IMG/VR virus record: IMGVR_UViG_3300020345_000381
Span: 6,474-70,473 of that record
Source: a virus
Lineage: Duplodnaviria > Caudoviricetes
Length of the DNA stretch: 64,000 nt
Direction: 5' to 3' (one strand)
Positions within the stretch are counted from its first letter, which is position 1; every line of letters begins with the position of its first letter. Positions 1 to 64,000 of the stretch are shown here, one piece after another. The notes below the pieces were generated by a model, which worked only from the letters and a program-made list of their open reading frames with translations, had not been told where the DNA came from and did no database searches. The translations under genes were made by a program, and so were the position numbers.

Positions 1-2
1 GA

Positions 3-212
3 GGCGGAGAATGGTATGATGCGTCTTATCATGGGATTTTAGTTCATAGAGATTATGAGGCTAAAACAGTAAAAGCGAAAGTATTGAAAGTTAAATTTCA
101 AAACTTAGGTGAAAATGGTGCTGAAGCTCATTTTAAATGGGAACCTAAATCTGGATGTTTTATTCCACAAGAAGATCAACAAGTAATAAATGATATTATG
201 CCATGGGAATAA
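3..212 (+). CDS. C-terminal fragment of DnaB/T7 gp4-like primase-helicase (partial, runs off window start)
   Basis: Manual translation from nt 3: GGEWYDASYHGILVHRDYEAKTVKAKVLKVKFQNLGENGAEAHFKWEPKSGCFIP...MPWE*. This resembles SF4 helicase C-terminal motifs. It lies directly upstream of the nucleotide metabolism genes. Confidence 0.7.
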   Translation, partial: GGEWYDASYHGILVHRDYEAKTVKAKVLKVKFQNLGENGAEAHFKWEPKSGCFIPQEDQQVINDIMPWE

Positions 213-481
213 AAAACAGAAAAAAGAAAACCAATCCAATACCTAATTACATACCTAATTCAGACGAAAGAAAATGGTATATTTATTGTACAGACAATGA
301 TATAAGATTATTTCCTGTACCAGTTAGTGGAGAAATAGGTGTGTGGAAAATAGGTATTAATATTGGGGAATATAAAAAAGGTGAAACTCCTCATTTGTCC
401 CCTAATATATATACTAAAGATAATTTTTCTTATTCTTACTATCAAATGTGTAAATATTATTATGACAAACGTGAAAAATAA
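203..481 (+). CDS. hypothetical protein
   Basis: 92-aa ORF overlapping the helicase stop and the next start; ordinary codon usage. Confidence 0.6.
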   Translation: MGIKNRKKKTNPIPNYIPNSDERKWYIYCTDNDIRLFPVPVSGEIGVWKIGINIGEYKKGETPHLSPNIYTKDNFSYSYYQMCKYYYDKREK

Positions 482-1115
482 TTTTAAAAATGCTAACGAA
501 GCTTTTAAATATTTCTATTTTCATATTAAAAAATATGGTATAGATTTTGGAGATACAAAAGCTTTATTTAATGTAGGGTTTTATTTAGATAATCCTTTAC
601 AAGTTAATATAACGCATCCAAATAGAAATTGGAATATAGATTATGCTGAAGCAGAATGGCAATGGTATTTATCAGGAGATCCTAGTGTAGAAAAATTAGG
701 AGAAATATATGGTAAAGTTCCTCCAATATGGGATAAAATGGCTGATTCAGAAAGAAAGTGTAGGTCTAATTACGGGTGGCAATGGAACAGAAATCATCAA
801 ATAGATTATGTTGTAGCTAAATTAAAAGATGTAAAAGATACAAGACACGCTGCAATATCTATTTATGATGGAAAAGAAATTAACACTTATGCTAAAGATA
901 CTCCTTGTACTTATGCAATACAGTTTACTATCGTAAATAATAAACTAAATATGGCTGTTATGATGAGATCTAATGATCTCTGGTATGGCTTTTGTAATGA
1001 TCAGTATTGTTTTGTTATGTTACAAAAAATGATTGCAGAGAGGCTATCTATTGAACTCGGAAATTATTATCATTTTGCACATAATTTCCATTTGTATAAC
1101 AATAAAATTAAATAA
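462..1115 (+). CDS. thymidylate synthase-fold enzyme, probably dCMP-specific (hydroxymethylase/methylase-like)
   Basis: Catalytic Cys in DTPCT, RSNDLWYGFCND and HNFHLY motifs. Start moved from 363 to ATG 462 because the upstream part is a shadow of ORF 203-481. Confidence 0.85.
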   Translation: MTNVKNNFKNANEAFKYFYFHIKKYGIDFGDTKALFNVGFYLDNPLQVNITHPNRNWNIDYAEAEWQWYLSGDPSVEKLGEIYGKVPPIWDKMADSERKCRSNYGWQWNRNHQIDYVVAKLKDVKDTRHAAISIYDGKEINTYAKDTPCTYAIQFTIVNNKLNMAVMMRSNDLWYGFCNDQYCFVMLQKMIAERLSIELGNYYHFAHNFHLYNNKIK

Positions 1116-1122
1116 AATAAAT

Positions 1123-1896
1123 ATGTATTATTTATATCACATACCTGGTAAAAAAATAGGTGTTACAAGTAATCTTAATACAAGAGTTACACTTATACAA
1201 GGGTATAAAGAAGGAGAGTACGAAGTTCTAGAATCAAGTAAAGATATTAATTATATATCGGATCGAGAGATAGAACTTCAAAAGTCTTATGGCTATAAAG
1301 TAGATAGACGTAAGTACAATGAATTATATAAAAAATCAAATGATATGAACATAAACGCAACAGAGCAAACTTCTACTTTCCCATATCCAGTAAATGAATT
1401 GGAAGAAGCCCTTGTTAAACACAACGGAATGATTTGGGAAACTCAGTTTGGTACATTCAAACTAACAGATAATAATATTAAATGGATTATGTCTAATGTG
1501 CATGTATCTATGTATAACCAGAATAGATCTTATGTGTACAACAAAGCTTTTTATGAAAACTGTGTTAAAAAAGAAAATGTTAAGTGTAGTAAAAAACCTT
1601 TAAAAATGTTTCAGCAAATAAGAGATTGGGCTGAAGAAAGAGGGTTATATAAAACAGGTAATGCAAGAATTCAATATATAAAACTTCAAGAAGAGTGTGG
1701 AGAATTAGCTAAAGCTTTATTAAAAGATGATCAAACAGAAGTTATAGATGCTATAGGAGATATAGTTGTTGTATTAACAAACTTAGCACATCAAAGAGGA
1801 ACACATATAGAGACTTGTATTAGTTCTGCATATAATGAAATTAAAGGACGTACAGGTAGAATGATTAACGGAACATTTGTAAAAGATGAAAATTAA
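1123..1896 (+). CDS. GIY-YIG-like N-terminal domain fused to MazG-like nucleotide pyrophosphohydrolase
   Basis: N-terminus YYLYHIPGKKIGVTSNLNTR...REIELQ; C-terminus KLQEECGELAKA...DAIGDIVVVL (MazG EExxE...D motif). Start moved from 1033 to ATG 1123. Confidence 0.75.
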   Translation: MYYLYHIPGKKIGVTSNLNTRVTLIQGYKEGEYEVLESSKDINYISDREIELQKSYGYKVDRRKYNELYKKSNDMNINATEQTSTFPYPVNELEEALVKHNGMIWETQFGTFKLTDNNIKWIMSNVHVSMYNQNRSYVYNKAFYENCVKKENVKCSKKPLKMFQQIRDWAEERGLYKTGNARIQYIKLQEECGELAKALLKDDQTEVIDAIGDIVVVLTNLAHQRGTHIETCISSAYNEIKGRTGRMINGTFVKDEN

Positions 1897-2149
1897 TACT
1901 AAAGATCAAATAGTTTTATCTGTTTTAAAGAAAATGGATGAACGTAGTTTAGTTGGCCAAAAGAAATATGGTGCAACTATGATGGAAGAAATCGAAGGAC
2001 AAAAAAAAGATTTAAGTAGATTTCTTAATGATGTACAAGAAGAAATAATGGATACTCTCTTGTATATCGAAGCTGCTAAAAGATGTCTACAAGACGAGGT
2101 CGAAGAATGTATGTTAAAGCAACTTCATGTAAACTATGAAACGGTTTAG
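1886..2149 (+). CDS. small all-alpha NTP-pyrophosphatase-like protein
   Basis: GQKKYG...QEEIMDTLLY pattern, resembling MazG/dUTPase-superfamily helical proteins in phage nucleotide-modification loci. Confidence 0.5.
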   Translation: MKINTKDQIVLSVLKKMDERSLVGQKKYGATMMEEIEGQKKDLSRFLNDVQEEIMDTLLYIEAAKRCLQDEVEECMLKQLHVNYETV

Positions 2150-2585
2150 AAGAAAAAAGAAAGGACCTGTAGTATCAAAAAAAATAAATTATGATGGTAT
2201 TACATTTTCATCTGGACTGGAGAAATATATGTATATAGCTTTAAAAAAAGCTAAAATACAAGCAGTATATGAAGGACAAACTTACGAAATATTTGAAGGT
2301 TTTGATTTTCCAAATAAAGCATATGAAAGATGCGGTAACGGAAAAGGCGATTATAAAAACCGAGGAAGTAAGAAAATCCTTAATATAAAATATACACCCG
2401 ATTTTATAGGAAAAGGATTTATTATAGAAACTAAAGGAAGGGCTAACGAAAGTTTCCCTTTACGTTGGAAAATGTTTAAAAGATATATAGTTAAACATTT
2501 ACCTGGCATAACTTTATATAAACCACAAAATCAAAAAGAATGCGACGCAACAATAAGCCTGATATTAGAGTCAAAAAACAATTAG
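2136..2585 (+). CDS. PD-(D/E)xK endonuclease, T7 endonuclease I/Holliday junction resolvase-like
   Basis: YDGITFSSGLE...YTPDF...IIETKG motif. Confidence 0.8.
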   Translation: MKRFRRKKKGPVVSKKINYDGITFSSGLEKYMYIALKKAKIQAVYEGQTYEIFEGFDFPNKAYERCGNGKGDYKNRGSKKILNIKYTPDFIGKGFIIETKGRANESFPLRWKMFKRYIVKHLPGITLYKPQNQKECDATISLILESKNN

Positions 2586-2710
2586 CAAGACAAAAATACG
2601 CTGAACGTCAAATTGACAAGTGGGTTAAATGGAGAATGGAAGTAAAAGGGTATTTATTTTACCGAGATCTTGTTGAAATGCAAGAAAAATTTAATATAAA
2701 ATGTTATTAA
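2540..2710 (+). CDS. small hypothetical protein (56 aa)
   Basis: Manual translation MRRNNKPDIRVKKQLARQKYAERQIDKWVKWRMEVKGYLFYRDLVEMQEKFNIKCY; fills an intergenic gap. Confidence 0.55.
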   Translation: MRRNNKPDIRVKKQLARQKYAERQIDKWVKWRMEVKGYLFYRDLVEMQEKFNIKCY

Positions 2711-2711
2711 A

Positions 2712-2855
2712 ATGAATAATAAAAGTTGGGAGTTAACAATAGGTTTTTATCCGGGAATTTTAATAGGGATGAGAAGTTATTCTCATACAGGATCAACACA
2801 ACACGTTGTGTATCTCCCTTTTGTAGACGTTTGTCTAGAAGTTTTTGAAGATTAA
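2712..2855 (+). CDS. small hypothetical protein (47 aa)
   Basis: Manual translation MNNKSWELTIGFYPGILIGMRSYSHTGSTQHVVYLPFVDVCLEVFED; starts 1 nt after the previous stop. Confidence 0.55.
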   Translation: MNNKSWELTIGFYPGILIGMRSYSHTGSTQHVVYLPFVDVCLEVFED

Positions 2856-2870
2856 ATTAAATTAAATATT

Positions 2871-3164
2871 ATGAAACAATTATTATATATAAGCTTAATA
2901 GCTTTAATATGTTCTTGTTCTGGAAGCCAATTGTTTTTAGAAGCAAGAACTACTTATGATGTTCCATTAAATAATAATGGACATATAAATAAAACTATGA
3001 TGGAATCTGATGCTAAAAACGTATCTGGGCTAGATCAGTTCAATCCTCAGATTAGAGTAACATATAGACAATATTTATTTGATGGTAAAAAAAATCAAAT
3101 AAAAAATATAGTTAAAAAACAAATTACAAATCAAACACTTGAATTAAAAAAGTTTAGAAAATAA
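2871..3164 (+). CDS. predicted lipoprotein
   Basis: MKQLLYISLIALIC-SCSGS signal peptide/lipobox; TAATG overlap with nrdB. Confidence 0.6.
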   Translation: MKQLLYISLIALICSCSGSQLFLEARTTYDVPLNNNGHINKTMMESDAKNVSGLDQFNPQIRVTYRQYLFDGKKNQIKNIVKKQITNQTLELKKFRK

Positions 3165-4132
3165 TGGGTTTATTTGATGAAAGAATTCCTTACAAACCTT
3201 TTGAATATCCAGAATATTATAATGAAGGTTGGCTTAAACAAGCACAAGCATTTTGGCTTCATACAGAAATACCAATGTCTAGTGATGTTAAGGATTGGAA
3301 TGAAAAATTAACTAAAGAAGAGAAGAACCTAGTAGGTAATATCTTACTAGGTTTTGCTCAGACAGAATGTGCAGTATCAGATTATTGGACACAAAAAGTA
3401 GTATCTTGGTTTCCAAAACATGAGATACAACAAATGGCTATGATATTTGGGTCACAAGAAACCATACATGCAGTAGCTTATTCATATTTAAATGAAACTC
3501 TTGGTTTGGAAAATTTTGAAGCGTTTTTACAAGACAAGGCAACAATGGAACGCTTTGATAATTTAATTAGTTATGACGGAAATAACACCACTGGAATTGC
3601 AAGAAGCATTGCCATCTTTAGCGCATTTGCTGAAGGTGTTAGTCTTTATTCTGCCTTTGCTGTTTTATATAGTTTTCAACTCAGAAATCTTTTAAAAGGA
3701 GTAGGGCAACAAATGAAATGGAGTGTAAGAGATGAATCTCTTCATTCTAAAATGGGATGTCAACTCTTCAGACATATGTGTGAAGAAGATCCTAAGTTGT
3801 TAAACAAATCTAAAAAAGATATATTTGATGCAGCAGAAACAATGCTTGAAGCCGAAGAAAAGTACATTGATAAAATGTTCGAGCTCGGTGATATCGAAAA
3901 CCTTAAAGCTTACGACCTTAAACAATTTATCCGTAAAAGACTCAACGAAAAAATTATTGAACTCGGTTACACAAACAAACGGGAATACTTTGAGTTTGAC
4001 AAAGACGCAGCAAAAAATCTTGACTGGTTCTACCATCTTACCGGGGGGCATACTCATACTGATTTTTTTGCTATTCGTCCTACTGATTACTCGAAAGCTA
4101 ATGAAGGTGAAGATTTTGAAGATATTTGGTAA
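3164..4132 (+). CDS. nrdB: ribonucleotide reductase class I beta subunit
   Basis: FWLHTE, QTE, QETIHAVAY (E/H ligands and radical Tyr), AEGVSLYSAF, RDESLH, DFFAIRP. Confidence 0.95.
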   Translation: MGLFDERIPYKPFEYPEYYNEGWLKQAQAFWLHTEIPMSSDVKDWNEKLTKEEKNLVGNILLGFAQTECAVSDYWTQKVVSWFPKHEIQQMAMIFGSQETIHAVAYSYLNETLGLENFEAFLQDKATMERFDNLISYDGNNTTGIARSIAIFSAFAEGVSLYSAFAVLYSFQLRNLLKGVGQQMKWSVRDESLHSKMGCQLFRHMCEEDPKLLNKSKKDIFDAAETMLEAEEKYIDKMFELGDIENLKAYDLKQFIRKRLNEKIIELGYTNKREYFEFDKDAAKNLDWFYHLTGGHTHTDFFAIRPTDYSKANEGEDFEDIW

Positions 4133-4136
4133 ATGA
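3828..4136 (+). CDS. putative overprinted +1-frame ORF in the nrdB 3' end, with a C-terminal transmembrane segment
   Basis: 102-codon ORF; nrdB avoids TTA/ATA throughout the overlap; ends GILILIFLLFVLLI-TRKLMKVK; ATGA overlap with the next gene. Confidence 0.5.
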   Translation: MQQKQCLKPKKSTLIKCSSSVISKTLKLTTLNNLSVKDSTKKLLNSVTQTNGNTLSLTKTQQKILTGSTILPGGILILIFLLFVLLITRKLMKVKILKIFGK

Positions 4137-4438
4137 AATTCTTATGCACTGCTTGTGGAGCCTGTTGTATGACTGCAGGTAAATTAAAATTAATGCCAGA
4201 CAGAGGAGATGGTGCTTGTATAAATTTAAATGATTTAAATTTGTGTAATATTTATGATGCAAGACCAGAATTTTGTAGTATTACTGATATGTATTATAAC
4301 TATAATTTAGAAGAAGAAGAAAATATAACTTTAAAAGAATGGTATATTAAAAACACAAAAGATTGTCATACTTTGATTGATCATTATAAATTAGATGATA
4401 AATATAAAGTAGACACCGAAGAATATGAGAACATGTAA
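4133..4438 (+). CDS. YkgJ-family cysteine cluster (Fe-S/Zn) protein
   Basis: CTACGACC...GDGACINL...LCNIYDARPEFC pattern. Confidence 0.8.
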   Translation: MKFLCTACGACCMTAGKLKLMPDRGDGACINLNDLNLCNIYDARPEFCSITDMYYNYNLEEEENITLKEWYIKNTKDCHTLIDHYKLDDKYKVDTEEYENM

Positions 4439-4781
4439 CATTTGCGGCAGACCAAAAAAAGATTCAAAGTTTAAACACATAAATAAAAAAACGTGTAAAC
4501 GCTGTGAGTTTAGATGGAAAAGATCTTTTTTAAGATTATTAGTTCATGATAGAAGACTTAGTGCTAAAGAAAGAATAGCTAATAGACTTGGATATTTTGG
4601 AACTGCTTTTATAATGATTAGTCCTTATTTGTTACCATATGGAAACATAGGCGCAATTACATATGTTATTGGGGGTATTGTGTGTATTCCTCAAGTATGG
4701 GTTGCTAAACAATGGAATTTAGTTTTAGTTAATTTAAATGTAACAATTGGTTACTTAATTTATTTATTATATAATGGATGA
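4425..4781 (+). CDS. Zn-finger plus small multi-pass membrane protein
   Basis: CxxC...CxxC N-terminus followed by about three hydrophobic helices with a PQ motif. Confidence 0.6.
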   Translation: MRTCNICGRPKKDSKFKHINKKTCKRCEFRWKRSFLRLLVHDRRLSAKERIANRLGYFGTAFIMISPYLLPYGNIGAITYVIGGIVCIPQVWVAKQWNLVLVNLNVTIGYLIYLLYNG

Positions 4782-4992
4782 TATAGAAAAAATAAAAGAA
4801 TACGCTTTAAAATATTATAAAAAACATTTTGTTAAAAAATACACAGTAATTGAACCAACAACACGAGGTAAAATAATGAGAACTAAATCTAAAAATTTAC
4901 CCGTTTTAATATCTATAAAAGATACTCATATTGAAGTAAAAAATAATAAAGATGCTTCACCAATTATATTAAATAAAACTATATTACAATGA
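4774..4992 (+). CDS. hypothetical protein
   Basis: ORF track; coupled to neighbours. Confidence 0.6.
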   Translation: MDDIEKIKEYALKYYKKHFVKKYTVIEPTTRGKIMRTKSKNLPVLISIKDTHIEVKNNKDASPIILNKTILQ

Positions 4993-5222
4993 AAGAAAGT
5001 AAATTAATAGAAAAATTTAACAAATTAGATAAACAAATGACAGCTGTAACTAATGTACTGCGTAAAATAATACACGATTTAGGTAACGTAGAAAATTTAG
5101 CTCAAGGTACTTTAACTACACTTAAAACTTTTATGGGAGAAAAAGAATGGGATAAAGTAATAAAAGAATTAAAAGATAAAGATATTATTAAAGACAAAAA
5201 AGAAAAAAAATTAGAAGTATGA
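4989..5222 (+). CDS. hypothetical coiled-coil protein
   Basis: ORF track; ATGA overlaps on both sides. Confidence 0.65.
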   Translation: MKESKLIEKFNKLDKQMTAVTNVLRKIIHDLGNVENLAQGTLTTLKTFMGEKEWDKVIKELKDKDIIKDKKEKKLEV

Positions 5223-5581
5223 AAAAAATTATATTAAGTATATTTACATTATTATCTTTTGAATTATATTCTCAAAATTTAGAAGATTTTGAAGGATTAT
5301 GGACAAGTGGAGGAACTAATTTCGTAACCGTATTTGCTCATAATGACATAGAAGACTCGTTGTCTGTTTATACATTTAGTTTTGTGAGTAATCATATTGT
5401 AAACGAAACTATAACCAAAACAAACGATACATTAGTTTCCACTAAAACTTTTAATCAGAAAAACGGATGGACTGTAACAACAGATTATAAACTTTTAAAT
5501 AAAAATACAATGTTAGCATCTTTTCAAGGAGATATAGATGTAAAACTTTTATTTTATAAAGCTAAATTTAATGTGGAATAA
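5219..5581 (+). CDS. secreted beta-rich protein with signal peptide
   Basis: MKKIILSIFTLLSFELYSQ signal peptide followed by a beta-strand pattern (GLWTS...). Confidence 0.6.
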   Translation: MKKIILSIFTLLSFELYSQNLEDFEGLWTSGGTNFVTVFAHNDIEDSLSVYTFSFVSNHIVNETITKTNDTLVSTKTFNQKNGWTVTTDYKLLNKNTMLASFQGDIDVKLLFYKAKFNVE

Positions 5582-7289
5582 CGATTGGGTAAAAGGAAAA
5601 GATTATCCTTCTTGGGGTAATAACGATATATATAAACAAACTATAACTGGAGGTTATTTATTACCTACAGAAACTCCTCGTGAGGCTTATCAAAGAGTAG
5701 CTAAAACAGTTGCAAAACGTTTATATAAACCCGAATTATCAGAAAGGTTTTTTGAATATATTTGGAATGGTTGGCTTTGTTTAGCTTCTCCAGTTTTATC
5801 TAATACTGGCACAGATAGAGGTTTACCCATAAGTTGTTTTGGAATTGATGTAGCTGATAGTATTAATGATATAGGCCAAAAGAATTTAGAAATGATGATG
5901 CTTGCTAAACACGGAGGAGGAGTAGGTATTGGTGTTAATATGATTCGTCCTGCTGGAGCTAAAATAACTGGTAATGGTACATCAGATGGTGTGGTACCAT
6001 TCTGTAAAATTTATGATTCTACTATACTAGCAACTAATCAAGGAAGTGTTAGACGAGGAGCAGCTTCAGTTAATATAAATATAGAACATAAAGATTTTTT
6101 AGATTGGTTAGAAATAAGAGAACCTAAAGGTGATGTAAACAGACAATCACTTAATTTACATCAGTGTGCTGTAGTAGGAGATAAATTTATGAGAAGACTT
6201 GAGGCTGGTGATTCAGTATCACGAAATAAATGGAGTAAATTATTACAAAAAAGAAAAGCAACAGGAGAACCTTATATTTTATTTAAAGGTAATACTAATA
6301 AAGCCAATCCATCAGCGTATAAAGACAACGCTTTAAAAGTACATATGACAAACATATGTAGTGAAATTGTTTTACACACAGATGAATCTCACAGTTTTGT
6401 TTGTTGTTTATCTAGCTTAAATTTAGCTAAATACGAAGAATGGAAAAACACCAATATTATATATGATTCAATATGGTTTTTAGATGGAGTTTTAGAAGAA
6501 TTTATTCAAAAAGCTAAATATAGAAAAGGTTTTGAAAATTCTGTAAGATCTGCAGAAAAAGGTAGAGCATTAGGATTAGGAGTTTTAGGATGGCATACTT
6601 ATCTTCAAGAAAAAGGTTTACCTTTTGAAGGTTTGTTAGCTCAATTTGAAACAAGAAGAATATTTAGTCAAATAAAAATAGAATCTGAAAGAGCTAGTAT
6701 GGAATTAGCTGAAATATATGGAGAACCTTTATGGTGTAAAGGTACTGGAATGAGACACACTCATCTAAGAGCTATAGCACCAACGGTGAGTAATTCTAAA
6801 TTATCCGGTAATGTTTCACCAGGCATTGAACCTTGGGCAGCTAATGTATTTACTGAACAATCTGCTAAAGGAACTTTTATTAGAAAAAACCCTACATTAG
6901 TTAAAATATTAAGAAAACATAAATTAAATACAAATGAAATTTGGGATAAAATTTTGGCGGATGGTGGTTCAGTGCAAGCCATTGATGAACTTGATTCTGT
7001 GGTTCTTGCTAACGACATACCGGCTAAAGACGTTTTTAAAACGTTTAAAGAAATAAATCAACTTGAATTAATAAATCAAGCTGGCATACGACAACAATAT
7101 ATAGATCAATCAGTTAGTTTAAATTTAGCTTTTCCAGCAGAAGCTCCACCTAAATGGATAAATAAAGTTCATATAGATGCTTGGAAAAAAGGCGTTAAAA
7201 CACTTTATTATATGAGAACTGAGTCGGTATTAAGAGGTGATATTGCCGCTAATGCAATGGACCCAGGTTGTGTTAGCTGCGATGGATAA
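5571..7289 (+). CDS. nrdA: ribonucleotide reductase class I alpha subunit (no ATP cone)
   Basis: LPISCF, GGGVG, TNICSEI, VCCLSSLNL, IAPTVSNS, TLYYMR and C-terminal CVSC; only 572 aa. Confidence 0.95.
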   Translation: MWNNDWVKGKDYPSWGNNDIYKQTITGGYLLPTETPREAYQRVAKTVAKRLYKPELSERFFEYIWNGWLCLASPVLSNTGTDRGLPISCFGIDVADSINDIGQKNLEMMMLAKHGGGVGIGVNMIRPAGAKITGNGTSDGVVPFCKIYDSTILATNQGSVRRGAASVNINIEHKDFLDWLEIREPKGDVNRQSLNLHQCAVVGDKFMRRLEAGDSVSRNKWSKLLQKRKATGEPYILFKGNTNKANPSAYKDNALKVHMTNICSEIVLHTDESHSFVCCLSSLNLAKYEEWKNTNIIYDSIWFLDGVLEEFIQKAKYRKGFENSVRSAEKGRALGLGVLGWHTYLQEKGLPFEGLLAQFETRRIFSQIKIESERASMELAEIYGEPLWCKGTGMRHTHLRAIAPTVSNSKLSGNVSPGIEPWAANVFTEQSAKGTFIRKNPTLVKILRKHKLNTNEIWDKILADGGSVQAIDELDSVVLANDIPAKDVFKTFKEINQLELINQAGIRQQYIDQSVSLNLAFPAEAPPKWINKVHIDAWKKGVKTLYYMRTESVLRGDIAANAMDPGCVSCDG

Positions 7290-7320
7290 TAAAAGAAGGG
7301 AGACCTTTCGATCTCCCTTC
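7288..7320 (-). terminator. intrinsic terminator at the convergence of the two gene blocks
   Basis: 9-bp stem GAAGGGAGA (7295-7303) / TCTCCCTTC (7312-7320); U-tract TTTTATT follows on the - strand. Confidence 0.8.
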
Positions 7321-7369
7321 AATACAGGAACTTTGGGGTGTGGAGCCCATTTTATCGTGTTCCCTTTTA

Positions 7370-7723
7370 TTAATATGTCCACATTACATCGGGATCTTTA
7401 TCAGGATCCATATCTACATGTATAAAGGTATTTCCTATACCTATTCTAGTAAATCCTACATCTAATAAACAATTAAGAAGATCATATCTGTCTCTTGAGT
7501 TTATACAATGAATATCAACTGCTAAACCTTTAAGATGAGAGGAATTCTTTTTTCCCCCAACCTTTTTATTATGTTCTTTTGTTCGATAACCACTATTTAT
7601 GTGGATCGCTCTATCAAACTTAGATCGCACTAGATCTATTTTATCTAGCATTTCTTGTTTCATGTTTCTTCCACTACCCATTTCATCAGGTGAATCAAAC
7701 TCTGTAATATTAAAATATTGCAT
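7370..7723 (-). CDS. peptidase M15A endolysin
   Basis: INSGYR...HNKKVGG...SSHLKGLAVDI...FIHVD Zn-binding motifs. Confidence 0.9.
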   Translation of the reverse strand: MQYFNITEFDSPDEMGSGRNMKQEMLDKIDLVRSKFDRAIHINSGYRTKEHNKKVGGKKNSSHLKGLAVDIHCINSRDRYDLLNCLLDVGFTRIGIGNTFIHVDMDPDKDPDVMWTY

Positions 7724-7800
7724 TATCTGTATTTTTTAAACATTAGTTTATAAAGCAAAGCATTCCACGCTGCTTGTAGTTTATCTATAAATTTTTTCAT
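7723..7800 (-). CDS. 25-aa amphipathic basic peptide
   Basis: MKKFIDKLQAAWNALLYKLMFKKYR; starts 1 nt after the upstream stop and has a TAATG overlap with the endolysin. Confidence 0.6.
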   Translation of the reverse strand: MKKFIDKLQAAWNALLYKLMFKKYR

Positions 7801-7801
7801 A

Positions 7802-8224
7802 TTATTTACCTTTACATTTACAATTATTTTCTCCACAAGTGCACTGTTTATTTTTACTATAAAGAGTATCAAATGCGTTTGCACCTAATAGAGTTAGTTG
7901 ATCAATCATGTTAGTTTGTATTTTAATTAACATTTTTTCAAGCTCATCTTTTTGAGTTACTAAATGATCTACTTTAGAAGTTAAACCTTCGTTTTGTTTT
8001 TTAAGTTCATTTACTTCATCTGGATTTCTTCCGATTACAGTCATTATTACCACTGACAAAGACCCTACAATCATACCTATTATAGATACAACAACATCTT
8101 TATTCATGTTTGGTATTTCGTTATATGATAAGAAAACTAGTATACCTATTACTAATAAAAATATACCAATTGCCCCTACATAATGCCTTAATTCTTTTGC
8201 TACGCCGTTTGTTATTTTCATCAT
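7802..8224 (-). CDS. 2-TM membrane protein with coiled coil (holin or spanin-like candidate)
   Basis: Two hydrophobic helices, heptad region and Cys-rich tail; adjacent to the endolysin. Confidence 0.55.
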   Translation of the reverse strand: MMKITNGVAKELRHYVGAIGIFLLVIGILVFLSYNEIPNMNKDVVVSIIGMIVGSLSVVIMTVIGRNPDEVNELKKQNEGLTSKVDHLVTQKDELEKMLIKIQTNMIDQLTLLGANAFDTLYSKNKQCTCGENNCKCKGK

Positions 8225-11200
8225 TTGTTGTACTTTATTATTTTTCTTTTTGGTTTTCTTTTAGATTTTTTATTTGATTTAGATTTCTTAATTCCTAGTT
8301 CCCAATCAGACCATCCTGCAAGCATTGCTATTCTTTGCCACGCTTCATAGTCTGAACTGCTAGCTTTTCTTATATTATCAATTTTTTTAAATGCTCTATC
8401 AAGTGGAATATTTGTAGTTGCAGCAATAACTTGGCCTGCTGCTAAATATGCAGGATTATCTAATGAAAATCCTTTTTCCATCATTTCTTTTTTATTCCAA
8501 TCATAAGTTCTACCAGCAGCTCTTAGTTTACTTAGTTTAGAAGATACAGGAGGAGAAAGTTGAGCTATTTCTTTAACTAATACATCTTGAAATTTAGGTG
8601 ATTTCTTTTGAGCTTCTTTACTTAATTTAATAGCTGTGTTTTTTAACACGGAAAATATAGCACCTCCTACACCAGCGCCTCTTAATATACTATCAGCCAT
8701 AGAATTGACTATATTATAATATTTTTCCTGTCTTTTTTCTGTTTCTTCTTCTTCATCTCCAAAGCCCATAGCAAATAAAGCTTGTTGCATAGCGTTGAAA
8801 AATAGATTTTGTACAAATCCATAATAAAATATCTTAGATATATTGGTTATTGTGTCTCCTCGGCCATTTCTAAGATCACTAGCAGCTTTTTTAATCAACC
8901 TAGTGTATTGCATTGGAGTGTTAGCAAAAGCTAATATAACGCGCCCTAATGGTCCAGCTTGTTGTTGACTAATTCTGTCCGGTCTACTGGACTGTTGAGC
9001 TTCTTCTGCAATTTCTCTAAAATCTATAAAAGCTTGATTCTCCGCTTCTGCTTTAGACATACCTTCTTTAGTATACTTTTTAACTCTATTTCTATAAAAT
9101 GTAGAACCACCAGATGCAATAGCAAAACTATCTGCTAACTGAGTAGGTAAAAATCCTATTCTAAGTATTTCACTTATAACTCCTCTTACACCACCTTTTT
9201 TAGCCATGTCAGCTATATCAGTTTCATTTACATTTAATCTCAATCCGTTTCTTCTATCTACTAAAAAGTCACTATTAAAAAGTGTAAGAAAATCTTTCCA
9301 AAATTGAGGTTGATTTGCAAACGCTTTACCCGCAGCAAATAAATTGTTGTCTTTAAAATTTATAAAGTTAACAGCAGATATAGTTTGAAGAACCGCTGAT
9401 CTTGTATTAAAAAACATTATTGCACCAATAGAATTAGTTAACCAATCTGTTACTCTACCTGTTAAAGAATCAGAGGTAAATTCCCTGTTTCTACCCGTAC
9501 GCATTCTTTTTAATATATTTTCCAGTGCATCTCTATATCCTTTACCATAAGCAGCTTCAAGTTTATTTAAATTAGCTTTAGTAAATATTTCATCTACATT
9601 ATACTGCCATTGTTCTAAATATTTAGCTCTTTTAATAGTGTTGATACCATCAATTAAATCAGTGGTGATATTTCCAGCTAACCAACCAAATTTAGGAGCC
9701 GGATATTGATCTCCTTTCTGCATTGCAATTAATTGATTTGCAAAAGTAACTAATTCGGGTTTACTATCTACAAAATCAGTTAGATCTTTTAAATCTTTTT
9801 TAGACATACCTTCTGGCGACATTCCCTGTCTATTCCAAATATAAGTTCTTATTGCTTGTTCTTGAGTAAAAGGTTCTCCGGGTAATTTTTTCTTAAGATT
9901 TTTAGGAACAATTTTTAATTCTTTTTTAAGAGCTTTAAAATCATTCATAAGCGCTATTCTATCTCTTGATATGTTATCCATTGCTGTAGCAAAAGGATCC
10001 AATAGGTTTTTCTTATACCAAGCCATTTGAGCATCTCCAAGCTTTCCTTTACCTAAGGTTTTATATAATAATCCTACAAAATCTTCAGCAGATGGTGGAA
10101 CAAAGAAATTGAATTTTCCTTTATTTGCACCAACTACTTGAGCTTTAACATCTGAATAAACTTTATCAGCACCAATACCAGTTTTGTTTTCTAATATTTT
10201 ATTAAAGTCTTCACTTAAATTTTGTGATTCACTAAATGCCAGACGCTTTTCGTTGTCAATATTATCAACTTCTGCCATTTTATCTAACACCACATCATTA
10301 ATTAACTCTCCTTTAACTTGATCTTTTTTAGGTAAAATTTTATTATTAATAGGAGCAGCTTTTAAAATAGAATTATTTAAAGCTAAAAATTCTGTTCCAT
10401 ATATTTTTCCTTTATCTCTTCCACCTATAGATTCTAAAGCATACATATCTTTAAACCCTTTGTTTAATGCATTATAATATCTAGGCAAAACACCCATGTA
10501 GATTTTCCACCATGAAGGAAATGACTCTTGATGTAATACGTTTATTCTTGCATCCATTTCCACTGGAATCATAGCAACAACTTGATTTCTTTTCAATACT
10601 TTTAAATCAACACCATCCCCATAAAAATGTTTAATCATATCTTTAGACAAAACCAAAGAAGGATACATGTGTTCAAATCTAATTTCTCCTTTTGCTTTAC
10701 CTTTATAAAAATATTTTGGATAAGCCACCCGCTTTCCTAAAGCATTCATATTAGATTTAAGAGCCATTAAAGCCATACCAAATTGATATTTATCTCCATT
10801 TTTGTTTACATAATCAAGATAATCTACCATAGCATCAAAAGCTTCACCTGCTTCTTTTTTTCTATCTTTATATTCTTTAGTAAGTATATTTTTAGGTAAG
10901 TTGTTTTTTTGAGAAAAATTTTTAATTTTTTCTTTAAACTCTTTATCGGTTAATTTTGTTTTTCCATTAAACTCTACATTTTTTATTCTAATATTTTTAG
11001 TACCACTAAATATTATTTTAATATTATTTGGAGCTAATGTTTCATTAAGAGTATTTATCCAATCTAAAGAACCAGCATAACCTTGATATCTTCCTTTACC
11101 AATTCTTCCTGCACTTGTATTAAAATCTTTAAGAAATTTTATAATATGAATAATACCTTCTAAATCTCCTAATTTTTTTATTTGATTTAGTTGATAATCA

Positions 11201-14200
11201 TTTTGTATTTTTCTAAATGTTTTTAATTGATCAATATTATCAAACCCTAAACCAGGATTTATTTCAAGTCCTAATTCATTTTTAATAGTAATATCCGCAA
11301 CCCATAATTCTAAAGCTTCTTCTGCTATATTTATAAATTCTCCTTTTTTTACTAAATCTTTCTTTAAATTTTTTATAAATTTTGGAGCTATTTTAGATAA
11401 ATTTTTAGCATAATTTTCTAATACTTCTATTGGAATATTAACTTCCGATAAGTTTTCTGTTAAAGCTAATAATGTTGCATTTTGAAAATTATAATCTAAA
11501 GTTTCAACAGCATTAAAAATAGTTGTAATTATATTTGCGCTTTTATTTTTAACAAAATCTAATTGTTTAGAAGTTAACTTTTGTTTACCTATGTTAGCTT
11601 CGCTAAACATTAAATCACTTTTACCTTCAGCTATAGGTAAAACTTGACTCGGTGTAAATCCTTGTTTAGTTAAAATATCTCTTACAGCTTTATTAGTTAG
11701 TGCCCTACCTGTTAATTCTAATATACCTTTTACAGCTTGCGAAGTGTTTGTTCTAACTTTAACATCAGGAGATTTAACATTACCTTCTATACCTAGTGCT
11801 TTTTTAAATTTATCTACTGTTAATCCAGGTTTTTTAGTCCATTGATAATTATTACCTATTCTCTTGCCTTTGTCATAAAATAAATTTAATACGGATCTAG
11901 GTATACCGGTTGGATCTCCACCAACTAAAGTTGTTTTACTAGGATCATTTAAATAAGGTACTCTAGCTAAATCTGTATTTGCTTTTGGTAATAAATTAAA
12001 TAAAGTCGAAGCATTTTTATTTATAAACATTAGAGCTTTAGTTAATTCTTCTTTACTAAGATTAGCAGTAGGATCAAATATTTTTTTAGCAGGTATTCCA
12101 ATAAGATCTGCTATAGCATCTTCATCTAAAGTTTTTAATGTTTTATAGTTTAATGCATTTATATCTTGATCTTTTAAAGCTTTTTCAGTTGTTTTTATAA
12201 ATTTATCTTTTAAAGCTGTATCAGTAAACAATCTTAATGGATCTATTGTTGGTGCTATATCTTTTTGTAAAGGTACAGTTTCAGTATCTGCAATAACTTG
12301 TTTAGCTCTAGGATCATCAACACTTGTTGTTTTTGATTTATCACCTATTTCTTTTTCATAGAATTCTTGTCTTTTCTTTAATATAGTATTAGTTAAATAT
12401 GTACTAAATTGAGATTTAGTAGGTTTAAATCCTCTAGTTATATTAGGAAAATATTTATCTACAAAACTAATAGCTTCAGCTTTAGTAATAGTACCTTTAG
12501 CAGGGTCAAACCCTAAAGCTTTTAAAGCTACATTTCTATATTGATTAACAAAAGACGTAAGGTTTTCAGTAGACATAGCATCTACATTTTCTTTATATTC
12601 TTTTGCTAATTCATTTAAAGTGTTTGGTGCAACAGAAGCAGCTATATCATATTGCTTTTCCATATCTACTTTTGACTCCTTAGGTACTAATTTAGATTTT
12701 TTAGCGGCTACAATATCAGTTTTACTCAATGTTCCATCTGCTATTTTTTTAGCTAATCCAACTACAAAATCTACAATATCTGTTTCTCCTTTAAAATCAA
12801 AAGAATCTTTAAATTCTCGTTGAACCATTGCTCCAAAAAACCCAGCTAATCCTTTACGCTTTTCATTTAATACAAAATCTTTTTTACCAGCTAATTCAAT
12901 AAATCTCATAATAGCTTCTTGACTATTATAACTATCACTTTCAGGATTAGCATCAGGATTGTTTTTAACCCAAGTTTGATAAAAATTAGGGTCTGAAATT
13001 TTTACAGTTTGTAATAATTGTTTAGCAATATTATCAAAAGCTTTTGATTCTCTACCAAATATTTTCCAAAACACTTGATGCCCTACCTCATGAGTAGCAA
13101 TATTTTTTCTTTGATTAGCAATTTGATTTTCAACTACTACAAAACTTCTATCTGTATTTGGATCTGCCCAACCATCACCACCTTCATTTACTATAGCCCA
13201 AGCTTTATCTCCTTGTCCCTCCTCATATTTACCACTATCTTTTTGTCTATCAATATAATCTAAGGCTTCTTGTTTTGTTGTAAATTGTCTTAACGAAACT
13301 CCTTCTGCACCTGCTTTATTGTTAGCTTTTATAATTTCTTCTTCTAAATAAGCTTCATAAGCATATCTTTCAACTTCTTTTTTATCTGGTCTATAATCTG
13401 GACCTCTATCTTTAACAGCAATTTTTCGACCTTTAGACATTAAAGAATTATAACGAGTTATATCTGTACTTTCTAATTGAACAAATTCAGGTCTATAAAG
13501 TTGTAAATTATTATCATTTAAATATTTTTGTTTAATATTTTCAACTATATCGTATTTTTTTTGTAAATTTCTTATTAATTGTTGTTTTTCTTCTACAGAA
13601 AGTGTTGTGCTATTTTGAATCTCTGTAGCACTTACTCTAAATTCTTCTTGGAGCTTTATCATTTCTACATACCCTTGTGCTCCTTTAGCTCTAATATTAT
13701 TTTTTACACTATTTTCTATTTCTTTAGAAGCTTCTTGTATTCTCCAAGCATTTTCTTTTATTTGTAATTCATATTCTTTTTTCATTAAAGGAGATCTAGC
13801 TCTAATTAACTTTCGTCCTAAATCTCTTTGTTCTTGTAATAAACCTTGCATTTTCTTATTTTTATTATAATCAGAAAAAGCAGAGTTATATACACTTTGA
13901 GCAAAAGGAATACCACCAAAAAGAATACCAAAACCAAAACCAGTAAAACCAGCATGATCAATACCCAACATAGGATCAACCCCGTCAATTAAATTTTGTG
14001 TAAATTGTGTTGCGCCTTCTGCTCCAGACTCAAGAAAGGGAGCATAAAGTAAAATATTATTATTTTTCCACCAAGCTTTCATTCCGTTGTCTACAACACT
14101 TTTTGCTGTTCCAGTAGCTAAACTATTTTTAGCAGCTCGTAAAATAGGAATAGTAGAAAGAGCAGCAAACCCACCTTCTGCAACTCCATAACCTAAGGAT

Positions 14201-15999
14201 TTAGCCCATATTTCCCAATCTTTCCAATCTTTTTGACCGGTTGCAATTTCAGTTTGCATGTCCATCATTTTCTTTCCGGCAGTACTAGCTCCAATAGTAT
14301 AAGCTGCGGCTCCTCCAGACAGTATAATAGTTGTAAGTATTGGAATTTGTTTTGTTATTTCTTGTGCAGCAAATTTACCAAAATTTTCTCCACTAGAAAA
14401 AGCATCATCAAAAGCAATATCTTCAACATATTCTTCCCTCATTTTATTACTCCATAAATTATATTGTACGCCTACACTAGTAACAACATCTTTTAAGTCT
14501 TTAATTTCATCGTCTTCTTTACTACTAAGAGCTAATCCTTTTAAGACATTTTTTGGTAATTTCTGGGAAACTAAATCAAGAGCTTTACCCGTTGTAGTAA
14601 AATTTAAAAGAGCTTGATATTGAAAACCCATTAAAGAAGCACCAATATCTACAAATCCTACCCCTAGTTCTATAATAGCTTTTTCGGCTAAATCATAATT
14701 TTTATTTGCAGCACTTAATATCATTTTATCTCCCGAAGCATCTTGTTGATATTGCACCATTTGGTTAATTAAAGAAGAATGTGTAGCTACTGATCCTTTT
14801 ATTTTATTAGTTAATAAATTATAAGCATTTAAAGTAGATTGATTTACAGTTCGTCCATTTGTTAATTGAACTTGTAAGTCATCTGTAGGATCTATTGGTA
14901 TTCCTAACTGTATAAGTTCTTTTTCTAATTCAATATAATCTTTTTCACTTAATTTATTATCTACACTTAAATAATTAACAAACTTAGGATAAGCACTTTC
15001 GAGTACTTTCATAGTAGGTATATTTAATTGTACTTTTTCTTGTACTTTTTTTAAATCACTTAACTCTCTTTCCTCAGAAAGTAGTGCACCTACATAAATA
15101 TCATCTTGTAAAGAAGGATCTTCTGCTATTATTCTTTGTGTCGCTTTATAGTTTGTATCTAAATTTGCTTGAAAAAGCAATCTTTCTCTTAACAACGATT
15201 CAGTTTCTTCGTTTAATTTATTTTCATTTGGTAAAGTTTTCCCTGATTTTTTGTAAGAATTAATTATCTCTTGTTTTGTAGCTTCTAATTCTTTTTTGTA
15301 TGGTTCTACAGTTTCTTGAAATGTATAACCTGTATTAGCTCGTCCATAAACCTCCTTAGTAACTTCATAAGGAACAAATAATTCAGGATTATAGTATTGT
15401 TTTTGATTTTCTTCTTTTTCTTTAATAACTTCTTTATTGTTATCTATTAAAGTTTCAAATGTAGATAACTCTTGTTCTTTTTCTTCTGCAAATTTATTTT
15501 TTTCTTCTTCTGAATAATTTCTTTCTTTAAGAAAATTTTTAATTATATCAGTATTCTTTTTAATTTTGTAAGGATTTTCTGTATCTAGTTCTATATAATC
15601 AGAAACAATAATTTCACCATCCGTATTTGTATAAGATAATCTTCCTTTATTACTTTCATTATAAGTATTAGGGGGATTCATAGGGCCTCCAACACCAGCG
15701 AAATGAACCAACTTAGCTTCATCTCTGTTAAACTCTATATCACTTCCTTCTAATAATTTATTAATTCTATCACTACCTTCTTTAGAGTCAATTTTATAAA
15801 AATCATCTCCAATAACATCAGTTATAGTATCAAGAGAAAATGGATCAGATTTAATATCTATTTCTTCCATAATCTCTATACCATCATCTAATTTTTTAAG
15901 ATTGAATTTTTTTACATATTCGTCAAAAGAAATACCCATTTGATCTGCAACAAATTGAATATCATCTTGGTTATATGCTTCCCCGTTTAATTCCCACAT
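8221..15999 (-). CDS. giant virion ejection/polyvalent protein (2592 aa)
   Basis: Size and position after the internal-virion genes; HEVGH zincin motif; LPD38-like C-terminal region (LAFANTPMQY). Confidence 0.7.
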   Translation of the reverse strand: MWELNGEAYNQDDIQFVADQMGISFDEYVKKFNLKKLDDGIEIMEEIDIKSDPFSLDTITDVIGDDFYKIDSKEGSDRINKLLEGSDIEFNRDEAKLVHFAGVGGPMNPPNTYNESNKGRLSYTNTDGEIIVSDYIELDTENPYKIKKNTDIIKNFLKERNYSEEEKNKFAEEKEQELSTFETLIDNNKEVIKEKEENQKQYYNPELFVPYEVTKEVYGRANTGYTFQETVEPYKKELEATKQEIINSYKKSGKTLPNENKLNEETESLLRERLLFQANLDTNYKATQRIIAEDPSLQDDIYVGALLSEERELSDLKKVQEKVQLNIPTMKVLESAYPKFVNYLSVDNKLSEKDYIELEKELIQLGIPIDPTDDLQVQLTNGRTVNQSTLNAYNLLTNKIKGSVATHSSLINQMVQYQQDASGDKMILSAANKNYDLAEKAIIELGVGFVDIGASLMGFQYQALLNFTTTGKALDLVSQKLPKNVLKGLALSSKEDDEIKDLKDVVTSVGVQYNLWSNKMREEYVEDIAFDDAFSSGENFGKFAAQEITKQIPILTTIILSGGAAAYTIGASTAGKKMMDMQTEIATGQKDWKDWEIWAKSLGYGVAEGGFAALSTIPILRAAKNSLATGTAKSVVDNGMKAWWKNNNILLYAPFLESGAEGATQFTQNLIDGVDPMLGIDHAGFTGFGFGILFGGIPFAQSVYNSAFSDYNKNKKMQGLLQEQRDLGRKLIRARSPLMKKEYELQIKENAWRIQEASKEIENSVKNNIRAKGAQGYVEMIKLQEEFRVSATEIQNSTTLSVEEKQQLIRNLQKKYDIVENIKQKYLNDNNLQLYRPEFVQLESTDITRYNSLMSKGRKIAVKDRGPDYRPDKKEVERYAYEAYLEEEIIKANNKAGAEGVSLRQFTTKQEALDYIDRQKDSGKYEEGQGDKAWAIVNEGGDGWADPNTDRSFVVVENQIANQRKNIATHEVGHQVFWKIFGRESKAFDNIAKQLLQTVKISDPNFYQTWVKNNPDANPESDSYNSQEAIMRFIELAGKKDFVLNEKRKGLAGFFGAMVQREFKDSFDFKGETDIVDFVVGLAKKIADGTLSKTDIVAAKKSKLVPKESKVDMEKQYDIAASVAPNTLNELAKEYKENVDAMSTENLTSFVNQYRNVALKALGFDPAKGTITKAEAISFVDKYFPNITRGFKPTKSQFSTYLTNTILKKRQEFYEKEIGDKSKTTSVDDPRAKQVIADTETVPLQKDIAPTIDPLRLFTDTALKDKFIKTTEKALKDQDINALNYKTLKTLDEDAIADLIGIPAKKIFDPTANLSKEELTKALMFINKNASTLFNLLPKANTDLARVPYLNDPSKTTLVGGDPTGIPRSVLNLFYDKGKRIGNNYQWTKKPGLTVDKFKKALGIEGNVKSPDVKVRTNTSQAVKGILELTGRALTNKAVRDILTKQGFTPSQVLPIAEGKSDLMFSEANIGKQKLTSKQLDFVKNKSANIITTIFNAVETLDYNFQNATLLALTENLSEVNIPIEVLENYAKNLSKIAPKFIKNLKKDLVKKGEFINIAEEALELWVADITIKNELGLEINPGLGFDNIDQLKTFRKIQNDYQLNQIKKLGDLEGIIHIIKFLKDFNTSAGRIGKGRYQGYAGSLDWINTLNETLAPNNIKIIFSGTKNIRIKNVEFNGKTKLTDKEFKEKIKNFSQKNNLPKNILTKEYKDRKKEAGEAFDAMVDYLDYVNKNGDKYQFGMALMALKSNMNALGKRVAYPKYFYKGKAKGEIRFEHMYPSLVLSKDMIKHFYGDGVDLKVLKRNQVVAMIPVEMDARINVLHQESFPSWWKIYMGVLPRYYNALNKGFKDMYALESIGGRDKGKIYGTEFLALNNSILKAAPINNKILPKKDQVKGELINDVVLDKMAEVDNIDNEKRLAFSESQNLSEDFNKILENKTGIGADKVYSDVKAQVVGANKGKFNFFVPPSAEDFVGLLYKTLGKGKLGDAQMAWYKKNLLDPFATAMDNISRDRIALMNDFKALKKELKIVPKNLKKKLPGEPFTQEQAIRTYIWNRQGMSPEGMSKKDLKDLTDFVDSKPELVTFANQLIAMQKGDQYPAPKFGWLAGNITTDLIDGINTIKRAKYLEQWQYNVDEIFTKANLNKLEAAYGKGYRDALENILKRMRTGRNREFTSDSLTGRVTDWLTNSIGAIMFFNTRSAVLQTISAVNFINFKDNNLFAAGKAFANQPQFWKDFLTLFNSDFLVDRRNGLRLNVNETDIADMAKKGGVRGVISEILRIGFLPTQLADSFAIASGGSTFYRNRVKKYTKEGMSKAEAENQAFIDFREIAEEAQQSSRPDRISQQQAGPLGRVILAFANTPMQYTRLIKKAASDLRNGRGDTITNISKIFYYGFVQNLFFNAMQQALFAMGFGDEEEETEKRQEKYYNIVNSMADSILRGAGVGGAIFSVLKNTAIKLSKEAQKKSPKFQDVLVKEIAQLSPPVSSKLSKLRAAGRTYDWNKKEMMEKGFSLDNPAYLAAGQVIAATTNIPLDRAFKKIDNIRKASSSDYEAWQRIAMLAGWSDWELGIKKSKSNKKSKRKPKRKIIKYNK

Positions 16000-16016
16000 A
16001 TTTTGGTAATGTTAGA

Positions 16017-17870
16017 TTAATTTCCGATTAATGGATTATTGGTAAATGTTGTTATTCCAGTAGGTAAATTATTTTTATTTCCTCTTGTAATATTTGTAGA
16101 ATCAGTTTTGCCTTTTATAAGCCCTTCAACAATTTGATCTATTAATATACTTCTCTCTTTTTGGCCTAAATCATATTGCTTATTTACATATTTTTTAACA
16201 ATAGGTTCTAATTGATTTCGTGTAGGTTTAATCTCATCATATCCTTTGATTGGTATTTCTTCTATAATTTCATCACCTATCTCAGAATCTTTGTACTTTT
16301 CTTTATTTTTTTCTGTAACAATTATTGGATCTGGTTCATATAAAAACGTTAATTTACCATCTTTAAATCTAAAATCACTAACTTTTTTTCCATCAATAGT
16401 CATACCTTTTACGAAGTCATTTCCTTGCACTTTACCACCTGTAAAAGCTTGAATGGTATTATTAATGTCTCTTATTTGTCGAGGAGTAAATTTACTAGTT
16501 GGTGGTTGATATTCTTTTGTTTTTATATTTGTTATACCTGCTTTTTCTTCATCTCTATAAGCTTCTTTATCATATTCGTAATTAAGTAGTTGTTTATTTC
16601 CTTGAGCATCCACCCACTCTACCTGTCCATTACCTTGATCTTCTCCATTTACAACTTCAAATCCTTTTATGTATTTACTTAAAGCATACGTTAACATTAC
16701 TTTTTCAAATTTATCTTTAGCTTCAGGAGTAAGTTCATAAGATCCTTCAGCTATAGTGCTTAAATCTTGTTTAGCTGCTTTAGAATCAATACCTATAGCG
16801 CTTAATTGTTCAGGTGTAAGCTTTGACATATATTCTAATATAGTAGCATTTATATCCGCATAATCATCCCAGTTGTTTACTGTTTCTACTTTAGCATTAA
16901 TAAAACTTTCAAACAGAGGCGTAACAGTATTTATCATTCGAGGAATATTAGCTTGTTTTATAAATCCACTAATTTCAGTACCATCTTCCATAGTAGTACT
17001 TACTTTTTTAAGTATAGGTAATCCAGTCTCTTCATCAGTTAAAATAAAAGCATCATTTATTTTAAAACCATCTTTAGACGAAATACCAGTATCATCATAT
17101 ATCCCTTTAAACCCTTTTTGAACACTTTTTTTACCATCAGGACCTGTAATAGTAATATTACTATCCATGTCTCTAATTTCAGCTAAAGAAGAACTCATAA
17201 CATCAGCTACATTAAAAGCGTTTTCTATACCTTCGCTTTCTAGATAAGCATACTGCATTGGAATACCATTTACAGTTTTTATAAAAAACTTAGGATTACC
17301 AACTGGTTTACCGTTTTTTACGCCTACTCCTGATAAAACAAGCTTTAAAAAATAATCTCTCCCTACTCTTTTTGCAAAATCACTTTCACTTTCTCCATCA
17401 TTAATTCCGGTATATATTCCACCTACTTCATTTTTAATCCCTGACAATAAAGGTCCTTCAATTTTTTTCCATTCATTCAATTCTTCTGCTGTTTTCATAG
17501 CAATAGTCACAGAATCTTGATAATATTGTATACCCTTACTTAATTCTGCAAGTTTTGTGGGATCTGTTTCTTTTGATTTTAATCCCATTAATCTAAACTT
17601 TTCATTAATCGCAAAATCTACTTGCTTAAAAAAACTTTCAGATTGAGCACCGCTTTTTACAGCATCAGCGTGAATTTGCTCACTATATATTTGATGAGCT
17701 CTATTAATAGATTGTTGCTCTTTTCTAGCTTCTGCAAGTTCTTTTACTCGTTGATCACTTTCGTTTTGTTGTTTTTTTAAATGATTTTCAGTAACCTTAT
17801 TAACTGTGTTAATTATAATATTACCAAGATCTCTATTTATAATTTCCGTGGGATTTCTATATGTGCTCAT
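16017..17870 (-). CDS. putative internal virion/ejection protein
   Basis: 617 aa, coiled-coil N-terminus, directly upstream of the giant protein. Confidence 0.5.
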   Translation of the reverse strand: MSTYRNPTEIINRDLGNIIINTVNKVTENHLKKQQNESDQRVKELAEARKEQQSINRAHQIYSEQIHADAVKSGAQSESFFKQVDFAINEKFRLMGLKSKETDPTKLAELSKGIQYYQDSVTIAMKTAEELNEWKKIEGPLLSGIKNEVGGIYTGINDGESESDFAKRVGRDYFLKLVLSGVGVKNGKPVGNPKFFIKTVNGIPMQYAYLESEGIENAFNVADVMSSSLAEIRDMDSNITITGPDGKKSVQKGFKGIYDDTGISSKDGFKINDAFILTDEETGLPILKKVSTTMEDGTEISGFIKQANIPRMINTVTPLFESFINAKVETVNNWDDYADINATILEYMSKLTPEQLSAIGIDSKAAKQDLSTIAEGSYELTPEAKDKFEKVMLTYALSKYIKGFEVVNGEDQGNGQVEWVDAQGNKQLLNYEYDKEAYRDEEKAGITNIKTKEYQPPTSKFTPRQIRDINNTIQAFTGGKVQGNDFVKGMTIDGKKVSDFRFKDGKLTFLYEPDPIIVTEKNKEKYKDSEIGDEIIEEIPIKGYDEIKPTRNQLEPIVKKYVNKQYDLGQKERSILIDQIVEGLIKGKTDSTNITRGNKNNLPTGITTFTNNPLIGN

Positions 17871-17879
17871 ATCTATATT

Positions 17880-18698
17880 TTACCAAGTTTTTCCTTTATC
17901 TGCTGCTAAACCTGAAGCTATACTTCCTACAGATTGAATTCCAGCTGCTGTAATTGCAGTTTGATCTCTTCTAGACTGAGCAGATTGTGCTTCTTGTCCT
18001 GTTAATTGAGCTGATAATCTATCAAGTTGTTCCATAGTTCTTGTTTCTTGCTCTCTATACATGAATTCAGCTCCTTTAGCTTCTGCCTGTTGCATTCTTT
18101 CTGCTCCAGCTATTTTTACACCTTGTATTCTTTGAGCTTCTTGCATTTTTAAATTTTCAAGACGAAGTTGTCCTTCTATTCTATTTTCTTCTGCAAGTTT
18201 TTGATTATTAACCTCTTGTTGCTCAATATTAGCAGCAACACCTTGTTTACTTTTTAAAGCCATTTGAGCCAAAGCTGTAGCTCCACCAGCAGAAGCTCCA
18301 CTAGCAGCTAATGTATCTAGGGTATTTGCTAAAGCAATATCTGCTTCTTCTATTTGCATTTCAGCTCCTTTAGTAGCAACGGCTAAATTCATTTTAGGAG
18401 CAGTAGCCATACCACTAACATCTTGAGCCATTGACGATAAGTCTGTATATCCTTCAAATGGATTTATTATTTCAGCTCTATCATTTTCTACTTTTTTAAT
18501 TTCAGCTTTTAATTCTTTAGCTCTTTTATCAGCTCTTTTTCTTTCTTTCTTAGCCTTACTAGCACCAAAAATAGTAGTTCCGATAGAAACAGCGCCGCTA
18601 ATAGCAGCTGCGGCTACTGCCGGGGGAAACCCGTATGTTAATCCGGATATTTCAGGACCGGTAAAAATTGTTTTTAATATTTCAAAGAAATGCTCCAT
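17880..18698 (-). CDS. putative internal virion (pilot/ejection) protein
   Basis: Ala/Gly/Gln-rich, AAAAAISGAVSIGTTIFG amphipathic helix, Q-rich coiled coil. Confidence 0.6.
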   Translation of the reverse strand: MEHFFEILKTIFTGPEISGLTYGFPPAVAAAAISGAVSIGTTIFGASKAKKERKRADKRAKELKAEIKKVENDRAEIINPFEGYTDLSSMAQDVSGMATAPKMNLAVATKGAEMQIEEADIALANTLDTLAASGASAGGATALAQMALKSKQGVAANIEQQEVNNQKLAEENRIEGQLRLENLKMQEAQRIQGVKIAGAERMQQAEAKGAEFMYREQETRTMEQLDRLSAQLTGQEAQSAQSRRDQTAITAAGIQSVGSIASGLAADKGKTW

Positions 18699-18725
18699 GT
18701 TATTTCAATTTATTTTTTTATAATT

Positions 18726-18803
18726 TTAGTCTACGTGCTTTGCACTTAATACGCATAATCCCCCTAGGATTATTAATACTAGTACATATAATAAAAATTC
18801 CAT
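18726..18803 (-). CDS. 25-aa single-TM peptide
   Basis: MEFLLYVLVLIILGGLCVLSAKHVD; TAATG overlap with the upstream gene. Confidence 0.5.
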   Translation of the reverse strand: MEFLLYVLVLIILGGLCVLSAKHVD

Positions 18804-19153
18804 TACTTTAACCCAGTAACTTTATCTATTGTTCCTAAAACATCATGTGCTCCTAACTTTAATCTAAAAGAAAGATCAGCACTCCACTGGTATTTTGTTT
18901 GCCCACCTATTCTTAACACTACAATAGGTAAAGGTTTACCAGCAAAACTTTTTTTAAAACCAGGACCTTGCTCTTCTAATAAAGCGTATTTAACTTTAAT
19001 AATATAGCCGCGGTAATTTTTAGGCATTTTATCAAGAAGCACATTATTATGTTGATTCCATTTGGCATTAATTTGTAATATTTCAACAGGAGGATTTTGT
19101 GCAAAACCCACATAAGCTATTAAAATTAAAACCAGAGTTAATATATATTTCAT
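18803..19153 (-). CDS. exported protein, thioredoxin-like fold without CxxC
   Basis: Signal peptide ending VGFA-Q; EILQINAKWN...PIVVLRIGG pattern. Confidence 0.5.
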   Translation of the reverse strand: MKYILTLVLILIAYVGFAQNPPVEILQINAKWNQHNNVLLDKMPKNYRGYIIKVKYALLEEQGPGFKKSFAGKPLPIVVLRIGGQTKYQWSADLSFRLKLGAHDVLGTIDKVTGLK

Positions 19154-19157
19154 TTTA

Positions 19158-19436
19158 TTATTTTTTGATTATTTCATATAATTTTTCATCGATTTTATCG
19201 AGTTTTTGAGAATTTTCCTCAACTTTTTCTTCCGTATTCATAATAGACTTACGGACTAATTCATCTTTTAAATCATATTCTGTTCTGGAAACCGGTGGTT
19301 CGGGTAAAAGTTTTGCTTCTTCTATATCTTGTTGTAATGCAAACCACATTCCTACCAATGTAAATATTGCTGCTCCAATACCTATAAGTGTTTTTATACT
19401 TACGTTAAACTTTGTGTCTTCACTTAATTCCGCCAT
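19158..19436 (-). CDS. TM plus coiled-coil membrane protein
   Basis: Start moved to MAELSEDTK (19436); one TM followed by a heptad region. Confidence 0.6.
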   Translation of the reverse strand: MAELSEDTKFNVSIKTLIGIGAAIFTLVGMWFALQQDIEEAKLLPEPPVSRTEYDLKDELVRKSIMNTEEKVEENSQKLDKIDEKLYEIIKK

Positions 19437-19443
19437 TTTTATT

Positions 19444-20916
19444 TTAATATGATGATTCGACATAATCCGTAGAAGCTGCAAATAATTCTTTCATGCCTCC
19501 TGGATCGGTTAATGTATCAGTAGAGATTTTAACTGTTGCATAATAGCCTTTAATACCAGTCATTTGATTGCCCCATATAATTTCTCCTGGAGCAGCGGTA
19601 CTGTTATTAATTAAGTTAGCCATATATTTATTTTCTTTTCTATCAAATCCCGCTCTTTGAATAGGAGGAATTAAAGCTGTTGCGTTTTGAGTAGGTGGTG
19701 TTGATGTAAAATTAGCAAAAGTATTTCCTCTATCATCATATGCTCCTTCGTTATAACTTTTAATAGATGCAATAGTATCTTGTGTGTTTGTTACTCCAAA
19801 TCCTTGAAAATCTGTATTTACATAACCTATACCAGTTAAATCAGAAACAAAACTATCTACTTCCCAACCATTACTTCCTTCATAGTTAATTGTTTTAAAT
19901 ACTTTAGAAACACTTACGTCTGGATTAAAAATAAATTCTATAGATGCATCATTATCTACACCATAAAATTGACAACGTGGTTGAGTAGAAATATAATGTT
20001 GATATAAACTAGCAGTGTCATCTGCTCCACCAGTTGAAGGCCCAGTAGTATAAAATTTATTTTTTAAACTTAACATCATACCAGGTTTATAAGTATATAA
20101 ACTAGTCCAACCTTGAATATTCTCGTCAAATGTTAAAGTCTTATAAACAACAGTTGCATCTTGAGGTTGTATAGATAAAACATATTGTTTGTTGTATATA
20201 TCCCAACCACCAGTTAATTTACCATTACCCATTGTTCCAAATTGATCTCTAAAGAAATCAATCATACCATAATTAGATATTTCTGTAAGACCATCTTGAG
20301 ATAATCTCATTACAGCATTTCTATCTTTATCTGTAAAATATTTTCTTCGGCCATATACTGCAAAACTTTCAGGGTTTTTGCTAATACCAAAATTACCTAC
20401 ATAAGCTTGAACTTGACCAATAACATTAGGCCCAGATGTTACCGTTGCATTTCCTTCTGCTGAATAAATAGCATCTTTATCTATTAATGCTCGACTAACT
20501 TTTTTCTCTTGAAATATAATTAAATTAGTATCTTCAGCATAAAGTTTTTGTATACTACCATTTGCTGGATCAACACTTTTAATAATATCTTCTCCAACAG
20601 AAAATACATTTGTATCATTTACACCAGTTCTTGCATTAAATACTCCAGAATAAATCATAGAGTTAATCCTTACAGATGCTTTAGGTTCAGCTTCAACTAA
20701 ATATGCTTTTACTCCTTGGCCTGCGTATGTGTTGTTATAACCACCTCTAATGCGCGCTTCTTCAACAGCCCAGTTATTCATATTTTGTGGTAAAGCTCCA
20801 AGTGTTCTATCTCCTCTAGATCCATTCCACCCTACTGCGGATGGTTGAGTTCCGTCTGTTGCTGTTTTACGTAAAATAAAACTGTTAAAAAACTTTACTT
20901 CAATAGTTGCTGCCAT
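19444..20916 (-). CDS. tail structural protein (nozzle/stabilisation-like)
   Basis: Beta-propeller-like content; follows the 1855-aa tail protein. Confidence 0.55.
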   Translation of the reverse strand: MAATIEVKFFNSFILRKTATDGTQPSAVGWNGSRGDRTLGALPQNMNNWAVEEARIRGGYNNTYAGQGVKAYLVEAEPKASVRINSMIYSGVFNARTGVNDTNVFSVGEDIIKSVDPANGSIQKLYAEDTNLIIFQEKKVSRALIDKDAIYSAEGNATVTSGPNVIGQVQAYVGNFGISKNPESFAVYGRRKYFTDKDRNAVMRLSQDGLTEISNYGMIDFFRDQFGTMGNGKLTGGWDIYNKQYVLSIQPQDATVVYKTLTFDENIQGWTSLYTYKPGMMLSLKNKFYTTGPSTGGADDTASLYQHYISTQPRCQFYGVDNDASIEFIFNPDVSVSKVFKTINYEGSNGWEVDSFVSDLTGIGYVNTDFQGFGVTNTQDTIASIKSYNEGAYDDRGNTFANFTSTPPTQNATALIPPIQRAGFDRKENKYMANLINNSTAAPGEIIWGNQMTGIKGYYATVKISTDTLTDPGGMKELFAASTDYVESSY

Positions 20917-20950
20917 AATTTATAATTGCATATTTATTTAGAATATTACC

Positions 20951-23900
20951 TTAAGGACAAGGGGTTGTTCCATTAATATAAAAATTTCTAGCATACCCAC
21001 CTTCATTAAAAGAGGTTAAAGCACTTGATGCCCCGGTTATAGTCATTTGTACATATGTTCCACTATAACCACCTAACGATACTGTTTCATACACAGCTCT
21101 TGCGCCTGCACTAAAACTCATACTACCTATTTGATCACATACAGTATTACCATAAACAACTAATTTAGCAACTCCTACAAGTAAAGCGTTTCTATCTAAT
21201 GCAGCGTTGTTTGTTAGTTTACCAAATAATGTAGCTAAATTACAAGTGGAATTCATCGTTAAAGCACTTAATGTTTGTACGAATTGTATTTGATTTGCCC
21301 CTAGTCTAACAATCTTCATTGATCCGTATTTATATGAATTAGATGGAACAGGACAAGGGTTTACATTTCCTCCAGTAGCTGGATCTAAATCAGCTACACA
21401 AGGTTCAGCGGTTCTAATAATTTTTTTACCATTTTGATCAAATTGTGCTGTCCATTTCATATCTCTAAAACCAGTACTTTTTCCTACTATTGAACTACCA
21501 TCAAAAACCATAGGATCTGGATAAATTGGAGCACCAGCTCTTGTAGAAGCATATTCATTACCCCATTCTACATTTAAAGTTCCATCTCCAGTAGCTATAC
21601 CTCTATAAGCAAACCATTTATTTGTAGCTCCAGGAGACCAACCAACAGTTAATTCTGGATCCATATAAAATCTAGAAATATATTTAAACGCCCATTCCCT
21701 TGCGTAGACAACTTGATCTGGAAAAGTACCAGAAGCAGCTTCTCTACTATCAGCAGGAACGCTACTAACTCTATATGCAAATGATGCTGGAGGAACTAAA
21801 TCATTACCAGATCCATTATAATAACTTGATGCTAATTGACTAGGATTATAAAAATCACCAAAACTTAAATAAACTCTTTGATACATTTGAGCATTATCAT
21901 AATTAGCATATGCACCTGTAGGACAATTATTTATTCCTAATGTAGGTATTTTAGGATTAGTGGTAGAAACAGAATTAGTAGGTGAAATGTTATTACCATA
22001 AGGATATCTAACTACTAATCTATATTCGCCAAACATATCTTGAGCATCTGTAGGAGCATTACCACTAGGTTCTCTATAAGCTTGATTTCGTCCAATTACA
22101 AATAATTTTCTTCCAATAGAAATCAATTCAGGATCAGTAGTTGATTCTCTTGATTCCATCCAGGATTCAAAACTATCTGTTTTAGCAGGATCACCACTTG
22201 TTCCTTCTTGAGTTATTGCGGAACTTAATTGATCTTTTACTCCAGTGGTATAAAAAGCTGTTGGTTGACTAGTGCCACTATAAACATTACCACCACCAAT
22301 TGTAACAGCACTATCTGAACTAGCCCTGTAATAAGTGTTTGCTTGAGCACCACCAAATTTTATTACATTACCTTCTACATCTTTAGCGTCTTGCCACGTA
22401 GATCCAGCGTCTTGTCTATATTGTAAATATGCTGGCCATATTACTCCTGGTCTATCGTTTGGAGCTTGAGCATAATTTCCTAATTCAAAATCCACTATAA
22501 TATAGGCACTACCTCCAGGTTGTGCTGTTGTTCCTTCGGTTATTCCTTCTGGACTAGCAATAGGTCCAGTGGTTTTACAATCTGTTCTTCCTTCAACTAC
22601 AACTGATCCAAGACCAGAATTAGTTTCTCCCATTGAAATATTCATATTTCTATTAGAGTTTTTCCAACTCCAACCACTACAATTAGATGCAGCTTGTGAT
22701 CCATAACTTGGTAATGAAGTACCTAAATTTAAACTTCCTGAATTTATAGGATTTCTATTTACTGGAGGAATTAAAGATGAATCTACGGGGTTTGAACTAG
22801 GAACAGCCCAATAAAAACCAGAAGATTCCGAAGCCTGATTTACACATTGATTTTTAACACGCCCAAAACTTTCGTTTAATGGAAAAGTGTCATATCCTGT
22901 ATTTCCATCTACCGAAGGTGCGCAAGTTACAATTGGATTTCCTCCAGTTCCACCACTAGATGTAATAGTGGTCTCTGTAGTACCAGCGTCTGTTAAAGAA
23001 ATAGTAAGTGATACAGGTTGATTAAGCTGTGGACAACTTCCATCTGCACAAGGATCAGTTACGACTCCGTTATTATCAATTTCTAATTGAGGAATTCCAT
23101 CTCCTACAGGATCTTGCGATGTAATAGACCATCTAAGATCTTCTGTATTTTTACTATTATCTGTTGTTCCATTAACTCCTGTAAAACTATAAACTGGTGT
23201 TTGTCCTGGTTCTACTACAATACCATCAGTAGGACAATCAATTGTAGGAGGAACATTTAAAAGTTTTTCAAATTTAGTAATAGTTGCTTCTCTTCCACCA
23301 GCATCATTGTTTTTTACTACAAAATTAAATTCAAAAGTATTTTTTGCAATGGAATCATCTCCTTCACCTTCTGGTCCATAATAAAAATAAGTATCAGGTG
23401 CAACAGTAATATTATATAAATCTGGAGAACCAGAATTAGGAGTTCTGGTTAAAATAAATTTATGCGTTACATCTTCTTGTAAAGAATTTTTTACCCAAAA
23501 CCCTCCATTTAAATCTATATCACTATTCATAACTGGAATCATATCACCATTAACAGCAAGAGAATAAGGGAAAAATGGAACTGAAGTATATGTACCGTTT
23601 GAATAAGAAGCTGTCATAGATGCTCCTGGAGTAATATCTTCAGCTAAATTAAAAGTCCAAGTCTCTGGACCACTTCCTCCTGTTGGAGGTAAAGAACCAG
23701 TAGTAAAATCTTTAATAGCGGTTTCACCTTCTTTAATCGCTTCATTTAATTCAGAAATTGTTCCAGATGATGAAGTTTCCCAATATATATCTATTCTAGA
23801 TTCTACAGGGGTTGTTTCATAAACTGATAACCATGTATTAACAGCTGTTGTTTCCGTTGCTGGAGCGATTGTACCAATAGGATTATCTAAATTAGAAATA

Positions 23901-26518
23901 CTTATTCTCCCCATTAAAGGATTAGAAGTAGTTTGATATACAGATCCGTATTTTACGTTAGTTGTATTATCAAATATATCATTTTGATCTGATATAGTTG
24001 AAACAGTATCAGGTATAGCTATTTTAGTAGTAGTATTTACTGGATTAAATTGAAAATTATTTAATGGTTGTGCTACTTGAGGTCTAGCTGGTGGAGGATT
24101 TTCTAAACCAGGAGCAATTCTTCCATATAATTGTACAGAACTTCTAAATTGTTTTTGTTCAGGACCTACTTCTGTTAAATCTCTTGGTACTTTATTTATA
24201 TTATCATTTAAAAGAGTAATAAATGATGTTGTATATTCTGGATCTGGTAATGTAGCTGGAACATTAGGATAAAAGTTCATTATACCAGGTAAATAAACAT
24301 TATAGTATTCTTGTTCTGTTTGCTTGACTACTATTTTATAAGAATACCAACCTAAAGGATTATAATCAGCACTTGTAATATCACCGTTATATAAACTAGG
24401 CCATCCTGTAATCACGTTGTGAGGTATTAATTCCTCAATAGGGGTGTTAAATAACACTTTTATTGAATCACCAGGCCATGTATTTATATCATTATCAGCG
24501 TTTGAAGTCGAAGATACTTCGTTGTATGGAAAATATACTGTATCTCCTAGAAGTGTTAAGTCATCAGCATTAGTTGCTTGTTTACTAACTGAAGATAAAA
24601 TTGTTGTAGAACTTCTACCATATCTATCTGATAATATAACGCCAACCTGATAATTTCTATTTTGCTTTACTGTATGCATAGGATATTCTCTAGATACAGT
24701 TCTTTCAATAGGTCTTTGAACATCTGGATTATCTGCATGTACACTAAAGTTAGTAAACTTATCAGATACCGCTACATTGTAATCAATAGTTTCAGGTGGA
24801 GTATGTTTGTTTTGAAAATTACTATATACTAAACGATTACTAATAATTTCTTGTCCATGTGCTCTAACTGGTGCTTTATCATAAACTCTTACTATTTCAC
24901 TTTCAGGTAAAGTTTTATAAGGTTTACCTCCTTGATAATTATATTCAATTGTAGTATCTGTATCAAATCTTTCATATCCTGTCGTGCCTTCTCTAGGAAT
25001 TACATCAACTACTTGTACAGCTAAAGCGTCTGATTCTTTATATAAAATTTCTATTTCATCTATTTTAAGAGAATTAAAAAGTTGCTTTGCTTGAACACCA
25101 TTGTTATCTTTATCTAAAGGTAAAGGTATTTGAAGATAAATGTTATTAACTTTATTCTCCATAAACCCTACAACTGTACTTCTATATGCGGCCTGTTCAT
25201 CGGTAGTCATACCTGTAGGAGTTGTATTGTTTAAAAAATAACCATCTTGTTTAGGTATAAAAGCAGGTTGAGTAAATGGTGCCATTATAGAATAATTACC
25301 ATCTTCATATTTGAATCGATAACTAAATCTTACAAATTTATCTTCTAAAAAGTCTGGATCTCCATTAAACTTGGGATTATAATTAGGGTTTTCAGTAAGA
25401 CCAGGGAAATCAGCACTATAAGTTGTAGCTGAACCGGGGTTCATAGGTGTACTAGAATCTTCCATGCTAGTAGACCATTGGTCTGTACCTGTTAAAGGAG
25501 AAGAAGTACCTGGTACAACATTTTCATTAAAACATAAAATACTCCCATCCGGAATATCTAAAATAGTAGTTGCTAAAGGGGTACCTGCTGAAAGATTAGT
25601 TTCATTAATTATAGTAGCTAAATTAGTAGAAGTATCAAAAGACGATAAAACAGTATCTGTGGGAAATGCTGCTATTTGAGTACCAGTTGCTGGATCTAAA
25701 GCAGTAACTATAGCACCTACTAGTACTTTAGTATTAGTGGGGCTAAATTCTCTAGCTAAACCTTCTCTGTAATCAGGTAATATTTTTATTGTACTTGATC
25801 CAGTTGAAGTAATTCCATCAGTTATACCAACTCCCCCATTAGGCCATATAGGTACAACATTATTATTCCATGCAAAATAAGGATTATAGTTTTGCCCTTC
25901 TGAATTAGTCGATTGAACATAATATGCTCCATTTCTTCTTCTATATAATTGTATAGGCTGAAAAGGCGCATATGTAGCAACAGAAATTTGATCTTCAGTT
26001 GTATAGTAATTAGGGGTAGTAGCTCTTTCTACATTAATTCTTCTTGGTTGATTTCTATTATCAGTCCAAAATAATATTCCTTCTAATAAATTAACAGATA
26101 ATATAGGATGTGTAGTAGAAAAATTTAAAAAAGGACCTTTAACAAGCTCAGTGGTAATTTTACTTGAAACATTATGAACATAAATATAATTATTAGCGCT
26201 AGGAGAATAATTTAAAGCTTGTAAATTATAACCTTCTAATTTAGTTTCATCATAATCAGTTAAAAATATATAAATATTATTATTAACTTCATCAGTATAT
26301 AAACCGATGGTGGTTAAATTACAATTACAACCGCTTAGTGCTTTTAAATCAACAAGTTCTTGATTACCTAACACATTTTCTAACGCTCCAACGTCGGCAC
26401 CTTCTGATTTACTTACTTGTATATTAATTCCTTCACGATATTCCCCATTAGGTAACAACCTGGCATCCAGGTCTTTATTCATTTTGGATTTAATAAAAGC
26501 GTTTTTAGCTTCTGCCAT
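20951..26518 (-). CDS. large tail nozzle/stabilisation protein
   Basis: N-terminus SKMNKDLDARLLPNGEYR...ENVLGN resembling crAss-like/Bacteroidetes phage tail proteins; variable C-terminal extension. Confidence 0.65.
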   Translation of the reverse strand: MAEAKNAFIKSKMNKDLDARLLPNGEYREGINIQVSKSEGADVGALENVLGNQELVDLKALSGCNCNLTTIGLYTDEVNNNIYIFLTDYDETKLEGYNLQALNYSPSANNYIYVHNVSSKITTELVKGPFLNFSTTHPILSVNLLEGILFWTDNRNQPRRINVERATTPNYYTTEDQISVATYAPFQPIQLYRRRNGAYYVQSTNSEGQNYNPYFAWNNNVVPIWPNGGVGITDGITSTGSSTIKILPDYREGLAREFSPTNTKVLVGAIVTALDPATGTQIAAFPTDTVLSSFDTSTNLATIINETNLSAGTPLATTILDIPDGSILCFNENVVPGTSSPLTGTDQWSTSMEDSSTPMNPGSATTYSADFPGLTENPNYNPKFNGDPDFLEDKFVRFSYRFKYEDGNYSIMAPFTQPAFIPKQDGYFLNNTTPTGMTTDEQAAYRSTVVGFMENKVNNIYLQIPLPLDKDNNGVQAKQLFNSLKIDEIEILYKESDALAVQVVDVIPREGTTGYERFDTDTTIEYNYQGGKPYKTLPESEIVRVYDKAPVRAHGQEIISNRLVYSNFQNKHTPPETIDYNVAVSDKFTNFSVHADNPDVQRPIERTVSREYPMHTVKQNRNYQVGVILSDRYGRSSTTILSSVSKQATNADDLTLLGDTVYFPYNEVSSTSNADNDINTWPGDSIKVLFNTPIEELIPHNVITGWPSLYNGDITSADYNPLGWYSYKIVVKQTEQEYYNVYLPGIMNFYPNVPATLPDPEYTTSFITLLNDNINKVPRDLTEVGPEQKQFRSSVQLYGRIAPGLENPPPARPQVAQPLNNFQFNPVNTTTKIAIPDTVSTISDQNDIFDNTTNVKYGSVYQTTSNPLMGRISISNLDNPIGTIAPATETTAVNTWLSVYETTPVESRIDIYWETSSSGTISELNEAIKEGETAIKDFTTGSLPPTGGSGPETWTFNLAEDITPGASMTASYSNGTYTSVPFFPYSLAVNGDMIPVMNSDIDLNGGFWVKNSLQEDVTHKFILTRTPNSGSPDLYNITVAPDTYFYYGPEGEGDDSIAKNTFEFNFVVKNNDAGGREATITKFEKLLNVPPTIDCPTDGIVVEPGQTPVYSFTGVNGTTDNSKNTEDLRWSITSQDPVGDGIPQLEIDNNGVVTDPCADGSCPQLNQPVSLTISLTDAGTTETTITSSGGTGGNPIVTCAPSVDGNTGYDTFPLNESFGRVKNQCVNQASESSGFYWAVPSSNPVDSSLIPPVNRNPINSGSLNLGTSLPSYGSQAASNCSGWSWKNSNRNMNISMGETNSGLGSVVVEGRTDCKTTGPIASPEGITEGTTAQPGGSAYIIVDFELGNYAQAPNDRPGVIWPAYLQYRQDAGSTWQDAKDVEGNVIKFGGAQANTYYRASSDSAVTIGGGNVYSGTSQPTAFYTTGVKDQLSSAITQEGTSGDPAKTDSFESWMESRESTTDPELISIGRKLFVIGRNQAYREPSGNAPTDAQDMFGEYRLVVRYPYGNNISPTNSVSTTNPKIPTLGINNCPTGAYANYDNAQMYQRVYLSFGDFYNPSQLASSYYNGSGNDLVPPASFAYRVSSVPADSREAASGTFPDQVVYAREWAFKYISRFYMDPELTVGWSPGATNKWFAYRGIATGDGTLNVEWGNEYASTRAGAPIYPDPMVFDGSSIVGKSTGFRDMKWTAQFDQNGKKIIRTAEPCVADLDPATGGNVNPCPVPSNSYKYGSMKIVRLGANQIQFVQTLSALTMNSTCNLATLFGKLTNNAALDRNALLVGVAKLVVYGNTVCDQIGSMSFSAGARAVYETVSLGGYSGTYVQMTITGASSALTSFNEGGYARNFYINGTTPCP

Positions 26519-26522
26519 TTAT

Positions 26523-27746
26523 TTAAAATTTAAGCCATTTAGATTTACCTCTCATAATCTGAACAAACTCATTAGATTTTATATTTGATAACCTTATTTT
26601 TGCGTTTCTTAATTTTGCACTTTTTTCTCTTCTTAAACGTTGAACTATATATTCAGGTTGATTAATTCTACTTGCTAAAATAGCATGACTTAAATAAGCA
26701 TATACAGCTTCTTCTGCTAATTTAGGCACGCGCATATCTTGTTCATATCCAAGTCCATCGGATATGTATTCTAAAACTATAATTTTATCTTTTAAATCAC
26801 TAGAAAAATTAAATGTTCCATTGCGTTCATTTATTGTAAACCAACCGTTTAATTGAGAAACCTCAGGTTGCATACCGTAACGTTGACCATACCCATAAAA
26901 CCAATTACCATACCATCCATATAATCCATCAGCAATTAACCTTCCAGTTATATCATCTCTTATTTCTTGTAATATTTCAGTATTTCTATCATCCCATCTT
27001 TTTTCTGTAATAGATGTTCCTGTTAGGTTTTCTCCTAGATTGTCTTGTGTGGCAATACCTTCTGCATCTTGAATAGGTTTAGTATAAGGATTTTTTGTTA
27101 AAGTAGTAGGATAAATAATGTGAGTTATTCCAACGTCATCTACCCAGGAAACATTAACATAATTAACATAATCTTGAGGTATAGGTACACTTAAATGATA
27201 AGGAATAGTTAATTCTTGTGATTTAATACTTCTTAAAGTATCATAACTAAATTCTTGTAAAGCTCGTTTAGTGTGAAAAATAACATCAGTTCTTTTTACG
27301 CTAGGAATTAATTTACCTTCTCCTACGTAAGCTACTAAAAAGTTATTTACTAAATCTTCTACTTTAATGTAAGAATAACTATTATAATTTTCTTGAGTTA
27401 CTTTACCATAAGCGTCTTTGTTTCCAAACTGCCCTCCAGTTTCAGTTAACAATTGAATAACTACATAAGTACCAGCTGCTTGAGCTGCTAACGTAAATAT
27501 ATTGTTTAATACAGTATAAGTAGTGGTATATTCAGTAAAGGTTCCAGGATTTCCAGTTAAACTTGTATATAATCTAAAATTATTTAAATTATAATCAGGG
27601 GACGCAGGATCATAACTACCAAATGTTATATCTGTATTAAAAGTAGCGGTAAATGCCGTTTGATCTGCTGTAGCAACAAACATTTGAGCTCCTGCATAAT
27701 ATTGCGAATTTGTTTCTTTAATTAATCCTACATCTGGTTTTGCCAT
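26523..27746 (-). CDS. tail ring/adaptor structural protein
   Basis: Position in the head-tail block; LPxDYVNYV-type motif (IPQDYVNYV). Confidence 0.55.
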   Translation of the reverse strand: MAKPDVGLIKETNSQYYAGAQMFVATADQTAFTATFNTDITFGSYDPASPDYNLNNFRLYTSLTGNPGTFTEYTTTYTVLNNIFTLAAQAAGTYVVIQLLTETGGQFGNKDAYGKVTQENYNSYSYIKVEDLVNNFLVAYVGEGKLIPSVKRTDVIFHTKRALQEFSYDTLRSIKSQELTIPYHLSVPIPQDYVNYVNVSWVDDVGITHIIYPTTLTKNPYTKPIQDAEGIATQDNLGENLTGTSITEKRWDDRNTEILQEIRDDITGRLIADGLYGWYGNWFYGYGQRYGMQPEVSQLNGWFTINERNGTFNFSSDLKDKIIVLEYISDGLGYEQDMRVPKLAEEAVYAYLSHAILASRINQPEYIVQRLRREKSAKLRNAKIRLSNIKSNEFVQIMRGKSKWLKF

Positions 27747-27752
27747 CGCTTA

Positions 27753-28529
27753 TTATATTTTTTCGTTTTGTTCGTTCATTGCAACTTGTTGAGTTGCATT
27801 TTCTACTATTAATGGATCTTCTATTATAATACCCGCATATTTTAATATCTGTAATATTACATTAGTCTGTTCTGATAAATGTAATTCAAAGTCCCTTGAT
27901 CCAGTAGGCATAGTATTAGCATTGTATAAACTTGAATTATAAGTATATTGACCTAACGTACCTACATCAAAACCCCAAATAGGGGTTATAGGTTGACGTA
28001 TATAATCTATTTGAACATCACCTTGTGTTGCTATAGTATTAGGTTTAATAAATAATTTATAGTTCTCGTATAAATAAACCGGAAAAATTTTTGAGGGTTT
28101 GGTAAGAGGAGATTTATCTACTTCATAAAATTCTTTTCTATCAATTCTTTGAATTTCAATTTCATTATTGTATAAAACTGTACCTAAGCGGTAGAAAGTT
28201 ACTTCTTCTCCATAAGCATCTAATCCGGGTAAAGTCCAATAAGATAAACTTGAACTAGCTCCAGAAGGAGTGGTAGTAACATAATTTGCGTCACCATAAG
28301 TTTTAAATATAGCTATTTTTTCATCAAGATTTACTACTCTATCTGCATAATCAGTATCAGTTTGAGGAACTCTTAATTGTTGATTTAAATCTTCAAAATA
28401 TTTTTCAAATATTTCTAACTGTACTTGTGCTCCTAGACTATTAAATTCAGTAGGAGTTATATATCCTCTCTGTTCTTTATTAAGTATAAGCAAAACAGTT
28501 TGATATACTGTATTTACGTTTATAGCCAT
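27753..28529 (-). CDS. head-tail adaptor/tail tubular protein
   Basis: NKEQRGYITPTEFN...DYIRQPITPIWGF pattern; follows the capsid genes. Confidence 0.55.
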   Translation of the reverse strand: MAINVNTVYQTVLLILNKEQRGYITPTEFNSLGAQVQLEIFEKYFEDLNQQLRVPQTDTDYADRVVNLDEKIAIFKTYGDANYVTTTPSGASSSLSYWTLPGLDAYGEEVTFYRLGTVLYNNEIEIQRIDRKEFYEVDKSPLTKPSKIFPVYLYENYKLFIKPNTIATQGDVQIDYIRQPITPIWGFDVGTLGQYTYNSSLYNANTMPTGSRDFELHLSEQTNVILQILKYAGIIIEDPLIVENATQQVAMNEQNEKI

Positions 28530-28543
28530 TTATATTGTTTTAT

Positions 28544-28573
28544 TAAAATAAAGGAGGCCCGAGAGCCTCCCTT
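28544..28573 (-). terminator. intrinsic terminator
   Basis: Stem GGAGGC (28553-28558) / GCCTCC (28565-28570), followed by TTTATTTT on the - strand. Confidence 0.75.
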
Positions 28574-28584
28574 ATTAATATAGA

Positions 28585-29409
28585 TTAAGAAAGTTTTTTC
28601 TCTATTGATTTGAAGACTGCTAAGCCTTCATCTGTCTTAAAAAATTGAGCCATTGCTGAATATGGGTGCTCATCAAAAGGCACAGTCATAAGTTTCTTTT
28701 GATTAGATGCCCACATAAAGGTTCTTTGGTCAGAACTTAATTTTATAATTCCAGCTTCTGTAGCTTTTATTGCAAAATTTCGTAATTGTACATTTTCATC
28801 ATTTGCTAAATCTAAGAACAATTTTGCATTCTTTTTAGCAAATACTAATAGATCTCTTTTAATTTCTTTAGAACTCATCTCTGATACCTTAGATCCCATT
28901 TCTACTCTCAATATAGCTTCAGCTTGATCTATATCAATATTTCTAGCCATATTTAACGCATCTATTTCTAATTCTAAATCTATTAATTCATCTTGAGCTT
29001 GCACAACTTCATCTACCTCTCTATATCTTGCTCCTTTTAATGGATGATATAAAGATAATATTTTTTGTAATGCTTCTTTTTCTTTTTTTACTAATAAAGC
29101 ACCGTCTCTAAAAACAATATGTCCTAAAGTAGCTTCTCCTTTTTGTTCATCTTTAAATGGAGAATTTTGATTAGTTGCATATCTAATTTCTCGTTGCTCT
29201 CTAGTTTTAGGATCATACCACAAAAGTGCGTGACGAGTAGTATGCCTAGATGGAATTTTATATGTTAAAGGTGTTTTATCACCTGTTAAAACGTAAGTTC
29301 TATCTTTTACCTCCCAATTATCTTTAAGAGTTATTTTTTCTTTTTTTGGTTGTTCAACCTGTATAGGTTCTTCTAAAACAACCTCTTCATTTTTTATTTT
29401 TTTTGCCAT
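28585..29409 (-). CDS. capsid-associated protein
   Basis: Immediately downstream of the major capsid gene. Confidence 0.5.
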   Translation of the reverse strand: MAKKIKNEEVVLEEPIQVEQPKKEKITLKDNWEVKDRTYVLTGDKTPLTYKIPSRHTTRHALLWYDPKTREQREIRYATNQNSPFKDEQKGEATLGHIVFRDGALLVKKEKEALQKILSLYHPLKGARYREVDEVVQAQDELIDLELEIDALNMARNIDIDQAEAILRVEMGSKVSEMSSKEIKRDLLVFAKKNAKLFLDLANDENVQLRNFAIKATEAGIIKLSSDQRTFMWASNQKKLMTVPFDEHPYSAMAQFFKTDEGLAVFKSIEKKLS

Positions 29410-29433
29410 GATATAATATAATTAAATAGTTAA

Positions 29434-29474
29434 AGTAAAGAATGGGAGCATCCGAAGACGCCCCTATCTTTACT
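29434..29474 (-). terminator. cUUCGg-tetraloop hairpin/terminator after the major capsid gene
   Basis: - strand GGGGCGTC-TTCG-GATGCTCC with outer stem AGTAAAGA/TCTTTACT. Confidence 0.7.
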
Positions 29475-29503
29475 GATATTAAATCCCTTTTGGTTTCACA
29501 GGA

Positions 29504-30955
29504 TTAAATACCTTTAAATAATACAAAGTTATTAGCAGCTTGAGTTACAAGACATCTTTCTGAAAGGAAGTTGACTTCCATTGCATCAAGATTAGAAGTG
29601 TAAGCACCTCCAGCTGATCCAGTTAACCAAGACTTCATACGTCTGTCTTCTGTTTGAGAAGCTCTATATCTAACGTGTAAGAATGGTCGTCTGATATTTG
29701 TACCTAAAATTTGATCGTAAACAGTAGATGTACCAGCTGGTATTAATACTCCTTCTATTGATTGAGTTCCAGCGATAGCACCTCTTGTAGACGCATCATT
29801 TAAATATTTCCAGTCAGTCTTATAGAAATCATAAGATCCTCTTCTGAAACCGCTAAATCCAAGATTTAAAGCCATTTCTTCTGAGTTTTCAAATAATCCA
29901 TAAGCAGTACCACCAGAACTTCCTGCAGATATTAGAGATAACATGTTATCAAATTCTAACGCAGTTGATCTTTGTAAGAATAACATATTTTCTTCAATAG
30001 CTCCTTGAGTATCTAGGTTTTTAAGTATTTCATCAAAGTCATCTATACCAGATGCTCCAGCGAATCCAACTTCTACATTACCTCTTGATGAGATAGCTGC
30101 AAAAAGACCTTCAGTACCTTTAAAACCTGAAGCAGCAGCGTTATTTCCAGCAGCCGCAACAGCGATCTCACCTTCAACACATACCATTTCTAGGTAATCT
30201 TCAAATCTTAATCTTGTTTCAGATTCAGCTTTTAAATACCATAAATATCCAGTAGTTCCATCTTCCGTTGCAACTTCAACCCAACCAATTTGAGCCATAT
30301 CAGAACCATTTATTGTATAAACGTTTCTGATAATGATTGGTGAATTGTTATATTGCTGGAAAGCAGGAGTAATAGTTATTTGTGGTTGTACAGTATTATT
30401 TAAAGCTAAAGCTCCAGCACCCGCATTAGATGTTGATGCACCTTTAATAAATTCTGAACCATAAACAAATATTTTTACTGAAGTACCTAGACCGCTTAGA
30501 TCTGTACTTAAATAAGGAGCAACAGTTATAACACCAGTACCGGTATTAGAAGCTGTTACAACACATTTTGCTTCATTACCATTATCGTCTAAAACTACAA
30601 TAGTTTGACCTGGAGATATTACATTTCTTGTAACACCAGGAGCTGTTGCAGCAGGTACAGTAACAGTAGATGGGTTAGCTTGATCGTTAACACAGTTGTC
30701 ATATGCAATATGTAATCTATTTTGCTCTGACCAAACAACTTGATCTGAAGTCAGAGGCATTTCAGCTCCTACCATACGTAAAAAACCTGATAGAGTTCTG
30801 TTTCCATATCTCTCTACTTCTTGTTCATATATTTCTGGTAGATATTGCTGAGCAAAATCATTATTACCATCTGTAAAAGATAGGTAATTACTGGCTAATA
30901 GCTGCTGATTAGGAGCAGGAACTATTGAGCCAAATTGTGGAGTTAATACACCCAT
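29504..30955 (-). CDS. major capsid protein
   Basis: 483 aa between scaffold and adaptor genes; FAQQYLPEIYEQEVERYGNR motif as in Bacteroidetes podophage capsids; followed by a terminator. Confidence 0.8.
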   Translation of the reverse strand: MGVLTPQFGSIVPAPNQQLLASNYLSFTDGNNDFAQQYLPEIYEQEVERYGNRTLSGFLRMVGAEMPLTSDQVVWSEQNRLHIAYDNCVNDQANPSTVTVPAATAPGVTRNVISPGQTIVVLDDNGNEAKCVVTASNTGTGVITVAPYLSTDLSGLGTSVKIFVYGSEFIKGASTSNAGAGALALNNTVQPQITITPAFQQYNNSPIIIRNVYTINGSDMAQIGWVEVATEDGTTGYLWYLKAESETRLRFEDYLEMVCVEGEIAVAAAGNNAAASGFKGTEGLFAAISSRGNVEVGFAGASGIDDFDEILKNLDTQGAIEENMLFLQRSTALEFDNMLSLISAGSSGGTAYGLFENSEEMALNLGFSGFRRGSYDFYKTDWKYLNDASTRGAIAGTQSIEGVLIPAGTSTVYDQILGTNIRRPFLHVRYRASQTEDRRMKSWLTGSAGGAYTSNLDAMEVNFLSERCLVTQAANNFVLFKGI

Positions 30956-30974
30956 AATTGATAATTATTTATTT

Positions 30975-32264
30975 TTAATTAAACGTTTTCTTTTTTATTC
31001 TTAATTTTGAAGAATCAAGCCCACTAATTGCTTTTACTTTTAATCCACCTACAAATACTTCTCCTGAAGCTGTTTTTCTAGGTTCAGTACTAATGTTTTT
31101 AGATTTTGCTAATTGTTCTTTAATTGCATCGGTTTTACCTTGCTCATAAAAATGATTAGCAATAGTATCAACATTTTGTGCTGCATATAAAGCTTTATGA
31201 TAACCTTGATGATTTTCTACTTCTCCGTTTTTATTCAGAAACTTCTGAATAAAATTAGATATATCACTTTGATTATCTGCAACGTTTGAAGGATCTTTTA
31301 CTCCGTATCTAAATTTTTTATCTCCTAATTTAAAATCAAAACCTTTGAAATCTTCGTTAAAAAGCGTTTTAGTTTTAGATACAAATCTTTCATGTTTAGC
31401 TTCATTTAATGCTTGATCTTCAGTATAGCGATTGAAAAAGTCCATTGCTTTTTGTTGTTCTTGTGTTACACCGGGTCTCAACTTGATTTCGGCATAATAT
31501 TTACTTTTAAGATCTTCTAAAAAGTTTTTGGCTTTAGCTATCTCTTCTTTGTAAGCGAGTTTTTTCTTTTTTATATCTCGCTCCTCATCCACCTCTTCAT
31601 CATAGCTAAAAGAATCTTCAATAATAAAGCTTCTTTCTTCCATGTTTAAATGAGGCTTAGCTTGTTTGTAATATTCATGTAATAATGCTTCATCATTTAC
31701 TTTACTATAATCCGCATTTAATCTAGCATAGTCTTCAACAGTTCCACCTGTTTCTTCCATGAATTTTACTAAATTTTCTATATTTTCAGGAAGTTTTTGT
31801 GTTTCTCCTTCCTGTTGTATTTCTTCTTGTTTTTGTGAGGCAGTGGTAGTTTCAGTGCTTCTATCCATTCCTGTCTCGTTAGTATTATCTTCTTCATCAG
31901 TAATTTCTTGTAAAGGTGAATCCGATTCTATTTTTTCTTCTTGAGTTTCAGAAACTTTGCTGGACTTGAGTACCGATTCGTCCACCTTAGTGCTATCTCC
32001 GGTTTGTTCGCCCACAGCCACTTCCTTTGTTTCTCCGACTTGAATGGCATCTTTTTCTTCTTTTTTAGGTTTACTTAAATCTACTTTAACTAAATCAGGA
32101 ACTAATTTTTCATCACCTAATTGTTTAGGTTTAGTTACTTTTTTTATTTTAAAACTACCTTCTTCTTGAGGAGGTTTTTCTTTTGTAGATTCAACTGTTT
32201 CTTTAGCTTCTTCTACTTTTTCTAATACTTTTTCTTTTATTGTTTCTTCTACTTTTTTTGACAT
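30975..32264 (-). CDS. putative scaffolding protein
   Basis: Acidic, low-complexity, helical; between portal and capsid. Confidence 0.65.
   Translation of the reverse strand: MSKKVEETIKEKVLEKVEEAKETVESTKEKPPQEEGSFKIKKVTKPKQLGDEKLVPDLVKVDLSKPKKEEKDAIQVGETKEVAVGEQTGDSTKVDESVLKSSKVSETQEEKIESDSPLQEITDEEDNTNETGMDRSTETTTASQKQEEIQQEGETQKLPENIENLVKFMEETGGTVEDYARLNADYSKVNDEALLHEYYKQAKPHLNMEERSFIIEDSFSYDEEVDEERDIKKKKLAYKEEIAKAKNFLEDLKSKYYAEIKLRPGVTQEQQKAMDFFNRYTEDQALNEAKHERFVSKTKTLFNEDFKGFDFKLGDKKFRYGVKDPSNVADNQSDISNFIQKFLNKNGEVENHQGYHKALYAAQNVDTIANHFYEQGKTDAIKEQLAKSKNISTEPRKTASGEVFVGGLKVKAISGLDSSKLRIKKKTFN
31778..31897 (-). CDS. overprinted +1-frame small basic protein B in the scaffold gene
   Basis: MKKIILTRQEWIEALKLPLPHKNKKKYNRKEKHKNFLKI; same frame as A, starts 30 nt after A's stop. 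Confidence 0.6.
   Translation of the reverse strand: MKKIILTRQEWIEALKLPLPHKNKKKYNRKEKHKNFLKI
31928..32050 (-). CDS. overprinted +1-frame small basic protein A in the scaffold gene
   Basis: MPFKSEKQRKWLWANKPEIALRWTNRYSSPAKFLKLKKKK; host GC3 jumps exactly at its ATG. Confidence 0.7.
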   Translation of the reverse strand: MPFKSEKQRKWLWANKPEIALRWTNRYSSPAKFLKLKKKK

Positions 32265-32292
32265 AATATAATAATATAAAATTAATTAATTT

Positions 32293-34704
32293 TTAAGATG
32301 GACTAAATTGTTCTAATCCAAAACCATCTAAGTTATCATTTCCTGCAGATTCAAAATCTTTAGGTAGTGAATCATTTTGACGTTGAGCTATTAGTTCACT
32401 TTGTTGTGTACCTTGTATTTTAACTCTTTTGTCTTTTCTATCTTCTATTTCAGCTTCCTTAGCTTTTTGAGCTTGCCCTTGTATTTGAGCTAATTGCATA
32501 TCATAATTAAATTCTTCTGCCATTAACTGTTTTTTAAGCAGCGCTTCTTGTTCCATTTTCTTTATTTCAAATTGAGATTTAGCTTGTTCAATTTGTATTT
32601 CTGTTTCAGCCAAAGCTTGTTGTTTTTGTACTTCTGCTAATGCTGCTTTTTCGGCGGCTTCAGCATTAGCCTGTGCTTGAACTTCTATATTTTCTAATTG
32701 TTGTGCTCTAGCTATTTCTTGTTTTTTCTTTTGTCTAGCTTTTAAACTTTGATTAGCAAGTTTTATATTTTTTATTTCTCTTAAATCAATAGCATCTTCT
32801 AAACCTATATTTTGTTGCTGAAGAGACATTTGAATATTTTGTTCTAACAATGCTTTTTCTTCTTCTTCTGGTTCTAATTCTAAAAATATTCCAAAGTCAT
32901 GCATACTTAATTTTTCAACTTCTATTAAAGTATTGGTATTAAAAGTATTTATACTTGTTAATAAACTTTGTTTAGTTAAAGGAAATTGTAGCATATCTGC
33001 TGCTCTTAAACTAATATTTTCGCATACTCTAACAGTTAAATACATTAAAGATTGTAACACGTGTTTTGTAGCTGTATTAGAGTTTGCAGCTGCTAATTTT
33101 TGTAAACCTACTAAAGAATCTTTTGTCGGAGCACTTCCATCTCTTGCTTCATTTAATCCAGTAACATCTCTTATCATTTGTAAATAATATTGATAAGTTT
33201 GTATCATAGATTGAATTTTTCCCATTCCATTAGAAGTTTGTAATTCTTGTACTGGAATTTTACCTCTATTTAATTCTCCATCTTGAGTTAGTGATCTACC
33301 AACTATACTACCAGTTTGAAAATACATATTTAATGCTTCTGCTGGATTATAATTAGTTCCATTGCCTAAATCAACTTCCGCTAATCCATCTACATCTAAA
33401 TAAACCCCATCTGGTACCATTTTAGATAATACTTGTTGTAATTTTAAATGAGTTAATTGAATCATATCAGCAAAACCTATACTTTTACTTACTAAAGATT
33501 CTATTCTTCCTTGATACATTCTAGGAGCACTTATAACATAATTCATGTTAACTTTAGTAGTGTCACTATATGGTCTAGTCATATTTTCACTTAATTCCCA
33601 TTTAAGTAAATTACCTCCTAAACCTAATACTTTTGCTCCGCAATATAATACTTCTATTGCTCTTGAAACTCTTTCAAAATTATCATTTGGTGGCGGATTA
33701 AATGTATCTGGTTTTTCTAATATTTTTTCTAATCCTTGTTCAGTTTGTTTTATTTTAAAAACTTGATCTTGATATGTTTTATATTCAAAATATAAAACTT
33801 GAACTTGATCTTGTGTTTCTTGTCCCCACCAAGTATTTTCTACATAAGAATTTCTTCCAGGATATTTTTGTATTTCTTCTAAATCACTATCAGTTAAATT
33901 AGGAAATTGTCTTTTAAGTTCTGATAATGACATATTTTTAACTTCTCCTACGTAGTATATATCTTCAAAATTAGGATCATCTGTATAAGAATAAACTATA
34001 TTAGCAGGATTAACATAATCAACGGTAATTCCTTCTGATAAATTAAAATCAGTTTTTACACACCCAATACCTAAAACCGTTAAATCATAAGCTAGACGCT
34101 TTTTAACTTCGTTATATTTATTATATGATAAAATATTATCTAATAATTCTTCCTCTGCAATTTCAATACTTTGTTTATAAGTTAATTGCATGTATAAATC
34201 TAATTCATTAGGATCTTCTGGTAAATTCTCAGGATCGGAAGAAGAATAAAAATTTTGACCAGTTAAAGATGTTAATTGATCTATTTCGGCTTTATTTTGA
34301 ATATCTCTTAACGCATTTTCAGCATAAACTGTTCTTTCTTTATTAGCAAAAGGATCTTGTGCGTAAGATTTTATTTCATATCCTTTATCTGTCATACCGT
34401 TTACAACAATATCAACAAATTTAGATAAAATAGGTACTGGTTTCCAATCTAAGTTAAGATAAGATAAATCACCATTAATAGCTAATTCATTTTTATATTT
34501 TTGAACTGGTTGTTCTCCTCTTGCATATAATCTTAATCTATTAAAATTTTGAAAATTACTGATAAAACGGTTTTGACCGCTGGAGTTTCTAAACCACTCA
34601 TGCTCAATTGCTTGCGCTACTTGTAGTCCATACTCTCTAGATTTTTTCTCTTCTTCAGGTACCACCTGATCAGGAAAAGCACTATTGTAGTTGATTTTAA
34701 TCAT
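32293..34704 (-). CDS. portal protein
   Basis: 803 aa directly after terL; SYLNLDWKPVPILSKFVDIVVNG motif. Confidence 0.85.
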   Translation of the reverse strand: MIKINYNSAFPDQVVPEEEKKSREYGLQVAQAIEHEWFRNSSGQNRFISNFQNFNRLRLYARGEQPVQKYKNELAINGDLSYLNLDWKPVPILSKFVDIVVNGMTDKGYEIKSYAQDPFANKERTVYAENALRDIQNKAEIDQLTSLTGQNFYSSSDPENLPEDPNELDLYMQLTYKQSIEIAEEELLDNILSYNKYNEVKKRLAYDLTVLGIGCVKTDFNLSEGITVDYVNPANIVYSYTDDPNFEDIYYVGEVKNMSLSELKRQFPNLTDSDLEEIQKYPGRNSYVENTWWGQETQDQVQVLYFEYKTYQDQVFKIKQTEQGLEKILEKPDTFNPPPNDNFERVSRAIEVLYCGAKVLGLGGNLLKWELSENMTRPYSDTTKVNMNYVISAPRMYQGRIESLVSKSIGFADMIQLTHLKLQQVLSKMVPDGVYLDVDGLAEVDLGNGTNYNPAEALNMYFQTGSIVGRSLTQDGELNRGKIPVQELQTSNGMGKIQSMIQTYQYYLQMIRDVTGLNEARDGSAPTKDSLVGLQKLAAANSNTATKHVLQSLMYLTVRVCENISLRAADMLQFPLTKQSLLTSINTFNTNTLIEVEKLSMHDFGIFLELEPEEEEKALLEQNIQMSLQQQNIGLEDAIDLREIKNIKLANQSLKARQKKKQEIARAQQLENIEVQAQANAEAAEKAALAEVQKQQALAETEIQIEQAKSQFEIKKMEQEALLKKQLMAEEFNYDMQLAQIQGQAQKAKEAEIEDRKDKRVKIQGTQQSELIAQRQNDSLPKDFESAGNDNLDGFGLEQFSPS

Positions 34705-36930
34705 CTAATTTAGAATTTTTGAATTTACTCCTTTATTATCATATTTTTTAAAACCTAAAGGCACCGATGTCAGTTTGCGTTCTGCTGTTGGCCTATATCT
34801 ATTTTTATTACATGCCATAATTGCTAAGCCTGAACTTATTGAGGCATCATGAAGTGTTCTGTTGTTTATATTAAATCTTGCCCAATCTTCTAAAGTGCGT
34901 TGAAAATATAAATCTCCATAATTTTCACCATTATATCCTATAAAATTTTCTATATAATCTTCTATAGCAGCTGCATGAGCTTGTTTGATATCTTCACTAG
35001 AGTTAGGTATACCACCTATTTCTCTTTCTGTTACTGATAATTTATTATAAATTTTATCTGGTCTATTCATAGAATATCCTCTATAACCTCTTCGTTTTAA
35101 ATAATATAATAATCTAGGTTTGTTATTTTCTGCAAGAAGTGGCATTCCATAAAATACTAATGCCATTAAAACATCTTCAAAAAAGATTTCAGCAGTTTGA
35201 GGTCTTGCTATATATTCTAAAAAAAAGCTATTAGGAGGAACATCCTCCATTGTAAATTTAGTTAAACCATGCAAAGAACCTTTTGAACCTCTACCATCTA
35301 CAGTTCCTGAAATATCATACGGATCACAACCAAAAGCACCACAATCAGTATTGGCAGGATATCGTATTCCATTTTTTATATTATACCTATTTTGTAAATT
35401 ATTAGGAGGAATCCACGAAATAAAAAATCTTCCATTATTATTAGGTATAAAAATAACTCTAGTATCTTTAATCCCATTTTCCCATTGAAAATTACCTTGA
35501 CTTATAATGTTTGTATTACGTAAATCTTCATTATAATCTATTTGTTCATATATTTTTGTAAGATTAAAAAGAGATTGTTTTGCTTCATCTCTAAAAGCGT
35601 GTTTTTCAGTTCGTGGGAATTGTCTATAAAATTCATTTAAACTGTCTTGATCTTCTTTTAAACCTTCAACTTCGTTTTCCCAGTGAGAGATAACCCCGAT
35701 ATTAATTTGTGATCCGTCAATCCCTTTAACGGCTTTTTTTGGAGTTTCGAATACAGGTATGCCATAAGTATTGATGTATCCTTCGTAGTTCCATTCCATA
35801 GGTATGAACAAACTATATAATCCTGTATTAGTCTGTCCATTGCGGTTTCTTTTTGTAACATCTGAAGCGTCATATAATTTTTTAAAGTTATCACCACCTT
35901 TGTCTAATGCATTTGATGTAGATCCCATCATACATTTTCCAACTATTCTACTCCCTAATCTTAACGTCGTTTTCGTGACTCTCCAGTTGTTGAGGATATT
36001 ATCCGGCCTCTCCCATTTCCCTGACTCGTCGTGCGCAAGGAGTTGTAACTTCTCCCCATCGTAGGAGTTGTCGCCGGTATTCTTCCAATCGATGGTTGTA
36101 TCCAACCCCTGGAGGTCTTCGATCTTACTATTCTGGTCCAATTTTTTTCTGGTAAGCTTCGAGGCAGGGACTCTATACGCGAGTTCCGTCTTGGGGCGGT
36201 CCATACCGTCCTGGATTGGTTTGAAAAAGAAGGGATAGTTAACTGATATTGGTACCACTTTGTCAGTAAACATCTTTTTCGCATCAGCTCCAGTTTTAGA
36301 TAATATTCCATATCGTGAATCTGAGGATATAGTGGCCTGGTGTACCAGTTCTGAGGATGCCATGAAAGAAAATCCCGATCGACGGTTCTTAAGGTAGCAC
36401 ATTCCATAACACCTAGTATCGGATTTACACGCTTCCCAAAAAATAAAGAAAAGTCTGTTGGACTCTCGAAACTCTGGTTTCCCAACATCAATCTTGGTCC
36501 ACTGCAAGTACATATAATGAGAACCAGTAATATAAGTGGGAATGCCTTTGTTATAAAACCAAAAGCCTTCTTCACGTCTTTTAAATTCTTCATCAATATA
36601 ATCATACCATTTATCTTTAAAATCAAGAGAAGTATTATTCCAATCAAAAACAGTTTTAAGTCTATCTAAAACTTTAGGATAATCAAATACTTCCCAATAT
36701 TGTTCTTCTTTTTTATTTCCTTTTTTATATACTTTTTCTTCTAGCGGTAAAGCAATTTTGAGACCTTGGATTTCATATATTTCCCCAATTTGGCCAGTTT
36801 TGCTGATAACCACGATATCATTTTCTTGATCGTACCCATATTTCCATTTTTTATATCTATTATTTCTTTTTATTATTTTTGGTTTAATATGATCAGATAA
36901 AATTTTATATAGAGTTTGTGTATATGTCAT
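34705..36930 (-). CDS. terL: terminase large subunit
   Basis: Walker A-like LKNRRSGFS, Walker B AHDESGK, MGST coupling motif, RuvC-like nuclease GCDPYD. Confidence 0.92.
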   Translation of the reverse strand: MTYTQTLYKILSDHIKPKIIKRNNRYKKWKYGYDQENDIVVISKTGQIGEIYEIQGLKIALPLEEKVYKKGNKKEEQYWEVFDYPKVLDRLKTVFDWNNTSLDFKDKWYDYIDEEFKRREEGFWFYNKGIPTYITGSHYMYLQWTKIDVGKPEFRESNRLFFIFWEACKSDTRCYGMCYLKNRRSGFSFMASSELVHQATISSDSRYGILSKTGADAKKMFTDKVVPISVNYPFFFKPIQDGMDRPKTELAYRVPASKLTRKKLDQNSKIEDLQGLDTTIDWKNTGDNSYDGEKLQLLAHDESGKWERPDNILNNWRVTKTTLRLGSRIVGKCMMGSTSNALDKGGDNFKKLYDASDVTKRNRNGQTNTGLYSLFIPMEWNYEGYINTYGIPVFETPKKAVKGIDGSQINIGVISHWENEVEGLKEDQDSLNEFYRQFPRTEKHAFRDEAKQSLFNLTKIYEQIDYNEDLRNTNIISQGNFQWENGIKDTRVIFIPNNNGRFFISWIPPNNLQNRYNIKNGIRYPANTDCGAFGCDPYDISGTVDGRGSKGSLHGLTKFTMEDVPPNSFFLEYIARPQTAEIFFEDVLMALVFYGMPLLAENNKPRLLYYLKRRGYRGYSMNRPDKIYNKLSVTEREIGGIPNSSEDIKQAHAAAIEDYIENFIGYNGENYGDLYFQRTLEDWARFNINNRTLHDASISSGLAIMACNKNRYRPTAERKLTSVPLGFKKYDNKGVNSKILN
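35658..35873 (-). CDS. second putative +1-frame ORF in terL (71 aa)
   Basis: Same +1 frame; C-ending synonymous codons enriched in terL over this stretch. Confidence 0.4.
   Translation of the reverse strand: MTLQMLQKETAMDRLIQDYIVCSYLWNGTTKDTSILMAYLYSKLQKKPLKGLTDHKLISGLSLTGKTKLKV
35961..36593 (-). CDS. overprinted +1-frame ORF in terL (210 aa from ATG 36593; frame open to 36647), possible lipoprotein
   Basis: 228 stop-free codons; terL GC3 about 66% at 36001-36240 versus about 15% in a downstream sample. Confidence 0.6.
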   Translation of the reverse strand: MKNLKDVKKAFGFITKAFPLILLVLIICTCSGPRLMLGNQSFESPTDFSLFFGKRVNPILGVMECATLRTVDRDFLSWHPQNWYTRPLYPQIHDMEYYLKLELMRKRCLLTKWYQYQLTIPSFSNQSRTVWTAPRRNSRIESLPRSLPEKNWTRIVRSKTSRGWIQPSIGRIPATTPTMGRSYNSLRTTSQGNGRGRIISSTTGESRKRR

Positions 36931-37199
36931 TTTGATCTACCTTCAGCAAAACCTTTAAAGTTATTACCTCGATTTTCTTTTTTAATTTCTTTTAACATAT
37001 TCTCTTCTTCTTCTATACGACTTAATATTTCAAACGCATCAAATACTGCTAATTTTTTAGTAGCAGCGGCGTTTTTTAATCTATCAGCCGAAACATCATC
37101 TTCTGAATCTACAATTTTTTCTTTTGCTACTTTAATTAATTCTTCAACTGCTTTTTGCCCAGCTTGGATTATACTCTTCTTGGTTTGTTTTGTGTTCAT
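36927..37199 (-). CDS. putative terminase small subunit
   Basis: 90-aa helical protein overlapping the terL start (ATGA). Confidence 0.45.
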   Translation of the reverse strand: MNTKQTKKSIIQAGQKAVEELIKVAKEKIVDSEDDVSADRLKNAAATKKLAVFDAFEILSRIEEEENMLKEIKKENRGNNFKGFAEGRSK

Positions 37200-37734
37200 A
37201 TTTAATTACAATATCATTTGATTCCATACAATATAAAAGTTCATTATCAATAATAAATTCAAATTCTCTAAGTGGTTTAAACCCTATTATATCTCCTGGA
37301 TTTATTTTAAGCACTTCTAATGAACTATTACCATATTTTAATATCCCTTTATTCTTTATTATTTTTTCATCTTCTAATAAAGGTTTTACAAAACAATAGT
37401 TTTCGTTAGGTATCCACTTATTTTTTTGATAATACATGTATACTTGAGAGGGAACTGCAAAATATAAATCATCTTTAAAATATTTAGTACTATTCACTGA
37501 TTTACCTTTCATGTTATAGTATCTTCTAAATAAATTATGATGTACTATAACTTTATCTCCTTTTTTAATTTTAGTATTATATATAAGCGGAACACTAACT
37601 ACTTCTGCTTCTCTATTTACAAATTTGTGACTAGATATAGTAGAATTAACAATTAATTCACAACCATCAATATTAATTTTGTTTTTATATCTTTCCCCAA
37701 TAGGTTTAATAATAAATTGATATAAACTTTTCAT
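37144..37734 (-). CDS. tandem GroES-like co-chaperonin
   Basis: Two GroES-like repeats: FIIKP...AEVVSVP...IKKGDKVIV and CFVKP...GILKY...INPGDIIGF...IDNELLYCMESNDI. Confidence 0.6.
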   Translation of the reverse strand: MKSLYQFIIKPIGERYKNKINIDGCELIVNSTISSHKFVNREAEVVSVPLIYNTKIKKGDKVIVHHNLFRRYYNMKGKSVNSTKYFKDDLYFAVPSQVYMYYQKNKWIPNENYCFVKPLLEDEKIIKNKGILKYGNSSLEVLKINPGDIIGFKPLREFEFIIDNELLYCMESNDIVIKYEHKTNQEEYNPSWAKSS

Positions 37735-37961
37735 TAATATTCTAAATCATATTCTACAGATATAGCCATTTGAGAATTAAACTTCTTCCAAGGCAATACC
37801 TCATCTCCTTTTTTTATAAATATATTATAAGATTGTTCTTCTTCATCATTTAAAATATGAGAAATCGTATGACCACCGTATACTTGCTGTCCAACAGCAT
37901 AGTGCATAGCGTCATTTTTATAATCAGATCCAATACTGATTTTTCTTATAACATTACTCAC
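37734..37961 (-). CDS. hypothetical protein
   Basis: ORF track; TAATG overlap. Confidence 0.65.
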   Translation of the reverse strand: MSNVIRKISIGSDYKNDAMHYAVGQQVYGGHTISHILNDEEEQSYNIFIKKGDEVLPWKKFNSQMAISVEYDLEY

Positions 37962-38271
37962 TATTTTTTGTATCTTCTGGTTTTGGAGTATCTATCATAG
38001 TATAACTACCATCTTCAAGATTGATATTTATACCACCATATTCTTCTTCAAGTTTTTGTTTAAATGCTTCAGCGTCTTGTACTATACCAGCATATTTATG
38101 TAAAAGTCCATGTTTTTGGCTTTCTACAAAACCTATTTCTTTAAGATATTTAGTTATATCTTCTTGTTGTTGTTGGATAGTTTTTAATTGTTCTTCTGTA
38201 ATTTTACCTGCAACTTTATTTTTTTCATCACAAGACGAACATCCTTCTTTTTTTGTTTCTTCTTTTTTCAT
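37954..38271 (-). CDS. hypothetical coiled-coil protein
   Basis: ORF track. Confidence 0.6.
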   Translation of the reverse strand: MKKEETKKEGCSSCDEKNKVAGKITEEQLKTIQQQQEDITKYLKEIGFVESQKHGLLHKYAGIVQDAEAFKQKLEEEYGGININLEDGSYTMIDTPKPEDTKNSE

Positions 38272-38302
38272 TTGAGTTAATTTAATTTAATTATTAATTT
38301 AT

Positions 38303-39013
38303 TTAATATAGTGCTACCATTTCTGTAGCAGTTGTAGCTGAATCGTTAGTATAAACTTTTCTAACTAACATATCTAAAGTACTTCCTGCTGGAATACTTT
38401 GTATTGTTACTGTTTGATTTGGTGGTGCTGCGGCAAATTCTAATTTAATATCACCAGTTCCACCTACATATAAACCAAACCCACTATAACCAGGTTCAGC
38501 ATCATAAACAGCGTTAGTACCAGCATCAGCTCCACTTGTTGGAGCTTGTAAATCAGTAACAGCTAATGCTATTTCTAATGTACCCGTAATATTAGTTTGT
38601 CCAAAAGCTGTATTTAGATCTGATGCAGTAAAAATAATTGTTTGTGTAGCAGCAGCCATATTTGGACCAGCTCCAGGATTAGTAGGTGCACCAGGTGCAC
38701 TTCCTTGATTTAATCCATCTGGTCTTGTTTGCATTACTCTTACATTTGTTATAGCACCAGCACCATCAGTTTCGATAGTATAATATGCTCCCCATTGTTT
38801 ATTTTGAGTATTACTTGCTGAACCTAAAAAAGTACCTCCAGAAGCAAAAGCTGTAACAGTTTGAGCACTTGCAGCTATATTTGCTGTAGTATCTGTAAAT
38901 TGTCCTACAGGTATACCAGCTGCGCTAGCTCCAGGAGCTCTTAATGTAGCAACTGTTTCAATAGATACAGCATGGGTAGCAGCATCAGTTAAATTTTTTT
39001 GATATATTCCCAT
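38303..39013 (-). CDS. putative structural/decoration protein
   Basis: Ala/Thr/Gly-rich, LYVGGTGDIKL...GSTLDMLVRKV motif. Confidence 0.45.
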   Translation of the reverse strand: MGIYQKNLTDAATHAVSIETVATLRAPGASAAGIPVGQFTDTTANIAASAQTVTAFASGGTFLGSASNTQNKQWGAYYTIETDGAGAITNVRVMQTRPDGLNQGSAPGAPTNPGAGPNMAAATQTIIFTASDLNTAFGQTNITGTLEIALAVTDLQAPTSGADAGTNAVYDAEPGYSGFGLYVGGTGDIKLEFAAAPPNQTVTIQSIPAGSTLDMLVRKVYTNDSATTATEMVALY

Positions 39014-39021
39014 TTTTTTAT

Positions 39022-39441
39022 TTATTTATGTTTATTGTTTCCGAATACTTTTTCAACTCCACGAGAACCGAAATAACCTCCGATAACAATGGATAGAAGT
39101 CCAGTAATAGATTCTAAAGGATAGTGTAAATACCATCCTATAACGTAACTAATTGTTAAAAATATTAATGTTAATGGACGAACATTAGCAGCAAGCCACG
39201 CTCCGGAACGAGCATCTGCAACCCATCGCCTTGTTGTTCCATCAATTTCAGCTCTTTCGATTGTTAGTTTTTGTAAAGCAATTTCTTTATCTGCTTCAGA
39301 TAAATCTTTATTACCTGTTATTAATTCTGAAATAACGTTACCTGGTAATATTGCATCACCAACAATACCTAAGATACTAGGTGCTTTTTGAATAAGAAAT
39401 TTTCCTACACCAGTATCTTTAAAGGCCTTTTTTTTACTCAT
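39022..39441 (-). CDS. 3TM-type holin
   Basis: WLAANVRPLTL...GGYFGSRGVEK motif resembling the GTA 3TM holin family. Confidence 0.7.
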   Translation of the reverse strand: MSKKKAFKDTGVGKFLIQKAPSILGIVGDAILPGNVISELITGNKDLSEADKEIALQKLTIERAEIDGTTRRWVADARSGAWLAANVRPLTLIFLTISYVIGWYLHYPLESITGLLSIVIGGYFGSRGVEKVFGNNKHK

Positions 39442-39794
39442 TATCCACCAATATTTCTATTTTTCTTTTTTTCCATAGCTTTCTTTTCTGCGGTAGTGTG
39501 TTTTATTCCCGTTAGTGCTTTACCTACAGTGGTATGAGCTGGTTTACGTCTCTGAGATAGTATATCACCTCCAGTGCCTAAACCTCCTCTAATTTCCCAA
39601 GTAAGATTATCTGCAATTGCTTGTTTAGCTTTACCCCATAGACTATGATTATTATGTAATGGACTATTTGATCCTTTACTTACTATTGAATGCTTGCTCA
39701 TCCAAGAACCACTTGCGTGATCTGGTATTGGATTAATCCCAAGTAAGTTTTTTCTTTCTTGAGCAGCAGATTCGTGTTTTTTACCTTTTCCCAT
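39441..39794 (-). CDS. basic hypothetical protein
   Basis: ORF track. Confidence 0.6.
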   Translation of the reverse strand: MGKGKKHESAAQERKNLLGINPIPDHASGSWMSKHSIVSKGSNSPLHNNHSLWGKAKQAIADNLTWEIRGGLGTGGDILSQRRKPAHTTVGKALTGIKHTTAEKKAMEKKKNRNIGG

Positions 39795-39804
39795 TTTATT
39801 TATT

Positions 39805-40131
39805 TTATGAATGATTATGTGCTTTTTGTTCCCAAGGTAAAGATTTACTTCCTTCTTTCATATTAGCACGAGAATGAATTTTCCATTTATCATTTACTGA
39901 TTTACGGCTATATACGTTTTCATCATCGTAATATAATAATCCAGATTGAATATCATTAATATGAATTTGTTCATGATTAATAACTTCTTGTCTTTGCTTA
40001 GGATCTTTTATGTTTTTATTTATTAATATATTTCCATTTTTATCAGCTTTACCTAATACACCATCTTCCATATCAATCTCATGAACTGGAGCAGTTGCTA
40101 CGTAAGGAGGGTTATTAAGTTTAAAAGCCAT
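39805..40131 (-). CDS. small zincin-like (HExxH) protein
   Basis: VINHEQIH motif; C-terminal LPWEQKA. Confidence 0.55.
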   Translation of the reverse strand: MAFKLNNPPYVATAPVHEIDMEDGVLGKADKNGNILINKNIKDPKQRQEVINHEQIHINDIQSGLLYYDDENVYSRKSVNDKWKIHSRANMKEGSKSLPWEQKAHNHS

Positions 40132-40292
40132 TATTTTCGTGTTGAATATGGAAACATTTTATTTAGTGCATCTTTTCTTTGTTGACATCCACAAGGAATA
40201 TTAAGACCTTCGGAGACAGAATCTACGATGGTCTTAATACCTGTTTTAGTGGTAAACTTTTCAATAGAATCGCCTAATCCTCGTGATTTCAT
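40131..40292 (-). CDS. small hypothetical protein with CGC motif (53 aa)
   Basis: MKSRGLGDSIEKFTTKTGIKTIVDSVSEGLNIPCGCQQRKDALNKMFPYSTRK; TAATG overlap. Confidence 0.7.
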   Translation of the reverse strand: MKSRGLGDSIEKFTTKTGIKTIVDSVSEGLNIPCGCQQRKDALNKMFPYSTRK

Positions 40293-40302
40293 CAACTAAT
40301 TA

Positions 40303-40698
40303 TTATGCCCAAGTAGCACCACTAAAATACATTTGTACTGGAGTAGCTGCTTGATCTTTCGGTAAACTTACACTAGATTTAACTCCACCTGGGTTAGCTG
40401 TCATTGCTTTTACAACTGCGTCATAAATTGGATTTGCGCTACCATCGTTAAGTGTTGGATTGGTAGTTGCAACCATATCAGCATGTACTGCAAAAGTAAC
40501 TGTTTTAGGGTTAGTAGCATCAGGTGTTCCTATAGCTGCTTGTTTAAAGCTTACAACTAATGTTTTAGCGTTTTGTCCATTAGCGCCAGTTGCTGCAATC
40601 TTTACAATGTCTTCCACATTAAGTAAGACATCATAGCTTGGGCCGAACGGTTGACCCGCGTTTATATTTACACAATGAAAATTTATAAATTTTGCCAT
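40303..40698 (-). CDS. hypothetical protein (possibly structural)
   Basis: ORF track; long A/C-rich leader. Confidence 0.65.
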   Translation of the reverse strand: MAKFINFHCVNINAGQPFGPSYDVLLNVEDIVKIAATGANGQNAKTLVVSFKQAAIGTPDATNPKTVTFAVHADMVATTNPTLNDGSANPIYDAVVKAMTANPGGVKSSVSLPKDQAATPVQMYFSGATWA

Positions 40699-40766
40699 TT
40701 TTGTTTTTGTTTTTGTTATTGTTATTGGTTTTGTTTTGGTTAGATTTATACAGTTCTATTCTGTTT

Positions 40767-41420
40767 TTATGTTTTAATTACTAAAGGTTTTCTAAATGAA
40801 CCTCCAGCTTCTTTATATGCTATAACGTTTTCTCTCATAGCAGCAACTGATTTTCTCCAATCTCTATGAGCAGTATAAGCCTTTTTCATATCGTTAAACT
40901 CCTTTTCACTTAATGTATTATTGCTAAGTTCTTGACCTGGTATTTTAACCTTCATAAATTCTTTATTTTTTATATCTTTGTAAGTTAAATTACCAAAATC
41001 TTCCCCTGTAATTTTCTTACCTTGATCCATAATAAAACCACTCCATTCTTTATTTCTTACATCAGTAGGATCAAACATATTAGTACCGGCAACAGCATCT
41101 TTGTAAGTTTGTTCAAAAGGTTTGTACGCATGATCTCCCATACCTCCTGTATCTTTAATATTTATAGGTCTATCTCCATCTTCATTCCAGCCAAATCTTG
41201 AATCTAAACCAGCTCTTGGATCTTCTTTTGGTTCTTTTTCTTTTTCGTAATCAGGACCTACAAGCTTAGTAATATGAGCTTGATTTTCTTTTCCGGGTTG
41301 ATGAGGATGTTCTTTTGATGTTTGATGATATAATGGTGAATCCGTATATAATAAAGCTCCATCATGGGTTTGACCTTGATAGGTTCCTAATCCTTTTTTG
41401 TAAAATGGAGTTTTACTCAT
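40767..41420 (-). CDS. hypothetical protein
   Basis: ORF track. Confidence 0.6.
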   Translation of the reverse strand: MSKTPFYKKGLGTYQGQTHDGALLYTDSPLYHQTSKEHPHQPGKENQAHITKLVGPDYEKEKEPKEDPRAGLDSRFGWNEDGDRPINIKDTGGMGDHAYKPFEQTYKDAVAGTNMFDPTDVRNKEWSGFIMDQGKKITGEDFGNLTYKDIKNKEFMKVKIPGQELSNNTLSEKEFNDMKKAYTAHRDWRKSVAAMRENVIAYKEAGGSFRKPLVIKT

Positions 41421-41421
41421 T

Positions 41422-41748
41422 TTAATCTCTAATTTTATATTTTGTTCCGTCTGGATTAGTTCCTACTTGTTTTTTCTTAAGATCTTTTCTCCAATCACCG
41501 TTTTCGTGTAAAGGCGAATGATGTTTTTTATCATATTTCATATCTCCGGCTAATTTAGATATATGTTTTTCATCAGCCGTCATATCTATATCACTATGTC
41601 CATGTTTGTCATCCCAAAGAATATCTCTTTTCAGATAGTCTATATGCGCTGCATCATCTCTTTCGGCGGCATGAACGTTATGTTTTGTTACCGGTGTACG
41701 AGAATGTCTAGCATTACCAGAATATTCTCCAAAATGTCCTTTTTCCAT
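41422..41748 (-). CDS. His/Asp/Lys-rich hypothetical protein
   Basis: ORF track. Confidence 0.6.
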   Translation of the reverse strand: MEKGHFGEYSGNARHSRTPVTKHNVHAAERDDAAHIDYLKRDILWDDKHGHSDIDMTADEKHISKLAGDMKYDKKHHSPLHENGDWRKDLKKKQVGTNPDGTKYKIRD

Positions 41749-41771
41749 AGTTATTTCTTTATTATTATTTA

Positions 41772-41918
41772 TTACTTCTTTTCTTTAAGTTTTACCCATT
41801 TAGATACTGTATATCCAATAGTTACGAGCAAAAGTATAATTTTAAGCCATACTTCTATATCCGTCATAGAAATAGCTAATGCTAACGCATTTATCAATAG
41901 TAACTTTACGTCTGGCAT
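41772..41918 (-). CDS. 48-aa 2-TM holin-like membrane protein
   Basis: MPDVKLLLINALALAISMTDIEVWLKIILLLVTIGYTVSKWVKLKEKK: two hydrophobic helices and a basic tail. Confidence 0.6.
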   Translation of the reverse strand: MPDVKLLLINALALAISMTDIEVWLKIILLLVTIGYTVSKWVKLKEKK

Positions 41919-41923
41919 TATTA

Positions 41924-42145
41924 TTAAAATTTACCTTGGGCAATTGCTGTAATTGGGTATTTTACTTGCATATCAACTTTAGAATTAGGATATTTAGATA
42001 CTTGCATACCTTTAATCCCAGAACTAGATCCTACTTGATGAATCCTTCCAACTTGATTTAATGGACCATCCCATATATGAGATTCTCCTACAATACCTAT
42101 TTTTTTATTTCTACTTGCTTTATTATATGCTTTATCGTCGTGCAT
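41924..42145 (-). CDS. hypothetical protein
   Basis: ORF track. Confidence 0.6.
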   Translation of the reverse strand: MHDDKAYNKASRNKKIGIVGESHIWDGPLNQVGRIHQVGSSSGIKGMQVSKYPNSKVDMQVKYPITAIAQGKF

Positions 42146-42164
42146 GATTATTTTTGTTTAAATG

Positions 42165-42233
42165 TTATAATGCATTTTCTAGTATAATTATAAATAAAAA
42201 TATAACTATACCCGCTAATAAATAGCCTGTCAT
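42165..42233 (-). CDS. 22-aa single-TM peptide
   Basis: MTGYLLAGIVIFLFIIILENAL; TAATG overlap with the upstream gene. Confidence 0.4.
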   Translation of the reverse strand: MTGYLLAGIVIFLFIIILENAL

Positions 42234-42472
42234 TAGTCTTTTTTTAATTGTGGATACTTTCGGTAAACACAAGCTTTTATTTTATCAGGATTTTTAGCAT
42301 TGTGAGCTAATTTAATAGCTGATTTTGCTCTTTTTAATGTATTTACAGGATATGTACCTTTAGGTCCACAAAAATCTGATTTAGCTACATTAGGATATTT
42401 ACCAGCATTTGACATTCCTGGTTCTTCCCTTATTTCTGATAATGTTTTTAAAAACGGTGAATTACTTTTCAT
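42233..42472 (-). CDS. basic hypothetical protein
   Basis: Start moved to MKSNSPFLK (42472) to remove the overlap. Confidence 0.6.
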   Translation of the reverse strand: MKSNSPFLKTLSEIREEPGMSNAGKYPNVAKSDFCGPKGTYPVNTLKRAKSAIKLAHNAKNPDKIKACVYRKYPQLKKD

Positions 42473-42485
42473 AATTTTATTTTTT

Positions 42486-43562
42486 TTAAAATCTATCCAT
42501 ACCTCCAAAAAAACTATTTGAAGAGGAACTTGTATTTTGGTTTTTATTTTTCTTTTTAAAACGATCTTTAATAAAATCTATTGCACCATAATTTTTATCA
42601 TTTCTCATTTTTTGATAATCTTCTACTCTTTGTTTTTTATTTACATTTCTATCTGCTATTCTTTCAGCTCTAGCCGATTGACGCATTTTTGTTCTTTCTA
42701 ATTTACCTTCTAATCTAGCTTTTTGTGCTGGATTTGCATCTCCTACTTTCTCAATTCTATTTTCTAATCTAGTAGTTTTAGGAACTGTCCAATCATCATA
42801 TGTTTGTGCAGATGTAGATTCAAGATTTGAAGCAGGATGAACATCACTACCACTTGCATCATCTCTTGCAGGAAAAGAATCAGCTATACTAGTAGGTTGT
42901 GGTTGTGAGATTATAGTTTCACCATCTGTTTCAGGTTTAGTATAAGTTCTGGCTGTTGGACTCCATTCTTTTTTAAGAGGAGTTCCTTTTTTAGCTAAAG
43001 CACTAACAACACCAGCACCTACACCTTGTACCACTTCATCAATAGCTTTACCTATTTTGTTATCATGTTTTTTAATTACGGTTTTGGGTTGAGTATAAGT
43101 ACTTTTTAAAGGACTTTTCATTGCAAAAGCACTTCCTTTATTTAAACCACCCATTAAAGTATTATAATCTCTATCAGCTAAAGTACCTGTTTCAACTGGA
43201 GGAGCAGCAATACTACTTCCTACTCCTGTAGGCCCTTGTGTTAAAGCAGATAGTCCACTCGCTTGAGCAACTTGTTCTTTTTGTATATCTATAGGATTAA
43301 CTTCAGTGTTTTCAACACTTGATAATGCTTCTTGTTGCATAGCTGTTGCATTATCAATGGCATCATTTCCACTTTGTTGTTGTAATGCTAATTTACCAAT
43401 AGCACCATGAATTCCTCCTTGTTGAGAGAAATTCTGAAGATTGTTTAAAGAATTGGGATCATTTTGGTTAGAATTTCTTTTTCTTTTTCTTCTTCCAAAA
43501 AGTCCAGATGCAAAACCTGCAATTCCTCCTCGTTTTTTATGATTTAATGGACTGTTACTCAT
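42486..43562 (-). CDS. low-complexity, probably disordered virion/internal protein
   Basis: Q/N/S-rich with basic termini. Confidence 0.5.
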   Translation of the reverse strand: MSNSPLNHKKRGGIAGFASGLFGRRKRKRNSNQNDPNSLNNLQNFSQQGGIHGAIGKLALQQQSGNDAIDNATAMQQEALSSVENTEVNPIDIQKEQVAQASGLSALTQGPTGVGSSIAAPPVETGTLADRDYNTLMGGLNKGSAFAMKSPLKSTYTQPKTVIKKHDNKIGKAIDEVVQGVGAGVVSALAKKGTPLKKEWSPTARTYTKPETDGETIISQPQPTSIADSFPARDDASGSDVHPASNLESTSAQTYDDWTVPKTTRLENRIEKVGDANPAQKARLEGKLERTKMRQSARAERIADRNVNKKQRVEDYQKMRNDKNYGAIDFIKDRFKKKNKNQNTSSSSNSFFGGMDRF

Positions 43563-43563
43563 T

Positions 43564-44010
43564 TTATCTATTTTTATCTTTATTTACATTTTTTATAGCG
43601 GTTATTAAAACTTTATCTGTATAAGTTTTACCATGCATTATTGAATTTCTTCTTTTACTTGTTGGTACATCTTCTTCACCTAGCATAATTCGGTACATTC
43701 GTGCTATTAGTTGTCTACACTTGAAAGAAACTTTATAGATATTATACTTTTGGGTTGTTCTGTTTCGATTTCTCCAAACTACAATCCAGTTGTTTTTTAT
43801 CATTTTGTTCCAGCGTCTATTATCCCAACTATACGCATAAGTACCGATTTTAAAATCTTGCTTAGTAAAAAGATCCATACAATCGAAATATATTAATAGT
43901 TCTAAATCCGCATCGTTTAAGTTATTGTTTCTACATGCCCATTTTCTAATAAGCCTATAATGTTTTAATAGATTTAAATCCTTTATATCACTTGAATTTA
44001 ATTTCCTCAT
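43564..44010 (-). CDS. putative winged-helix DNA-binding protein
   Basis: DLELLIYF...RWNKMIKNNWI...YKVSFKCRQL pattern resembling MarR-type wHTH. Confidence 0.4.
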   Translation of the reverse strand: MRKLNSSDIKDLNLLKHYRLIRKWACRNNNLNDADLELLIYFDCMDLFTKQDFKIGTYAYSWDNRRWNKMIKNNWIVVWRNRNRTTQKYNIYKVSFKCRQLIARMYRIMLGEEDVPTSKRRNSIMHGKTYTDKVLITAIKNVNKDKNR

Positions 44011-44267
44011 AAAACCACAACAACATCTTGTAATTTAATAACAGTAAATTTATCTTTGTTGAATTCAATTCCATGACCAGCATGACGATCATAATAAATT
44101 AAATCACCTTTATTTAAACCTTTTATATCCTCACTAACAGAAACTACTTCAGCTTTTCTATATCTAATATCTTCCCTATCTTTTTCTATTATAAGTAATC
44201 CACCTTTAGTTTTATCGGTTTTTATTTTTTCAGGTTTAATTATAATATTATTTCCTATTGCTTTCAT
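44007..44267 (-). CDS. groES: co-chaperonin GroES
   Basis: KAIGNNIIIK...KTKGGLLI...AEVVSV...KGDLIYY; adjacent to groEL. Confidence 0.9.
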   Translation of the reverse strand: MKAIGNNIIIKPEKIKTDKTKGGLLIIEKDREDIRYRKAEVVSVSEDIKGLNKGDLIYYDRHAGHGIEFNKDKFTVIKLQDVVVVL

Positions 44268-45819
44268 CAATTCTTAAATTATTGATTACACAATCAGTTG
44301 ATAATATTGTAGTTGCTACAGATACAGCATTTATTAAAGCACTTTTAGTTACAAGAAGTGGATCAATAATACCTTCTTTAATCATATCAACAACTTCACC
44401 CGTTATTACATTTAATCCTTTACCTTTTACTTTACCTAATAATTCCGGTAAAGAATCTTGAGGACATAGTATTCCAGCATTATCTAAAATTACTCTAAAT
44501 GGAGATTCTATAGCTTTTAATAAAACTTTTTCTCCATCATTATCTGTTTTAATATTTTGTCCGGCATTAAGAAGAGCTATACCACCACCGGGTACAATAC
44601 CTTCTTTTATAGCGGCTTTTGTCGCACAAATAGCATCTTCTATTCTATCGGATTTTTCTTTTAATTCTATATCAGAATTTGCACCTACTTTTACTATTGC
44701 TATTTTAGCGGATAATCTTGCTAATCTTTTCTCTAGTCTTATTAAATGAGCTGGATTAGGTTTATTAGCTAATTCTTCTTTAACTGTTTTTATAACATCT
44801 AAAACAGCTTGATTTGGTTCACCTACTTGTAATATAGTATCTTTTTCATCAGTTATAGACTTTAAACAACTTCCTAAAAATTCAGGTTGTATTAAATCCA
44901 TATCATCACCAAGATCTTCATTGATGACAGTAGCGCCAGTAAGCATTGCTAAATCATCTAATGTTTCTCTTTTATTTACACCGAATGTAGGTGCATTTAC
45001 AATATTTATTTTTATATTACCTTTAGTTTTATTCATAGCAAGTGTTGCCATTACAGGTGCTTCTACATCTGCTATAATAAGTAAAGGTATATTCTTTTTT
45101 ATAACATGCTCCAATACAGACTGAATTTGTCTTATATTTTCTACTGGAGATTCTATAAGTAATACTGCGGGGTTTTCTAGTTCTGCAGTCTTTTTTGCTT
45201 TGTTAGTAATAAAATGCGGATTTGTCAATCCTTTTTCATATTGTACACCATCAACTAATTCAATTTCAGTTTCAGGTAAGGATGAATGTTCCATCATTAC
45301 TACACCTGTTTCACCAACAGATCTAAATGCATCCCCGATAATTTTTCCAAGGGTTGGTTCATTATTTGTAGATATAGTAGCTATTTGATCAATCATCTCA
45401 CCTTTTACAGGAATAGATATTTTTTCTAAATATTTAACTACTTTTTTTACAGCCTTATTAATATTTTCTTTTAATTCTCTAGAATTTATATCAATACCTT
45501 TAGCTTGTTCAAGTATAGCATGAGCTAATACTGTTGCTGTTGTTGTACCATCACCTGCTTCTGAAACTGTTTTTCTAGCAGCTTCTTTTAAAAGTGTGGC
45601 ACCCATATTTTCTACAGGATCTAATAAAACTATTGAATTTGCTACAGTAACCCCGTCTTTAGTAATAATTGGGTTACCCTTATCATCTTCAAGTAAAACA
45701 CACTTACCGCTAGCCCCTAAAGTGGAGCTAACAGCTTGCGTGAGTTTATCGATTCCTTTAAATACTTGATTCTGAGCATCTTGCCCAAAATTAAGATTCT
45801 TGACTATTAAGTCTGGCAT
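44248..45819 (-). CDS. groEL: chaperonin GroEL
   Basis: STLGASG, ITKDGVTVA, GDGTTTATVLA, DRIEDA, GIVPGGG, GIIDP; no GGM tail. Confidence 0.97.
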   Translation of the reverse strand: MPDLIVKNLNFGQDAQNQVFKGIDKLTQAVSSTLGASGKCVLLEDDKGNPIITKDGVTVANSIVLLDPVENMGATLLKEAARKTVSEAGDGTTTATVLAHAILEQAKGIDINSRELKENINKAVKKVVKYLEKISIPVKGEMIDQIATISTNNEPTLGKIIGDAFRSVGETGVVMMEHSSLPETEIELVDGVQYEKGLTNPHFITNKAKKTAELENPAVLLIESPVENIRQIQSVLEHVIKKNIPLLIIADVEAPVMATLAMNKTKGNIKINIVNAPTFGVNKRETLDDLAMLTGATVINEDLGDDMDLIQPEFLGSCLKSITDEKDTILQVGEPNQAVLDVIKTVKEELANKPNPAHLIRLEKRLARLSAKIAIVKVGANSDIELKEKSDRIEDAICATKAAIKEGIVPGGGIALLNAGQNIKTDNDGEKVLLKAIESPFRVILDNAGILCPQDSLPELLGKVKGKGLNVITGEVVDMIKEGIIDPLLVTKSALINAVSVATTILSTDCVINNLRIDESNRK

Positions 45820-45850
45820 ATTAAATTAAATTTGATTTGATTTATTGAAT

Positions 45851-46138
45851 TTATTTAAAGGTCTTAACGACTTTTGGACCGTTTAAGAACTCTACTTTTT
45901 TCTCGTAATGCTTCACTGAAGCCATTACAGCTTCTTCAGCACCTTCGAGTGTTTCTCTACGGGTTACATCCATCCACTGTTCAGTTTCAAGATCTTGGTA
46001 TTCAGTTTGATAAAAACCATTAGGTAATTGGGTTATTCGCCAATTCTTCTTCTCTGCAATTTGCTTCCAAAGGTTTTGGGTTTTTTCTGAAATTTGTGGT
46101 TGACTATTCCACGAATGAGTCTGGTAATAAAGTGTCAT
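45851..46138 (-). CDS. hypothetical protein
   Basis: WRITQLPNGFYQTEY...TRRETLEGAE; directly upstream of groEL. Confidence 0.7.
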   Translation of the reverse strand: MTLYYQTHSWNSQPQISEKTQNLWKQIAEKKNWRITQLPNGFYQTEYQDLETEQWMDVTRRETLEGAEEAVMASVKHYEKKVEFLNGPKVVKTFK

Positions 46139-46215
46139 AAGGTTTTGGTTTTAATTGTTTGACATTTGGTTATAAATATATAGTTACTTGTTTTTCTTTG
46201 TTTTTAAGTGAATTT

Positions 46216-47778
46216 TTAATTACAAACTACTTCGTTATATAATTCTGATACTTGAGTACTAGTTAAAGCACTATTAAATACTCTAAATTGGTCAATTTTA
46301 CCATTAAAAGGATATTCAAATGTTCCACCATTAGCACCTATAGATAAATTTTGAGTTGTAGGGGTTGGTCTTGTGGTTGATTCTGTAGTAGAATTAGAAT
46401 CTAAAACATTATTTATGTAAATATTCATATTACCCCCAGCAACAATAGTAAAAACAAGATGATACCAAGTGTCTTTAGATAAAGCTGTATTGCTTACAAA
46501 ATAACTACCTCCAACATTAAAATAAAGCATACCATTATTAGAGCCATAAGAAACTCCATACATAGAAATATTTATAGGAGATCCTGCATCAGAACTTGTT
46601 CTTTGACTAACAATCATTTGATAATCACTATCATTTCCCTCGTTTCTCATCCAAAAAGAAACACTATAATCTCCTGCATTAAACCAAGTTTGATTACCTA
46701 ATACTATTCTACTTGTACTCCCGTTGAAATCAACGGCATTATTAAATTGACCAGTACCATACGTAATATCAGTTCCAGCTCCTGTTGGACTTCCGCAAGT
46801 ATTTATTAGATTATCATTAAATTGATATAATGCTGTACTTGTTATAGGATAGTTACATATACAAGTAGTAGGTTGATCAGATATATATTCATCTGCTATT
46901 TGAAGCCACGTGCTACCATCATAGTATTCTACATAACCTAATTGTTCATTGTATCTAAATTCACCCGCGTTTAAACTAGTTGTGGGTCTATAATAAGTGG
47001 TTAAATTTTCATTATATAATTCTGCTATTTGATCACCATTTAAAGCTTGATTATAAAATCTAACTTGAGCTATTTTACCATCATAAACAGTTGAACCATC
47101 TCTCCATGCTGCTATATGTGTTATTCCTGCTGTTAAAGTATTAGTTACAGAAGGACAAACGCTATTAGAAGTACCAGATCCACCTGTATTACCACAGGTG
47201 TTAACTAACACTCCATTTAAATATAATAATTGAGACGAACCTTCATAAACCCAAGCTATGTGATACCAAGTACTAGTGCTTAAGGCACTTCCTGTTTCAA
47301 TTTCTGATGTGGTTGTTGCACCATATCTTCCTTGAAACCTAACTTTACCGGATGATTGTAAACTTAATACTTCATAGTTTTCATTAGCCCCTGCATCTCC
47401 AATATATATAAGCGTACAAAAACCACCTGGAATAGTATCTATATTAATCCATAAAGATCTTGTTCTATCTGCACTAGCTCCTAATCCTACGCCATATGAT
47501 AAATAATTACTCCCATCAAAATCCGCAGATTGATATGAACCACCCCAAGGAGAATTAGCCGTAAAAGTTACACTATTATTGTTGGTTAAATTTAACGACC
47601 CACAACTGTCATCAGCATTACCATCCATAGTATATAAAGCTACATTAGCATTGGAACCAGGAAAAGTGCATAGAGCTGTATAACCTTTTGGTATTACCGT
47701 ACCAGATGTATTAGCACTAGATGTGCTATCATTTGGAAAATCTAAAAGCTCTGGTGTTGTTATCTTTGTTATTGACAT
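46216..47778 (-). CDS. tail fibre/receptor-binding protein with two LamG domains
   Basis: LamG motifs (WYHIAW, FNGKIDQFRVFNSAL). Confidence 0.8.
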   Translation of the reverse strand: MSITKITTPELLDFPNDSTSSANTSGTVIPKGYTALCTFPGSNANVALYTMDGNADDSCGSLNLTNNNSVTFTANSPWGGSYQSADFDGSNYLSYGVGLGASADRTRSLWINIDTIPGGFCTLIYIGDAGANENYEVLSLQSSGKVRFQGRYGATTTSEIETGSALSTSTWYHIAWVYEGSSQLLYLNGVLVNTCGNTGGSGTSNSVCPSVTNTLTAGITHIAAWRDGSTVYDGKIAQVRFYNQALNGDQIAELYNENLTTYYRPTTSLNAGEFRYNEQLGYVEYYDGSTWLQIADEYISDQPTTCICNYPITSTALYQFNDNLINTCGSPTGAGTDITYGTGQFNNAVDFNGSTSRIVLGNQTWFNAGDYSVSFWMRNEGNDSDYQMIVSQRTSSDAGSPINISMYGVSYGSNNGMLYFNVGGSYFVSNTALSKDTWYHLVFTIVAGGNMNIYINNVLDSNSTTESTTRPTPTTQNLSIGANGGTFEYPFNGKIDQFRVFNSALTSTQVSELYNEVVCN

Positions 47779-47788
47779 GTTTTAATTA

Positions 47789-50700
47789 TTAAGGACAATA
47801 AGTTTCATTGTATAGTTGAGTTACTTGCGCGGCTGTTAAATCTGTAGTAAATATTCGAACTTGATCAATATCTCCATTAAATTCATAAGTAAATGATGTA
47901 GGATGTGTGCCTATATATGAAGCTCCTTGGGATGTTAAATCAGTTGTTAAAGCTTGGGATGTATTAGTATCTAAAGAAGATCCATTGTAAAATAATTCCC
48001 ATTTACTATTATAAGTTCTACTTAAAACTATGTGTTGCCACACGCCAACTGCTACAGAGCCAGTTTGAAAAACAGCTCCTGATCCTGTACCCGCGCAACT
48101 TGAAGGAACACAAATCCAAGGTTCTAAGACAGCATAATTAAGATAAAAATTAAATCCACTATGTGTAGCGGCTCCATATCCATCTGTACCAATTATACTT
48201 TGCCATTGATTACTAACTGTATTAGGTCTAATCCAAAAAGATAAAGCAAAACTTCCCGAAAAATCAAAGTTATACGGTATTTGTACATAACCACTTCCAT
48301 TAAAAAAACCAGCTTGACCATATTTACCAGAACTCGTATATGTTATACTATTCGGTATTCCATTTGCCAAACCACATGTATCATTGCAATTATTGGTAAA
48401 TTGATATAATGCAGCTGCAGTAGTAGGATAATTACACATAGAAGTTGTACAATTAGTAAAATCTTTCCAACCACCTGAATTAAAATGTTCCATTTGACCT
48501 AAAGTACTGTTATACCTTAACATACCTATATCTGCGCCAGGTTCTGGATCACCGGTAAATGTTATCTCACCACTACCTTCTTTAAATACTAAAGTATCAG
48601 TTGAACCGCTTGTAAAATGAGTTTGTATATTACTTTCTTTTTGCCAAAGATCATAAATATTTTGATCAGTAAGAGTTACATCATAAAAACGCATTAAATT
48701 TATAGAACCATATGTTTCTCCACTATTACTTGCTGCTGGTCCCCAACTTCCTAAAGCTATAGCCTGCGCGGCTGCTCCTGTTAAAATGTCAGATCCAGTT
48801 ACATTTAAAGTATCAACTAATATACCATTTACATATATTTTTACATCACTACCGTTTTGAGTAACAGCTACGTGAGTCCATTTTCCCCAATAACTATTCC
48901 AATCTACGCTTGTAGTAACGCTAGTTCCGGTTGATACACCATCTGCAGAATTAATAAAAACTTTTAACACGTCTCCTGGGTAAGTTATTTGCATTGTTAT
49001 AGATATTGAGGTGTCGGAACCACCACTATTACCATCTCCTAAAAACACTTGTCGCGCACCTTGATCTAATAAATTAACCCATAAAGAAGCAGTAAAATTA
49101 AAACCACTTCTAGTATAGTTAGTACTTATTAAACCTCCACCCGCTCCGCTAAAATATAAAGCTTGATCAGTAAATTTACCAGTAGCATAACTTATAGCAC
49201 TTGTTATTGACCCATTATAAGTTGTAGGATCAGCAATTAAATCTCCATTAAAATCCCATAAAGCTTTTGTAGTAACACCTGAAGGAAAACTTAAACTATC
49301 AATTGTTGGAGCTGTTGAACTAAGCGGTGGTAAACTTCCAGGTTTAGAATTATTATAAATATCTTGAACATCTGTTGAAGATAAAATACTTTTATAAATT
49401 CTAAATTGTTCTAATTTTCCATCAAATCCATATGTAGAACCATTATAAGAGCCAAAAGCATTTGTAGAACTCATAGTTCTAGCTCCAGCGTTTGTATCCA
49501 AAATATAAGAAGGTAAAGCTATACCATCAACATAATGTGTAACAGTTCTTGTAGAACCTACATAAGTAGTAACTATATTATACCAAGTATTAATTACAGC
49601 TGTAAAAGGAGCGGCTGCAGTATAACTTGAATGATAATAACCTGTATTATTAAAATAACGCTCTAATGCTAAAGATACACCACCGCTAGCACCATAATTA
49701 TATAAAGCAAATGAACTATATGTTGTTCCATTACCATTACCACTTATAGCTCCATTAAATGTCCCTACAGATCCTGTTATAGTATCAAAATTAACCCATA
49801 TTGATATAGTAAAATCATCATTTTCATTACTTGCAGCTTGACCAATTGGGGAAGTAACATCTATCCTACTAGTAGTTCCATTAAAAACAGCCGCTTGATT
49901 AAATTTACCATTAGTATAGGTTATATCTGTTGCTGTTCCATCATAATTCCCACCAACATCTTTAACATCTAAATTCAAAGGCCAATAAGCTACACCGTAT
50001 TTATCCGCAGGCCAGTTAACTGTATAAGTATCTTCACTATTTAAACTATAACCAGTTACTATTGTATTATCGTATTTTAAAATAGCTACACCAGAACCAC
50101 CTTCTGCTCCAGCTCCCCAAGAACCACTATAACCTGCACCTCCAGCACCACCTCCAGTATTTCTTAAACCTTCTTGGGCATTTATTCTAGACGCATCACC
50201 GCCATGACCACCGCCTCCATTAGCATATGCTGGATAAGTAGGCCCACCATATGGAGTTCCTGCAGCACTAGACGATTGAGCACCACCACCACCTCCACCA
50301 GCAAACCATACATCTGATCCTGATACATCTCCAATTTGTGCTAAATTAGCATTAGCACTACTAATAAAACTATTCATATTTCTTCCACTACCTCCAGTAC
50401 CACCTAACGATGATGTTCCAGTACCACCTACTCCATCAGCAGCTCCCAAAGCTGTAGTGCTTGCTCCACCACCACCACCAGCTCCATATGCCGGAGCAAC
50501 ATTTCCAGCATTAACCCCTCCATCCATACCTTGGCCTGATGTACCTGATCCAACGCCAAATACAGCGGTTCCGCTTCCTGCTCCACCTCCTGATCCTCCA
50601 TCAATTCCGTAATTAGTAACACCATGACTACCGCCTGATCCACCTCCTAAAGCTCTAATTCCATTGAAACCTGAATCATTACCATTTCGTGCATATAATG

Positions 50701-50977
50701 GATCTGGATAAGATCCTGGACCTGCAGGACCACCTTTACCTACAGTTATAACAGTTGGTGTTCCTTTATAAACAGTAGTTGTACCAGTTAATAAACCACC
50801 TGCACCAGCACCACCCGATAATGTTCCATTTCCACCACCTCCTCCAACTATTAAATAGTCAATAGATGAAGAAATAGCTGGTTGCTCAGATGTATCACCA
50901 ACACATCCTTTTAAAGCATTAGTAGAACCTGATTGATTTAAATCGGCAAGATCGTTAATTACCTTTGTTAAAGCCAT
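47789..50977 (-). CDS. tail fibre with Gly-rich region and three LamG domains
   Basis: DYLIVGGGGG glycine-rich domain; repeated GxxxQxRxY LamG motifs. Confidence 0.8.
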   Translation of the reverse strand: MALTKVINDLADLNQSGSTNALKGCVGDTSEQPAISSSIDYLIVGGGGGNGTLSGGAGAGGLLTGTTTVYKGTPTVITVGKGGPAGPGSYPDPLYARNGNDSGFNGIRALGGGSGGSHGVTNYGIDGGSGGGAGSGTAVFGVGSGTSGQGMDGGVNAGNVAPAYGAGGGGGASTTALGAADGVGGTGTSSLGGTGGSGRNMNSFISSANANLAQIGDVSGSDVWFAGGGGGGAQSSSAAGTPYGGPTYPAYANGGGGHGGDASRINAQEGLRNTGGGAGGAGYSGSWGAGAEGGSGVAILKYDNTIVTGYSLNSEDTYTVNWPADKYGVAYWPLNLDVKDVGGNYDGTATDITYTNGKFNQAAVFNGTTSRIDVTSPIGQAASNENDDFTISIWVNFDTITGSVGTFNGAISGNGNGTTYSSFALYNYGASGGVSLALERYFNNTGYYHSSYTAAAPFTAVINTWYNIVTTYVGSTRTVTHYVDGIALPSYILDTNAGARTMSSTNAFGSYNGSTYGFDGKLEQFRIYKSILSSTDVQDIYNNSKPGSLPPLSSTAPTIDSLSFPSGVTTKALWDFNGDLIADPTTYNGSITSAISYATGKFTDQALYFSGAGGGLISTNYTRSGFNFTASLWVNLLDQGARQVFLGDGNSGGSDTSISITMQITYPGDVLKVFINSADGVSTGTSVTTSVDWNSYWGKWTHVAVTQNGSDVKIYVNGILVDTLNVTGSDILTGAAAQAIALGSWGPAASNSGETYGSINLMRFYDVTLTDQNIYDLWQKESNIQTHFTSGSTDTLVFKEGSGEITFTGDPEPGADIGMLRYNSTLGQMEHFNSGGWKDFTNCTTSMCNYPTTAAALYQFTNNCNDTCGLANGIPNSITYTSSGKYGQAGFFNGSGYVQIPYNFDFSGSFALSFWIRPNTVSNQWQSIIGTDGYGAATHSGFNFYLNYAVLEPWICVPSSCAGTGSGAVFQTGSVAVGVWQHIVLSRTYNSKWELFYNGSSLDTNTSQALTTDLTSQGASYIGTHPTSFTYEFNGDIDQVRIFTTDLTAAQVTQLYNETYCP

Positions 50978-50987
50978 ATTTTATTAT

Positions 50988-53171
50988 TTAAGATGCAAAA
51001 CACATGAAAATATAAGTTCCTCCACCAGCATTATAACTAGCATCCGTATTTATTAATTGAAAACCATTACTATAAAAATTAAGAGCTGTCCAAGTACCTT
51101 CTGCATTATTTAGATTAGGATATAATTCTTTATTTATAGGATTAGTAGTAGATCTTTTATTATCTAATATTCTCCAGTTAGCAGCTACATCTGTTCTTTT
51201 TATTAAAATCCAAGCAGGTTCAAAACCTGTATAAATAATAGGGTTATCAGTAGCACTACCCGTTCCAGTATAACTTCCTATTAAAGAATAACCTGGTACA
51301 GAATGCCAAGCATATGTTATAAATTCATTTACTTGTCCCCATCCACCACTACTTAATAGAGTATCATTAGCAGAATAATAAGTACTTGCTGTTGCAGCAT
51401 TAGTTAAATCAAGTCGCAAATATAACCAATCAGCGGGGGTTAAACTCCCTGATGAATTACCCCACAGACTTGCACTTGGTATCATCGTTTCCCACCCATA
51501 AGTGTAATCAGTTGATTTATGTATCCATAATTCAGGAGCTTTATTTAAACCATGATCCCAAGTATACGCACCTGCAGGTGATGTATTTTTAATAATACTA
51601 AACCCTAATTCAGTATTTACTGAACATGCACTAGGTGGATTGGTTCCTGTATTCATACTCGCTGCAGCTGCTGTAGCATAACCAACACCATCTATGTTGA
51701 AAGTATTAGAACTACCTCCAGCTTTCCAATTCCATGCAACATAGTTATTACCTGTATTATAATTAAAATAACTATTATCAACACTACCTGTAGTACTAGT
51801 AAACCCATCATTATCAAAAGAACTTAAGTAACCATAGGATGCAGCAGATGAAGCAAGGTAACTTTCTGTCCAGTCACCATCTGACGCTAACCAATGATTA
51901 GTGCCTGTTCCTCTAACGGAATCATATAATGTATGATTATAAGCGTTTGATCTTGATTTAGCCCATACCAAATCTGGCTTAAATCCTACTCCTGTAATAG
52001 AAATATCTGTATTCCCTGTTGAAGTCCAAAGAACTGTATTAAAATTATTAGATGGTACAACACTTACATCTTGCCCTGTTTGTTGTAATGCTCTCCAACC
52101 TTTAGCACCAGTATATATTTCCATTTTACCAGTTGTAGTATTTTCCCTCATAGTACCTATAGCAACAGATGGTAAAGTAGAATCAGTAAAAGTTACAGTA
52201 CAAGATCCTGTAGTAGCTGTAACAGAATAAATATTTGTACTTGCAACACTTGTATCTAAAGTTGATGTTACACCACTTGAAAATGTTGCTGTAATAGTAT
52301 TAGGAACTCGTATAATTATTATACCTTTTCCTCCAGAACCAGCAGTACCTGATTTTGTACCACCACCACCACCACCAGTATTAGCTGTTCCACTTGTAGC
52401 AGTACCACTATCTGAACCAGCACCACCGCCACCGAGTCCTCCAGAACCTGGAGTATTACCACCGGCCGATCCTCCACCACCCCCAGCATAATCTACACCA
52501 GTTCCTGTTATGGTATTGTTTCTACCAGCACCTCCATTTCCTCCTGGTCCTCCATCTGATCCAGATCCATTAGTAGATCCATTCCCACCTACAGCATCAG
52601 CACCACCACCTCCAGATGCAGAAGACCAACCAGTACCTTGACTTGTTCCTCCGTTATTACCTTGATTAGTTGTTCCTTCACCATATCCACCTGGATTTCC
52701 TATTGGATTAAGAGCTCCGTCTCTAGCACCACCACCTCCAGAACCCCCATTACCTCCTTGGTAATGATAATATGGAGCGCCAGCTAATTCTACACCACCA
52801 CCACCACCACCAATAGCGGTTAAAGAAGCAAAGACAGAATTTTCACCATTAGGTGAATGCCCAGCAACACTACTACTAGATCCACCAGCACCACCAAGTC
52901 CAACTGTTATAGTATATGAAGTTTCAGTATATAAACTTAATGCAGCACCAGTTGAACCACCTCCTGCATATGTTGAACTAGTAATATATCCACCAGCACC
53001 ACCACCACCTCCATAATACCAACCACCAGATCCTCCTCCAGCAACTACTAAATAATCAATAGTTTGAGTAATTAATACACCTCTATTGTCATTACTCCCT
53101 TTAGGCATCTTTAACGCGGTTGTATCCGAGCTAAGATCTATAGTATCGGTTATTATTTTGGTTAAAGCCAT
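50988..53171 (-). CDS. tail fibre with Gly-rich domain and GFKPDLVW-type C-terminal domain
   Basis: DYLVVAGGG...GSGGKGIIIIR; VGFKPDLVWAKSR; GFEPAWILIKR. Confidence 0.8.
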   Translation of the reverse strand: MALTKIITDTIDLSSDTTALKMPKGSNDNRGVLITQTIDYLVVAGGGSGGWYYGGGGGAGGYITSSTYAGGGSTGAALSLYTETSYTITVGLGGAGGSSSSVAGHSPNGENSVFASLTAIGGGGGGVELAGAPYYHYQGGNGGSGGGGARDGALNPIGNPGGYGEGTTNQGNNGGTSQGTGWSSASGGGGADAVGGNGSTNGSGSDGGPGGNGGAGRNNTITGTGVDYAGGGGGSAGGNTPGSGGLGGGGAGSDSGTATSGTANTGGGGGGTKSGTAGSGGKGIIIIRVPNTITATFSSGVTSTLDTSVASTNIYSVTATTGSCTVTFTDSTLPSVAIGTMRENTTTGKMEIYTGAKGWRALQQTGQDVSVVPSNNFNTVLWTSTGNTDISITGVGFKPDLVWAKSRSNAYNHTLYDSVRGTGTNHWLASDGDWTESYLASSAASYGYLSSFDNDGFTSTTGSVDNSYFNYNTGNNYVAWNWKAGGSSNTFNIDGVGYATAAAASMNTGTNPPSACSVNTELGFSIIKNTSPAGAYTWDHGLNKAPELWIHKSTDYTYGWETMIPSASLWGNSSGSLTPADWLYLRLDLTNAATASTYYSANDTLLSSGGWGQVNEFITYAWHSVPGYSLIGSYTGTGSATDNPIIYTGFEPAWILIKRTDVAANWRILDNKRSTTNPINKELYPNLNNAEGTWTALNFYSNGFQLINTDASYNAGGGTYIFMCFAS

Positions 53172-53180
53172 TTAGTATTT

Positions 53181-55526
53181 TTATGGATTAAGAACAACAG
53201 ATTCAACTACTGCCCCATTAGGAAAATTACCACTTGCTAAAGTAACAGTGGTTTTAGTGGTTCCAGCATCATAAGCCGCTGTATAAAGATTTTTTGTTTG
53301 ATAAACACCACTAACATATAAATCAATATAGTTAACATCTGTTTGATTAACAACTCCGCAATCGTGTGTGTTTGTTGATGTACCACTAATAGTACTTCTA
53401 TTTACGGTACGAGTAGGTGCTCCTGTGGCTACTGTATCCCAAGTACCATCACCTTTTAAAAATTTAGTTTGATCTCCTGTTGTAGAAGTTACTACACCAG
53501 CTGTATCTACTCCAGCAAACTTTTTAGCTTTAATTACTACTGCACCTGTTGTGGGCGTTATTTCTAAAGATTCATTTAAAGTAGTAGCTGCAGCAATAGT
53601 ACCACCTTGTGTAAATGTTACGGAACTTACACCAGCTGTAACAGTTCCCCATTCCCAACCATTACCAGCACCTAAACTTTTTAATACATCTCCTGCATTA
53701 CCTGATCCTGGAGTTGTGTTAGCTGTTATTAAATCACTTGCAGCACCAAACTCTAGATCAATTCCATTAGTAATACTTAATTTAGTAGCAGTAGCACTAG
53801 CAGCATCTTGACTTAATACAGAATCTCCTAATGTTCCTGTAGTATCCCAAAGCGGAACACTAAATTGAGTTCCTGTTCCAGGATTAGCACCAACATAAGT
53901 TTTAATTTTTGATAATGCAGCGTATTTAATAATATTACTATCAGCATCATCACTAAACATAAATGATTCACTGCCTGTTAAAGTAACACCAACACCATCT
54001 GTACCCGATAAAATAATATTAGCTGCACCTGTATAATCAGGACCAATATTACCTGTAGAAGTTATAGGATTTGAAGTACCAGTAAGACCTGCATCTATAG
54101 TTATAGATGAAACATTTGTTACAGGACCTGCTGCCCAAGTACCATCTCTTTTTAAGAATTTATCACCTGTTTCTGCACTTGCATCTGGTACATATCCTCC
54201 AGTTAAATTAGATCCGGAAAATATTTGTGCTGTAACAGCACCAGCGGTTATATCAAGTCCGTCGTTTCCTGTAGGGAATTTAGCCACACCTAAAGTAGTA
54301 GCAGTAGCTGTATCATGACCAGATTCAATTACAGTCCAATTTCCTTCTGTAGTTCCAGGATTATCAGTATTAGCAAAAATTAAATCACCAGGTTGTACGG
54401 TAACTGAAAAGAATGTTCCTCCAGTTTGTACTGCCCAAAACCAACCATTTTGAATAGAAGTAGAAGGAGTACAACCGCCACCTCCTGTTCCATCTAAACA
54501 AGGACTATCAGTTGAAGCATTATATCCACCTTGAAAAGTACCAGCATTAGCTACAGCAGAATCAACATATGTTTTAGTTGTAGCATCTGTTCCCGCTACT
54601 GGAGTACCTAAATTTATTATTTTTTGACTTCCTGCATCTATATCACCCGTAGCAGCTGCAAAACTATTTAAAGGTAGTGCTACTGTAAAATCATAAATTT
54701 GATCTCCAGTTGCTAAAGTAGTTGTAGCACCATTTGTTACTGCTGCTGTATTAGCTGCAATTGTTAATGTAGAAGTTGGTGATGCTCCACCTTCAGTTAA
54801 TGTAATTCCAGTGCCTTCAGTAAATTGAATAGTAGAATCTGCACTACCAGCACCAACCAAAACAACAGGTATATAATCAGTTACTTTAGTTTGAGTTTCA
54901 ATATTGTATAAATCCCCAAAGCTACTTGTACTAGTCCATGTCATAGCAGCTCCTGGACCTCCTGATGTTAATACTTGGCCAGCTGTTCCTTCGCTACCAT
55001 TAGCATTTAAAGAAGTTCCAACTACTAAAGATGTTGTATTAGTTGTTGTTCCATATATAGCATTCCACCTAGTACCTGTTAATCCAAGATCCACTGCACC
55101 ACTAGCAACAAAGTTTTTAGTACTTGTTACTGTTGTTCCACCCGATGGTTCAGCTATAGAGGAATTACCAAGAGTTACAGCACTTGTAAATACAGGTAAT
55201 GAATCTGTGCTACCTGAAATTCCACCAATTTTGTTATTAAATATACTCCAATCAGTTGAAGATAAATAACCATCTGTAGTAGCGTCTGATTTTGGTATAC
55301 CTACTGTACCGGATAATGTTATTGTACCACCAGTAAGTGGTGCTGAAAAAGTAATTGATTCTACACCAATCCCACCAAGTGATTTTATATAATCAGTTAT
55401 CACCTGCATTGTGTAGGTTCTTGTTACGTTTGTTTGTTTACCATCAACAGTAGCTGTGGAAGTACCCAGTATTAAATCACCAGGTTGTGGACTAGTCTCT
55501 GCCGGGTAGCTATAAATTATTGCCAT
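53181..55526 (-). CDS. tail fibre protein
   Basis: Thr/Gly-rich; DAATKxYVD-type motif (DATTKTYVD); FLKGDGTW repeats. Confidence 0.75.
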   Translation of the reverse strand: MAIIYSYPAETSPQPGDLILGTSTATVDGKQTNVTRTYTMQVITDYIKSLGGIGVESITFSAPLTGGTITLSGTVGIPKSDATTDGYLSSTDWSIFNNKIGGISGSTDSLPVFTSAVTLGNSSIAEPSGGTTVTSTKNFVASGAVDLGLTGTRWNAIYGTTTNTTSLVVGTSLNANGSEGTAGQVLTSGGPGAAMTWTSTSSFGDLYNIETQTKVTDYIPVVLVGAGSADSTIQFTEGTGITLTEGGASPTSTLTIAANTAAVTNGATTTLATGDQIYDFTVALPLNSFAAATGDIDAGSQKIINLGTPVAGTDATTKTYVDSAVANAGTFQGGYNASTDSPCLDGTGGGGCTPSTSIQNGWFWAVQTGGTFFSVTVQPGDLIFANTDNPGTTEGNWTVIESGHDTATATTLGVAKFPTGNDGLDITAGAVTAQIFSGSNLTGGYVPDASAETGDKFLKRDGTWAAGPVTNVSSITIDAGLTGTSNPITSTGNIGPDYTGAANIILSGTDGVGVTLTGSESFMFSDDADSNIIKYAALSKIKTYVGANPGTGTQFSVPLWDTTGTLGDSVLSQDAASATATKLSITNGIDLEFGAASDLITANTTPGSGNAGDVLKSLGAGNGWEWGTVTAGVSSVTFTQGGTIAAATTLNESLEITPTTGAVVIKAKKFAGVDTAGVVTSTTGDQTKFLKGDGTWDTVATGAPTRTVNRSTISGTSTNTHDCGVVNQTDVNYIDLYVSGVYQTKNLYTAAYDAGTTKTTVTLASGNFPNGAVVESVVLNP

Positions 55527-55542
55527 TTTTATTTTTTGTTTT

Positions 55543-57102
55543 CTATGTTAATTGTAGTGTTCCTGTAATAGTTGTAACAACCGTTTGTGAACCATATATT
55601 ATATAAGCTGGAGGAGTTACAGTAGGACCAGATGTCCATGCATATCCAGCGGGTAAATTTGCTGTAGTAGTAAATTGTCCAGTTACATCTAATTGCGTTG
55701 ATCCTGGTGCAGCACTTACAGTTGCACCTGTATCATTTCCAGTTACGGTTGGATTTGGTCCTCCTTGTATATCATATACAATTTGAAGCGTTGCAGTAAT
55801 TGTAGGTGTTGGATTAGCAGCTATTACACCAGCTAATGTTTGAGCAACTGAAACTCCAGGATTAGTTATATCTCCTGTAACTGTTAATCCTGTAACAGGT
55901 GTTGAAAAATAATATCCTGCAGCAGGTGTTGCAATAGTAGTAAAACTATATTCTTCACCTTCACACCCTATAGCTGTTGCACCATTTGTATCGCCAGATA
56001 AAGTATATTCAACTCCTGCTGTCCCACCAGTTATATTATTTGTGGTGGCTAATGTCATTGTTTGTGCTGTACATTTAGTTGCATCTGCAATTGCTATGTA
56101 TAAGGTATTAGCATCTTTAGGTGTTAATGCTGCATATTCTGTATCTGTTAAAGTAACAATTTTTGTAACTTTAGGTGTTGTAGTTTTATCATCAGTTGTA
56201 TTTTTAATCGTATTTGCATCACCATCATCTATATATTGTTCTACAAGAGGCATAGCTGTTGCTGGTATTGTACCAAATGTAGAGGTTTTTACATTACTAG
56301 ATGCTAATTGATTAAATGCTATAAAATCATCTGTTGTAGGAACTGTTGCTGGTGCTGCTCCAGATGTTTTACCAACTAATATATAATTGTTTGATCCGTC
56401 ATATTCTATACCAATAGCAGGATTAGAAGTTAATGTTCCCGAATCTAATTGTAACCCACTCCCTGGTATAACACTTTGTACTGTACCTGGGTTGTTTATT
56501 GCATTTATTGTAACATTACCTACACCACTTGTTGGGTTTAAAGTAATATTTGTTCCAGCGATTAAAGATGTAACACCAGTATTTGTTACGGTTACATCGC
56601 CTGTTGCTTGATCCACACTTATTCCTGTACCTGCAATTAAACTAGATACTGCACTTGTGGGAGCGGGTATATTTACTGTTACATCATTACCTGATGCACT
56701 GGCGGTTACACCACCACCTGTAAAATTTAAACTTTCTACTGCTGTAGTAATACTAGTTCCTTCATCTAATACAGCTATATTTGGAGAACCAGTACTAGTA
56801 GCAGGCGCCCAAGTATTATCACCCCTTAAAAAAGTAGAGTTTGATGGAGTACCACTAGCTGATAAAGAAGCTTGTAAAGTACCACTTGTACTTATAGGAC
56901 CTCCTGTCATATCAATAAAAGTTGAATTTGCTGTGGCAACATTTGTTACCGTACCTGTGCCAGCGTTTGCACTTACAAGAGCAGCTAAACTAGCTATTGT
57001 AAAAGTTTTTGTAGGTTTGTTGTCATCAGCTACCGAAGTTCCTAATAATAAATCTGAAGTTGTTGGTGTTGCTTCGATTGGATAACTATAAATTATTGCC
57101 AT
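55543..57102 (-). CDS. tail fibre protein (paralog of its neighbours)
   Basis: MAIIYSYP N-terminus; FLRGDNTW; TEYAALTPKDANTLY motif. Confidence 0.75.
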   Translation of the reverse strand: MAIIYSYPIEATPTTSDLLLGTSVADDNKPTKTFTIASLAALVSANAGTGTVTNVATANSTFIDMTGGPISTSGTLQASLSASGTPSNSTFLRGDNTWAPATSTGSPNIAVLDEGTSITTAVESLNFTGGGVTASASGNDVTVNIPAPTSAVSSLIAGTGISVDQATGDVTVTNTGVTSLIAGTNITLNPTSGVGNVTINAINNPGTVQSVIPGSGLQLDSGTLTSNPAIGIEYDGSNNYILVGKTSGAAPATVPTTDDFIAFNQLASSNVKTSTFGTIPATAMPLVEQYIDDGDANTIKNTTDDKTTTPKVTKIVTLTDTEYAALTPKDANTLYIAIADATKCTAQTMTLATTNNITGGTAGVEYTLSGDTNGATAIGCEGEEYSFTTIATPAAGYYFSTPVTGLTVTGDITNPGVSVAQTLAGVIAANPTPTITATLQIVYDIQGGPNPTVTGNDTGATVSAAPGSTQLDVTGQFTTTANLPAGYAWTSGPTVTPPAYIIYGSQTVVTTITGTLQLT

Positions 57103-57116
57103 TTTTATATTTTATT

Positions 57117-59843
57117 TTATGATTCTCTTATATAACATGTTACGATATCTCCTGTGTTAGCAGATGGGTATACTGTATATTGCGCACCTGTGACACTTGT
57201 AGATCCAGCGGAATACCATTGAGTCATTACGTTTTGATAACCTGAGTTTAATTGTAATTTAACATACCCAGTGGTTGAGGCTGGTACACTTCCACTACAA
57301 CTAAATCCTGGTCCACAAGCTGGCCATGTGTTAGCTGAGCTATACCATGCATCATGCGTTCTACTTACTACACATTTTATTGCGGTTCCTCCAGTCATAT
57401 TTACGGCTATTATTGAAGGTGCTCCACTTCCAATACCAACCCCATCAACACTTGAACTTGTAACACCTATTGTTGTAGGTCCTGTTATAGTTTTAGTACC
57501 TATTGAAGTACTTCCGCTAAAAAATTCAACATTATATATTGCTCCTTTACCATTTTGATATTGATTACCTGATAATTCCCAATCTATTTTCAGTATTACT
57601 GTTTTCCAATCTATTGTTCCTGTTACACTCCATTCAGAGGGTGTTCCATTAGGTGCATTAGTAGCGGGCATTGTTGCTGTTCCATCAATAGCTAATGCAT
57701 TGCCATTTACAGGCGTTCCTCCAGAAGATATATATTGACCTGTACTTACCATAGTAACACTTGCAGTTCCAGGTGAAATTGTCCAACCAGTACTTCCAAT
57801 TGATGCATTACCACTATCTCCTGCTGTGCCAGGACCTCCTGCAACATAAGCTGGTGGACTTAAATTATAACCAGCACTTGTATTATCCGTTATACTAGTA
57901 CTAGTCCAATCCATTGTTACAAAGTTTAAACTAGGTGGTGCTGTATAAACAATAGTACCTTGTGAATAAATAGTTAAACTTTGATTAGATGTTGCCATTG
58001 TTCCACCATAAGGGAAAGTTGCAGCACTTGAACCAGCAGCATCTGTAGAAAATGTAACTGCTGATGCATCATAATTTGCGTTTACAGCAACTCCTGGTTG
58101 ATTCCAACTAAAAGCATTTCCATTTACTAACCCTGTGATTGTTTGCCCGTAACTCGTGTTTGGAGTGTTTGATTGATAAGTATAAGAAATACCAGAACCA
58201 GATAATGTACCACCTGCTCCTGATACAGCTAAAGTATCTCCTTGTACAACGGTTAAAGTTGCACTATATGTTGTTTGCAATATTGTACCACTAATATAAG
58301 CATCTGCTGTAAAACTAGCCTGCGAAGGAGCAGTACCTGTAAATCCGGAATAACTTGGGCTTGGACTAAAATAATACCCACTATTTGCGGTAGCAGTAGA
58401 ACTAAAAGTATATTGACCAGTTCCTTGATCTACTACATCTGTATCACCTGTTTGATTACCACTTACTGTATATTGTCCTGCACCTATTCCACTTGTGCTA
58501 TCAATTATATTTAAAGTAACTGTACACTGAGGGGTTGGAGGTGGTGCAATTACTGCAGTGATACTTAAATTATCAGTTGTGTTACTACTTGGCATTGTTA
58601 AAGTACCAGTGCTAGCAGTTAATGAACCAGACGATAAAGTATAACCGTTTATAAGGGTTAATGTAATTCTAAATTCATAAGTAGTACCTGCCACTGCGGT
58701 TAAAGAACTTGAAGCAACCCAACCAGTTCCATCGTTTACTTCAACCGTTGTTGTATAACCAACTCCTAGCGCTCCACCTGTTACATTATAAGTTGGATTA
58801 AGTGTAGCAGTATATGCTGTACCTGGGCCTACAATTAAATATAAAGTATTTTTATCACAATTAACACCTGGACAAATTGCATTGTATTCACTAATTGTAA
58901 GTGTAACCATTTCTTTAGCTTTCCATACACTTGTAAAAGTATCAATATTTTTTACTTTCCCTACGTCTGCATCATCTATTTTAGTTTTTACAGTTGTTAA
59001 AGCTGAAGCTGGTACAGTGTTTAATTTAGCTGTTTTAACTTCACTTGCTGATAAATCTTGAAATGCTATTATATCATCAGGGCCTGCTGTATCAGCATTT
59101 GCTAATATAAAGCTATCAAGTCCTGCATAATCTATATCTATTTCAGCATTGGTCGATGCATTTGTTATTTCTGTTCCTTGACCTGGATTAACATTTGTAA
59201 TGGTTCCAGCATTAGAAGTTGTATTTACTGTAACTGCACTTGAATATTGTAAAGGCGTGGCGCTTCCAGATAAAGTTATATTTCCACCAGCCCTTGCTTG
59301 ATATACACCAGAGTTTGCTACAGTAACATTACCTGTTGATGGATTACTTGTTGCACTACCTGTAGCTGTTATAGCAACTCCGTTTAATACAGAGTCTACA
59401 GAAGAAAGTAATCCTAATACTTCTACTTGTACATTATCATTTATAGACGATGCCGTAACTCCTGTACCTGTAAATTTCCACTGAGCAGTATCTGTGGTTA
59501 ATGTATTTCCACTGTTTTGTGATATAATATCAGTGGGGGTAGGCCCGGGTTCTGCCCATGTATTATCCCCTCTTAAGTAAGTTCCAGCTGAAGGAGTACC
59601 GGTAGCAGACAGACTAGAGGTTAGAGTACCTGTAGTGGTGATTGGTCCGCCTGCTAAATTAACAAATGTTGAATTACTTGTTGATATTGATGTTACTGTA
59701 CCAATGCTTTTTGCCGCAAGTATTGATGCAACGATATCTGATACAGGTAAACTTCTTGTTACATTCTCTGCGCTAACATCTGTACCAATAAGGTAATCAG
59801 ATAGCTTCAGGGTACCTGAACTATATGAAGTTATACCTGCCAT
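57117..59843 (-). CDS. tail fibre protein with Ig-like repeats
   Basis: YLRGDNTW; SEYNAI...NTLYLI motif; beta-rich repeats. Confidence 0.75.
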   Translation of the reverse strand: MAGITSYSSGTLKLSDYLIGTDVSAENVTRSLPVSDIVASILAAKSIGTVTSISTSNSTFVNLAGGPITTTGTLTSSLSATGTPSAGTYLRGDNTWAEPGPTPTDIISQNSGNTLTTDTAQWKFTGTGVTASSINDNVQVEVLGLLSSVDSVLNGVAITATGSATSNPSTGNVTVANSGVYQARAGGNITLSGSATPLQYSSAVTVNTTSNAGTITNVNPGQGTEITNASTNAEIDIDYAGLDSFILANADTAGPDDIIAFQDLSASEVKTAKLNTVPASALTTVKTKIDDADVGKVKNIDTFTSVWKAKEMVTLTISEYNAICPGVNCDKNTLYLIVGPGTAYTATLNPTYNVTGGALGVGYTTTVEVNDGTGWVASSSLTAVAGTTYEFRITLTLINGYTLSSGSLTASTGTLTMPSSNTTDNLSITAVIAPPPTPQCTVTLNIIDSTSGIGAGQYTVSGNQTGDTDVVDQGTGQYTFSSTATANSGYYFSPSPSYSGFTGTAPSQASFTADAYISGTILQTTYSATLTVVQGDTLAVSGAGGTLSGSGISYTYQSNTPNTSYGQTITGLVNGNAFSWNQPGVAVNANYDASAVTFSTDAAGSSAATFPYGGTMATSNQSLTIYSQGTIVYTAPPSLNFVTMDWTSTSITDNTSAGYNLSPPAYVAGGPGTAGDSGNASIGSTGWTISPGTASVTMVSTGQYISSGGTPVNGNALAIDGTATMPATNAPNGTPSEWSVTGTIDWKTVILKIDWELSGNQYQNGKGAIYNVEFFSGSTSIGTKTITGPTTIGVTSSSVDGVGIGSGAPSIIAVNMTGGTAIKCVVSRTHDAWYSSANTWPACGPGFSCSGSVPASTTGYVKLQLNSGYQNVMTQWYSAGSTSVTGAQYTVYPSANTGDIVTCYIRES

Positions 59844-59855
59844 TTAATTTTTTTA

Positions 59856-59987
59856 TTATGGATAAACCTGTTTATCTCCTAAATATACCTCACTTACTAC
59901 GTTTTGAGGAGGTGCTGCTAAACCGTCACCTACGTATAAAGCGGCTATAGTGTAAGAGCCATCTGCTAAATGTATTGCTGCTGCCAT
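59856..59987 (-). CDS. 43-aa fibre-associated small protein
   Basis: MAAAIHLADGSYTIAALYVGDGLAAPPQNVVSEVYLGDKQVYP. Confidence 0.6.
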   Translation of the reverse strand: MAAAIHLADGSYTIAALYVGDGLAAPPQNVVSEVYLGDKQVYP

Positions 59988-59992
59988 AATTT

Positions 59993-60334
59993 TTATTTTT
60001 TGCTTTTTGTTACTATATTTTTTCTTTGGTATTCAATAGATTGTTTAGTAGGCTTTATCTGAGCTATTCCCTTATTTACATCATCATAATGCTTTTTCAT
60101 TTGAGAACCTGTAGGAAACTTTTTATTTAGTTTACTTAAATAAGATGCCGCTTTACCAGCTTTTAAAACCCGACCAATTGGAAGCATTGACATTGCAACA
60201 TCACCAGCCATACGACCTAATTGCTTTAATGTATACTTCGATTCCCTGCTTTTAGTAGTTGGGAACGATGTTGTACCTGATTTAGGCTGTGGAGCACTAA
60301 TACCTGTCTGATAGAAGGGCGGTTGCTTTTTCAT
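59993..60334 (-). CDS. basic hypothetical protein, first gene of the late block
   Basis: ORF track. Confidence 0.6.
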   Translation of the reverse strand: MKKQPPFYQTGISAPQPKSGTTSFPTTKSRESKYTLKQLGRMAGDVAMSMLPIGRVLKAGKAASYLSKLNKKFPTGSQMKKHYDDVNKGIAQIKPTKQSIEYQRKNIVTKSKK

Positions 60335-60417
60335 GTTTTTATATTTAAAGTGTATACTTACTATATTTACACAAAACCACTTGTTTTTACGTATAAAATA
60401 CTCTATTTACAAAAATA

Positions 60418-60508
60418 TGACACTAGGTAGTTACTCTTATACTACTTATAATGGTATTATATAGAATATAATACATAATATAACTAATAGTGACATAAGG
60501 TAGTTACT
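60418..60508 (+). repeat. 18-bp direct repeat pair
   Basis: TGACACTAGGTAGTTACT (60418-60435) and TGACATAAGGTAGTTACT (60491-60508). Confidence 0.8.
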
Positions 60509-60866
60509 TAAGGTATCTTTATTAGCTATTGTCACACTGCTCTGTAATTTGTTTGTAAGATAGTTAGGGGTATTGTATTCCACCTATCCCTCTGATTATC
60601 AACCAGTTAACCAAAGTCGTTTTTAATAGCCCCACCGCCCCAATTTATATATATAATTTTGTAAAAAGTTTCGGCTTTTACCATATTTCCCTGGAATGTT
60701 TTGACTTTTTCCTTAGATAGTACTAAACTAATCTAAATATTATAATATAATGACATTAATTCATTTCATTATGACAATATGACATATATATATTAATAAG
60801 ATGTCAATGTGTCATGTGGTATACATACCCAATATATTTCACATACAAATATTACTACACCTTTTA

Positions 60867-60898
60867 TACAATCTTAATACGATGTCTAATAGATAATA
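60867..60898 (+). promoter_or_regulatory. 32-bp early motif, copy 1
   Basis: TACAATCTTAATACGATGTCTAATAGATAATA, upstream of ORF 60955. Confidence 0.7.
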
Positions 60899-60954
60899 TA
60901 GATGTAAGAAATTAAGTAATAATACTAATACTAATAACAATAAATATAATAAAT

Positions 60955-61188
60955 ATGAATACTAATAAATTAACAAATAGATTTGTCATAAGTGTAAATG
61001 GCATTAAAAATAAAACAACTAACGAATTCGTGAATAAAAAAGGCGAAAGATTTATATATAATCAATACGTAATATTCACTCAATTAAAAGAAAAGTTTGA
61101 AAACATGAATTGTTTTAAAAAATATAAAACTTATACTTCAACTAATAATTTACCAACTTTCGTTAGAAATCTTGAGAAATTAGTTTAA
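60955..61188 (+). CDS. early hypothetical protein
   Basis: ORF track. Confidence 0.55.
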   Translation: MNTNKLTNRFVISVNGIKNKTTNEFVNKKGERFIYNQYVIFTQLKEKFENMNCFKKYKTYTSTNNLPTFVRNLEKLV

Positions 61189-61220
61189 TACAAATTAAAT
61201 ACGATTATAAGTAGATAATA
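61189..61220 (+). promoter_or_regulatory. 32-bp early motif, copy 2
   Basis: TACAAATTAAATACGATTATAAGTAGATAATA. Confidence 0.7.
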
Positions 61221-61273
61221 TAATAAAGAAGTTTTATAAAATTCGTTGCCTTCTAAAAAATATTAACGAATGA

Positions 61274-61317
61274 TTGAGTAAAAGGTTAATGTGAGTTCGA
61301 TTCTCACTACTCAACTA
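61274..61317 (+). ncRNA. tRNA-like minihelix (acceptor stem plus T-arm, no D or anticodon arm)
   Basis: TTGAGTA/TACTCAA 7-bp stem; GTGAG-TTCGATT-CTCAC canonical T-arm. Confidence 0.55.
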
Positions 61318-61448
61318 TGAATAAATTAAATAAAATATACAAAGAATTACAATTAATAGAAGAATTTGAATCTAACTTTAATATAACTAAAGAATCTAAA
61401 GAAAGACGAGAATACTTGTTAAAAATAATAAATAAAAATGAAAATTGA
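61317..61448 (+). CDS. early hypothetical protein (43 aa)
   Basis: Manual translation MNKLNKIYKELQLIEEFESNF...; ATG abuts the minihelix. Confidence 0.45.
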   Translation: MNKLNKIYKELQLIEEFESNFNITKESKERREYLLKIINKNEN

Positions 61449-61581
61449 TATAGAAAAAGAAGAAATAAATGAATTAATAGAATTTATTTTAAAGAATGAT
61501 AAAGAAAGAGATATAAATTTCTTAAAACTTCAAACAATAGATGAATTAGAAGATATAAAAGATAATATAATAAATAGATAA
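61438..61581 (+). CDS. early hypothetical protein (47 aa)
   Basis: Manual translation MKIDIEKEEINELIEF... Confidence 0.45.
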   Translation: MKIDIEKEEINELIEFILKNDKERDINFLKLQTIDELEDIKDNIINR

Positions 61582-61582
61582 A

Positions 61583-61774
61583 ATGAGTAAAACAAAAGAA
61601 CTTAGAATGATAATTGATTGTGTAAAAGGTATTGTACATGATGAATTAGTAAAAGCAGTTGAGTGGCAAGTAGATGACACTTCAGTTAGTGAATTAGAAA
61701 ATGATGAATTTAACGAAAGTACAAATTACATTATGAAGATAGTTTTAGAAGAATTATTAGACGAAATTAAATGA
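61583..61774 (+). CDS. early acidic hypothetical protein
   Basis: ORF track. Confidence 0.55.
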   Translation: MSKTKELRMIIDCVKGIVHDELVKAVEWQVDDTSVSELENDEFNESTNYIMKIVLEELLDEIK

Positions 61775-61778
61775 CATT

Positions 61779-61919
61779 ATGACAAGAAATTTATATTATG
61801 GTGCGATTTTAAGACAAAATGACATAGATGGTATGACATATTGTCATGAAATTGGTGAATGGATAGATACAGAAGAATTAATAAAACACTATTATGAAAC
61901 AGGTGAAGAAATACAATAG
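61779..61919 (+). CDS. early hypothetical protein (46 aa)
   Basis: Manual translation MTRNLYYGAILRQNDIDGMTYCHEIGEWIDTEELIKHYYETGEEIQ. Confidence 0.45.
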   Translation: MTRNLYYGAILRQNDIDGMTYCHEIGEWIDTEELIKHYYETGEEIQ

Positions 61920-62006
61920 AAAAACTAAAACTAAAAGAATTAGTTTATTTAAATTTTCAAGAGCAGAATTTGAAGCATTTGAAAGAGAATATTGGAAGAA
62001 ATATAA

Positions 62007-62038
62007 TACAAATTAAATACGAATACAAATAGATAATA
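62007..62038 (+). promoter_or_regulatory. 32-bp early motif, copy 3
   Basis: TACAAATTAAATACGAATACAAATAGATAATA, 15 nt before ORF 62054. Confidence 0.7.
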
Positions 62039-62053
62039 ATAATAAATAAGAAT

Positions 62054-62239
62054 ATGAATATAACAAAGAAAATGATGGACGAGAAATTGCTACAAATAGC
62101 AAAATTTGAAGCAAAATGGGGTGAAAACACTCATACCAGAGCGATGAAGAAATATTGCACGAATGAAAAATATAGAAATAATGTACATGCTTTTAATAAA
62201 GCAAGTGTTAATACAATGTTAGGTTATGAAAAATACTAA
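62054..62239 (+). CDS. early hypothetical protein
   Basis: ORF track. Confidence 0.6.
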   Translation: MNITKKMMDEKLLQIAKFEAKWGENTHTRAMKKYCTNEKYRNNVHAFNKASVNTMLGYEKY

Positions 62240-62386
62240 ATGGTGTTTTAAAAATAGTAGAAAACTAGGTAAAATTGAAGGTAAAATTTATGCCTTGAAA
62301 CTAATGATAAAAGGATTTTGTTCAGATGATAATCCTTTATTAGTACAAATAGAAGAAATAGAAGAATTAGTAAAAGAAATAGAATT

Positions 62387-62608
62387 ATGAATAGAGTAAT
62401 AAATAAATCAAGATTTAGAATTGGATTTCACATAAATAAGAAATATAATTTTGTAAAAGGATTAACAATAAGTCAAATCGTAGTGTATACTTGGATTGGA
62501 GTATTAGCGTTTACAGCTATTTTTGGAATAATTGCAGTATTTGCTACAGCGATTACTGATCCAGAAGCGTTTGGAAATGCTATGAATTCAAGTGGATTTG
62601 AATTTTAA
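62387..62608 (+). CDS. early membrane protein (1 TM)
   Basis: Hydrophobic segment IVVYTWIGVLAFTAIFGIIAVFA. Confidence 0.55.
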   Translation: MNRVINKSRFRIGFHINKKYNFVKGLTISQIVVYTWIGVLAFTAIFGIIAVFATAITDPEAFGNAMNSSGFEF

Positions 62609-62611
62609 ACT

Positions 62612-62683
<72 letters not shown>

Positions 62684-62849
62684 CTAATTTAAATAAAATA
62701 CAATGGTAGAAAAAGGAGCAATTATAACATTATTATTAATAGTGTTAATGTTAGCAATTATATATAAATTATTTAACTAATGAATAAATTAATTTGGAAA
62801 TTATATAATGAAAATATGATAAGTGAAGAAGTTGTTCATTTATTATTAG

Positions 62850-63104
62850 ATGAATTATATGGTAGAGAAAATAAAAAAAGATATTAAAATGAATAAACTT
62901 AAAGTAAATCATAAAATAACAATAACTATCACTAATTTATCTGATGAAAATAATTGGACAGATGGTGAAAGATATGAATTAGATATGATACATTTAGATG
63001 AATCAGAAGAAAAAATAGATAATAAATATAGAATTATTTATAATAAATCTAAATTAATAAGAAAAATAATAAACTTTCTTGAATTAAAATATAATAAACT
63101 TTAA
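62850..63104 (+). CDS. early hypothetical protein
   Basis: ORF track (true start may be the downstream MNKLK). Confidence 0.5.
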   Translation: MNYMVEKIKKDIKMNKLKVNHKITITITNLSDENNWTDGERYELDMIHLDESEEKIDNKYRIIYNKSKLIRKIINFLELKYNKL

Positions 63105-63105
63105 T

Positions 63106-63137
63106 TACAAACTAAATACAAATAAAAATAGATAATA
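63106..63137 (+). promoter_or_regulatory. 32-bp early motif, copy 4
   Basis: TACAAACTAAATACAAATAAAAATAGATAATA, 5 nt before ORF 63143. Confidence 0.65.
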
Positions 63138-63142
63138 AATAT

Positions 63143-63355
63143 ATGAAAACTATAAAACAAATAAATAAAAATTTAATTTCAGTTAATAAACAGTTTTATA
63201 AAGGTTATATACTTGGAGATTTACCTCCAACATTTTCTTTCTTATTTAAAGAAGAAATGAAATGGAATGATATAGAAGAAAAATATGAAACTATAAAAGT
63301 ATTTGGAATTAGTAAATGGTTTAATTATAAAGGTTTAACATGGATACAATTATGA
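63143..63355 (+). CDS. early hypothetical protein
   Basis: ORF track; YKGYILGDLP motif. Confidence 0.6.
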   Translation: MKTIKQINKNLISVNKQFYKGYILGDLPPTFSFLFKEEMKWNDIEEKYETIKVFGISKWFNYKGLTWIQL

Positions 63356-63636
63356 AGAAATTAACACAAGAAGAATTAAATCAAAGAGCTAGTGATAAAG
63401 CATTTTCTAAAATATTCTTTTTAGAAGAAGATTTAAAACAGGCTAAAAAGGATGTAATAACAGGTGGTGATGGTAGAAATAGTCAAGAACTATTAGAAAT
63501 ATGTCGAGATTCTACAGATAGAGAATTACAAACCTGGAATTATATAGCTAAATTAATAGAATTAGATAATAAAGAAGAAACTTCAAACATAGAAGTTTTG
63601 AAAGAATTAATTAAAATAAATAAAAATGGCGAATAA
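63340..63636 (+). CDS. early hypothetical protein
   Basis: ORF track. Confidence 0.55.
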   Translation: MDTIMKKLTQEELNQRASDKAFSKIFFLEEDLKQAKKDVITGGDGRNSQELLEICRDSTDRELQTWNYIAKLIELDNKEETSNIEVLKELIKINKNGE

Positions 63637-63760
63637 ACCAATAAAACCTTATATCTATCAAGTAACTTATGTTGAAAATGGTCATCAAATGTCGTTTCAA
63701 GGAAGTGCTAGAGATGTTATAATACATATATTGGATTCGCAAATTAAATATGGGAACTAG
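63626..63760 (+). CDS. early hypothetical protein (44 aa)
   Basis: Manual translation MANKPIKPYIYQVTYVENGHQMSFQGSARDVIIHILDSQIKYGN. Confidence 0.45.
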   Translation: MANKPIKPYIYQVTYVENGHQMSFQGSARDVIIHILDSQIKYGN

Positions 63761-64000
63761 AAGTTTAACAAGAGTAATACCAAGACAAGAAGGTGTTGCG
63801 TATGACAAAGGTCATAAGATGATCAAGAAGTCGATAATAAATATGTACCAACAATATGATGGTTATCCATCTTATGTAGGTGTTAAATTAGCTGAGTTTG
63901 TAAAACCAATTAAAATAATAAATGGTATTTCAGGTTCAGTTAAAATAGGTGAATATGCTAATGGTCCGGGTTGTTTAGCAGCTCAGATAGTGCAGGAATT
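63750..64000 (+). CDS. phage hypothetical protein (partial, runs off window end)
   Basis: Manual translation MGTRSLTRV...NMYQQYDGYPS...LAEF...ANGPGCLAAQ. Confidence 0.7.
   Translation, partial: MGTRSLTRVIPRQEGVAYDKGHKMIKKSIINMYQQYDGYPSYVGVKLAEFVKPIKIINGISGSVKIGEYANGPGCLAAQIVQE

What the first reader, a model, noticed from the sequence alone, without database searches (positions are those of the whole stretch)
31928..32050. 40-aa basic Trp-rich protein nested in the scaffold gene
Seen: the +1 frame reads MPFKSEKQRKWLWANKPEIALRWTNRYSSPAKFLKLKKKK*. By manual count none of the ~70 scaffold codons between the scaffold ATG and this ATG ends in G/C, while 16 of the ~42 overlapped codons do. The shift begins at GAT-GCC, which contains the nested ATG. 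The MPFKSxKQRxxxxANxPEIAxRW pattern looks to me like a small protein found as a free-standing ORF in other phages (recollection, unverified). The acidic, disordered scaffold N-terminus can absorb the constraint. A very basic peptide co-made with the scaffold could bind or condense DNA or be a core protein.
Basis: partly seen in the sequence, partly recalled or inferred. Interest (0 to 1): 0.8.

Follow-up and report, generated by a model that had tools for sequence, protein, structure and literature searches.

The report
Hidden small gene inside scaffold gene
A 40-codon gene for a very basic mini-protein, from a large uncharacterised phage family, is read in a second frame inside the head-scaffold-position gene of an uncultured marine phage, and selection has kept it there in dozens of related phages.

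Summary
Window 31928-32050, on the minus strand, is a 40-codon ORF. It lies in the +1 frame of the 429-codon gene between the portal and the major capsid protein.

It is a real gene.
- A +1 ORF starting Met-Pro-Phe sits at the same site in 72 of 80 related scaffold genes (50-95% identical), as 61 distinct peptides.
- Four-fold-degenerate scaffold sites are frozen there.
- In the overlap the nested frame is under purifying selection (dN/dS 0.44). The scaffold frame is not (1.22). Four control blocks show the reverse.
- The ATG has a true-start-like, A-rich, unstructured context.

Free-standing homologues exist in unrelated phages. A profile finds 4,095 protein clusters, and the module nearly always sits at the extreme N-terminus, either alone or fused to varied C-terminal parts. 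The only library match is PHROG 1375, of unknown function.

Because the small-gene family is far more widespread than the scaffold segment over it, the scaffold's disordered linker is the younger frame.

Function is untested. My best guess is a helical-hairpin docking module with a basic tail that acts in head assembly. Earlier notes of this scan describe other nested genes in this same genome.

The parts
31928..32050 (-). Nested gene: 40 codons plus TAG, in the +1 frame of the scaffold-position gene. It encodes a basic protein (pI 10.9, net +11) with 3 Trp. The predicted shape is helix 6-15, a Pro17 kink, helix 17-27, then a Lys-rich tail.
   Evidence: conserved in 72/80 related loci; +1-frame dN/dS 0.44
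32048..32050 (-). Start codon ATG of the nested gene. It is made from the last two bases of scaffold codon 72 (GAT) and the first base of codon 73 (GCC). It is invariant in 68/68 distinct related sequences.
32051..32075 (-). A-rich, G-poor, unstructured leader just upstream of the nested ATG (SD-less, Bacteroidota-type start context). The nested frame is closed by a stop a few codons upstream (8 codons in the window; 1-9 in the 38 relatives measured).
   Evidence: The start-context score is 6.5, against a mean of 6.24 for 34 true starts, and only 0.5% of 1162 internal ATGs score as high. The -30..+20 window folds at 0.0 kcal/mol. Unpaired probability is 0.71, against a background of 0.51 +/- 0.13. 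Upstream stops.
30975..32264 (-). Host gene: a 429-codon ORF in the scaffold position, between a P22-like portal and the major capsid protein. Residues 25-155 are predicted disordered. Residues 160-390 are helical and are the part conserved outside the clade.
31778..31897 (-). Second +1-frame nested ORF (39 codons) in the same disordered linker. It is a separate finding of this scan and is listed only because it shares the architecture.
32293..34704 (-). Portal gene (context); it matches Pfam P22_portal above the curated cut-off.
29504..30955 (-). Major capsid protein gene (context); 37-48% identical to structural proteins of Flavobacterium and Cellulophaga phages.

Best explanation
Window 31928-32050(-) is a functional, independently translated gene lying wholly inside the scaffold-position gene, one base out of frame. 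Shown: it is under purifying selection as a protein and belongs to a very large phage family defined by an N-terminal module (Met1-Pro2-Phe3, Ser5, Gln8, Pro17, Ala20, Trp23). In this stretch the scaffold frame merely stays open. Inferred: ribosomes start at the internal ATG, because it lies in an A-rich, unstructured, SD-less context typical of phages of Bacteroidota. The mini-protein would then be made from the same late mRNA as the head proteins. Inferred: because the small-gene family is far more widespread than the clade-specific scaffold linker, a pre-existing small gene was engulfed by, or recombined into, the growing disordered N-terminal extension of the scaffold gene. This is the reverse of classical overprinting. 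Function is a guess (about 0.3): the conserved two-helix hairpin is a docking module for a conserved partner in head assembly or packaging, and the variable Lys-rich tail binds nucleic acid or the acidic scaffold.
For: (1) Conservation. A +1 ORF starting Met-Pro-Phe sits at the homologous GAT/AAT-GCx site in 72 of 80 related loci from many metagenomes, giving 61 distinct peptides of 37-52 aa, all net +8 to +17. There is one copy per locus and none free-standing in the flanks. It is the only copy in the complete 70.5-kb genome.
(2) Frozen synonymous sites. Scaffold Ala73 is GCC in 69/69 sequences, Thr79 is ACA in 63/63, and Val94 is GTG in 46/57. The 33 other conserved four-fold codons mostly have third-position entropy near 1.1-1.6 bits, and only one of them is frozen (Mann-Whitney p = 0.0036). 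Nested codons Pro2 and Gln8 vary only at their own third base.
(3) Selection flips. In the overlap the +1-frame dN/dS is 0.44 (bootstrap CI 0.31-0.59) and the scaffold-frame value is 1.22 (0.70-2.08). In four control blocks of the same genes the +1 frame gives 0.79-0.90 and the scaffold frame 0.30-0.41.
(4) Homology. phmmer gives E = 3.9e-8 against 5.8 billion proteins. The profile finds 4,095 clusters at E <= 1e-3 and 396 at E <= 1e-10. Free-standing genes sit tightly between neighbours in unrelated phages: 023Pt_psg01, the Streptomyces phage FlowerPower group, and a terminase-adjacent contig. ORFs in C75C1 and P-RSP2 are unannotated.
(5) Start site. See the leader part above. 127 of the 150 best family members begin exactly at Met-Pro-Phe.
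(6) Fold. AF2 with 37 sequences gives two helices; mean pLDDT is 77, and 83-90 over residues 1-20.
(7) Age. Scaffold homologues outside the clade align only from about residue 147 and carry no nested ORF.
Against: There is no direct evidence of translation: no Ribo-seq, no proteome and no cultured member of this clade. The isolates with virion MS/MS (Callevirus, Elemovirus) lack the nested ORF. Eight of the 80 relatives lack a recognisable copy, so it is dispensable or replaceable. Sequence pairs in the dN/dS test are not phylogenetically independent, and NS sites are near saturation. For function, the genomic contexts of free-standing members are inconsistent. Some lie near the portal or terminase, one lies next to a holin in Streptomyces phages, and one lies in the early region of a T7-like cyanophage. 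There is no Pfam family, no solved relative and no paper.
Confidence: 0.85

Rival explanations
1. The +1 frame is reached by ribosomal +1 frameshifting (or slippage in the A-run) from the scaffold frame. The product would be the scaffold N-terminus fused to the basic module, not a free 40-aa protein.
For: The ATG is preceded by an A-rich run (AAAAAAGAAGAAAAAG). Two database proteins, P0012 (111 aa) and P0013 (81 aa), are exactly such fusions.
Against: P0012 and P0013 are singletons on contigs of about 1.4 kb. P0012 is explained by a one-base deletion (CCT to CT), so they look like indel variants or assembly errors. The +1 frame is closed by a stop 1-9 codons upstream of the ATG wherever this was measured (the window and 38 relatives). 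The ATG is invariant in 68/68 sequences. 127/150 family members start at Met-Pro-Phe. No hungry codon or 0-frame stop marks a +1 shift site.
Confidence: 0.06
2. The ORF is an untranslated relic, a chance open frame in purine-rich DNA, or its conservation reflects an RNA or DNA element rather than a protein.
For: Purine-rich sequence has few stops in any frame. Eight relatives lack a recognisable copy.
Against: Variation is concentrated at the nested frame's own synonymous positions. Family-invariant residues are kept across five divergent subtypes. The stop position and the basic tail are kept. Protein-level homology to free-standing genes in GC-rich Streptomyces phages cannot come from a nucleotide element. 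The region is predicted to be unstructured.
Confidence: 0.03
3. Function rival: the peptide is a packaged core protein that binds and condenses the genome inside the head.
For: It is very basic (net +11, Lys-rich tail). It would be co-made with head proteins. Free-standing copies lie next to portal or terminase genes in two unrelated phages.
Against: The conserved part is the aromatic two-helix hairpin, not the charge. The same module heads proteins with unrelated, non-basic C-terminal parts: a P-loop domain, DUF5661 plus a glycine zipper, DUF6321, and long Gly/Gln-rich proteins. That fits a docking tag better than a condenser. Other contexts are not head modules.
Confidence: 0.2
4. Function rival: the module acts on the host or on gene expression (takeover, counter-defence, or translational control of the scaffold mRNA) and its place in the scaffold gene is only a matter of timing or chance capture.
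For: Contexts vary: the early region of cyanophage P-RSP2 and next to the holin in the FlowerPower group. Peptide subtypes are swapped between otherwise near-identical scaffold genes, as expected for genes tracking a variable partner.
Against: There is no match to PADLOC-type or known regulator families, though only Pfam and PHROGs were scanned. There is no direct evidence.
Confidence: 0.3

Closest known systems
Lambda Rz1 embedded in Rz (and T7 18.7 in 18.5)
   Same: A complete small gene lies inside a larger phage gene in the +1 frame and has its own start. Both frames are kept.
   Different: Rz1 and Rz are two lysis subunits that bind each other, and Rz1 is a lipoprotein. Here the host gene is a head-module gene, the nested product is a soluble basic hairpin, and no functional link to the host gene is shown.
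Nested scaffold genes read in the SAME frame (lambda Nu3 within C; P2 gpO-type protease-scaffold genes)
   Same: Two products come from one head-assembly gene by internal initiation.
   Different: Those share the reading frame and therefore the sequence. Here the frames differ, so the proteins are unrelated (basic against acidic).
Classical overprinted genes (phiX174 E in D, K in A/C)
   Same: Dual coding leaves visible distortion of codon usage and frozen synonymous sites in the host gene.
   Different: In overprinting the nested gene is the young, lineage-restricted one. Here the nested gene belongs to a family of over 4,000 clusters found in unrelated phages, and the host frame over it is the young, unconstrained one.
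PHROG 1375 (function unknown)
   Same: 20 of 37 family members tested match it (best E = 7.9e-6). The window peptide matches weakly (E = 0.0096, residues 3-26).
   Different: It is an unannotated cluster, so the match names the family but not a function.
N-terminal targeting tags and basic helix-loop-helix coat binders (T4 capsid-targeting sequence; encapsulin cargo peptides; P22 scaffold C-terminal coat-binding domain). From my own knowledge; an analogy only.
   Same: A short conserved terminal module hung on varied cargo. A small basic two-helix hairpin encoded in a head module.
   Different: No sequence or structural match was found or could be tested.

Membership tests
Met-Pro-Phe N-terminal module family (PHROG 1375 and its metagenomic relatives) | Significant sequence or profile similarity to free-standing members | tested here: met
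   phmmer E = 3.9e-8. The family HMM scores the window ORF at E = 9e-20. phrog_1375 matches at E = 0.0096 for the window peptide and 7.9e-6 for relatives.
Met-Pro-Phe N-terminal module family (PHROG 1375 and its metagenomic relatives) | Family-invariant residues Met1, Pro2, Phe3, Ser5, Gln8, Pro17, Ala20, Trp23 | tested here: met
   All eight are present in the window peptide.
Met-Pro-Phe N-terminal module family (PHROG 1375 and its metagenomic relatives) | The module sits at the extreme N-terminus of the product | tested here: met
   The ORF begins with the module and a stop closes the frame 8 codons upstream. 127/150 best family members start there.
Embedded out-of-frame gene pair (Rz/Rz1-type architecture) | The whole small ORF lies inside a larger gene in another frame, and both frames are kept open in relatives | tested here: met
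   The scaffold-frame ORF is continuous in 79/80 loci, and the +1 ORF is present in 72/80.
Embedded out-of-frame gene pair (Rz/Rz1-type architecture) | The nested frame is under purifying selection as a protein | tested here: met
   dN/dS 0.44 (CI 0.31-0.59), against 0.79-0.90 in controls. Frozen four-fold sites.
Embedded out-of-frame gene pair (Rz/Rz1-type architecture) | Independent translation of the nested gene is demonstrated | not testable with these tools
   Only indirect support: the start-context score and the lack of structure.
Embedded out-of-frame gene pair (Rz/Rz1-type architecture) | The two products act together | not tested
De novo overprinted gene | The nested frame is younger and more taxonomically restricted than the host frame | tested here: not met
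   The nested family has 4,095 clusters and occurs in unrelated phages. The host segment is clade-specific and unconstrained.
Pfam DUF3008 (PF11450) | A match to the Pfam model | tested here: not met
   No hit at E <= 10 for the window peptide, nor at E <= 1 for the 37 members. The only lead is a 0.83 feature-similarity score from the protein atlas.
Programmed-frameshift product | A conserved shift site with an open upstream +1 frame and no need for its own start codon | tested here: not met
   Stops lie 1-9 codons upstream, and the ATG is invariant in 68/68 sequences.
P22-type scaffolding protein (for the host gene) | Position between the portal and coat genes in a P22-like head module | tested here: met
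   The order is terminase, portal (PF16510), this gene, MCP.
P22-type scaffolding protein (for the host gene) | Sequence or fold similarity to a known scaffold; absence from mature virions | tested here: inconclusive
   No Pfam or PHROG scaffold hit. Foldseek against PDB gave nothing at E <= 0.001. The phi40:1 homologue is annotated as virion structural from MS/MS.

The most novel reading that the evidence does not exclude
The Met-Pro-Phe hairpin is a widespread, so far unrecognised, N-terminal docking tag of tailed phages. It would deliver itself or fused cargo (kinase-like, zincin-like or disordered proteins) to a conserved head-assembly partner such as the inner face of the HK97-fold shell or the portal, analogous to the T4 capsid-targeting sequence or encapsulin cargo peptides. 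The 40-aa nested form would be the minimal version. The scaffold gene of this marine clade would then have grown its disordered linker over that pre-existing gene, a documented case of 'reverse overprinting'.
Probability: 0.15. Interest if true: 0.85.

Novelty: new variant of a known kind. Interest (0 to 1): 0.65.

Why it matters
Gene callers forbid fully nested genes, so this one is invisible in every annotation of the clade. IMG/VR holds at least 574 related scaffold genes, and 72 of the 80 examined carry the ORF.

The evidence here goes beyond an open frame:
- the selection signature flips between the two frames;
- synonymous sites in the host gene are frozen;
- the product is homologous to free-standing genes.

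The case also shows an unusual evolutionary direction. An old, widespread small gene ended up under a young, unconstrained, disordered linker of a larger gene. That suggests disordered, purine-rich linkers are places where phages can stack genes. The same genome has several other nested candidates according to earlier notes of this scan.

Finally, it flags a family of more than 4,000 clusters with an invariant N-terminal motif and no known function. That makes the family a tractable target for experiments.

Tried and rejected
- **Regex too strict.** My first pattern for the motif suggested that only 38/80 relatives had the ORF. Listing all +1 ORFs and an HMM corrected this to 72/80.
- **Pfam.** No family for the peptide or for 37 members. 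The scattered weak hits (DUF1391, Choline_sulf_C, Ponericin) are chance.
- **DUF3008.** This lead came from my memory and from the atlas. HMMER does not support it.
- **PDB profile search.** The only hits are designed beta-propeller repeat proteins, reached by summing many sub-threshold repeats. They are spurious.
- **Foldseek of the scaffold model.** Nothing at E <= 0.001.
- **P0003.** It looked like a free-standing 57-aa relative on a 43-kb contig. That contig is a frameshift-riddled low-coverage assembly of a relative of this phage, so P0003 is the nested ORF with an indel.
- **P0012, P0013 and locus L054.** These fusions are one-base indel variants, each known from a single contig. I do not count them as evidence of frameshifting.
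- **Isolates.** Elemovirus, Callevirus phi40:1 and MW202828 have no nested ORF and different N-termini, so no existing virion proteome can be re-searched.
- **tblastn with a second family member.** It added no isolates.
- **Literature.** Full-text searches for the motif, the DUF names, and nested or overprinted scaffold genes found nothing relevant.
- **Genomic context of fused members.** Mostly short contigs, uninformative.

Full report
**What is there.** The window is 64 kb of a 70,473-bp IMG/VR virus record rated 100% complete. It has 31.7% G+C. Around the finding, the minus strand carries a P22-like head module:
- a 741-aa terminase-position ORF (36930..34705), with no Pfam match;
- the portal (34704..32293), which matches Pfam P22_portal above its cut-off;
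- a 429-codon ORF in the scaffold position (32264..30975);
- the major capsid protein (30955..29504).

The nearest cultured relatives are podoviruses of Flavobacterium, Cellulophaga, Tenacibaculum and Maribacter. They share 30-48% protein identity with this phage. The flagged ORF is real but lies on the minus strand, at 32050..31928. It has 40 codons and starts 214 nt into the scaffold-position ORF, in its +1 frame. Its ATG is formed by scaffold codons GAT-GCC.

It reproduces exactly. G/C-ending codons number 0/70 before the overlap, 16/42 within it and 52/316 after it. Fisher's test gives p = 1.7e-8 against the upstream part and p = 0.0026 against the downstream part.

**Is it a gene? Conservation.** A scan of IMG/VR with the scaffold protein found at least 574 relatives, of which the best 80 were kept (50-95% identity).
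- My first regex was too strict. Listing every +1 ORF and running a family HMM over all six frames gave the corrected count.
- 72 of the 80 loci carry exactly one ORF of 37-52 codons starting Met-Pro-Phe at the homologous GAT/AAT-GCx site.
- These make 61 distinct peptides, all with net charge +8 to +17.
- No free-standing copy lies in the flanks of any locus, and the nested copy is the only one in the window's complete genome.
- Five of the eight exceptions have a divergent basic ORF at the same ATG. Three have none.

**Is it a gene? Selection.**
- In an alignment anchored on the ATG (68 distinct sequences), Met1, Pro2 and Gln8 are invariant. The third bases of Pro2 and Gln8 vary freely, and these bases are first positions of scaffold codons.
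- Scaffold synonymous sites are frozen in the overlap. Ala73 is GCC in 69/69 sequences, Thr79 is ACA in 63/63, and Val94 is GTG in 46/57. The 33 other conserved four-fold codons of the gene mostly have third-position entropy near 1.1-1.6 bits, and only one of them is frozen (Mann-Whitney p = 0.0036).
- I ran an OLGenie-style count on 42 ungapped sequences. In the overlap the +1-frame dN/dS is 0.44 (codon-bootstrap CI 0.31-0.59) and the scaffold-frame dN/dS is 1.22 (0.70-2.08).
- Four non-overlapped control blocks of the same genes give the opposite pattern. The +1 frame gives 0.79-0.90, with CIs spanning 1. The scaffold frame gives 0.30-0.41.
- So in this stretch selection sees the small protein. 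The scaffold frame only has to stay open.
- Caveats: the sequence pairs are not phylogenetically independent, and the NS class is near saturation. Saturation makes 0.44 an overestimate.

**Homology.**
- tblastn finds the first 24 residues at 54-75% identity in unrelated phages.
- In marine phage 023Pt_psg01 an annotated 39-aa gene is packed between two others, downstream of the portal.
- In the Streptomyces phage FlowerPower group it is the N-terminus of a 72-aa gene next to the holin.
- On a JGI contig a 39-aa gene sits just upstream of the terminase and portal.
- Unannotated 34- and 40-codon ORFs exist in phage C75C1 and cyanophage P-RSP2.
- None of these contigs shares other proteins with the window.
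- phmmer against 5.8 billion proteins gives E = 3.9e-8.
- A 37-sequence profile (A1) searched against 1.84 billion cluster representatives finds 4,095 proteins at E <= 1e-3 and 396 at E <= 1e-10.

**Shape of the family.** Among the 150 best hits, 127 begin exactly with Met-Pro-Phe. Most of the rest look like over-extended start calls. Pro2, Ser5, Gln8, Pro17 and Ala20 are invariant, and Phe3 and Trp23 nearly so. Lengths run from 44 to 475 aa. Seventy hits are 80 aa or shorter. The others carry the module in front of unrelated C-terminal parts:
- a P-loop AAA_18-like domain;
- DUF5661 plus a glycine zipper;
- DUF6321;
- a recurrent class of Gly/Gln-rich proteins ending in an RGGLAxLW-type motif.

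The only library family is PHROG 1375, of unknown function. There is no Pfam hit. The PDB has no genuine relative, because the hits found are summed repeat artefacts. No paper was found.

**How it is probably expressed.**
- Upstream of 34 long ORFs in the window, A is frequent and G is rare. This fits the SD-less initiation of Bacteroidota hosts.
- A position matrix built from those 34 starts scores the nested ATG at 6.5. True starts average 6.24. The 1,162 internal ATGs average -6.1, and only 0.5% of them score as high.
- The -30..+20 window folds at 0.0 kcal/mol. Its mean unpaired probability is 0.71, against 0.51 +/- 0.13 along the gene.
- Wherever I measured it (the window and 38 relatives), the +1 frame is closed 1-9 codons upstream of the ATG.

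Together with the invariant ATG and the strictly N-terminal position of the module across the family, this favours internal initiation over frameshifting. The frameshift-like database proteins are explained otherwise. P0012, P0013 and P0003, and locus L054, are single-contig one-base indel variants. P0003 comes from an error-rich 5x assembly of a relative of this phage.

**Structure.**
- AF2 with the 37-sequence alignment predicts helix 6-15, a kink at Pro17, helix 17-27 and a floppy Lys-rich tail. Mean pLDDT is 77, and 83-90 over residues 1-20.
- One subtype replaces the residues at positions 12 and 20 with a pair of cysteines. This fits the two helices packing against each other.
- The host protein is predicted disordered over residues 25-155 (pLDDT 30-40) and helical from 160 to 390.
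- The overlapped scaffold segment is acidic (net -6).

**Evolution.**
- Scaffold homologues outside the clade align only from about residue 147. They have unrelated N-termini and no nested ORF.
- The small-gene family occurs across unrelated siphoviruses and podoviruses.
- The nested gene is therefore the older sequence, and the scaffold reading over it is the younger one. This is the reverse of classical overprinting.
- Two routes are possible: engulfment of a gene that lay between portal and scaffold, or recombination of a cassette into the linker.
- Cassette behaviour is visible. The window and L007 share 91% identity in the scaffold C-domain but only 20% in the peptide, which is a different subtype. 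L067 and L071 share 60% in the C-domain but 83% in the peptide. Overall r = 0.38.

**Function.** This is untested.
- Pointing to a head-associated docking module with an electrostatic tail (about 0.3):
  - the conserved aromatic hairpin and variable basic tail;
  - the strict need for a free N-terminus;
  - the variety of fused C-terminal parts;
  - the location in, or next to, head modules in three unrelated phage groups.
- A host-directed or regulatory role cannot be excluded (about 0.3), given the early-region and holin-adjacent contexts.

**Comparison and verdict.** In architecture this is closest to lambda Rz1 in Rz. It differs in the module it sits in, in the kind of product and in the evolutionary direction. 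I rate it a new variant of a known kind. Earlier notes of this scan report further nested genes in this same genome: a second one in this scaffold linker, one in the terminase gene and one in nrdB. The phenomenon may therefore be general in this phage group. I did not re-test those claims, except that I saw the second scaffold ORF conserved in about 20 relatives.

Noticed in passing
window 31778-31897 (-): A second 39-codon +1-frame ORF lies in the same disordered linker. It is conserved in about 20 of the 80 relatives, including ones whose scaffold is only 58-60% identical. Its start context is poor by my matrix (score -6.45), and the single sequence gave no Pfam hit at E <= 0.01. It is already a separate finding of this scan.
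   Followed up: partly
L007, L009, L012-L014 versus window; L067, L071: The nested peptide comes in about five subtypes, and these are shuffled relative to the rest of the scaffold gene. For example, L007 is 91% identical to the window in the C-domain but only 20% in the peptide. The overlapped segment behaves as an exchangeable cassette.
   Followed up: partly
L052, L060, L069, L070, L078, L084 (nested ORFs): One subtype carries two cysteines at the positions that are Leu/Met12 and the otherwise invariant Ala20. This is a covarying pair that would face each other across the predicted hairpin.
   Followed up: no
L038, L045, L047, L064, L074 (same ATG site); L044, L079, L083: Eight relatives lack a recognisable copy. 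Five have a divergent basic 42-43-codon ORF starting Met-Leu at the same ATG and keeping Lys4 and Gln8, which may be a decayed or fast-evolving version. Three have no ORF.
   Followed up: no
L054:2911-4096; proteins P0003, P0012, P0013: Single-contig variants exist in which a one-base indel fuses the module in frame to the scaffold C-terminal part (L054, P0003), or fuses the scaffold N-terminus to the module (P0012, P0013). They are probably assembly errors or rare mutants, but they show how easily the two frames interconvert.
   Followed up: partly
proteins P0020, P0022, P0025, P0030, P0047, P0077, P0094, P0107 and others: A recurrent class of 250-475-aa Gly/Gln/Asn-rich proteins starts with the module, repeats a similar Ser-Lys...Gln...Trp...Tyr-Gly stretch near the C-terminus, and ends in an RGGLAxLW-type motif. 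Two of them contain HExxH-like motifs. Function unknown.
   Followed up: no
window 37144-37734; L004:3310-3777; L089:5777-6097: GroES/Cpn10-like genes lie within a few kb of the module gene in three unrelated phage contexts: this window, 023Pt_psg01 and the JGI contig carrying P0009. This may be coincidence.
   Followed up: no
nested peptide tails; window 39441-43562 (-): 42 of the 60 nested peptides have a [Ser/Thr]-Pro-x-x-Leu-Leu or x-Leu-Pro motif in the tail. Several small basic proteins downstream in the window carry Ser-Pro-Leu/Phe near their N-termini.
   Followed up: partly
L087:1230-2432 (Cellulophaga phage phi40:1 gp092): The cultured-phage homologue of the 'scaffold' is annotated as a virion structural protein from MS/MS. 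The host gene may therefore not be a classical scaffold that leaves the head.
   Followed up: no

What the first reader, a model, noticed from the sequence alone, without database searches (positions are those of the whole stretch)
31778..31897. Second nested basic protein in the scaffold gene
Seen: same +1 frame, starting 30 nt after the stop of the first nested ORF: MKKIILTRQEWIEALKLPLPHKNKKKYNRKEKHKNFLKI* (39 aa). It has a helix-like N-half and an NKKKYxRKxKHK basic C-half. Two clean ATG-to-stop ORFs in tandem inside one gene suggest a nested mini-operon. Inference: nucleic-acid- or ribosome-binding peptide.
Basis: partly seen in the sequence, partly recalled or inferred. Interest (0 to 1): 0.7.

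Follow-up and report, generated by a model that had tools for sequence, protein, structure and literature searches.

The report
Hidden basic gene inside scaffold gene
A 39-codon reading frame hidden inside the head-scaffold-position gene of an uncultured marine phage is a real, conserved gene for a tiny, strongly basic protein of a large family that nobody has characterised, so this phage group stacks overlooked genes on top of known ones.

Summary
The ORF is present exactly as described. It lies at 31778-31897 on the minus strand, has 39 codons, is in the +1 frame of the 429-codon gene between portal and major capsid genes, and starts 30 nt after the first nested ORF.

Its length alone is no evidence: 91% of synonymous resamplings of the host gene give a +1 ORF this long. 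The comparative data decide the matter.
- Intact copies sit at the same place in 14 related contigs from a scaffold-based search, and in 76 of the 80 best contigs from a motif-based search.
- Substitutions are purged in its frame (pN/pS 0.18-0.28) but not in the host frame (1.45-2.0). Relatives that lack it show the reverse.
- The ATG is invariant and preceded by in-frame stops.
- Under normal codon usage the host frame would stay open with P about 1e-4.

ORF2 belongs to a family of at least 1,200 sequence clusters. Members are free-standing in 140-170 kb phage-like contigs and resemble Pfam DUF7230 only below its cut-off.

It is therefore a genuine overlapping gene for a 4.9 kDa protein with net charge about +10. 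Its function is untested. The near-invariant basic tail weakly resembles the ribosome-channel tail of ArfA. A "mini-operon" is not needed, because ORF1 and ORF2 occur independently.

The parts
31778..31897 (-). ORF2: nested gene of 39 codons plus a TAG stop, in the +1 frame of the host gene
   Evidence: Searches give coordinates and translation. Intact homologs lie at the same place in 14 contigs of the scaffold-based sample and in 76 of the 80 best motif-based contigs. pN/pS is 0.18-0.28 in this frame.
31847..31897 (-). ORF2 N-half (residues 1-17): invariant ATG, a short strand-like stretch and a predicted helix (residues 8-15), with the conserved LTxxEW..A pattern
   Evidence: Alignments A1 and A2. 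AF2 model with mean pLDDT 79.7 and a helix at 8-15. pN/pS is 0.43 in the ORF2 frame against 1.95 in the host frame. An in-frame stop lies within 10 codons upstream of the ATG in 73 of 74 unique loci.
31796..31846 (-). ORF2 C-tail (residues 18-34): the near-invariant PxPH-NKKKYxRKxKHK basic motif
   Evidence: Invariant columns P18, P20, H21, N23, K25, K26, Y27, R29, K30, K32, H33, K34 in A1. pN/pS is 0.11. This is the part that matches DUF7230 and PHROGs 6310/18092/2701 below cut-off and, weakly, ArfA residues 28-47.
31898..31927 (-). 30-nt spacer between the ORF1 stop and the ORF2 ATG (coding in the host frame)
   Evidence: In loci with both ORFs the spacing is 15-42 nt, with a mode of 24.
31928..32050 (-). 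ORF1: a separate nested gene of 40 codons in the same +1 frame (context, not the finding itself)
   Evidence: Present in the +1 frame in 71 of 80 scaffold relatives. pN/pS is 0.38 in its frame against 1.35 in the host frame. The host frame stays open with P < 5e-5 under normal codon use. Host G/C-ending codons are 16/41 here against 1/71 upstream.
30975..32264 (-). Host gene of 429 codons, in the scaffold position between portal and major capsid genes. It has an N-terminal helix, a predicted disordered acidic linker (residues about 25-154) that carries both nested ORFs, and a confident helical core (about 157-400).
   Evidence: ORF. Searches identify the neighbours (portal phrog_6547, capsid-like phrog_13704); the relatives are annotated 'structural protein'; pLDDT is below 50 over residues 25-45, 47-63, 65-115 and 123-154. 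There is no PHROG, Pfam, PDB or Foldseek match for the host protein itself, so 'scaffold' rests on position and helical nature only.

Best explanation
ORF2 is a genuine protein-coding gene overprinted in the +1 frame on the disordered acidic linker of the scaffold-position gene of an uncultured marine podovirus. The group is related to Flavobacterium, Cellulophaga and Tenacibaculum phages.

SHOWN:
- Both reading frames are maintained.
- Purifying selection acts on the ORF2 frame, while the host frame is merely kept open there.
- The ATG is invariant and cannot be reached from upstream in-frame translation.
- The gene has persisted through deep splits of the scaffold lineage, with occasional decay.
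- It belongs to a large family of 35-60-residue basic proteins that are free-standing genes in other, larger phage-like contigs.

INFERRED:
- It is translated from its own ATG on the late structural mRNA. When ORF1 is present, initiation may be helped by ribosomes terminating 15-42 nt upstream.
- The product is a 4.9 kDa peptide. Its short N-terminal strand and helix act as a docking module. Its near-invariant PxPH-NKKKYxRKxKHK tail binds a conserved polyanionic target.

My odds:
- Real translated gene: about 0.9.
- Given that it is real, nucleic-acid binding: about 0.7. This splits into RNA or ribosome about 0.4 (of which an ArfA-like plug of the mRNA channel is about 0.15) and DNA or virion-internal about 0.25, with the small remainder unassigned.
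- Given that it is real, some other role, such as a protein partner or counter-defence: about 0.3.
For: (1) Conservation. In the scaffold-based sample, which was not selected for ORF2, 14 contigs have an intact 39-codon copy with 16 invariant residues.

(2) Wider conservation. A motif-based scan finds at least 277 viral contigs. Of the best 80, 76 have an intact ATG-to-stop copy wholly inside a 380-450-codon ORF, always as that ORF's +1 frame.

(3) Selection.
- Diversity by ORF2 codon position is 0.21, 0.12 and 0.39.
- pN/pS is 0.19 in the ORF2 frame and 1.76 in the host frame.
- With 75 unique copies the values are 0.28 and 1.45.
- Control: the homologous 31-codon linker in ORF2-less relatives gives host 0.41 and +1 frame 0.62. 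ORF2-bearing loci of the same sample give host 2.03 and +1 frame 0.18.

(4) Dual constraint. Given the ORF2 peptide and phage codon usage, the host frame stays open in only 1e-4 of resamplings. ORF2 uses T-ending codons 1 time in 39, against 47% genome-wide.

(5) Own start. The ATG is invariant, and an in-frame stop lies within 10 codons upstream in 73 of 74 loci.

(6) Decay when broken. L004 has lost the ATG, gained a stop and changed otherwise invariant residues. L057 and L031/L035 are also degenerate.

(7) Family.
- 51 representatives at E <= 1e-3 among 1.84 billion proteins, 8 of them at E <= 1e-10.
- 1,205 clusters at E <= 1e-3 among 5.8 billion.
- Free-standing copies lie in 140-170 kb phage-like contigs.

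(8) Phylogeny. Presence is strongly clustered on the scaffold-core tree and is found in three deep clades.

(9) The overlapped host segment is predicted to be disordered, which fits a host frame that only needs to stay open.
Against: - There is no direct evidence of translation.
- Within this genome the ORF length and the host G/C-ending codon share are not significant.
- The RNA around the ORF2 ATG is not unusually unstructured: MFE -3.3 kcal/mol, 38th percentile. The ORF1 and host starts are in the least structured 6-8%.
- The simple pN/pS method is biased in overlapping frames, so only the large asymmetry and the flipped control are meaningful.
- The second sample was selected by the ORF2 motif.
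- None of the cultured relatives carries the gene, so it is dispensable for this virion type.
- Function: no curated family is reached at its cut-off, and no fold match exists.
Confidence: 0.8

Rival explanations
1. Specific functional reading: ORF2 works like the small alternative ribosome-rescue factors ArfA and ArfT. Its basic tail would enter the empty mRNA channel of a stalled or vacant 30S subunit, and the N-half would recruit a release factor or block the site. This would free or redirect ribosomes late in infection.
For: - Protein-language-model neighbours of ORF2, and of a free-standing member, include a 46-residue 'ArfA domain' cluster (score 0.91-0.92; 23% of its members carry PF03889).
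- Smith-Waterman alignment against E. coli ArfA residues 1-55 scores 43. With segment-preserving shuffles p = 0.011. Fourteen family members give p from 0.0005 to 0.16.
- An HMM built from 121 ArfA sequences scores 164 family cores at a median of 5.7 bits. Composition-matched decoys score 0.9 and reversed sequences 2.5. The match is ungapped and runs from ArfA 28-47 onto the family tail, with a shared YxRKxKH.
- Size and architecture match ArfA (52-55 residues when mature) and ArfT (40 residues), whose basic tails bind the empty mRNA channel (PMC6299226, read).
- The same tail is found on unrelated N-terminal parts in MAG contigs assigned to other phyla (L188, L189), which suggests a universally conserved target.
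Against: - The Pfam ArfA model hits none of 49 members at E <= 1 and nothing in the genome at E <= 10.
- hhalign gives only 13 columns, at 3% probability.
- PDB sequence and fold searches are empty.
- The KGKGS motif is absent.
- The family is not a bacterial chromosomal gene: only 13 MAG contigs carry it among 185,579 species genomes.
- All the similarity evidence reduces to one short basic motif, so convergence or chance (roughly p 0.01-0.05 after a few looks) is not excluded.
Confidence: 0.15
2. ORF2 is a DNA-binding or charge-neutralising peptide. It would be made with the head proteins and either packaged with the genome or help DNA condensation as the acidic scaffold leaves the procapsid.
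For: - Net charge is about +10 in 39 residues.
- It is encoded inside the head-assembly module, within the acidic linker of the scaffold-position gene, so it is co-expressed late.
- In big-phage contigs the free-standing copy sits near a glucosaminidase or SLT-type lysin and other small genes on one strand.
Against: - A generic polycation would not need invariant P, H, N and Y positions, nor a conserved N-terminal module.
- It is absent from cultured relatives with the same virion genes.
- It has been lost repeatedly.
- There are no proteomic data.
Confidence: 0.2
3. ORF2 is not initiated on its own. Instead it is read as a trans-frame tail: ribosomes translating the host N-terminus shift +1 and finish in the ORF2 frame.
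For: Two distant relatives (L097, L098) carry a 1-nt deletion. It hard-wires exactly such a fusion of the acidic N-terminus to the basic tail. Gene callers report these fusions as P0035 and P0042.
Against: - The ATG is invariant and the N-half is conserved from that ATG onward in the +1 frame, with pN/pS 0.43 against 1.95 for the host frame.
- No slippery site is apparent.
- Free-standing homologs start at the equivalent Met.
- In L097 and L098 the N-half is still conserved in its own frame.
Confidence: 0.05
4. ORF2 is a non-functional by-product. An E/K/T-rich host sequence would simply lack +1 stops, and the peptide would look conserved only because the host protein is conserved.
For: Long +1 ORFs are expected from the host's composition. 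Nothing at the single-genome codon level marks ORF2.
Against: - The host frame is the less conserved one over ORF2 (pN/pS 1.45-2.0), and its third codon positions are the least variable.
- ORF2-less relatives have many +1 stops at the same place.
- Homologs exist as free-standing genes.
- Broken copies decay.
Confidence: 0.04

Closest known systems
Pfam DUF7230 (PF23876) and PHROGs 6310, 18092 and 2701 (all of unknown function)
   Same: All are small proteins of about 40-46 residues whose C-terminal part matches the ORF2 tail. 30 of 49 family members hit DUF7230 (best E 2e-5). 23, 16 and 13 members hit the three PHROGs respectively. DUF7230 clusters are also language-model neighbours.
   Different: Every hit is below Pfam's gathering score: ORF2 scores 16.1 bits against 27, and the highest bit score shown for a member is 22. 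Only the tail aligns (profile positions about 13-39). The N-half pattern LTxxEW..A is not covered. None of these families has a known function, and no paper mentions DUF7230.
phiX174 gene E inside gene D, and lambda Rz1 inside Rz (from established knowledge, not tested here)
   Same: In each case a small gene lies wholly embedded, out of frame and on the same strand, in a larger phage gene. In phiX174 the host gene is also a scaffolding protein gene and the nested frame is +1.
   Different: E is a membrane lysis protein and Rz1 a lipoprotein. ORF2 has no hydrophobic segment and no lipobox cysteine. Here two unrelated nested genes are gained and lost independently within one disordered linker. 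The nested gene also has many free-standing homologs elsewhere. This argues against a purely local de novo birth, or else for later export of the gene.
ArfA (PF03889) and ArfT, small release-factor-dependent ribosome rescue factors
   Same: They share the size class (40-55 residues) and the plan of a neutral N-part plus a lysine/arginine tail. They share YxRKxKH directly after a K-rich stretch. The similarity is weak but holds up under composition control. The role of the tail is taken from PMC6299226.
   Different: ORF2 has no KGKGS motif, no hit to the curated ArfA model and no detectable fold match. It is phage-borne rather than chromosomal. It ends at a normal stop codon inside another gene, whereas ArfA is made from a truncated non-stop mRNA. 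No activity has been tested.

Membership tests
Overlapping (overprinted) protein-coding gene | Lies wholly inside another ORF, on the same strand, in a different frame | tested here: met
   the +1 frame, host codons 123-162. The same arrangement holds in 76 of the 80 best motif-based contigs.
Overlapping (overprinted) protein-coding gene | Purifying selection in the nested frame that host-frame constraint cannot explain | tested here: met
   pN/pS is 0.18-0.28 in the nested frame and 1.45-2.03 in the host frame. The pattern is reversed in relatives without ORF2.
Overlapping (overprinted) protein-coding gene | The host frame is also maintained (true dual coding) | tested here: met
   P(host frame open) is 1e-4 under normal codon use. 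The host ORF is open across the linker in all 80 relatives, and most share an N-terminal motif.
Overlapping (overprinted) protein-coding gene | Conserved own start codon that upstream in-frame reading cannot reach | tested here: met
Overlapping (overprinted) protein-coding gene | Direct evidence of translation | not testable with these tools
ORF2 family (unnamed; alignments A1-A3) | 35-60 residues with LTxxEW..A, then PxPH, then NKKKYxRKxKHK | tested here: met
   The window copy carries all 16 invariant residues of A1.
Pfam DUF7230 (PF23876) | Score at or above the curated gathering cut-off (27 bits) | tested here: not met
   ORF2 scores 16.1 bits and the highest bit score shown for a member is 22. 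It is related, but outside the curated boundary.
ArfA (PF03889) | Match to the curated ArfA profile | tested here: not met
   no hit at E <= 10 in the genome, and none at E <= 1 for 49 members.
ArfA (PF03889) | Conserved KGKGS motif in the tail | tested here: not met
   a K-rich stretch without the glycines stands in its place. The YxRKxKH that follows is shared.
ArfA (PF03889) | Binds the empty mRNA channel and recruits RF2 | not testable with these tools
Embedded o-spanin (Rz1-like) | Signal peptide with a lipobox cysteine | tested here: not met
   the composition has no Cys and no hydrophobic leader.
Phage scaffolding protein (host gene) | Homology to a known scaffold family or fold | tested here: not met
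   Searches find no match. The label rests only on gene order (portal, this gene, capsid) and a helical core.

The most novel reading that the evidence does not exclude
The ORF2 family would be a phage-borne analogue of the small ribosome-rescue factors (ArfA or ArfT type). Its invariant tail would probe the empty mRNA channel of host ribosomes late in infection. That would make it the first such factor in phages and in the Bacteroidota world. It would also have been captured into, or born from, the acidic linker of a head-scaffold gene, a basic peptide read from the +1 frame of an acidic one.
Probability: 0.15. Interest if true: 0.85.

Novelty: new variant of a known kind. Interest (0 to 1): 0.6.

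Why it matters
Gene callers skip ORFs that lie inside other genes, so this layer of phage coding capacity goes unseen. This case has unusually clean comparative proof.

- A large group of abundant marine phages carries one or two independent small genes written over the disordered linker of a head-assembly gene.
- The nested gene belongs to a family of more than a thousand clusters with no known function.
- It offers a tractable model for how overlapping genes arise. One route is capture of a mobile small gene into a tolerant linker. The other is birth of a basic peptide from the +1 frame of an acidic linker, followed by export.
- It points to a sharply conserved basic motif whose target, possibly the ribosome, is worth finding.

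Tried and rejected
Single-genome tests that were not significant:
- ORF length.
- Host G/C-ending codon shift over ORF2.
- RNA accessibility at the ORF2 start, which was unremarkable.
- Sigma-70-type promoter and terminator scan inside the gene, which found no more than shuffles do.

Searches that found nothing:
- tblastn of ORF2 against 50,697 cultured phage records.
- The cultured relatives MW202828 and the elemo phages, which lack both nested ORFs.
- Pfam ArfA and DUF7230 models on the whole genome.
- PDB sequence search with the family profile.
- Foldseek against PDB with the ORF2 model and with the host model.
- phmmer of the host protein against PDB.
- Literature searches for DUF7230, for a phage-encoded ArfA and for the elemo phages, which returned nothing relevant.

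Other dead ends:
- The hhalign comparison of A1 with E. coli ArfA was too weak to count.
- A search for ArfA homologs returned only near-identical enterobacterial sequences, so no diverse ArfA profile could be built. The W handle has no relatives.
- Two 562-residue 'cluster mates' of P0001 are unrelated membrane proteins, a clustering artefact.

- Complex prediction (ORF2 with a Flavobacterium RF2).
- The look-up of sequencing runs.

Rejected readings: spanin-like embedded gene (no Cys, no hydrophobic segment); a tmRNA or translation-gene neighbourhood (only one tRNA-Met in the window).
Full report
WHAT IS THERE

The window is 64 kb of a 70.5 kb IMG/VR virus record. The region is a head-gene block on the minus strand, in this order:
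- a portal gene (32293..34704; phrog_6547, E 3e-138);
- a 429-codon gene (30975..32264);
- a capsid-like gene (29504..30955; phrog_13704).

The closest cultured relatives are podoviruses of Flavobacterium (elemo phages), Cellulophaga, Tenacibaculum and Maribacter, at 25-49% portal identity.

The reported ORF is real. It lies at 31778..31897 on the minus strand and has 39 codons plus TAG. It is in the +1 frame of the 429-codon gene and starts 30 nt after the stop of another nested ORF (31928..32050) in the same frame. The product is 4.9 kDa, with pI 10.5 and net charge about +10.

CHANCE WITHIN ONE GENOME

The host protein's N-terminal 156 residues are rich in E, K, T and S, so its +1 frame naturally lacks stops. 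Re-encoding the host protein with the phage's codon usage gives a +1 ATG-ORF of 39 or more codons in 91% of trials. The host's G/C-ending codon share over ORF2 (7/40) is ordinary, unlike over ORF1 (16/41 against 1/71 upstream).

COMPARATIVE EVIDENCE

A search with the host protein returned 80 viral contigs at 95-50% identity. Reading their +1 frames gave the following:
- ORF1-like peptides are present in 71 of 80.
- An intact 39-codon ORF2 is present in 14 (L001-L003, L005-L014, L044).
- Broken copies are in L004 (no ATG, an internal stop, and invariant residues changed) and L057.
- Degenerate remnants are in L031 and L035.

The 14 copies share 16 invariant residues (A1).

Substitution patterns point to the ORF2 frame:
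- Over ORF2 codons 2-34, diversity by ORF2 codon position is 0.21, 0.12 and 0.39. The host's third codon positions are thus the least variable. pN/pS is 0.19 in the ORF2 frame and 1.76 in the host frame.
- At ORF2 codons 35-39 the pattern switches to the host frame, where the conserved host core begins.
- Control: the homologous 31-codon linker in ORF2-less relatives behaves as ordinary single-frame coding sequence (host 0.41, +1 frame 0.62, +2 frame 1.65). ORF2-bearing loci of the same unbiased sample give host 2.03 and +1 frame 0.18.
- In ORF2-less relatives that segment is a different, host-conserved sequence full of +1 stops.

The host frame is also under constraint. With the ORF2 peptide held fixed and normal codon usage, the host frame stays open in only 1e-4 of resamplings (below 5e-5 for ORF1). 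ORF2 uses T-ending codons once in 39, against 47% genome-wide. The host ORF is open across the linker in all 80 relatives, and most share an N-terminal motif. Both frames are therefore maintained, which is true dual coding.

A second scan used the family alignment:
- It found at least 277 viral contigs. Of the best 80, 76 have an intact copy (35-49 residues) wholly inside a 380-450-codon ORF, always in that ORF's +1 frame. The other 4 are free-standing.
- Over 75 unique nested copies, pN/pS is 0.28 in the ORF2 frame (N-half 0.43, tail 0.11) and 1.45 in the host frame. This sample was selected by the tail motif, so the N-half figure is the fairer one.
- The ATG is invariant. In 73 of 74 unique loci an in-frame stop lies within 10 codons upstream, so translation must start at that ATG.

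On a tree of the host core domain (131 rows), presence of ORF2 is strongly clustered and occurs in three deep clades. One of these is a 36-member clade with ORF2 but no ORF1. Losses are sporadic and recent.

ORF1 lies upstream in only 24 of 69 unique ORF2 contexts, and 55 lineages have ORF1 alone. The two nested genes are independent modules, not an obligate operon.

THE FAMILY

- A profile search of 1.84 billion representatives gave 51 hits at E <= 1e-3 (8 at E <= 1e-10), all 33-111 residues with the same core.
- A word-indexed search of 5.8 billion clusters gave 1,205 hits. All are 'hypothetical', come from marine and other metagenomes, and carry no precomputed Pfam domain.
- In 140-170 kb phage-like contigs the gene is free-standing among small same-strand genes. 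The conserved order is a glucosaminidase or SLT-like lysin, a 44-residue basic protein, a 61-residue acidic protein, the ORF2 homolog, a SWIM-type protein and an HNH protein.
- Among 185,579 species genomes only 13 MAG contigs carry it. Five are from Bacteroidota bins and none is from an isolate. It is therefore a phage gene, not a host gene.
- Two of those contigs (L188, L189) attach the same tail to unrelated N-terminal parts.

Curated libraries give only sub-threshold matches, and only to the tail:
- DUF7230: 30 of 49 members hit, best E 2e-5. ORF2 itself scores 16.1 bits against a cut-off of 27.
- PHROGs 6310, 18092 and 2701: all of unknown function.

STRUCTURE

- AF2 with the family alignment gives mean pLDDT 79.7. 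There is one helix at residues 8-15 and an extended tail with short turns. Foldseek finds nothing.
- The host protein model has an N-terminal helix, then no confident structure over residues 25-154 (pLDDT below 50), then a confident helical core. Both nested ORFs lie in the predicted disordered linker. This explains how the host can tolerate a segment whose sequence is dictated by another frame.

FUNCTION

Nothing here tests function directly. The near-invariance of P, H, N and Y within the basic tail, across contexts and N-terminal partners, argues for a specific conserved target rather than generic charge.

The only named lead is ArfA:
- It appears among the language-model neighbours of both ORF2 and a free-standing member.
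- The E. coli ArfA gene (L095:4435-4650) aligns to ORF2 with score 43 (p = 0.011 with segment-preserving shuffles; reversed control 36).
- An HMM built from 121 ArfA sequences scores the family tail systematically above composition-matched decoys: median 5.7 bits against 0.9 (shuffled) and 2.5 (reversed). The match is ungapped, onto ArfA residues 28-47.
- According to PMC6299226, that part of ArfA lies in the empty mRNA channel, and ArfT (40 residues) is a similarly small, independently evolved factor.

Against the ArfA lead:
- The curated ArfA model, hhalign, PDB sequences and fold search give nothing.
- KGKGS is absent.
- All the evidence is one short basic motif.

I put the ArfA-like reading at about 0.15, RNA or ribosome binding in general at about 0.4, and DNA or virion-internal binding at about 0.25, all given that the gene is real.

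ORIGIN

The more constrained frame is ORF2's, and free-standing homologs are numerous and diverse. This favours capture of a pre-existing small gene into a tolerant linker. The opposite route remains possible: birth of a lysine-rich peptide from the +1 frame of a glutamate-rich linker, followed by export. I could not resolve this.

VERDICT

- The nested gene is real (about 0.9).
- The 'mini-operon' is unnecessary.
- 'Ribosome or nucleic-acid binding' is a reasonable but untested guess.
- This is a new variant of a known kind (out-of-frame embedded phage genes such as phiX174 E in D). It involves an uncharacterised, widespread small-protein family.

Noticed in passing
window 31928-32050 (-), and L001-L080: ORF1, the first nested ORF, is also a real overlapping gene. 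It is present in the +1 frame in 71 of 80 relatives. pN/pS is 0.38 in its frame against 1.35 in the host frame, and the host frame stays open with P < 5e-5. Its sequence comes in several distinct types that do not follow the scaffold tree: L003 and L005 carry a different type from L001 and L002. This suggests module exchange inside a coding region. It has no Pfam match, and only a weak hit to phrog_1375.
   Followed up: partly
L097:3001-3600 and L098:3001-3500: Two distant relatives share a 1-nt deletion in the middle of ORF2, where intact relatives such as L127 and L150 have one more base. The deletion does three things:
- It ends the ORF2 N-half at a TGA.
- It fuses the acidic host N-terminus to the basic ORF2 tail (called as P0035 and P0042).
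- It leaves the scaffold core as a separate 264-267-residue gene.

Both halves still look conserved in their own frames. The state could be a stable split or need recoding; this is undecided.
   Followed up: partly
L050:3053-4093: In this relative the ORF1-type N-terminus is in frame with the scaffold core, giving a 347-residue fusion, and a stop lies directly upstream. This is either a frame change in the linker or an assembly error.
   Followed up: no
L188:1399-1605 and L189:3863-4066: The same C-terminal basic motif (PH, then a K-rich stretch, then YxRKxKHK) ends small proteins with unrelated N-terminal parts. The contigs are binned as Desulfovibrionaceae and Patescibacteria. The tail behaves as a portable module.
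   Followed up: no
L092:5156-6983 (also L084-L094): In 140-170 kb phage-like contigs there is a conserved run of small genes around the free-standing ORF2 homolog. The order is a membrane-anchored glucosaminidase or SLT-like protein, a 44-residue basic protein, a 61-residue acidic protein, the ORF2 homolog, a SWIM-finger protein and an HNH protein. Several called homologs carry odd C-terminal extensions that probably read into the next gene's start region.
   Followed up: no
L004:2511-3818 and L057:1243-2439: These are recent pseudogenes of ORF2 inside otherwise intact host genes. L004 has lost its start, gained a stop and changed invariant residues. They show that ORF2 is dispensable, and that its conservation elsewhere is not imposed by the host frame.
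   Followed up: yes
window 30975-32264 (-): The host 'scaffold' gene has no match in Pfam, PHROGs, PDB sequences or Foldseek. GenBank relatives are annotated only as 'structural protein' or 'hypothetical protein'. The scaffold label rests on gene order and a helical core.
   Followed up: partly
L097 and L098, upstream of the match: In these two contigs the portal region is called as two genes (556+203 and 568+217 residues) rather than one gene of about 800 residues. I did not check whether this is a real split or a frame error.
   Followed up: no

What the first reader, a model, noticed from the sequence alone, without database searches (positions are those of the whole stretch)
35961..36647. 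228-codon open +1 frame inside terL, with a GC island and lipoprotein-like signal
Seen: no +1 stop for 687 nt in an AT-rich genome. terL codons at 36001-36240 are 53/80 G/C-ending (manual count, including Met/Trp) versus 3/20 at 35461-35520. TTA/ATA usage returns right at the nested TAA (35961-35963). From ATG 36593 the product starts MKNLKDVKKAFGFITKAFPLILLVLIIC-TCSG, similar to the lipobox of the ORF at 2871 (LIALIC-SCSG), and then becomes S/T/R/P-rich. Established: nested lysis genes such as Rz1 within Rz are lipoproteins in alternative frames. Inference: an envelope protein (spanin-like or exclusion factor) embedded in the ATPase domain of the packaging motor gene, an arrangement I do not know from elsewhere.
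Basis: partly seen in the sequence, partly recalled or inferred. Interest (0 to 1): 0.85.

Follow-up and report, generated by a model that had tools for sequence, protein, structure and literature searches.

The report
Hidden gene overprinted on phage terminase
Inside the DNA-packaging motor gene of an uncultured marine flavobacterial phage, a second reading frame encodes a real, selection-maintained protein of about 214 residues with a membrane-targeting leader and a long, very basic, disordered tail. It is a clear new example of a gene born by overprinting, and it has forced a visible recoding of the essential host gene.

Summary
A 228-codon +1-frame ORF (35961-36647, minus strand) lies inside terL (34705-36930) and coincides with a third-codon-position GC island.

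It is not a by-product of the island.
- In 62 of 81 relatives (75-92% TerL identity) the frame stays open.
- +1 stops are far below what each sequence's own codon usage predicts: 4 versus 76.5 expected in 22 long-form loci.
- The +2 frame, the region downstream of each lineage's own stop, and ORF-less lineages show no depletion.
- ORF-bearing lineages alone show site-specific synonymous constraint over the leader. There terL wobble bases are chosen to give Leu, using T rather than G/C, and a C-T-C-S-G motif.
- In the five sister pairs compared, the island is missing or fading wherever the ORF is broken.
- A conserved RNA structure and a foreign DNA patch were tested and rejected.

The product has a helical, signal-peptide-like leader with a near-lipobox, then an S/T/P/R-rich tail of pI about 11 that is predicted to be disordered. 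It matches no known family.

My reading is a lineage-specific overprinted gene for an envelope-targeted accessory protein. A spanin-like or exclusion role is untested. Nested ORFs in terL are also annotated in T7 (19.2, 19.3).

The parts
34705..36930 (-). terL (terminase large subunit), 741 aa; the ancestral frame that hosts the nested gene
   Evidence: phrog_6681 E=3.9e-166. 87 phage records and about 600 IMG/VR loci encode relatives.
35961..36647 (-). Open +1 frame as reported: 228 codons from TTG, spanning terL codons 94-323
   Evidence: z=7.8 against synonymous shuffles.
35961..36605 (-). Most likely coding sequence: ATG 36605 to TAA 35961-35963, 214 aa. A second in-frame ATG lies at 36593.
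   Evidence: ATG at terL codon 108 is present in 40 of 42 long-form relatives but only 10 of 19 ORF-less ones (Fisher p=2.5e-4 among Tyr108 codons). 61 protein clusters of the same ORF were called in ENA/JGI/NCBI metagenomes, most about 210-216 aa.
36504..36605 (-). Leader, residues 1-34: a Lys-rich n-region (net +4), a Leu-rich h-region (residues 21-31), then Cys32 and Cys34
   Evidence: AlphaFold2 predicts a helix over residues 2-34, pLDDT 55-70. Hydropathy peaks only here. Leu is chosen at 89-100% at five h-region positions in ORF-bearing lineages, against 15-63% in ORF-less ones, by using T at the terL wobble base.
36498..36512 (-). C-T-C-S-G motif (residues 32-36), lipobox-like
   Evidence: Thr 92%, Cys 95% and Ser 81% in ORF-bearing lineages, against Ile 53%, Cys 58%/Tyr 37% and Asn 89% in ORF-less ones. 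The first Cys is fixed by TerL Met-Tyr. The PROSITE-like core is met only if Thr is allowed at -1.
36391..36615 (-). Segment of terL (codons 105-180) with site-specific synonymous constraint, seen only in ORF-bearing lineages
   Evidence: Composition-corrected excess identity at synonymous sites is +0.10 to +0.29 (peak at codons 135-165), against -0.04 to +0.08 in ORF-less lineages. The baseline elsewhere in terL is about 0.
35965..36510 (-). GC3 island in terL (codons about 140-322): synonymous recoding imposed by the nested frame
   Evidence: GC at codon positions 1/2/3 is 0.45/0.40/0.52 in long-form lineages and 0.42/0.40/0.21 in ORF-less ones. The island ends at each lineage's own nested stop, near codons 320, 297 or 260.
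35964..36383 (-). Basic, S/T/P/R-rich tail predicted to be disordered (residues 75-214)
   Evidence: pLDDT <40 throughout. The whole mature part (residues 34-214, of which this tail is the larger share) has pI about 11 and net +16 to +23 in long forms. There is no site-specific synonymous constraint, but composition is shifted and stops are strongly depleted.

Best explanation
This is a real, lineage-specific protein-coding gene overprinted in the +1 frame on the ATPase half of terL. It is probably translated by internal initiation on the late terL message, at ATG 36605 or 36593. The start region is still AT-rich. The product is about 214 aa here and 145-220 aa in relatives. It begins with a positively charged n-region, a Leu-rich helix and a C-T-C-S-G motif. 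That is a signal-peptide or signal-anchor-like leader, and the flanking charges favour an N-in, C-out orientation. A short moderately constrained stretch follows, and then a long S/T/P/R-rich tail of pI about 11 that is predicted to be disordered. The GC3 island in terL is the footprint of this second frame. terL codon position 3 is nested codon position 2, so T-to-C and A-to-G wobble changes turn a hydrophobic, stop-ridden +1 read into a hydrophilic, basic, stop-free one. Shown here: selection keeps the frame open, keeps the start codon, keeps the leader hydrophobic and keeps the Cys motif, and the island decays when the frame breaks. Inferred: export or lipid anchoring to the envelope. More speculative: a late role at the cell envelope, such as outer-membrane destabilisation at lysis by the cationic tail, or masking of receptors.
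For: (1) Conservation. The frame is open for at least 140 codons in 62 of 81 relatives with 75-92% TerL identity, in three length classes. (2) Frame-specific stop depletion beyond GC content. In 22 thinned long-form loci, terL codons 180-321 carry 4 +1 stops (their own terminators) against 76.5 expected from synonymous shuffles; the +2 frame carries 242 against 214. The mid class has 0 against 39.3 inside the ORF and 52 against 61 downstream of its own stop. The 200-codon class has 0 against 32 inside and 18 against 19.5 downstream. ORF-less lineages have 191 against 221. (3) Site-specific synonymous constraint at terL codons 105-180, found only in ORF-bearing lineages. (4) Protein-level choices that GC pressure cannot explain. 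Leu in the h-region is obtained with T at the wobble base (89-100% against 15-63%), and Thr/Cys/Ser in CTCSG are chosen over Ile/Tyr/Asn. (5) ATG retained in 40 of 42 long forms against 10 of 19 ORF-less sequences. (6) Matched sister pairs. L070 (ORF) and L025 (no ORF) share 95% TerL identity in the region. Only 22-26% of same-residue codons differ in the flanks, but 61% differ inside, 83 toward GC in L070 and 2 the other way. Four further pairs go the same way, and L079 looks like an intermediate stage of decay. (7) AlphaFold2 with 42 sequences gives an N-terminal helix and a low-confidence remainder. Composition shifts from 44% hydrophobic and 15% STPGA to 29% and 37%, and Arg rises from 2.9% to 10.7%. 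Disorder-prone, accessory proteins with restricted phylogenetic distribution are what is described for overprinted viral genes (PMC8227390). (8) A holin-family gene lies on the same strand 2.1 kb upstream of terL, so late co-expression is plausible.
Against: There is no direct evidence of translation (no proteomics or ribosome profiling), and no phage in this clade is cultured. The strict lipobox is not met (Thr at -1), and SignalP/LipoP could not be run. About two thirds of the protein shows no site-specific constraint, only compositional constraint and stop avoidance. Similarity among nested proteins is largely forced by the conserved TerL sequence, so it does not by itself show functional conservation. 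The ORF has been lost, or was never present, in at least four lineages and in all cultured relatives examined, so it is dispensable. A +20 net charge is unusual for an exported protein. No partner or function-informative neighbour was found, and no family matches.
Confidence: 0.65

Rival explanations
1. The gene is real and selected, but it is not an exported or lipoprotein-type envelope factor. The leader tethers it to the cytoplasmic face of the inner membrane, or acts as an amphipathic or oligomerising helix. The Arg-rich disordered tail then works in the cytoplasm, for example by binding DNA or RNA or by acting with the packaging machinery, alongside which it would be made if it is translated from the terL message.
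For: The tail has pI about 11 and net +16 to +23. Both are typical of nucleic-acid binders and awkward for Sec export. The gene lies inside the packaging motor gene and would be co-transcribed with it. The strict lipobox is not met. The shorter 'mid' forms lack the strong positive charge (pI 8.4-9.5), so the tail's charge is not essential to the conserved core.
Against: Selection is concentrated on a Leu-rich hydrophobic segment of about 11 residues and the Cys motif that follows it. Charge flanking the helix is +4 on the N side and about 0 over the first 20 residues on the C side, which favours N-in, C-out (and the sequence itself). A free-standing phage gene at 2871 with a strict lipobox has a very similar leader.
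Confidence: 0.2
2. The open frame is a passive by-product of a GC-rich patch in terL that exists for another reason: an RNA or DNA structure, control of translation speed, or a segment acquired by recombination from a GC-richer phage. On this reading the +1 frame is not a functional gene.
For: GC-rich sequence has fewer stop triplets. The island and the ORF always co-occur, and the ORF ends where the island ends. The tail shows no site-specific synonymous constraint. ORF status is patchy on the terL trees, which is compatible with recombination.
Against: Shuffles that keep each sequence's own local codon usage still predict 3-8 +1 stops per sequence where none is seen, and only the +1 frame is depleted. 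Leader codons are chosen toward T, not G/C. Alignment folding gives no structure signal in the island (z from -0.4 to +1.4), and Rfam gives only a sub-threshold hit (21.7 bits against a gathering score of 40; E=0.8). GC at codon positions 1 and 2 and the TerL identity are the same in lineages with and without the island, so it is synonymous recoding and not foreign DNA. The island decays where the frame is broken.
Confidence: 0.07
3. The +1 frame is reached by programmed ribosomal frameshifting from terL. This would give a fusion of the first ~100 TerL residues with the +1 product, rather than an independent protein.
For: The overlap is on the same strand and in the +1 frame. In several relatives the +1 frame is open for 20-50 codons upstream of the ATG. 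A weak sub-threshold Rfam frameshift-element hit lies at 35982-36021 (E=0.8), but that is at the 3' end of the ORF, not the 5' end.
Against: The ATG is conserved right before a leader that can only act as a signal at an N-terminus. In the window a +1 stop sits only 14 codons upstream of the ATG, and in L021/L024 a stop lies between the two ATGs. No slippery-site conservation was noted. The synonymous constraint starts at the ATG region, not upstream of it.
Confidence: 0.05

Closest known systems
Rz1 in Rz (lambda) and T7 gene 18.7 in 18.5: o-spanin lipoprotein genes embedded out of frame in another gene
   Same: A same-strand, out-of-frame gene wholly nested in another late gene. It has an N-terminal leader ending in Cys and a Pro/Ser/Thr-rich product with little predicted structure. 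The T7 record annotates 18.7 in this way.
   Different: The host gene is terL, not an i-spanin. The mature part is about 181 aa, against a few tens of residues (my recollection). Thr replaces Ala/Gly/Ser at lipobox position -1. The tail is strongly basic. There is no spanin family hit and no identifiable i-spanin partner.
T7 genes 19.2 and 19.3: hypothetical ORFs nested in gene 19 (terL)
   Same: These are nested ORFs inside a terminase large subunit gene. By the record's coordinates both are in the +1 frame of gene 19. The window's terL likewise holds two +1-frame open stretches.
   Different: The T7 ORFs are 85 and 57 aa and have no known function or demonstrated selection (to my knowledge). 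There is no sequence similarity, and the TerL proteins are not close relatives. The ORF here is 214 aa, with population-scale evidence of selection.
Viral genes born de novo by overprinting (e.g. phiX174 E in D, tymovirus movement protein in replicase, polyomavirus ALTO in large T)
   Same: Restricted phylogenetic distribution, accessory and dispensable character, composition biased toward disorder, and synonymous constraint imposed on the ancestral frame. These are the features summarised in PMC8227390 and PMC3494269.
   Different: This one is in a roughly 70-kb tailed dsDNA phage, where genome-size pressure is weak. The recoding is unusually strong (GC3 from 0.2 to 0.5-0.7). It also offers a natural series of truncated and lost alleles.
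Disruptin (phage phiKT gp28): a cationic peptide that disrupts the outer membrane in spanin-less phages
   Same: A strongly cationic phage product that could act on the anionic outer membrane. Disruptin was found in a podophage lacking recognisable spanins (bioRxiv 10.1101/515445).
   Different: Disruptin is described as a short antimicrobial-peptide-like product, whereas this protein is 214 aa, has a leader, and is predicted disordered rather than amphipathic-helical. This is a functional analogy only. No test was done here.

Membership tests
Overprinted (same-strand nested) protein-coding gene | Alternative-frame ORF far longer than the host gene's codon usage predicts | tested here: met
   234 codons against 72 +/- 21 (maximum 147) in shuffles; top of 170 gene-by-frame tests.
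Overprinted (same-strand nested) protein-coding gene | Frame kept open across diverged relatives, with stop depletion specific to that frame | tested here: met
   62 of 81 relatives are open. +1 stops are 4 against 76.5 expected and +2 stops 242 against 214. Controls downstream of each lineage's stop and in ORF-less lineages are at expectation.
Overprinted (same-strand nested) protein-coding gene | Reduced, site-specific synonymous variability in the host gene across the overlap | tested here: inconclusive
   Met for terL codons 105-180 (excess +0.10 to +0.29, only in ORF-bearing lineages). Not met for codons 180-320, which show only a composition shift.
Overprinted (same-strand nested) protein-coding gene | Conserved start codon | tested here: met
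   ATG at terL codon 108 in 40 of 42 long forms against 10 of 19 ORF-less sequences. All 42 long forms have an ATG within codons 104-118.
Overprinted (same-strand nested) protein-coding gene | Direct evidence of translation | not testable with these tools
   No proteomic or ribosome-profiling data are available, and no member of the clade is cultured.
Bacterial lipoprotein signal peptide (SPase II; PROSITE PS51257-type rule) | Positively charged n-region followed by an uncharged hydrophobic h-region | tested here: met
   The n-region carries five Lys and one Asp (net +4), and the h-region is Leu/Ile/Val-rich. AlphaFold2 predicts a helix over residues 2-34.
Bacterial lipoprotein signal peptide (SPase II; PROSITE PS51257-type rule) | Lipobox with Ala/Gly/Ser at -1 before the Cys | tested here: not met
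   The strict core is matched in 2 of 100 sequences. All 100 match if Thr is allowed at -1. Given TerL Tyr-Leu, only Thr or Ile can be encoded there, and Thr is used in 92%. The free-standing ORF 2871 meets the strict rule.
Bacterial lipoprotein signal peptide (SPase II; PROSITE PS51257-type rule) | Cys between residues 15 and 35 | tested here: met
   Cys32 and Cys34 counted from ATG 36605; Cys28 and Cys30 counted from ATG 36593.
o-spanin (Rz1-like) | Small mature lipoprotein embedded in, overlapping or adjacent to an i-spanin gene | tested here: not met
   The mature part is about 181 aa and the gene is embedded in terL. No N-terminal-TMD coiled-coil partner was found next to terL or next to the holin.
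o-spanin (Rz1-like) | Match to a spanin family profile | tested here: not met
   No PHROG, Pfam or NCBIfam hit.
Disruptin-like cationic outer-membrane disruptor | Short, cationic, amphipathic helical peptide able to permeabilise the outer membrane | tested here: inconclusive
   Cationic: yes (net +16 to +23). Short and helical: no (214 aa; tail pLDDT <40). Activity cannot be tested here.

The most novel reading that the evidence does not exclude
The nested gene is the outer-membrane-disrupting, spanin-substituting lysis component of this clade of Bacteroidota podophages. It would be a lipid- or membrane-anchored polycationic disordered protein made late from the terL message. It would be ancestral to the clade and replaced or lost at least four times. 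This would be a new mechanistic class of lysis factor, and it is encoded inside the packaging motor gene.
Probability: 0.12. Interest if true: 0.8.

Novelty: new variant of a known kind. Interest (0 to 1): 0.62.

Why it matters
Overprinting is textbook for small viruses, but well-supported long nested genes in large tailed phages are few, and standard annotation forbids them. Here an essential, highly conserved gene (the terL ATPase domain) has been synonymously recoded over about 550 nt to accommodate a second protein. Nature also supplies the controls: truncated alleles whose recoding stops at the new stop codon, and sister phages in which the frame is broken and the recoding has decayed. 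That makes this a clean system for three purposes:
- measuring how selection on a young, mostly disordered protein acts through the wobble bases of an old gene;
- benchmarking overlapping-gene detectors on phage metagenomes;
- looking for missing envelope or lysis functions in Bacteroidota phages, whose spanin equivalents are, to my knowledge, largely unknown.

It also shows that a local GC3 island inside a gene of an AT-rich phage can flag a hidden gene.

Tried and rejected
- Conserved RNA structure as the cause of the island. Rfam at a permissive threshold gave only one sub-threshold hit (E=0.8). Alignment folding against column shuffles gave z from -0.4 to +1.4 across codons 140-340. Rejected.
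- Horizontal GC-rich patch. GC at codon positions 1 and 2 and TerL identity are the same with and without the island. Rejected as an explanation of the composition. Recombination between related phages may still explain the patchy distribution.
- Raw synonymous identity inside versus outside the overlap was misleading because composition differs. It was replaced by composition-corrected measures.
- Family, structure and look-alike searches of the product all found nothing: Pfam, PHROGs, NCBIfam, PADLOC, PDB sequences, ESM Atlas.
- A profile search of 1.84 billion representatives found 155 clusters, none longer than 374 aa; I read them as copies or fragments of this same ORF, but their genomic context was not checked.
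- The AlphaFold2 model is too low in confidence (mean pLDDT 39.5) for a fold search, so none was run.
- Paralogy with the lipoprotein gene at 2871: similarity is confined to the 22-residue leader, so homology is not shown.
- Similarity to T7 19.2: none.
- One metagenomic contig in which a gene caller chose the nested ORF has terL split into pieces. It was not used as evidence.
- Cultured relatives (Elemovirus, phi13:2, phi38:1) and MW202828 have no such ORF or island.
- Complex prediction, read mapping and sequencing-run searches were not used, because none could show translation or a partner.
Full report
WHAT IS THERE. The window is bases 6474-70473 of a 70,473-bp IMG/VR virus record rated complete. 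The gene at 34705-36930 (minus strand, 741 aa) is the terminase large subunit (phrog_6681, E=3.9e-166), and a portal gene follows it. The nearest cultured relatives are podophages of Flavobacterium (Elemovirus, 45% identity), Cellulophaga (38-39%) and Tenacibaculum (31%).

In frame +1 of terL lies an ORF at 35961-36647. It is 228 codons from TTG and 234 codons stop to stop. GC rises to 0.52 at 36000-36199, against 0.25-0.30 around it. The rise sits at terL third codon positions.

IS IT MORE THAN CHANCE? I shuffled synonymous codons within each of 34 genes of the window and measured the longest open stretch in the five alternative frames. The terL +1 frame is the top outlier of 170 tests, at 234 codons against 72 +/- 21, with a maximum of 147 in 200 shuffles (z=7.8).

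COMPARATIVE EVIDENCE. IMG/VR holds about 600 loci that encode relatives. I analysed the best 80 (75-92% TerL identity) plus MW202828 (63%), using a codon alignment. The sequences fall into four classes:
- 28 have the +1 frame open for about 194-210 codons beyond the leader.
- 14 stop near terL codon 297.
- 20 stop near codons 260-272.
- 20 (19 IMG/VR loci plus MW202828) have 9-17 stops.

The GC3 island is present only in the first three classes, and it ends at each class's own stop codon.

The island alone could produce an open frame, so I tested stop avoidance while keeping each sequence's own codon usage in the region.
- In 22 thinned long-form loci, terL codons 180-321 carry 4 +1 stops, all of them the ORFs' own terminators, against 76.5 expected. 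The +2 frame carries 242 against 214 expected.
- In the mid class there are 0 against 39.3 expected inside the ORF, but 52 against 61 downstream of its stop.
- In the 200-codon class there are 0 against 32 inside and 18 against 19.5 downstream.
- ORF-less lineages have 191 against 221.

Synonymous sites between these sequences are otherwise saturated: composition-corrected excess identity is about 0 over most of terL. The sequences are therefore close to independent samples at these sites. Avoidance of stops is specific to the +1 frame, to the ORF's extent and to the lineages that have the ORF.

PROTEIN-LEVEL SELECTION. Composition-corrected identity at synonymous sites shows a peak at terL codons 105-180 (+0.10 to +0.29). 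The peak appears only in ORF-bearing lineages; ORF-less ones give -0.04 to +0.08. I enumerated which nested residues the conserved TerL sequence allows at each position.
- ORF-bearing lineages choose Leu at five positions of the hydrophobic segment in 89-100% of sequences. ORF-less lineages have Gln, His or a stop there, with Leu at only 15-63%. This Leu is obtained with T at the terL wobble base, so GC pressure cannot explain it.
- Directly after the segment, Thr (92%), Cys (95%) and Ser (81%) are chosen where ORF-less lineages have Ile, Tyr and Asn. This gives the motif C-T-C-S-G.
- The ATG at terL codon 108 (window 36605) is kept in 40 of 42 long forms against 10 of 19 ORF-less sequences (p=2.5e-4).

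Downstream of about codon 180 there is no site-specific constraint, only a compositional one. Compared with ORF-less lineages, the +1 read changes as follows:
- Hydrophobic residues fall from 44% to 29%.
- S/T/P/G/A rises from 15% to 37%.
- Arg rises from 2.9% to 10.7%.
- Stops fall from 5.8% to 0.2%.

terL position 3 is nested position 2, so T-to-C and A-to-G wobble changes produce exactly this shift.

NATURAL EXPERIMENTS. ORF status is patchy on trees built from the terL C-terminal half and from the overlap region. Well-supported branches force at least 4 changes for 'none' and at least 9 for 'full'.

Sister pairs are informative. L070 (ORF) and L025 (none) share 95% TerL identity in the region. 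Only 22-26% of same-residue codons differ in their flanks, yet 61% differ inside the overlap, 83 toward GC in L070 and 2 the other way. Four further pairs behave alike (70:8, 64:7, 78:5, 51:18). In the last of these, L079 has a truncated ORF and a half-faded island.

GC at codon positions 1 and 2 (0.45/0.40 against 0.42/0.40) and TerL identity (0.87 within groups, 0.865 between) do not differ between classes. The island is therefore synonymous recoding and not foreign DNA. My inference is that the island is held up by selection only while the +1 frame is intact, and that it decays under AT-biased mutation once the frame is broken. This favours an ancestral ORF with repeated loss. Recombination between related phages is not excluded.

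RIVALS TESTED. A conserved RNA structure is not supported: Rfam gives only a sub-threshold hit, and alignment folding against column shuffles gives z from -0.4 to +1.4 across the island. A frameshift fusion is unlikely, because the ATG is conserved right before a leader that can act only at an N-terminus, and +1 stops lie close upstream.

THE PRODUCT. From ATG 36605 the protein is 214 aa. It has these parts:
- a Lys-rich n-region (net +4);
- a Leu/Ile/Val h-region (residues 21-31);
- Cys32-Thr-Cys34-Ser-Gly;
- a tail whose mature part has pI 11.0, net +19 and 55% S/T/P/G/R/Q/N.

AlphaFold2 with a 42-sequence alignment gives one helix over residues 2-34 (pLDDT 55-70) and pLDDT below 40 for the rest. 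The flanking charges favour an N-in, C-out orientation.

The PROSITE-type lipobox core is met by only 2 of 100 orthologues, because position -1 is Thr. TerL's Tyr-Leu permits only Thr or Ile there, and Thr is chosen. A free-standing phage gene at 2871-3164 has a strict lipobox and a very similar leader.

No family, solved structure or atlas cluster matches. Gene callers have predicted the same ORF in 61 clusters at 90% identity and 155 at 50% identity, all unnamed. Cultured relatives and MW202828 lack both the ORF and the island. A holin-family gene (phrog_3427) lies at 39022-39441 on the same strand, but no i-spanin-like partner is apparent.

COMPARISON WITH WHAT IS KNOWN. The phenomenon is overprinting. 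Restricted distribution, accessory character and disorder-biased composition match what is described for de novo overlapping viral genes (PMC8227390).

The closest architectural analogues are Rz1-in-Rz and T7 18.7-in-18.5. Membership in the o-spanin family fails on size, on the identity of the host gene, on the missing partner and on profile matches.

Nested ORFs in a terL gene are not unprecedented as annotations. T7 genes 19.2 and 19.3 lie in the +1 frame of gene 19, but they are short, uncharacterised (to my knowledge) and unrelated. A cationic outer-membrane disruptor, disruptin, is known from a spanin-less podophage (10.1101/515445). That is a functional analogy only.

VERDICT. I put the nested frame being a real, selected gene at about 0.9, and envelope or membrane targeting at about 0.7 given that. 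A lysis or exclusion role is speculative. I file it as a new variant of a known kind, with interest 0.62.

Noticed in passing
window 35658-35897 (terL codons 344-424); near-invariant nucleotide core about 35750-35820: A second constrained element lies in terL and is present in all lineages, including those without the main nested ORF. Synonymous-site excess identity is +0.2 to +0.47. +1-frame stops are 3 against 27.4 expected over codons 345-395. Alignment folding gives z=-4.4 at codons 365-415, but the sequences are almost invariant, so there is no covariation to judge by. It could be a second short +1 gene (79 codons here) or a DNA- or RNA-level site.
   Followed up: partly
window 3825-4136 (+), inside the gene at 3164-4132: The second-ranked alternative-frame outlier in the window is a 103-108 codon +1 ORF at the 3' end of the 322-aa gene (z=4.8 against synonymous shuffles). 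Its product ends in a hydrophobic stretch.
   Followed up: no
window 2871-3164 (+): A free-standing 97-aa ORF has a strict lipobox (..LIALIC-S-C-SG) and a leader 45% identical over 22 residues to that of the nested protein. It has no family hit.
   Followed up: partly
window 39022-39441 (-) and 38303-39013 (-): A holin-family hit (phrog_3427, E=1.5e-12) lies 2.1 kb upstream of terL on the same strand. The adjacent 236-aa Ala/Gly/Thr-rich protein scores just above the NCBIfam cutoff for a 'spike base protein' (29.4 against 28 bits). No endolysin or spanin was recognised among the genes scanned.
   Followed up: no
window 37144-37734 (-) and 44248-45819 (-): The phage encodes a GroES-like protein with two matched stretches (phrog_13932) next to terL, and a GroEL (phrog_5725).
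   Followed up: no
L087 2795-5007 (ENA contig ERZ10646555:contig_13184): In this relative the gene caller reports the nested ORF (253 aa) and splits terL into 65-aa and 366-aa pieces. The terL frame is indeed interrupted in the contig. This may be an assembly frameshift or a genuinely broken terL.
   Followed up: partly
L079 (IMG/VR 3300048008_000432), terL codons 118-320: The nested ORF is truncated (106 codons) and the GC3 island is half faded, while the sister L080 keeps both. This looks like a recent loss caught in decay.
   Followed up: partly
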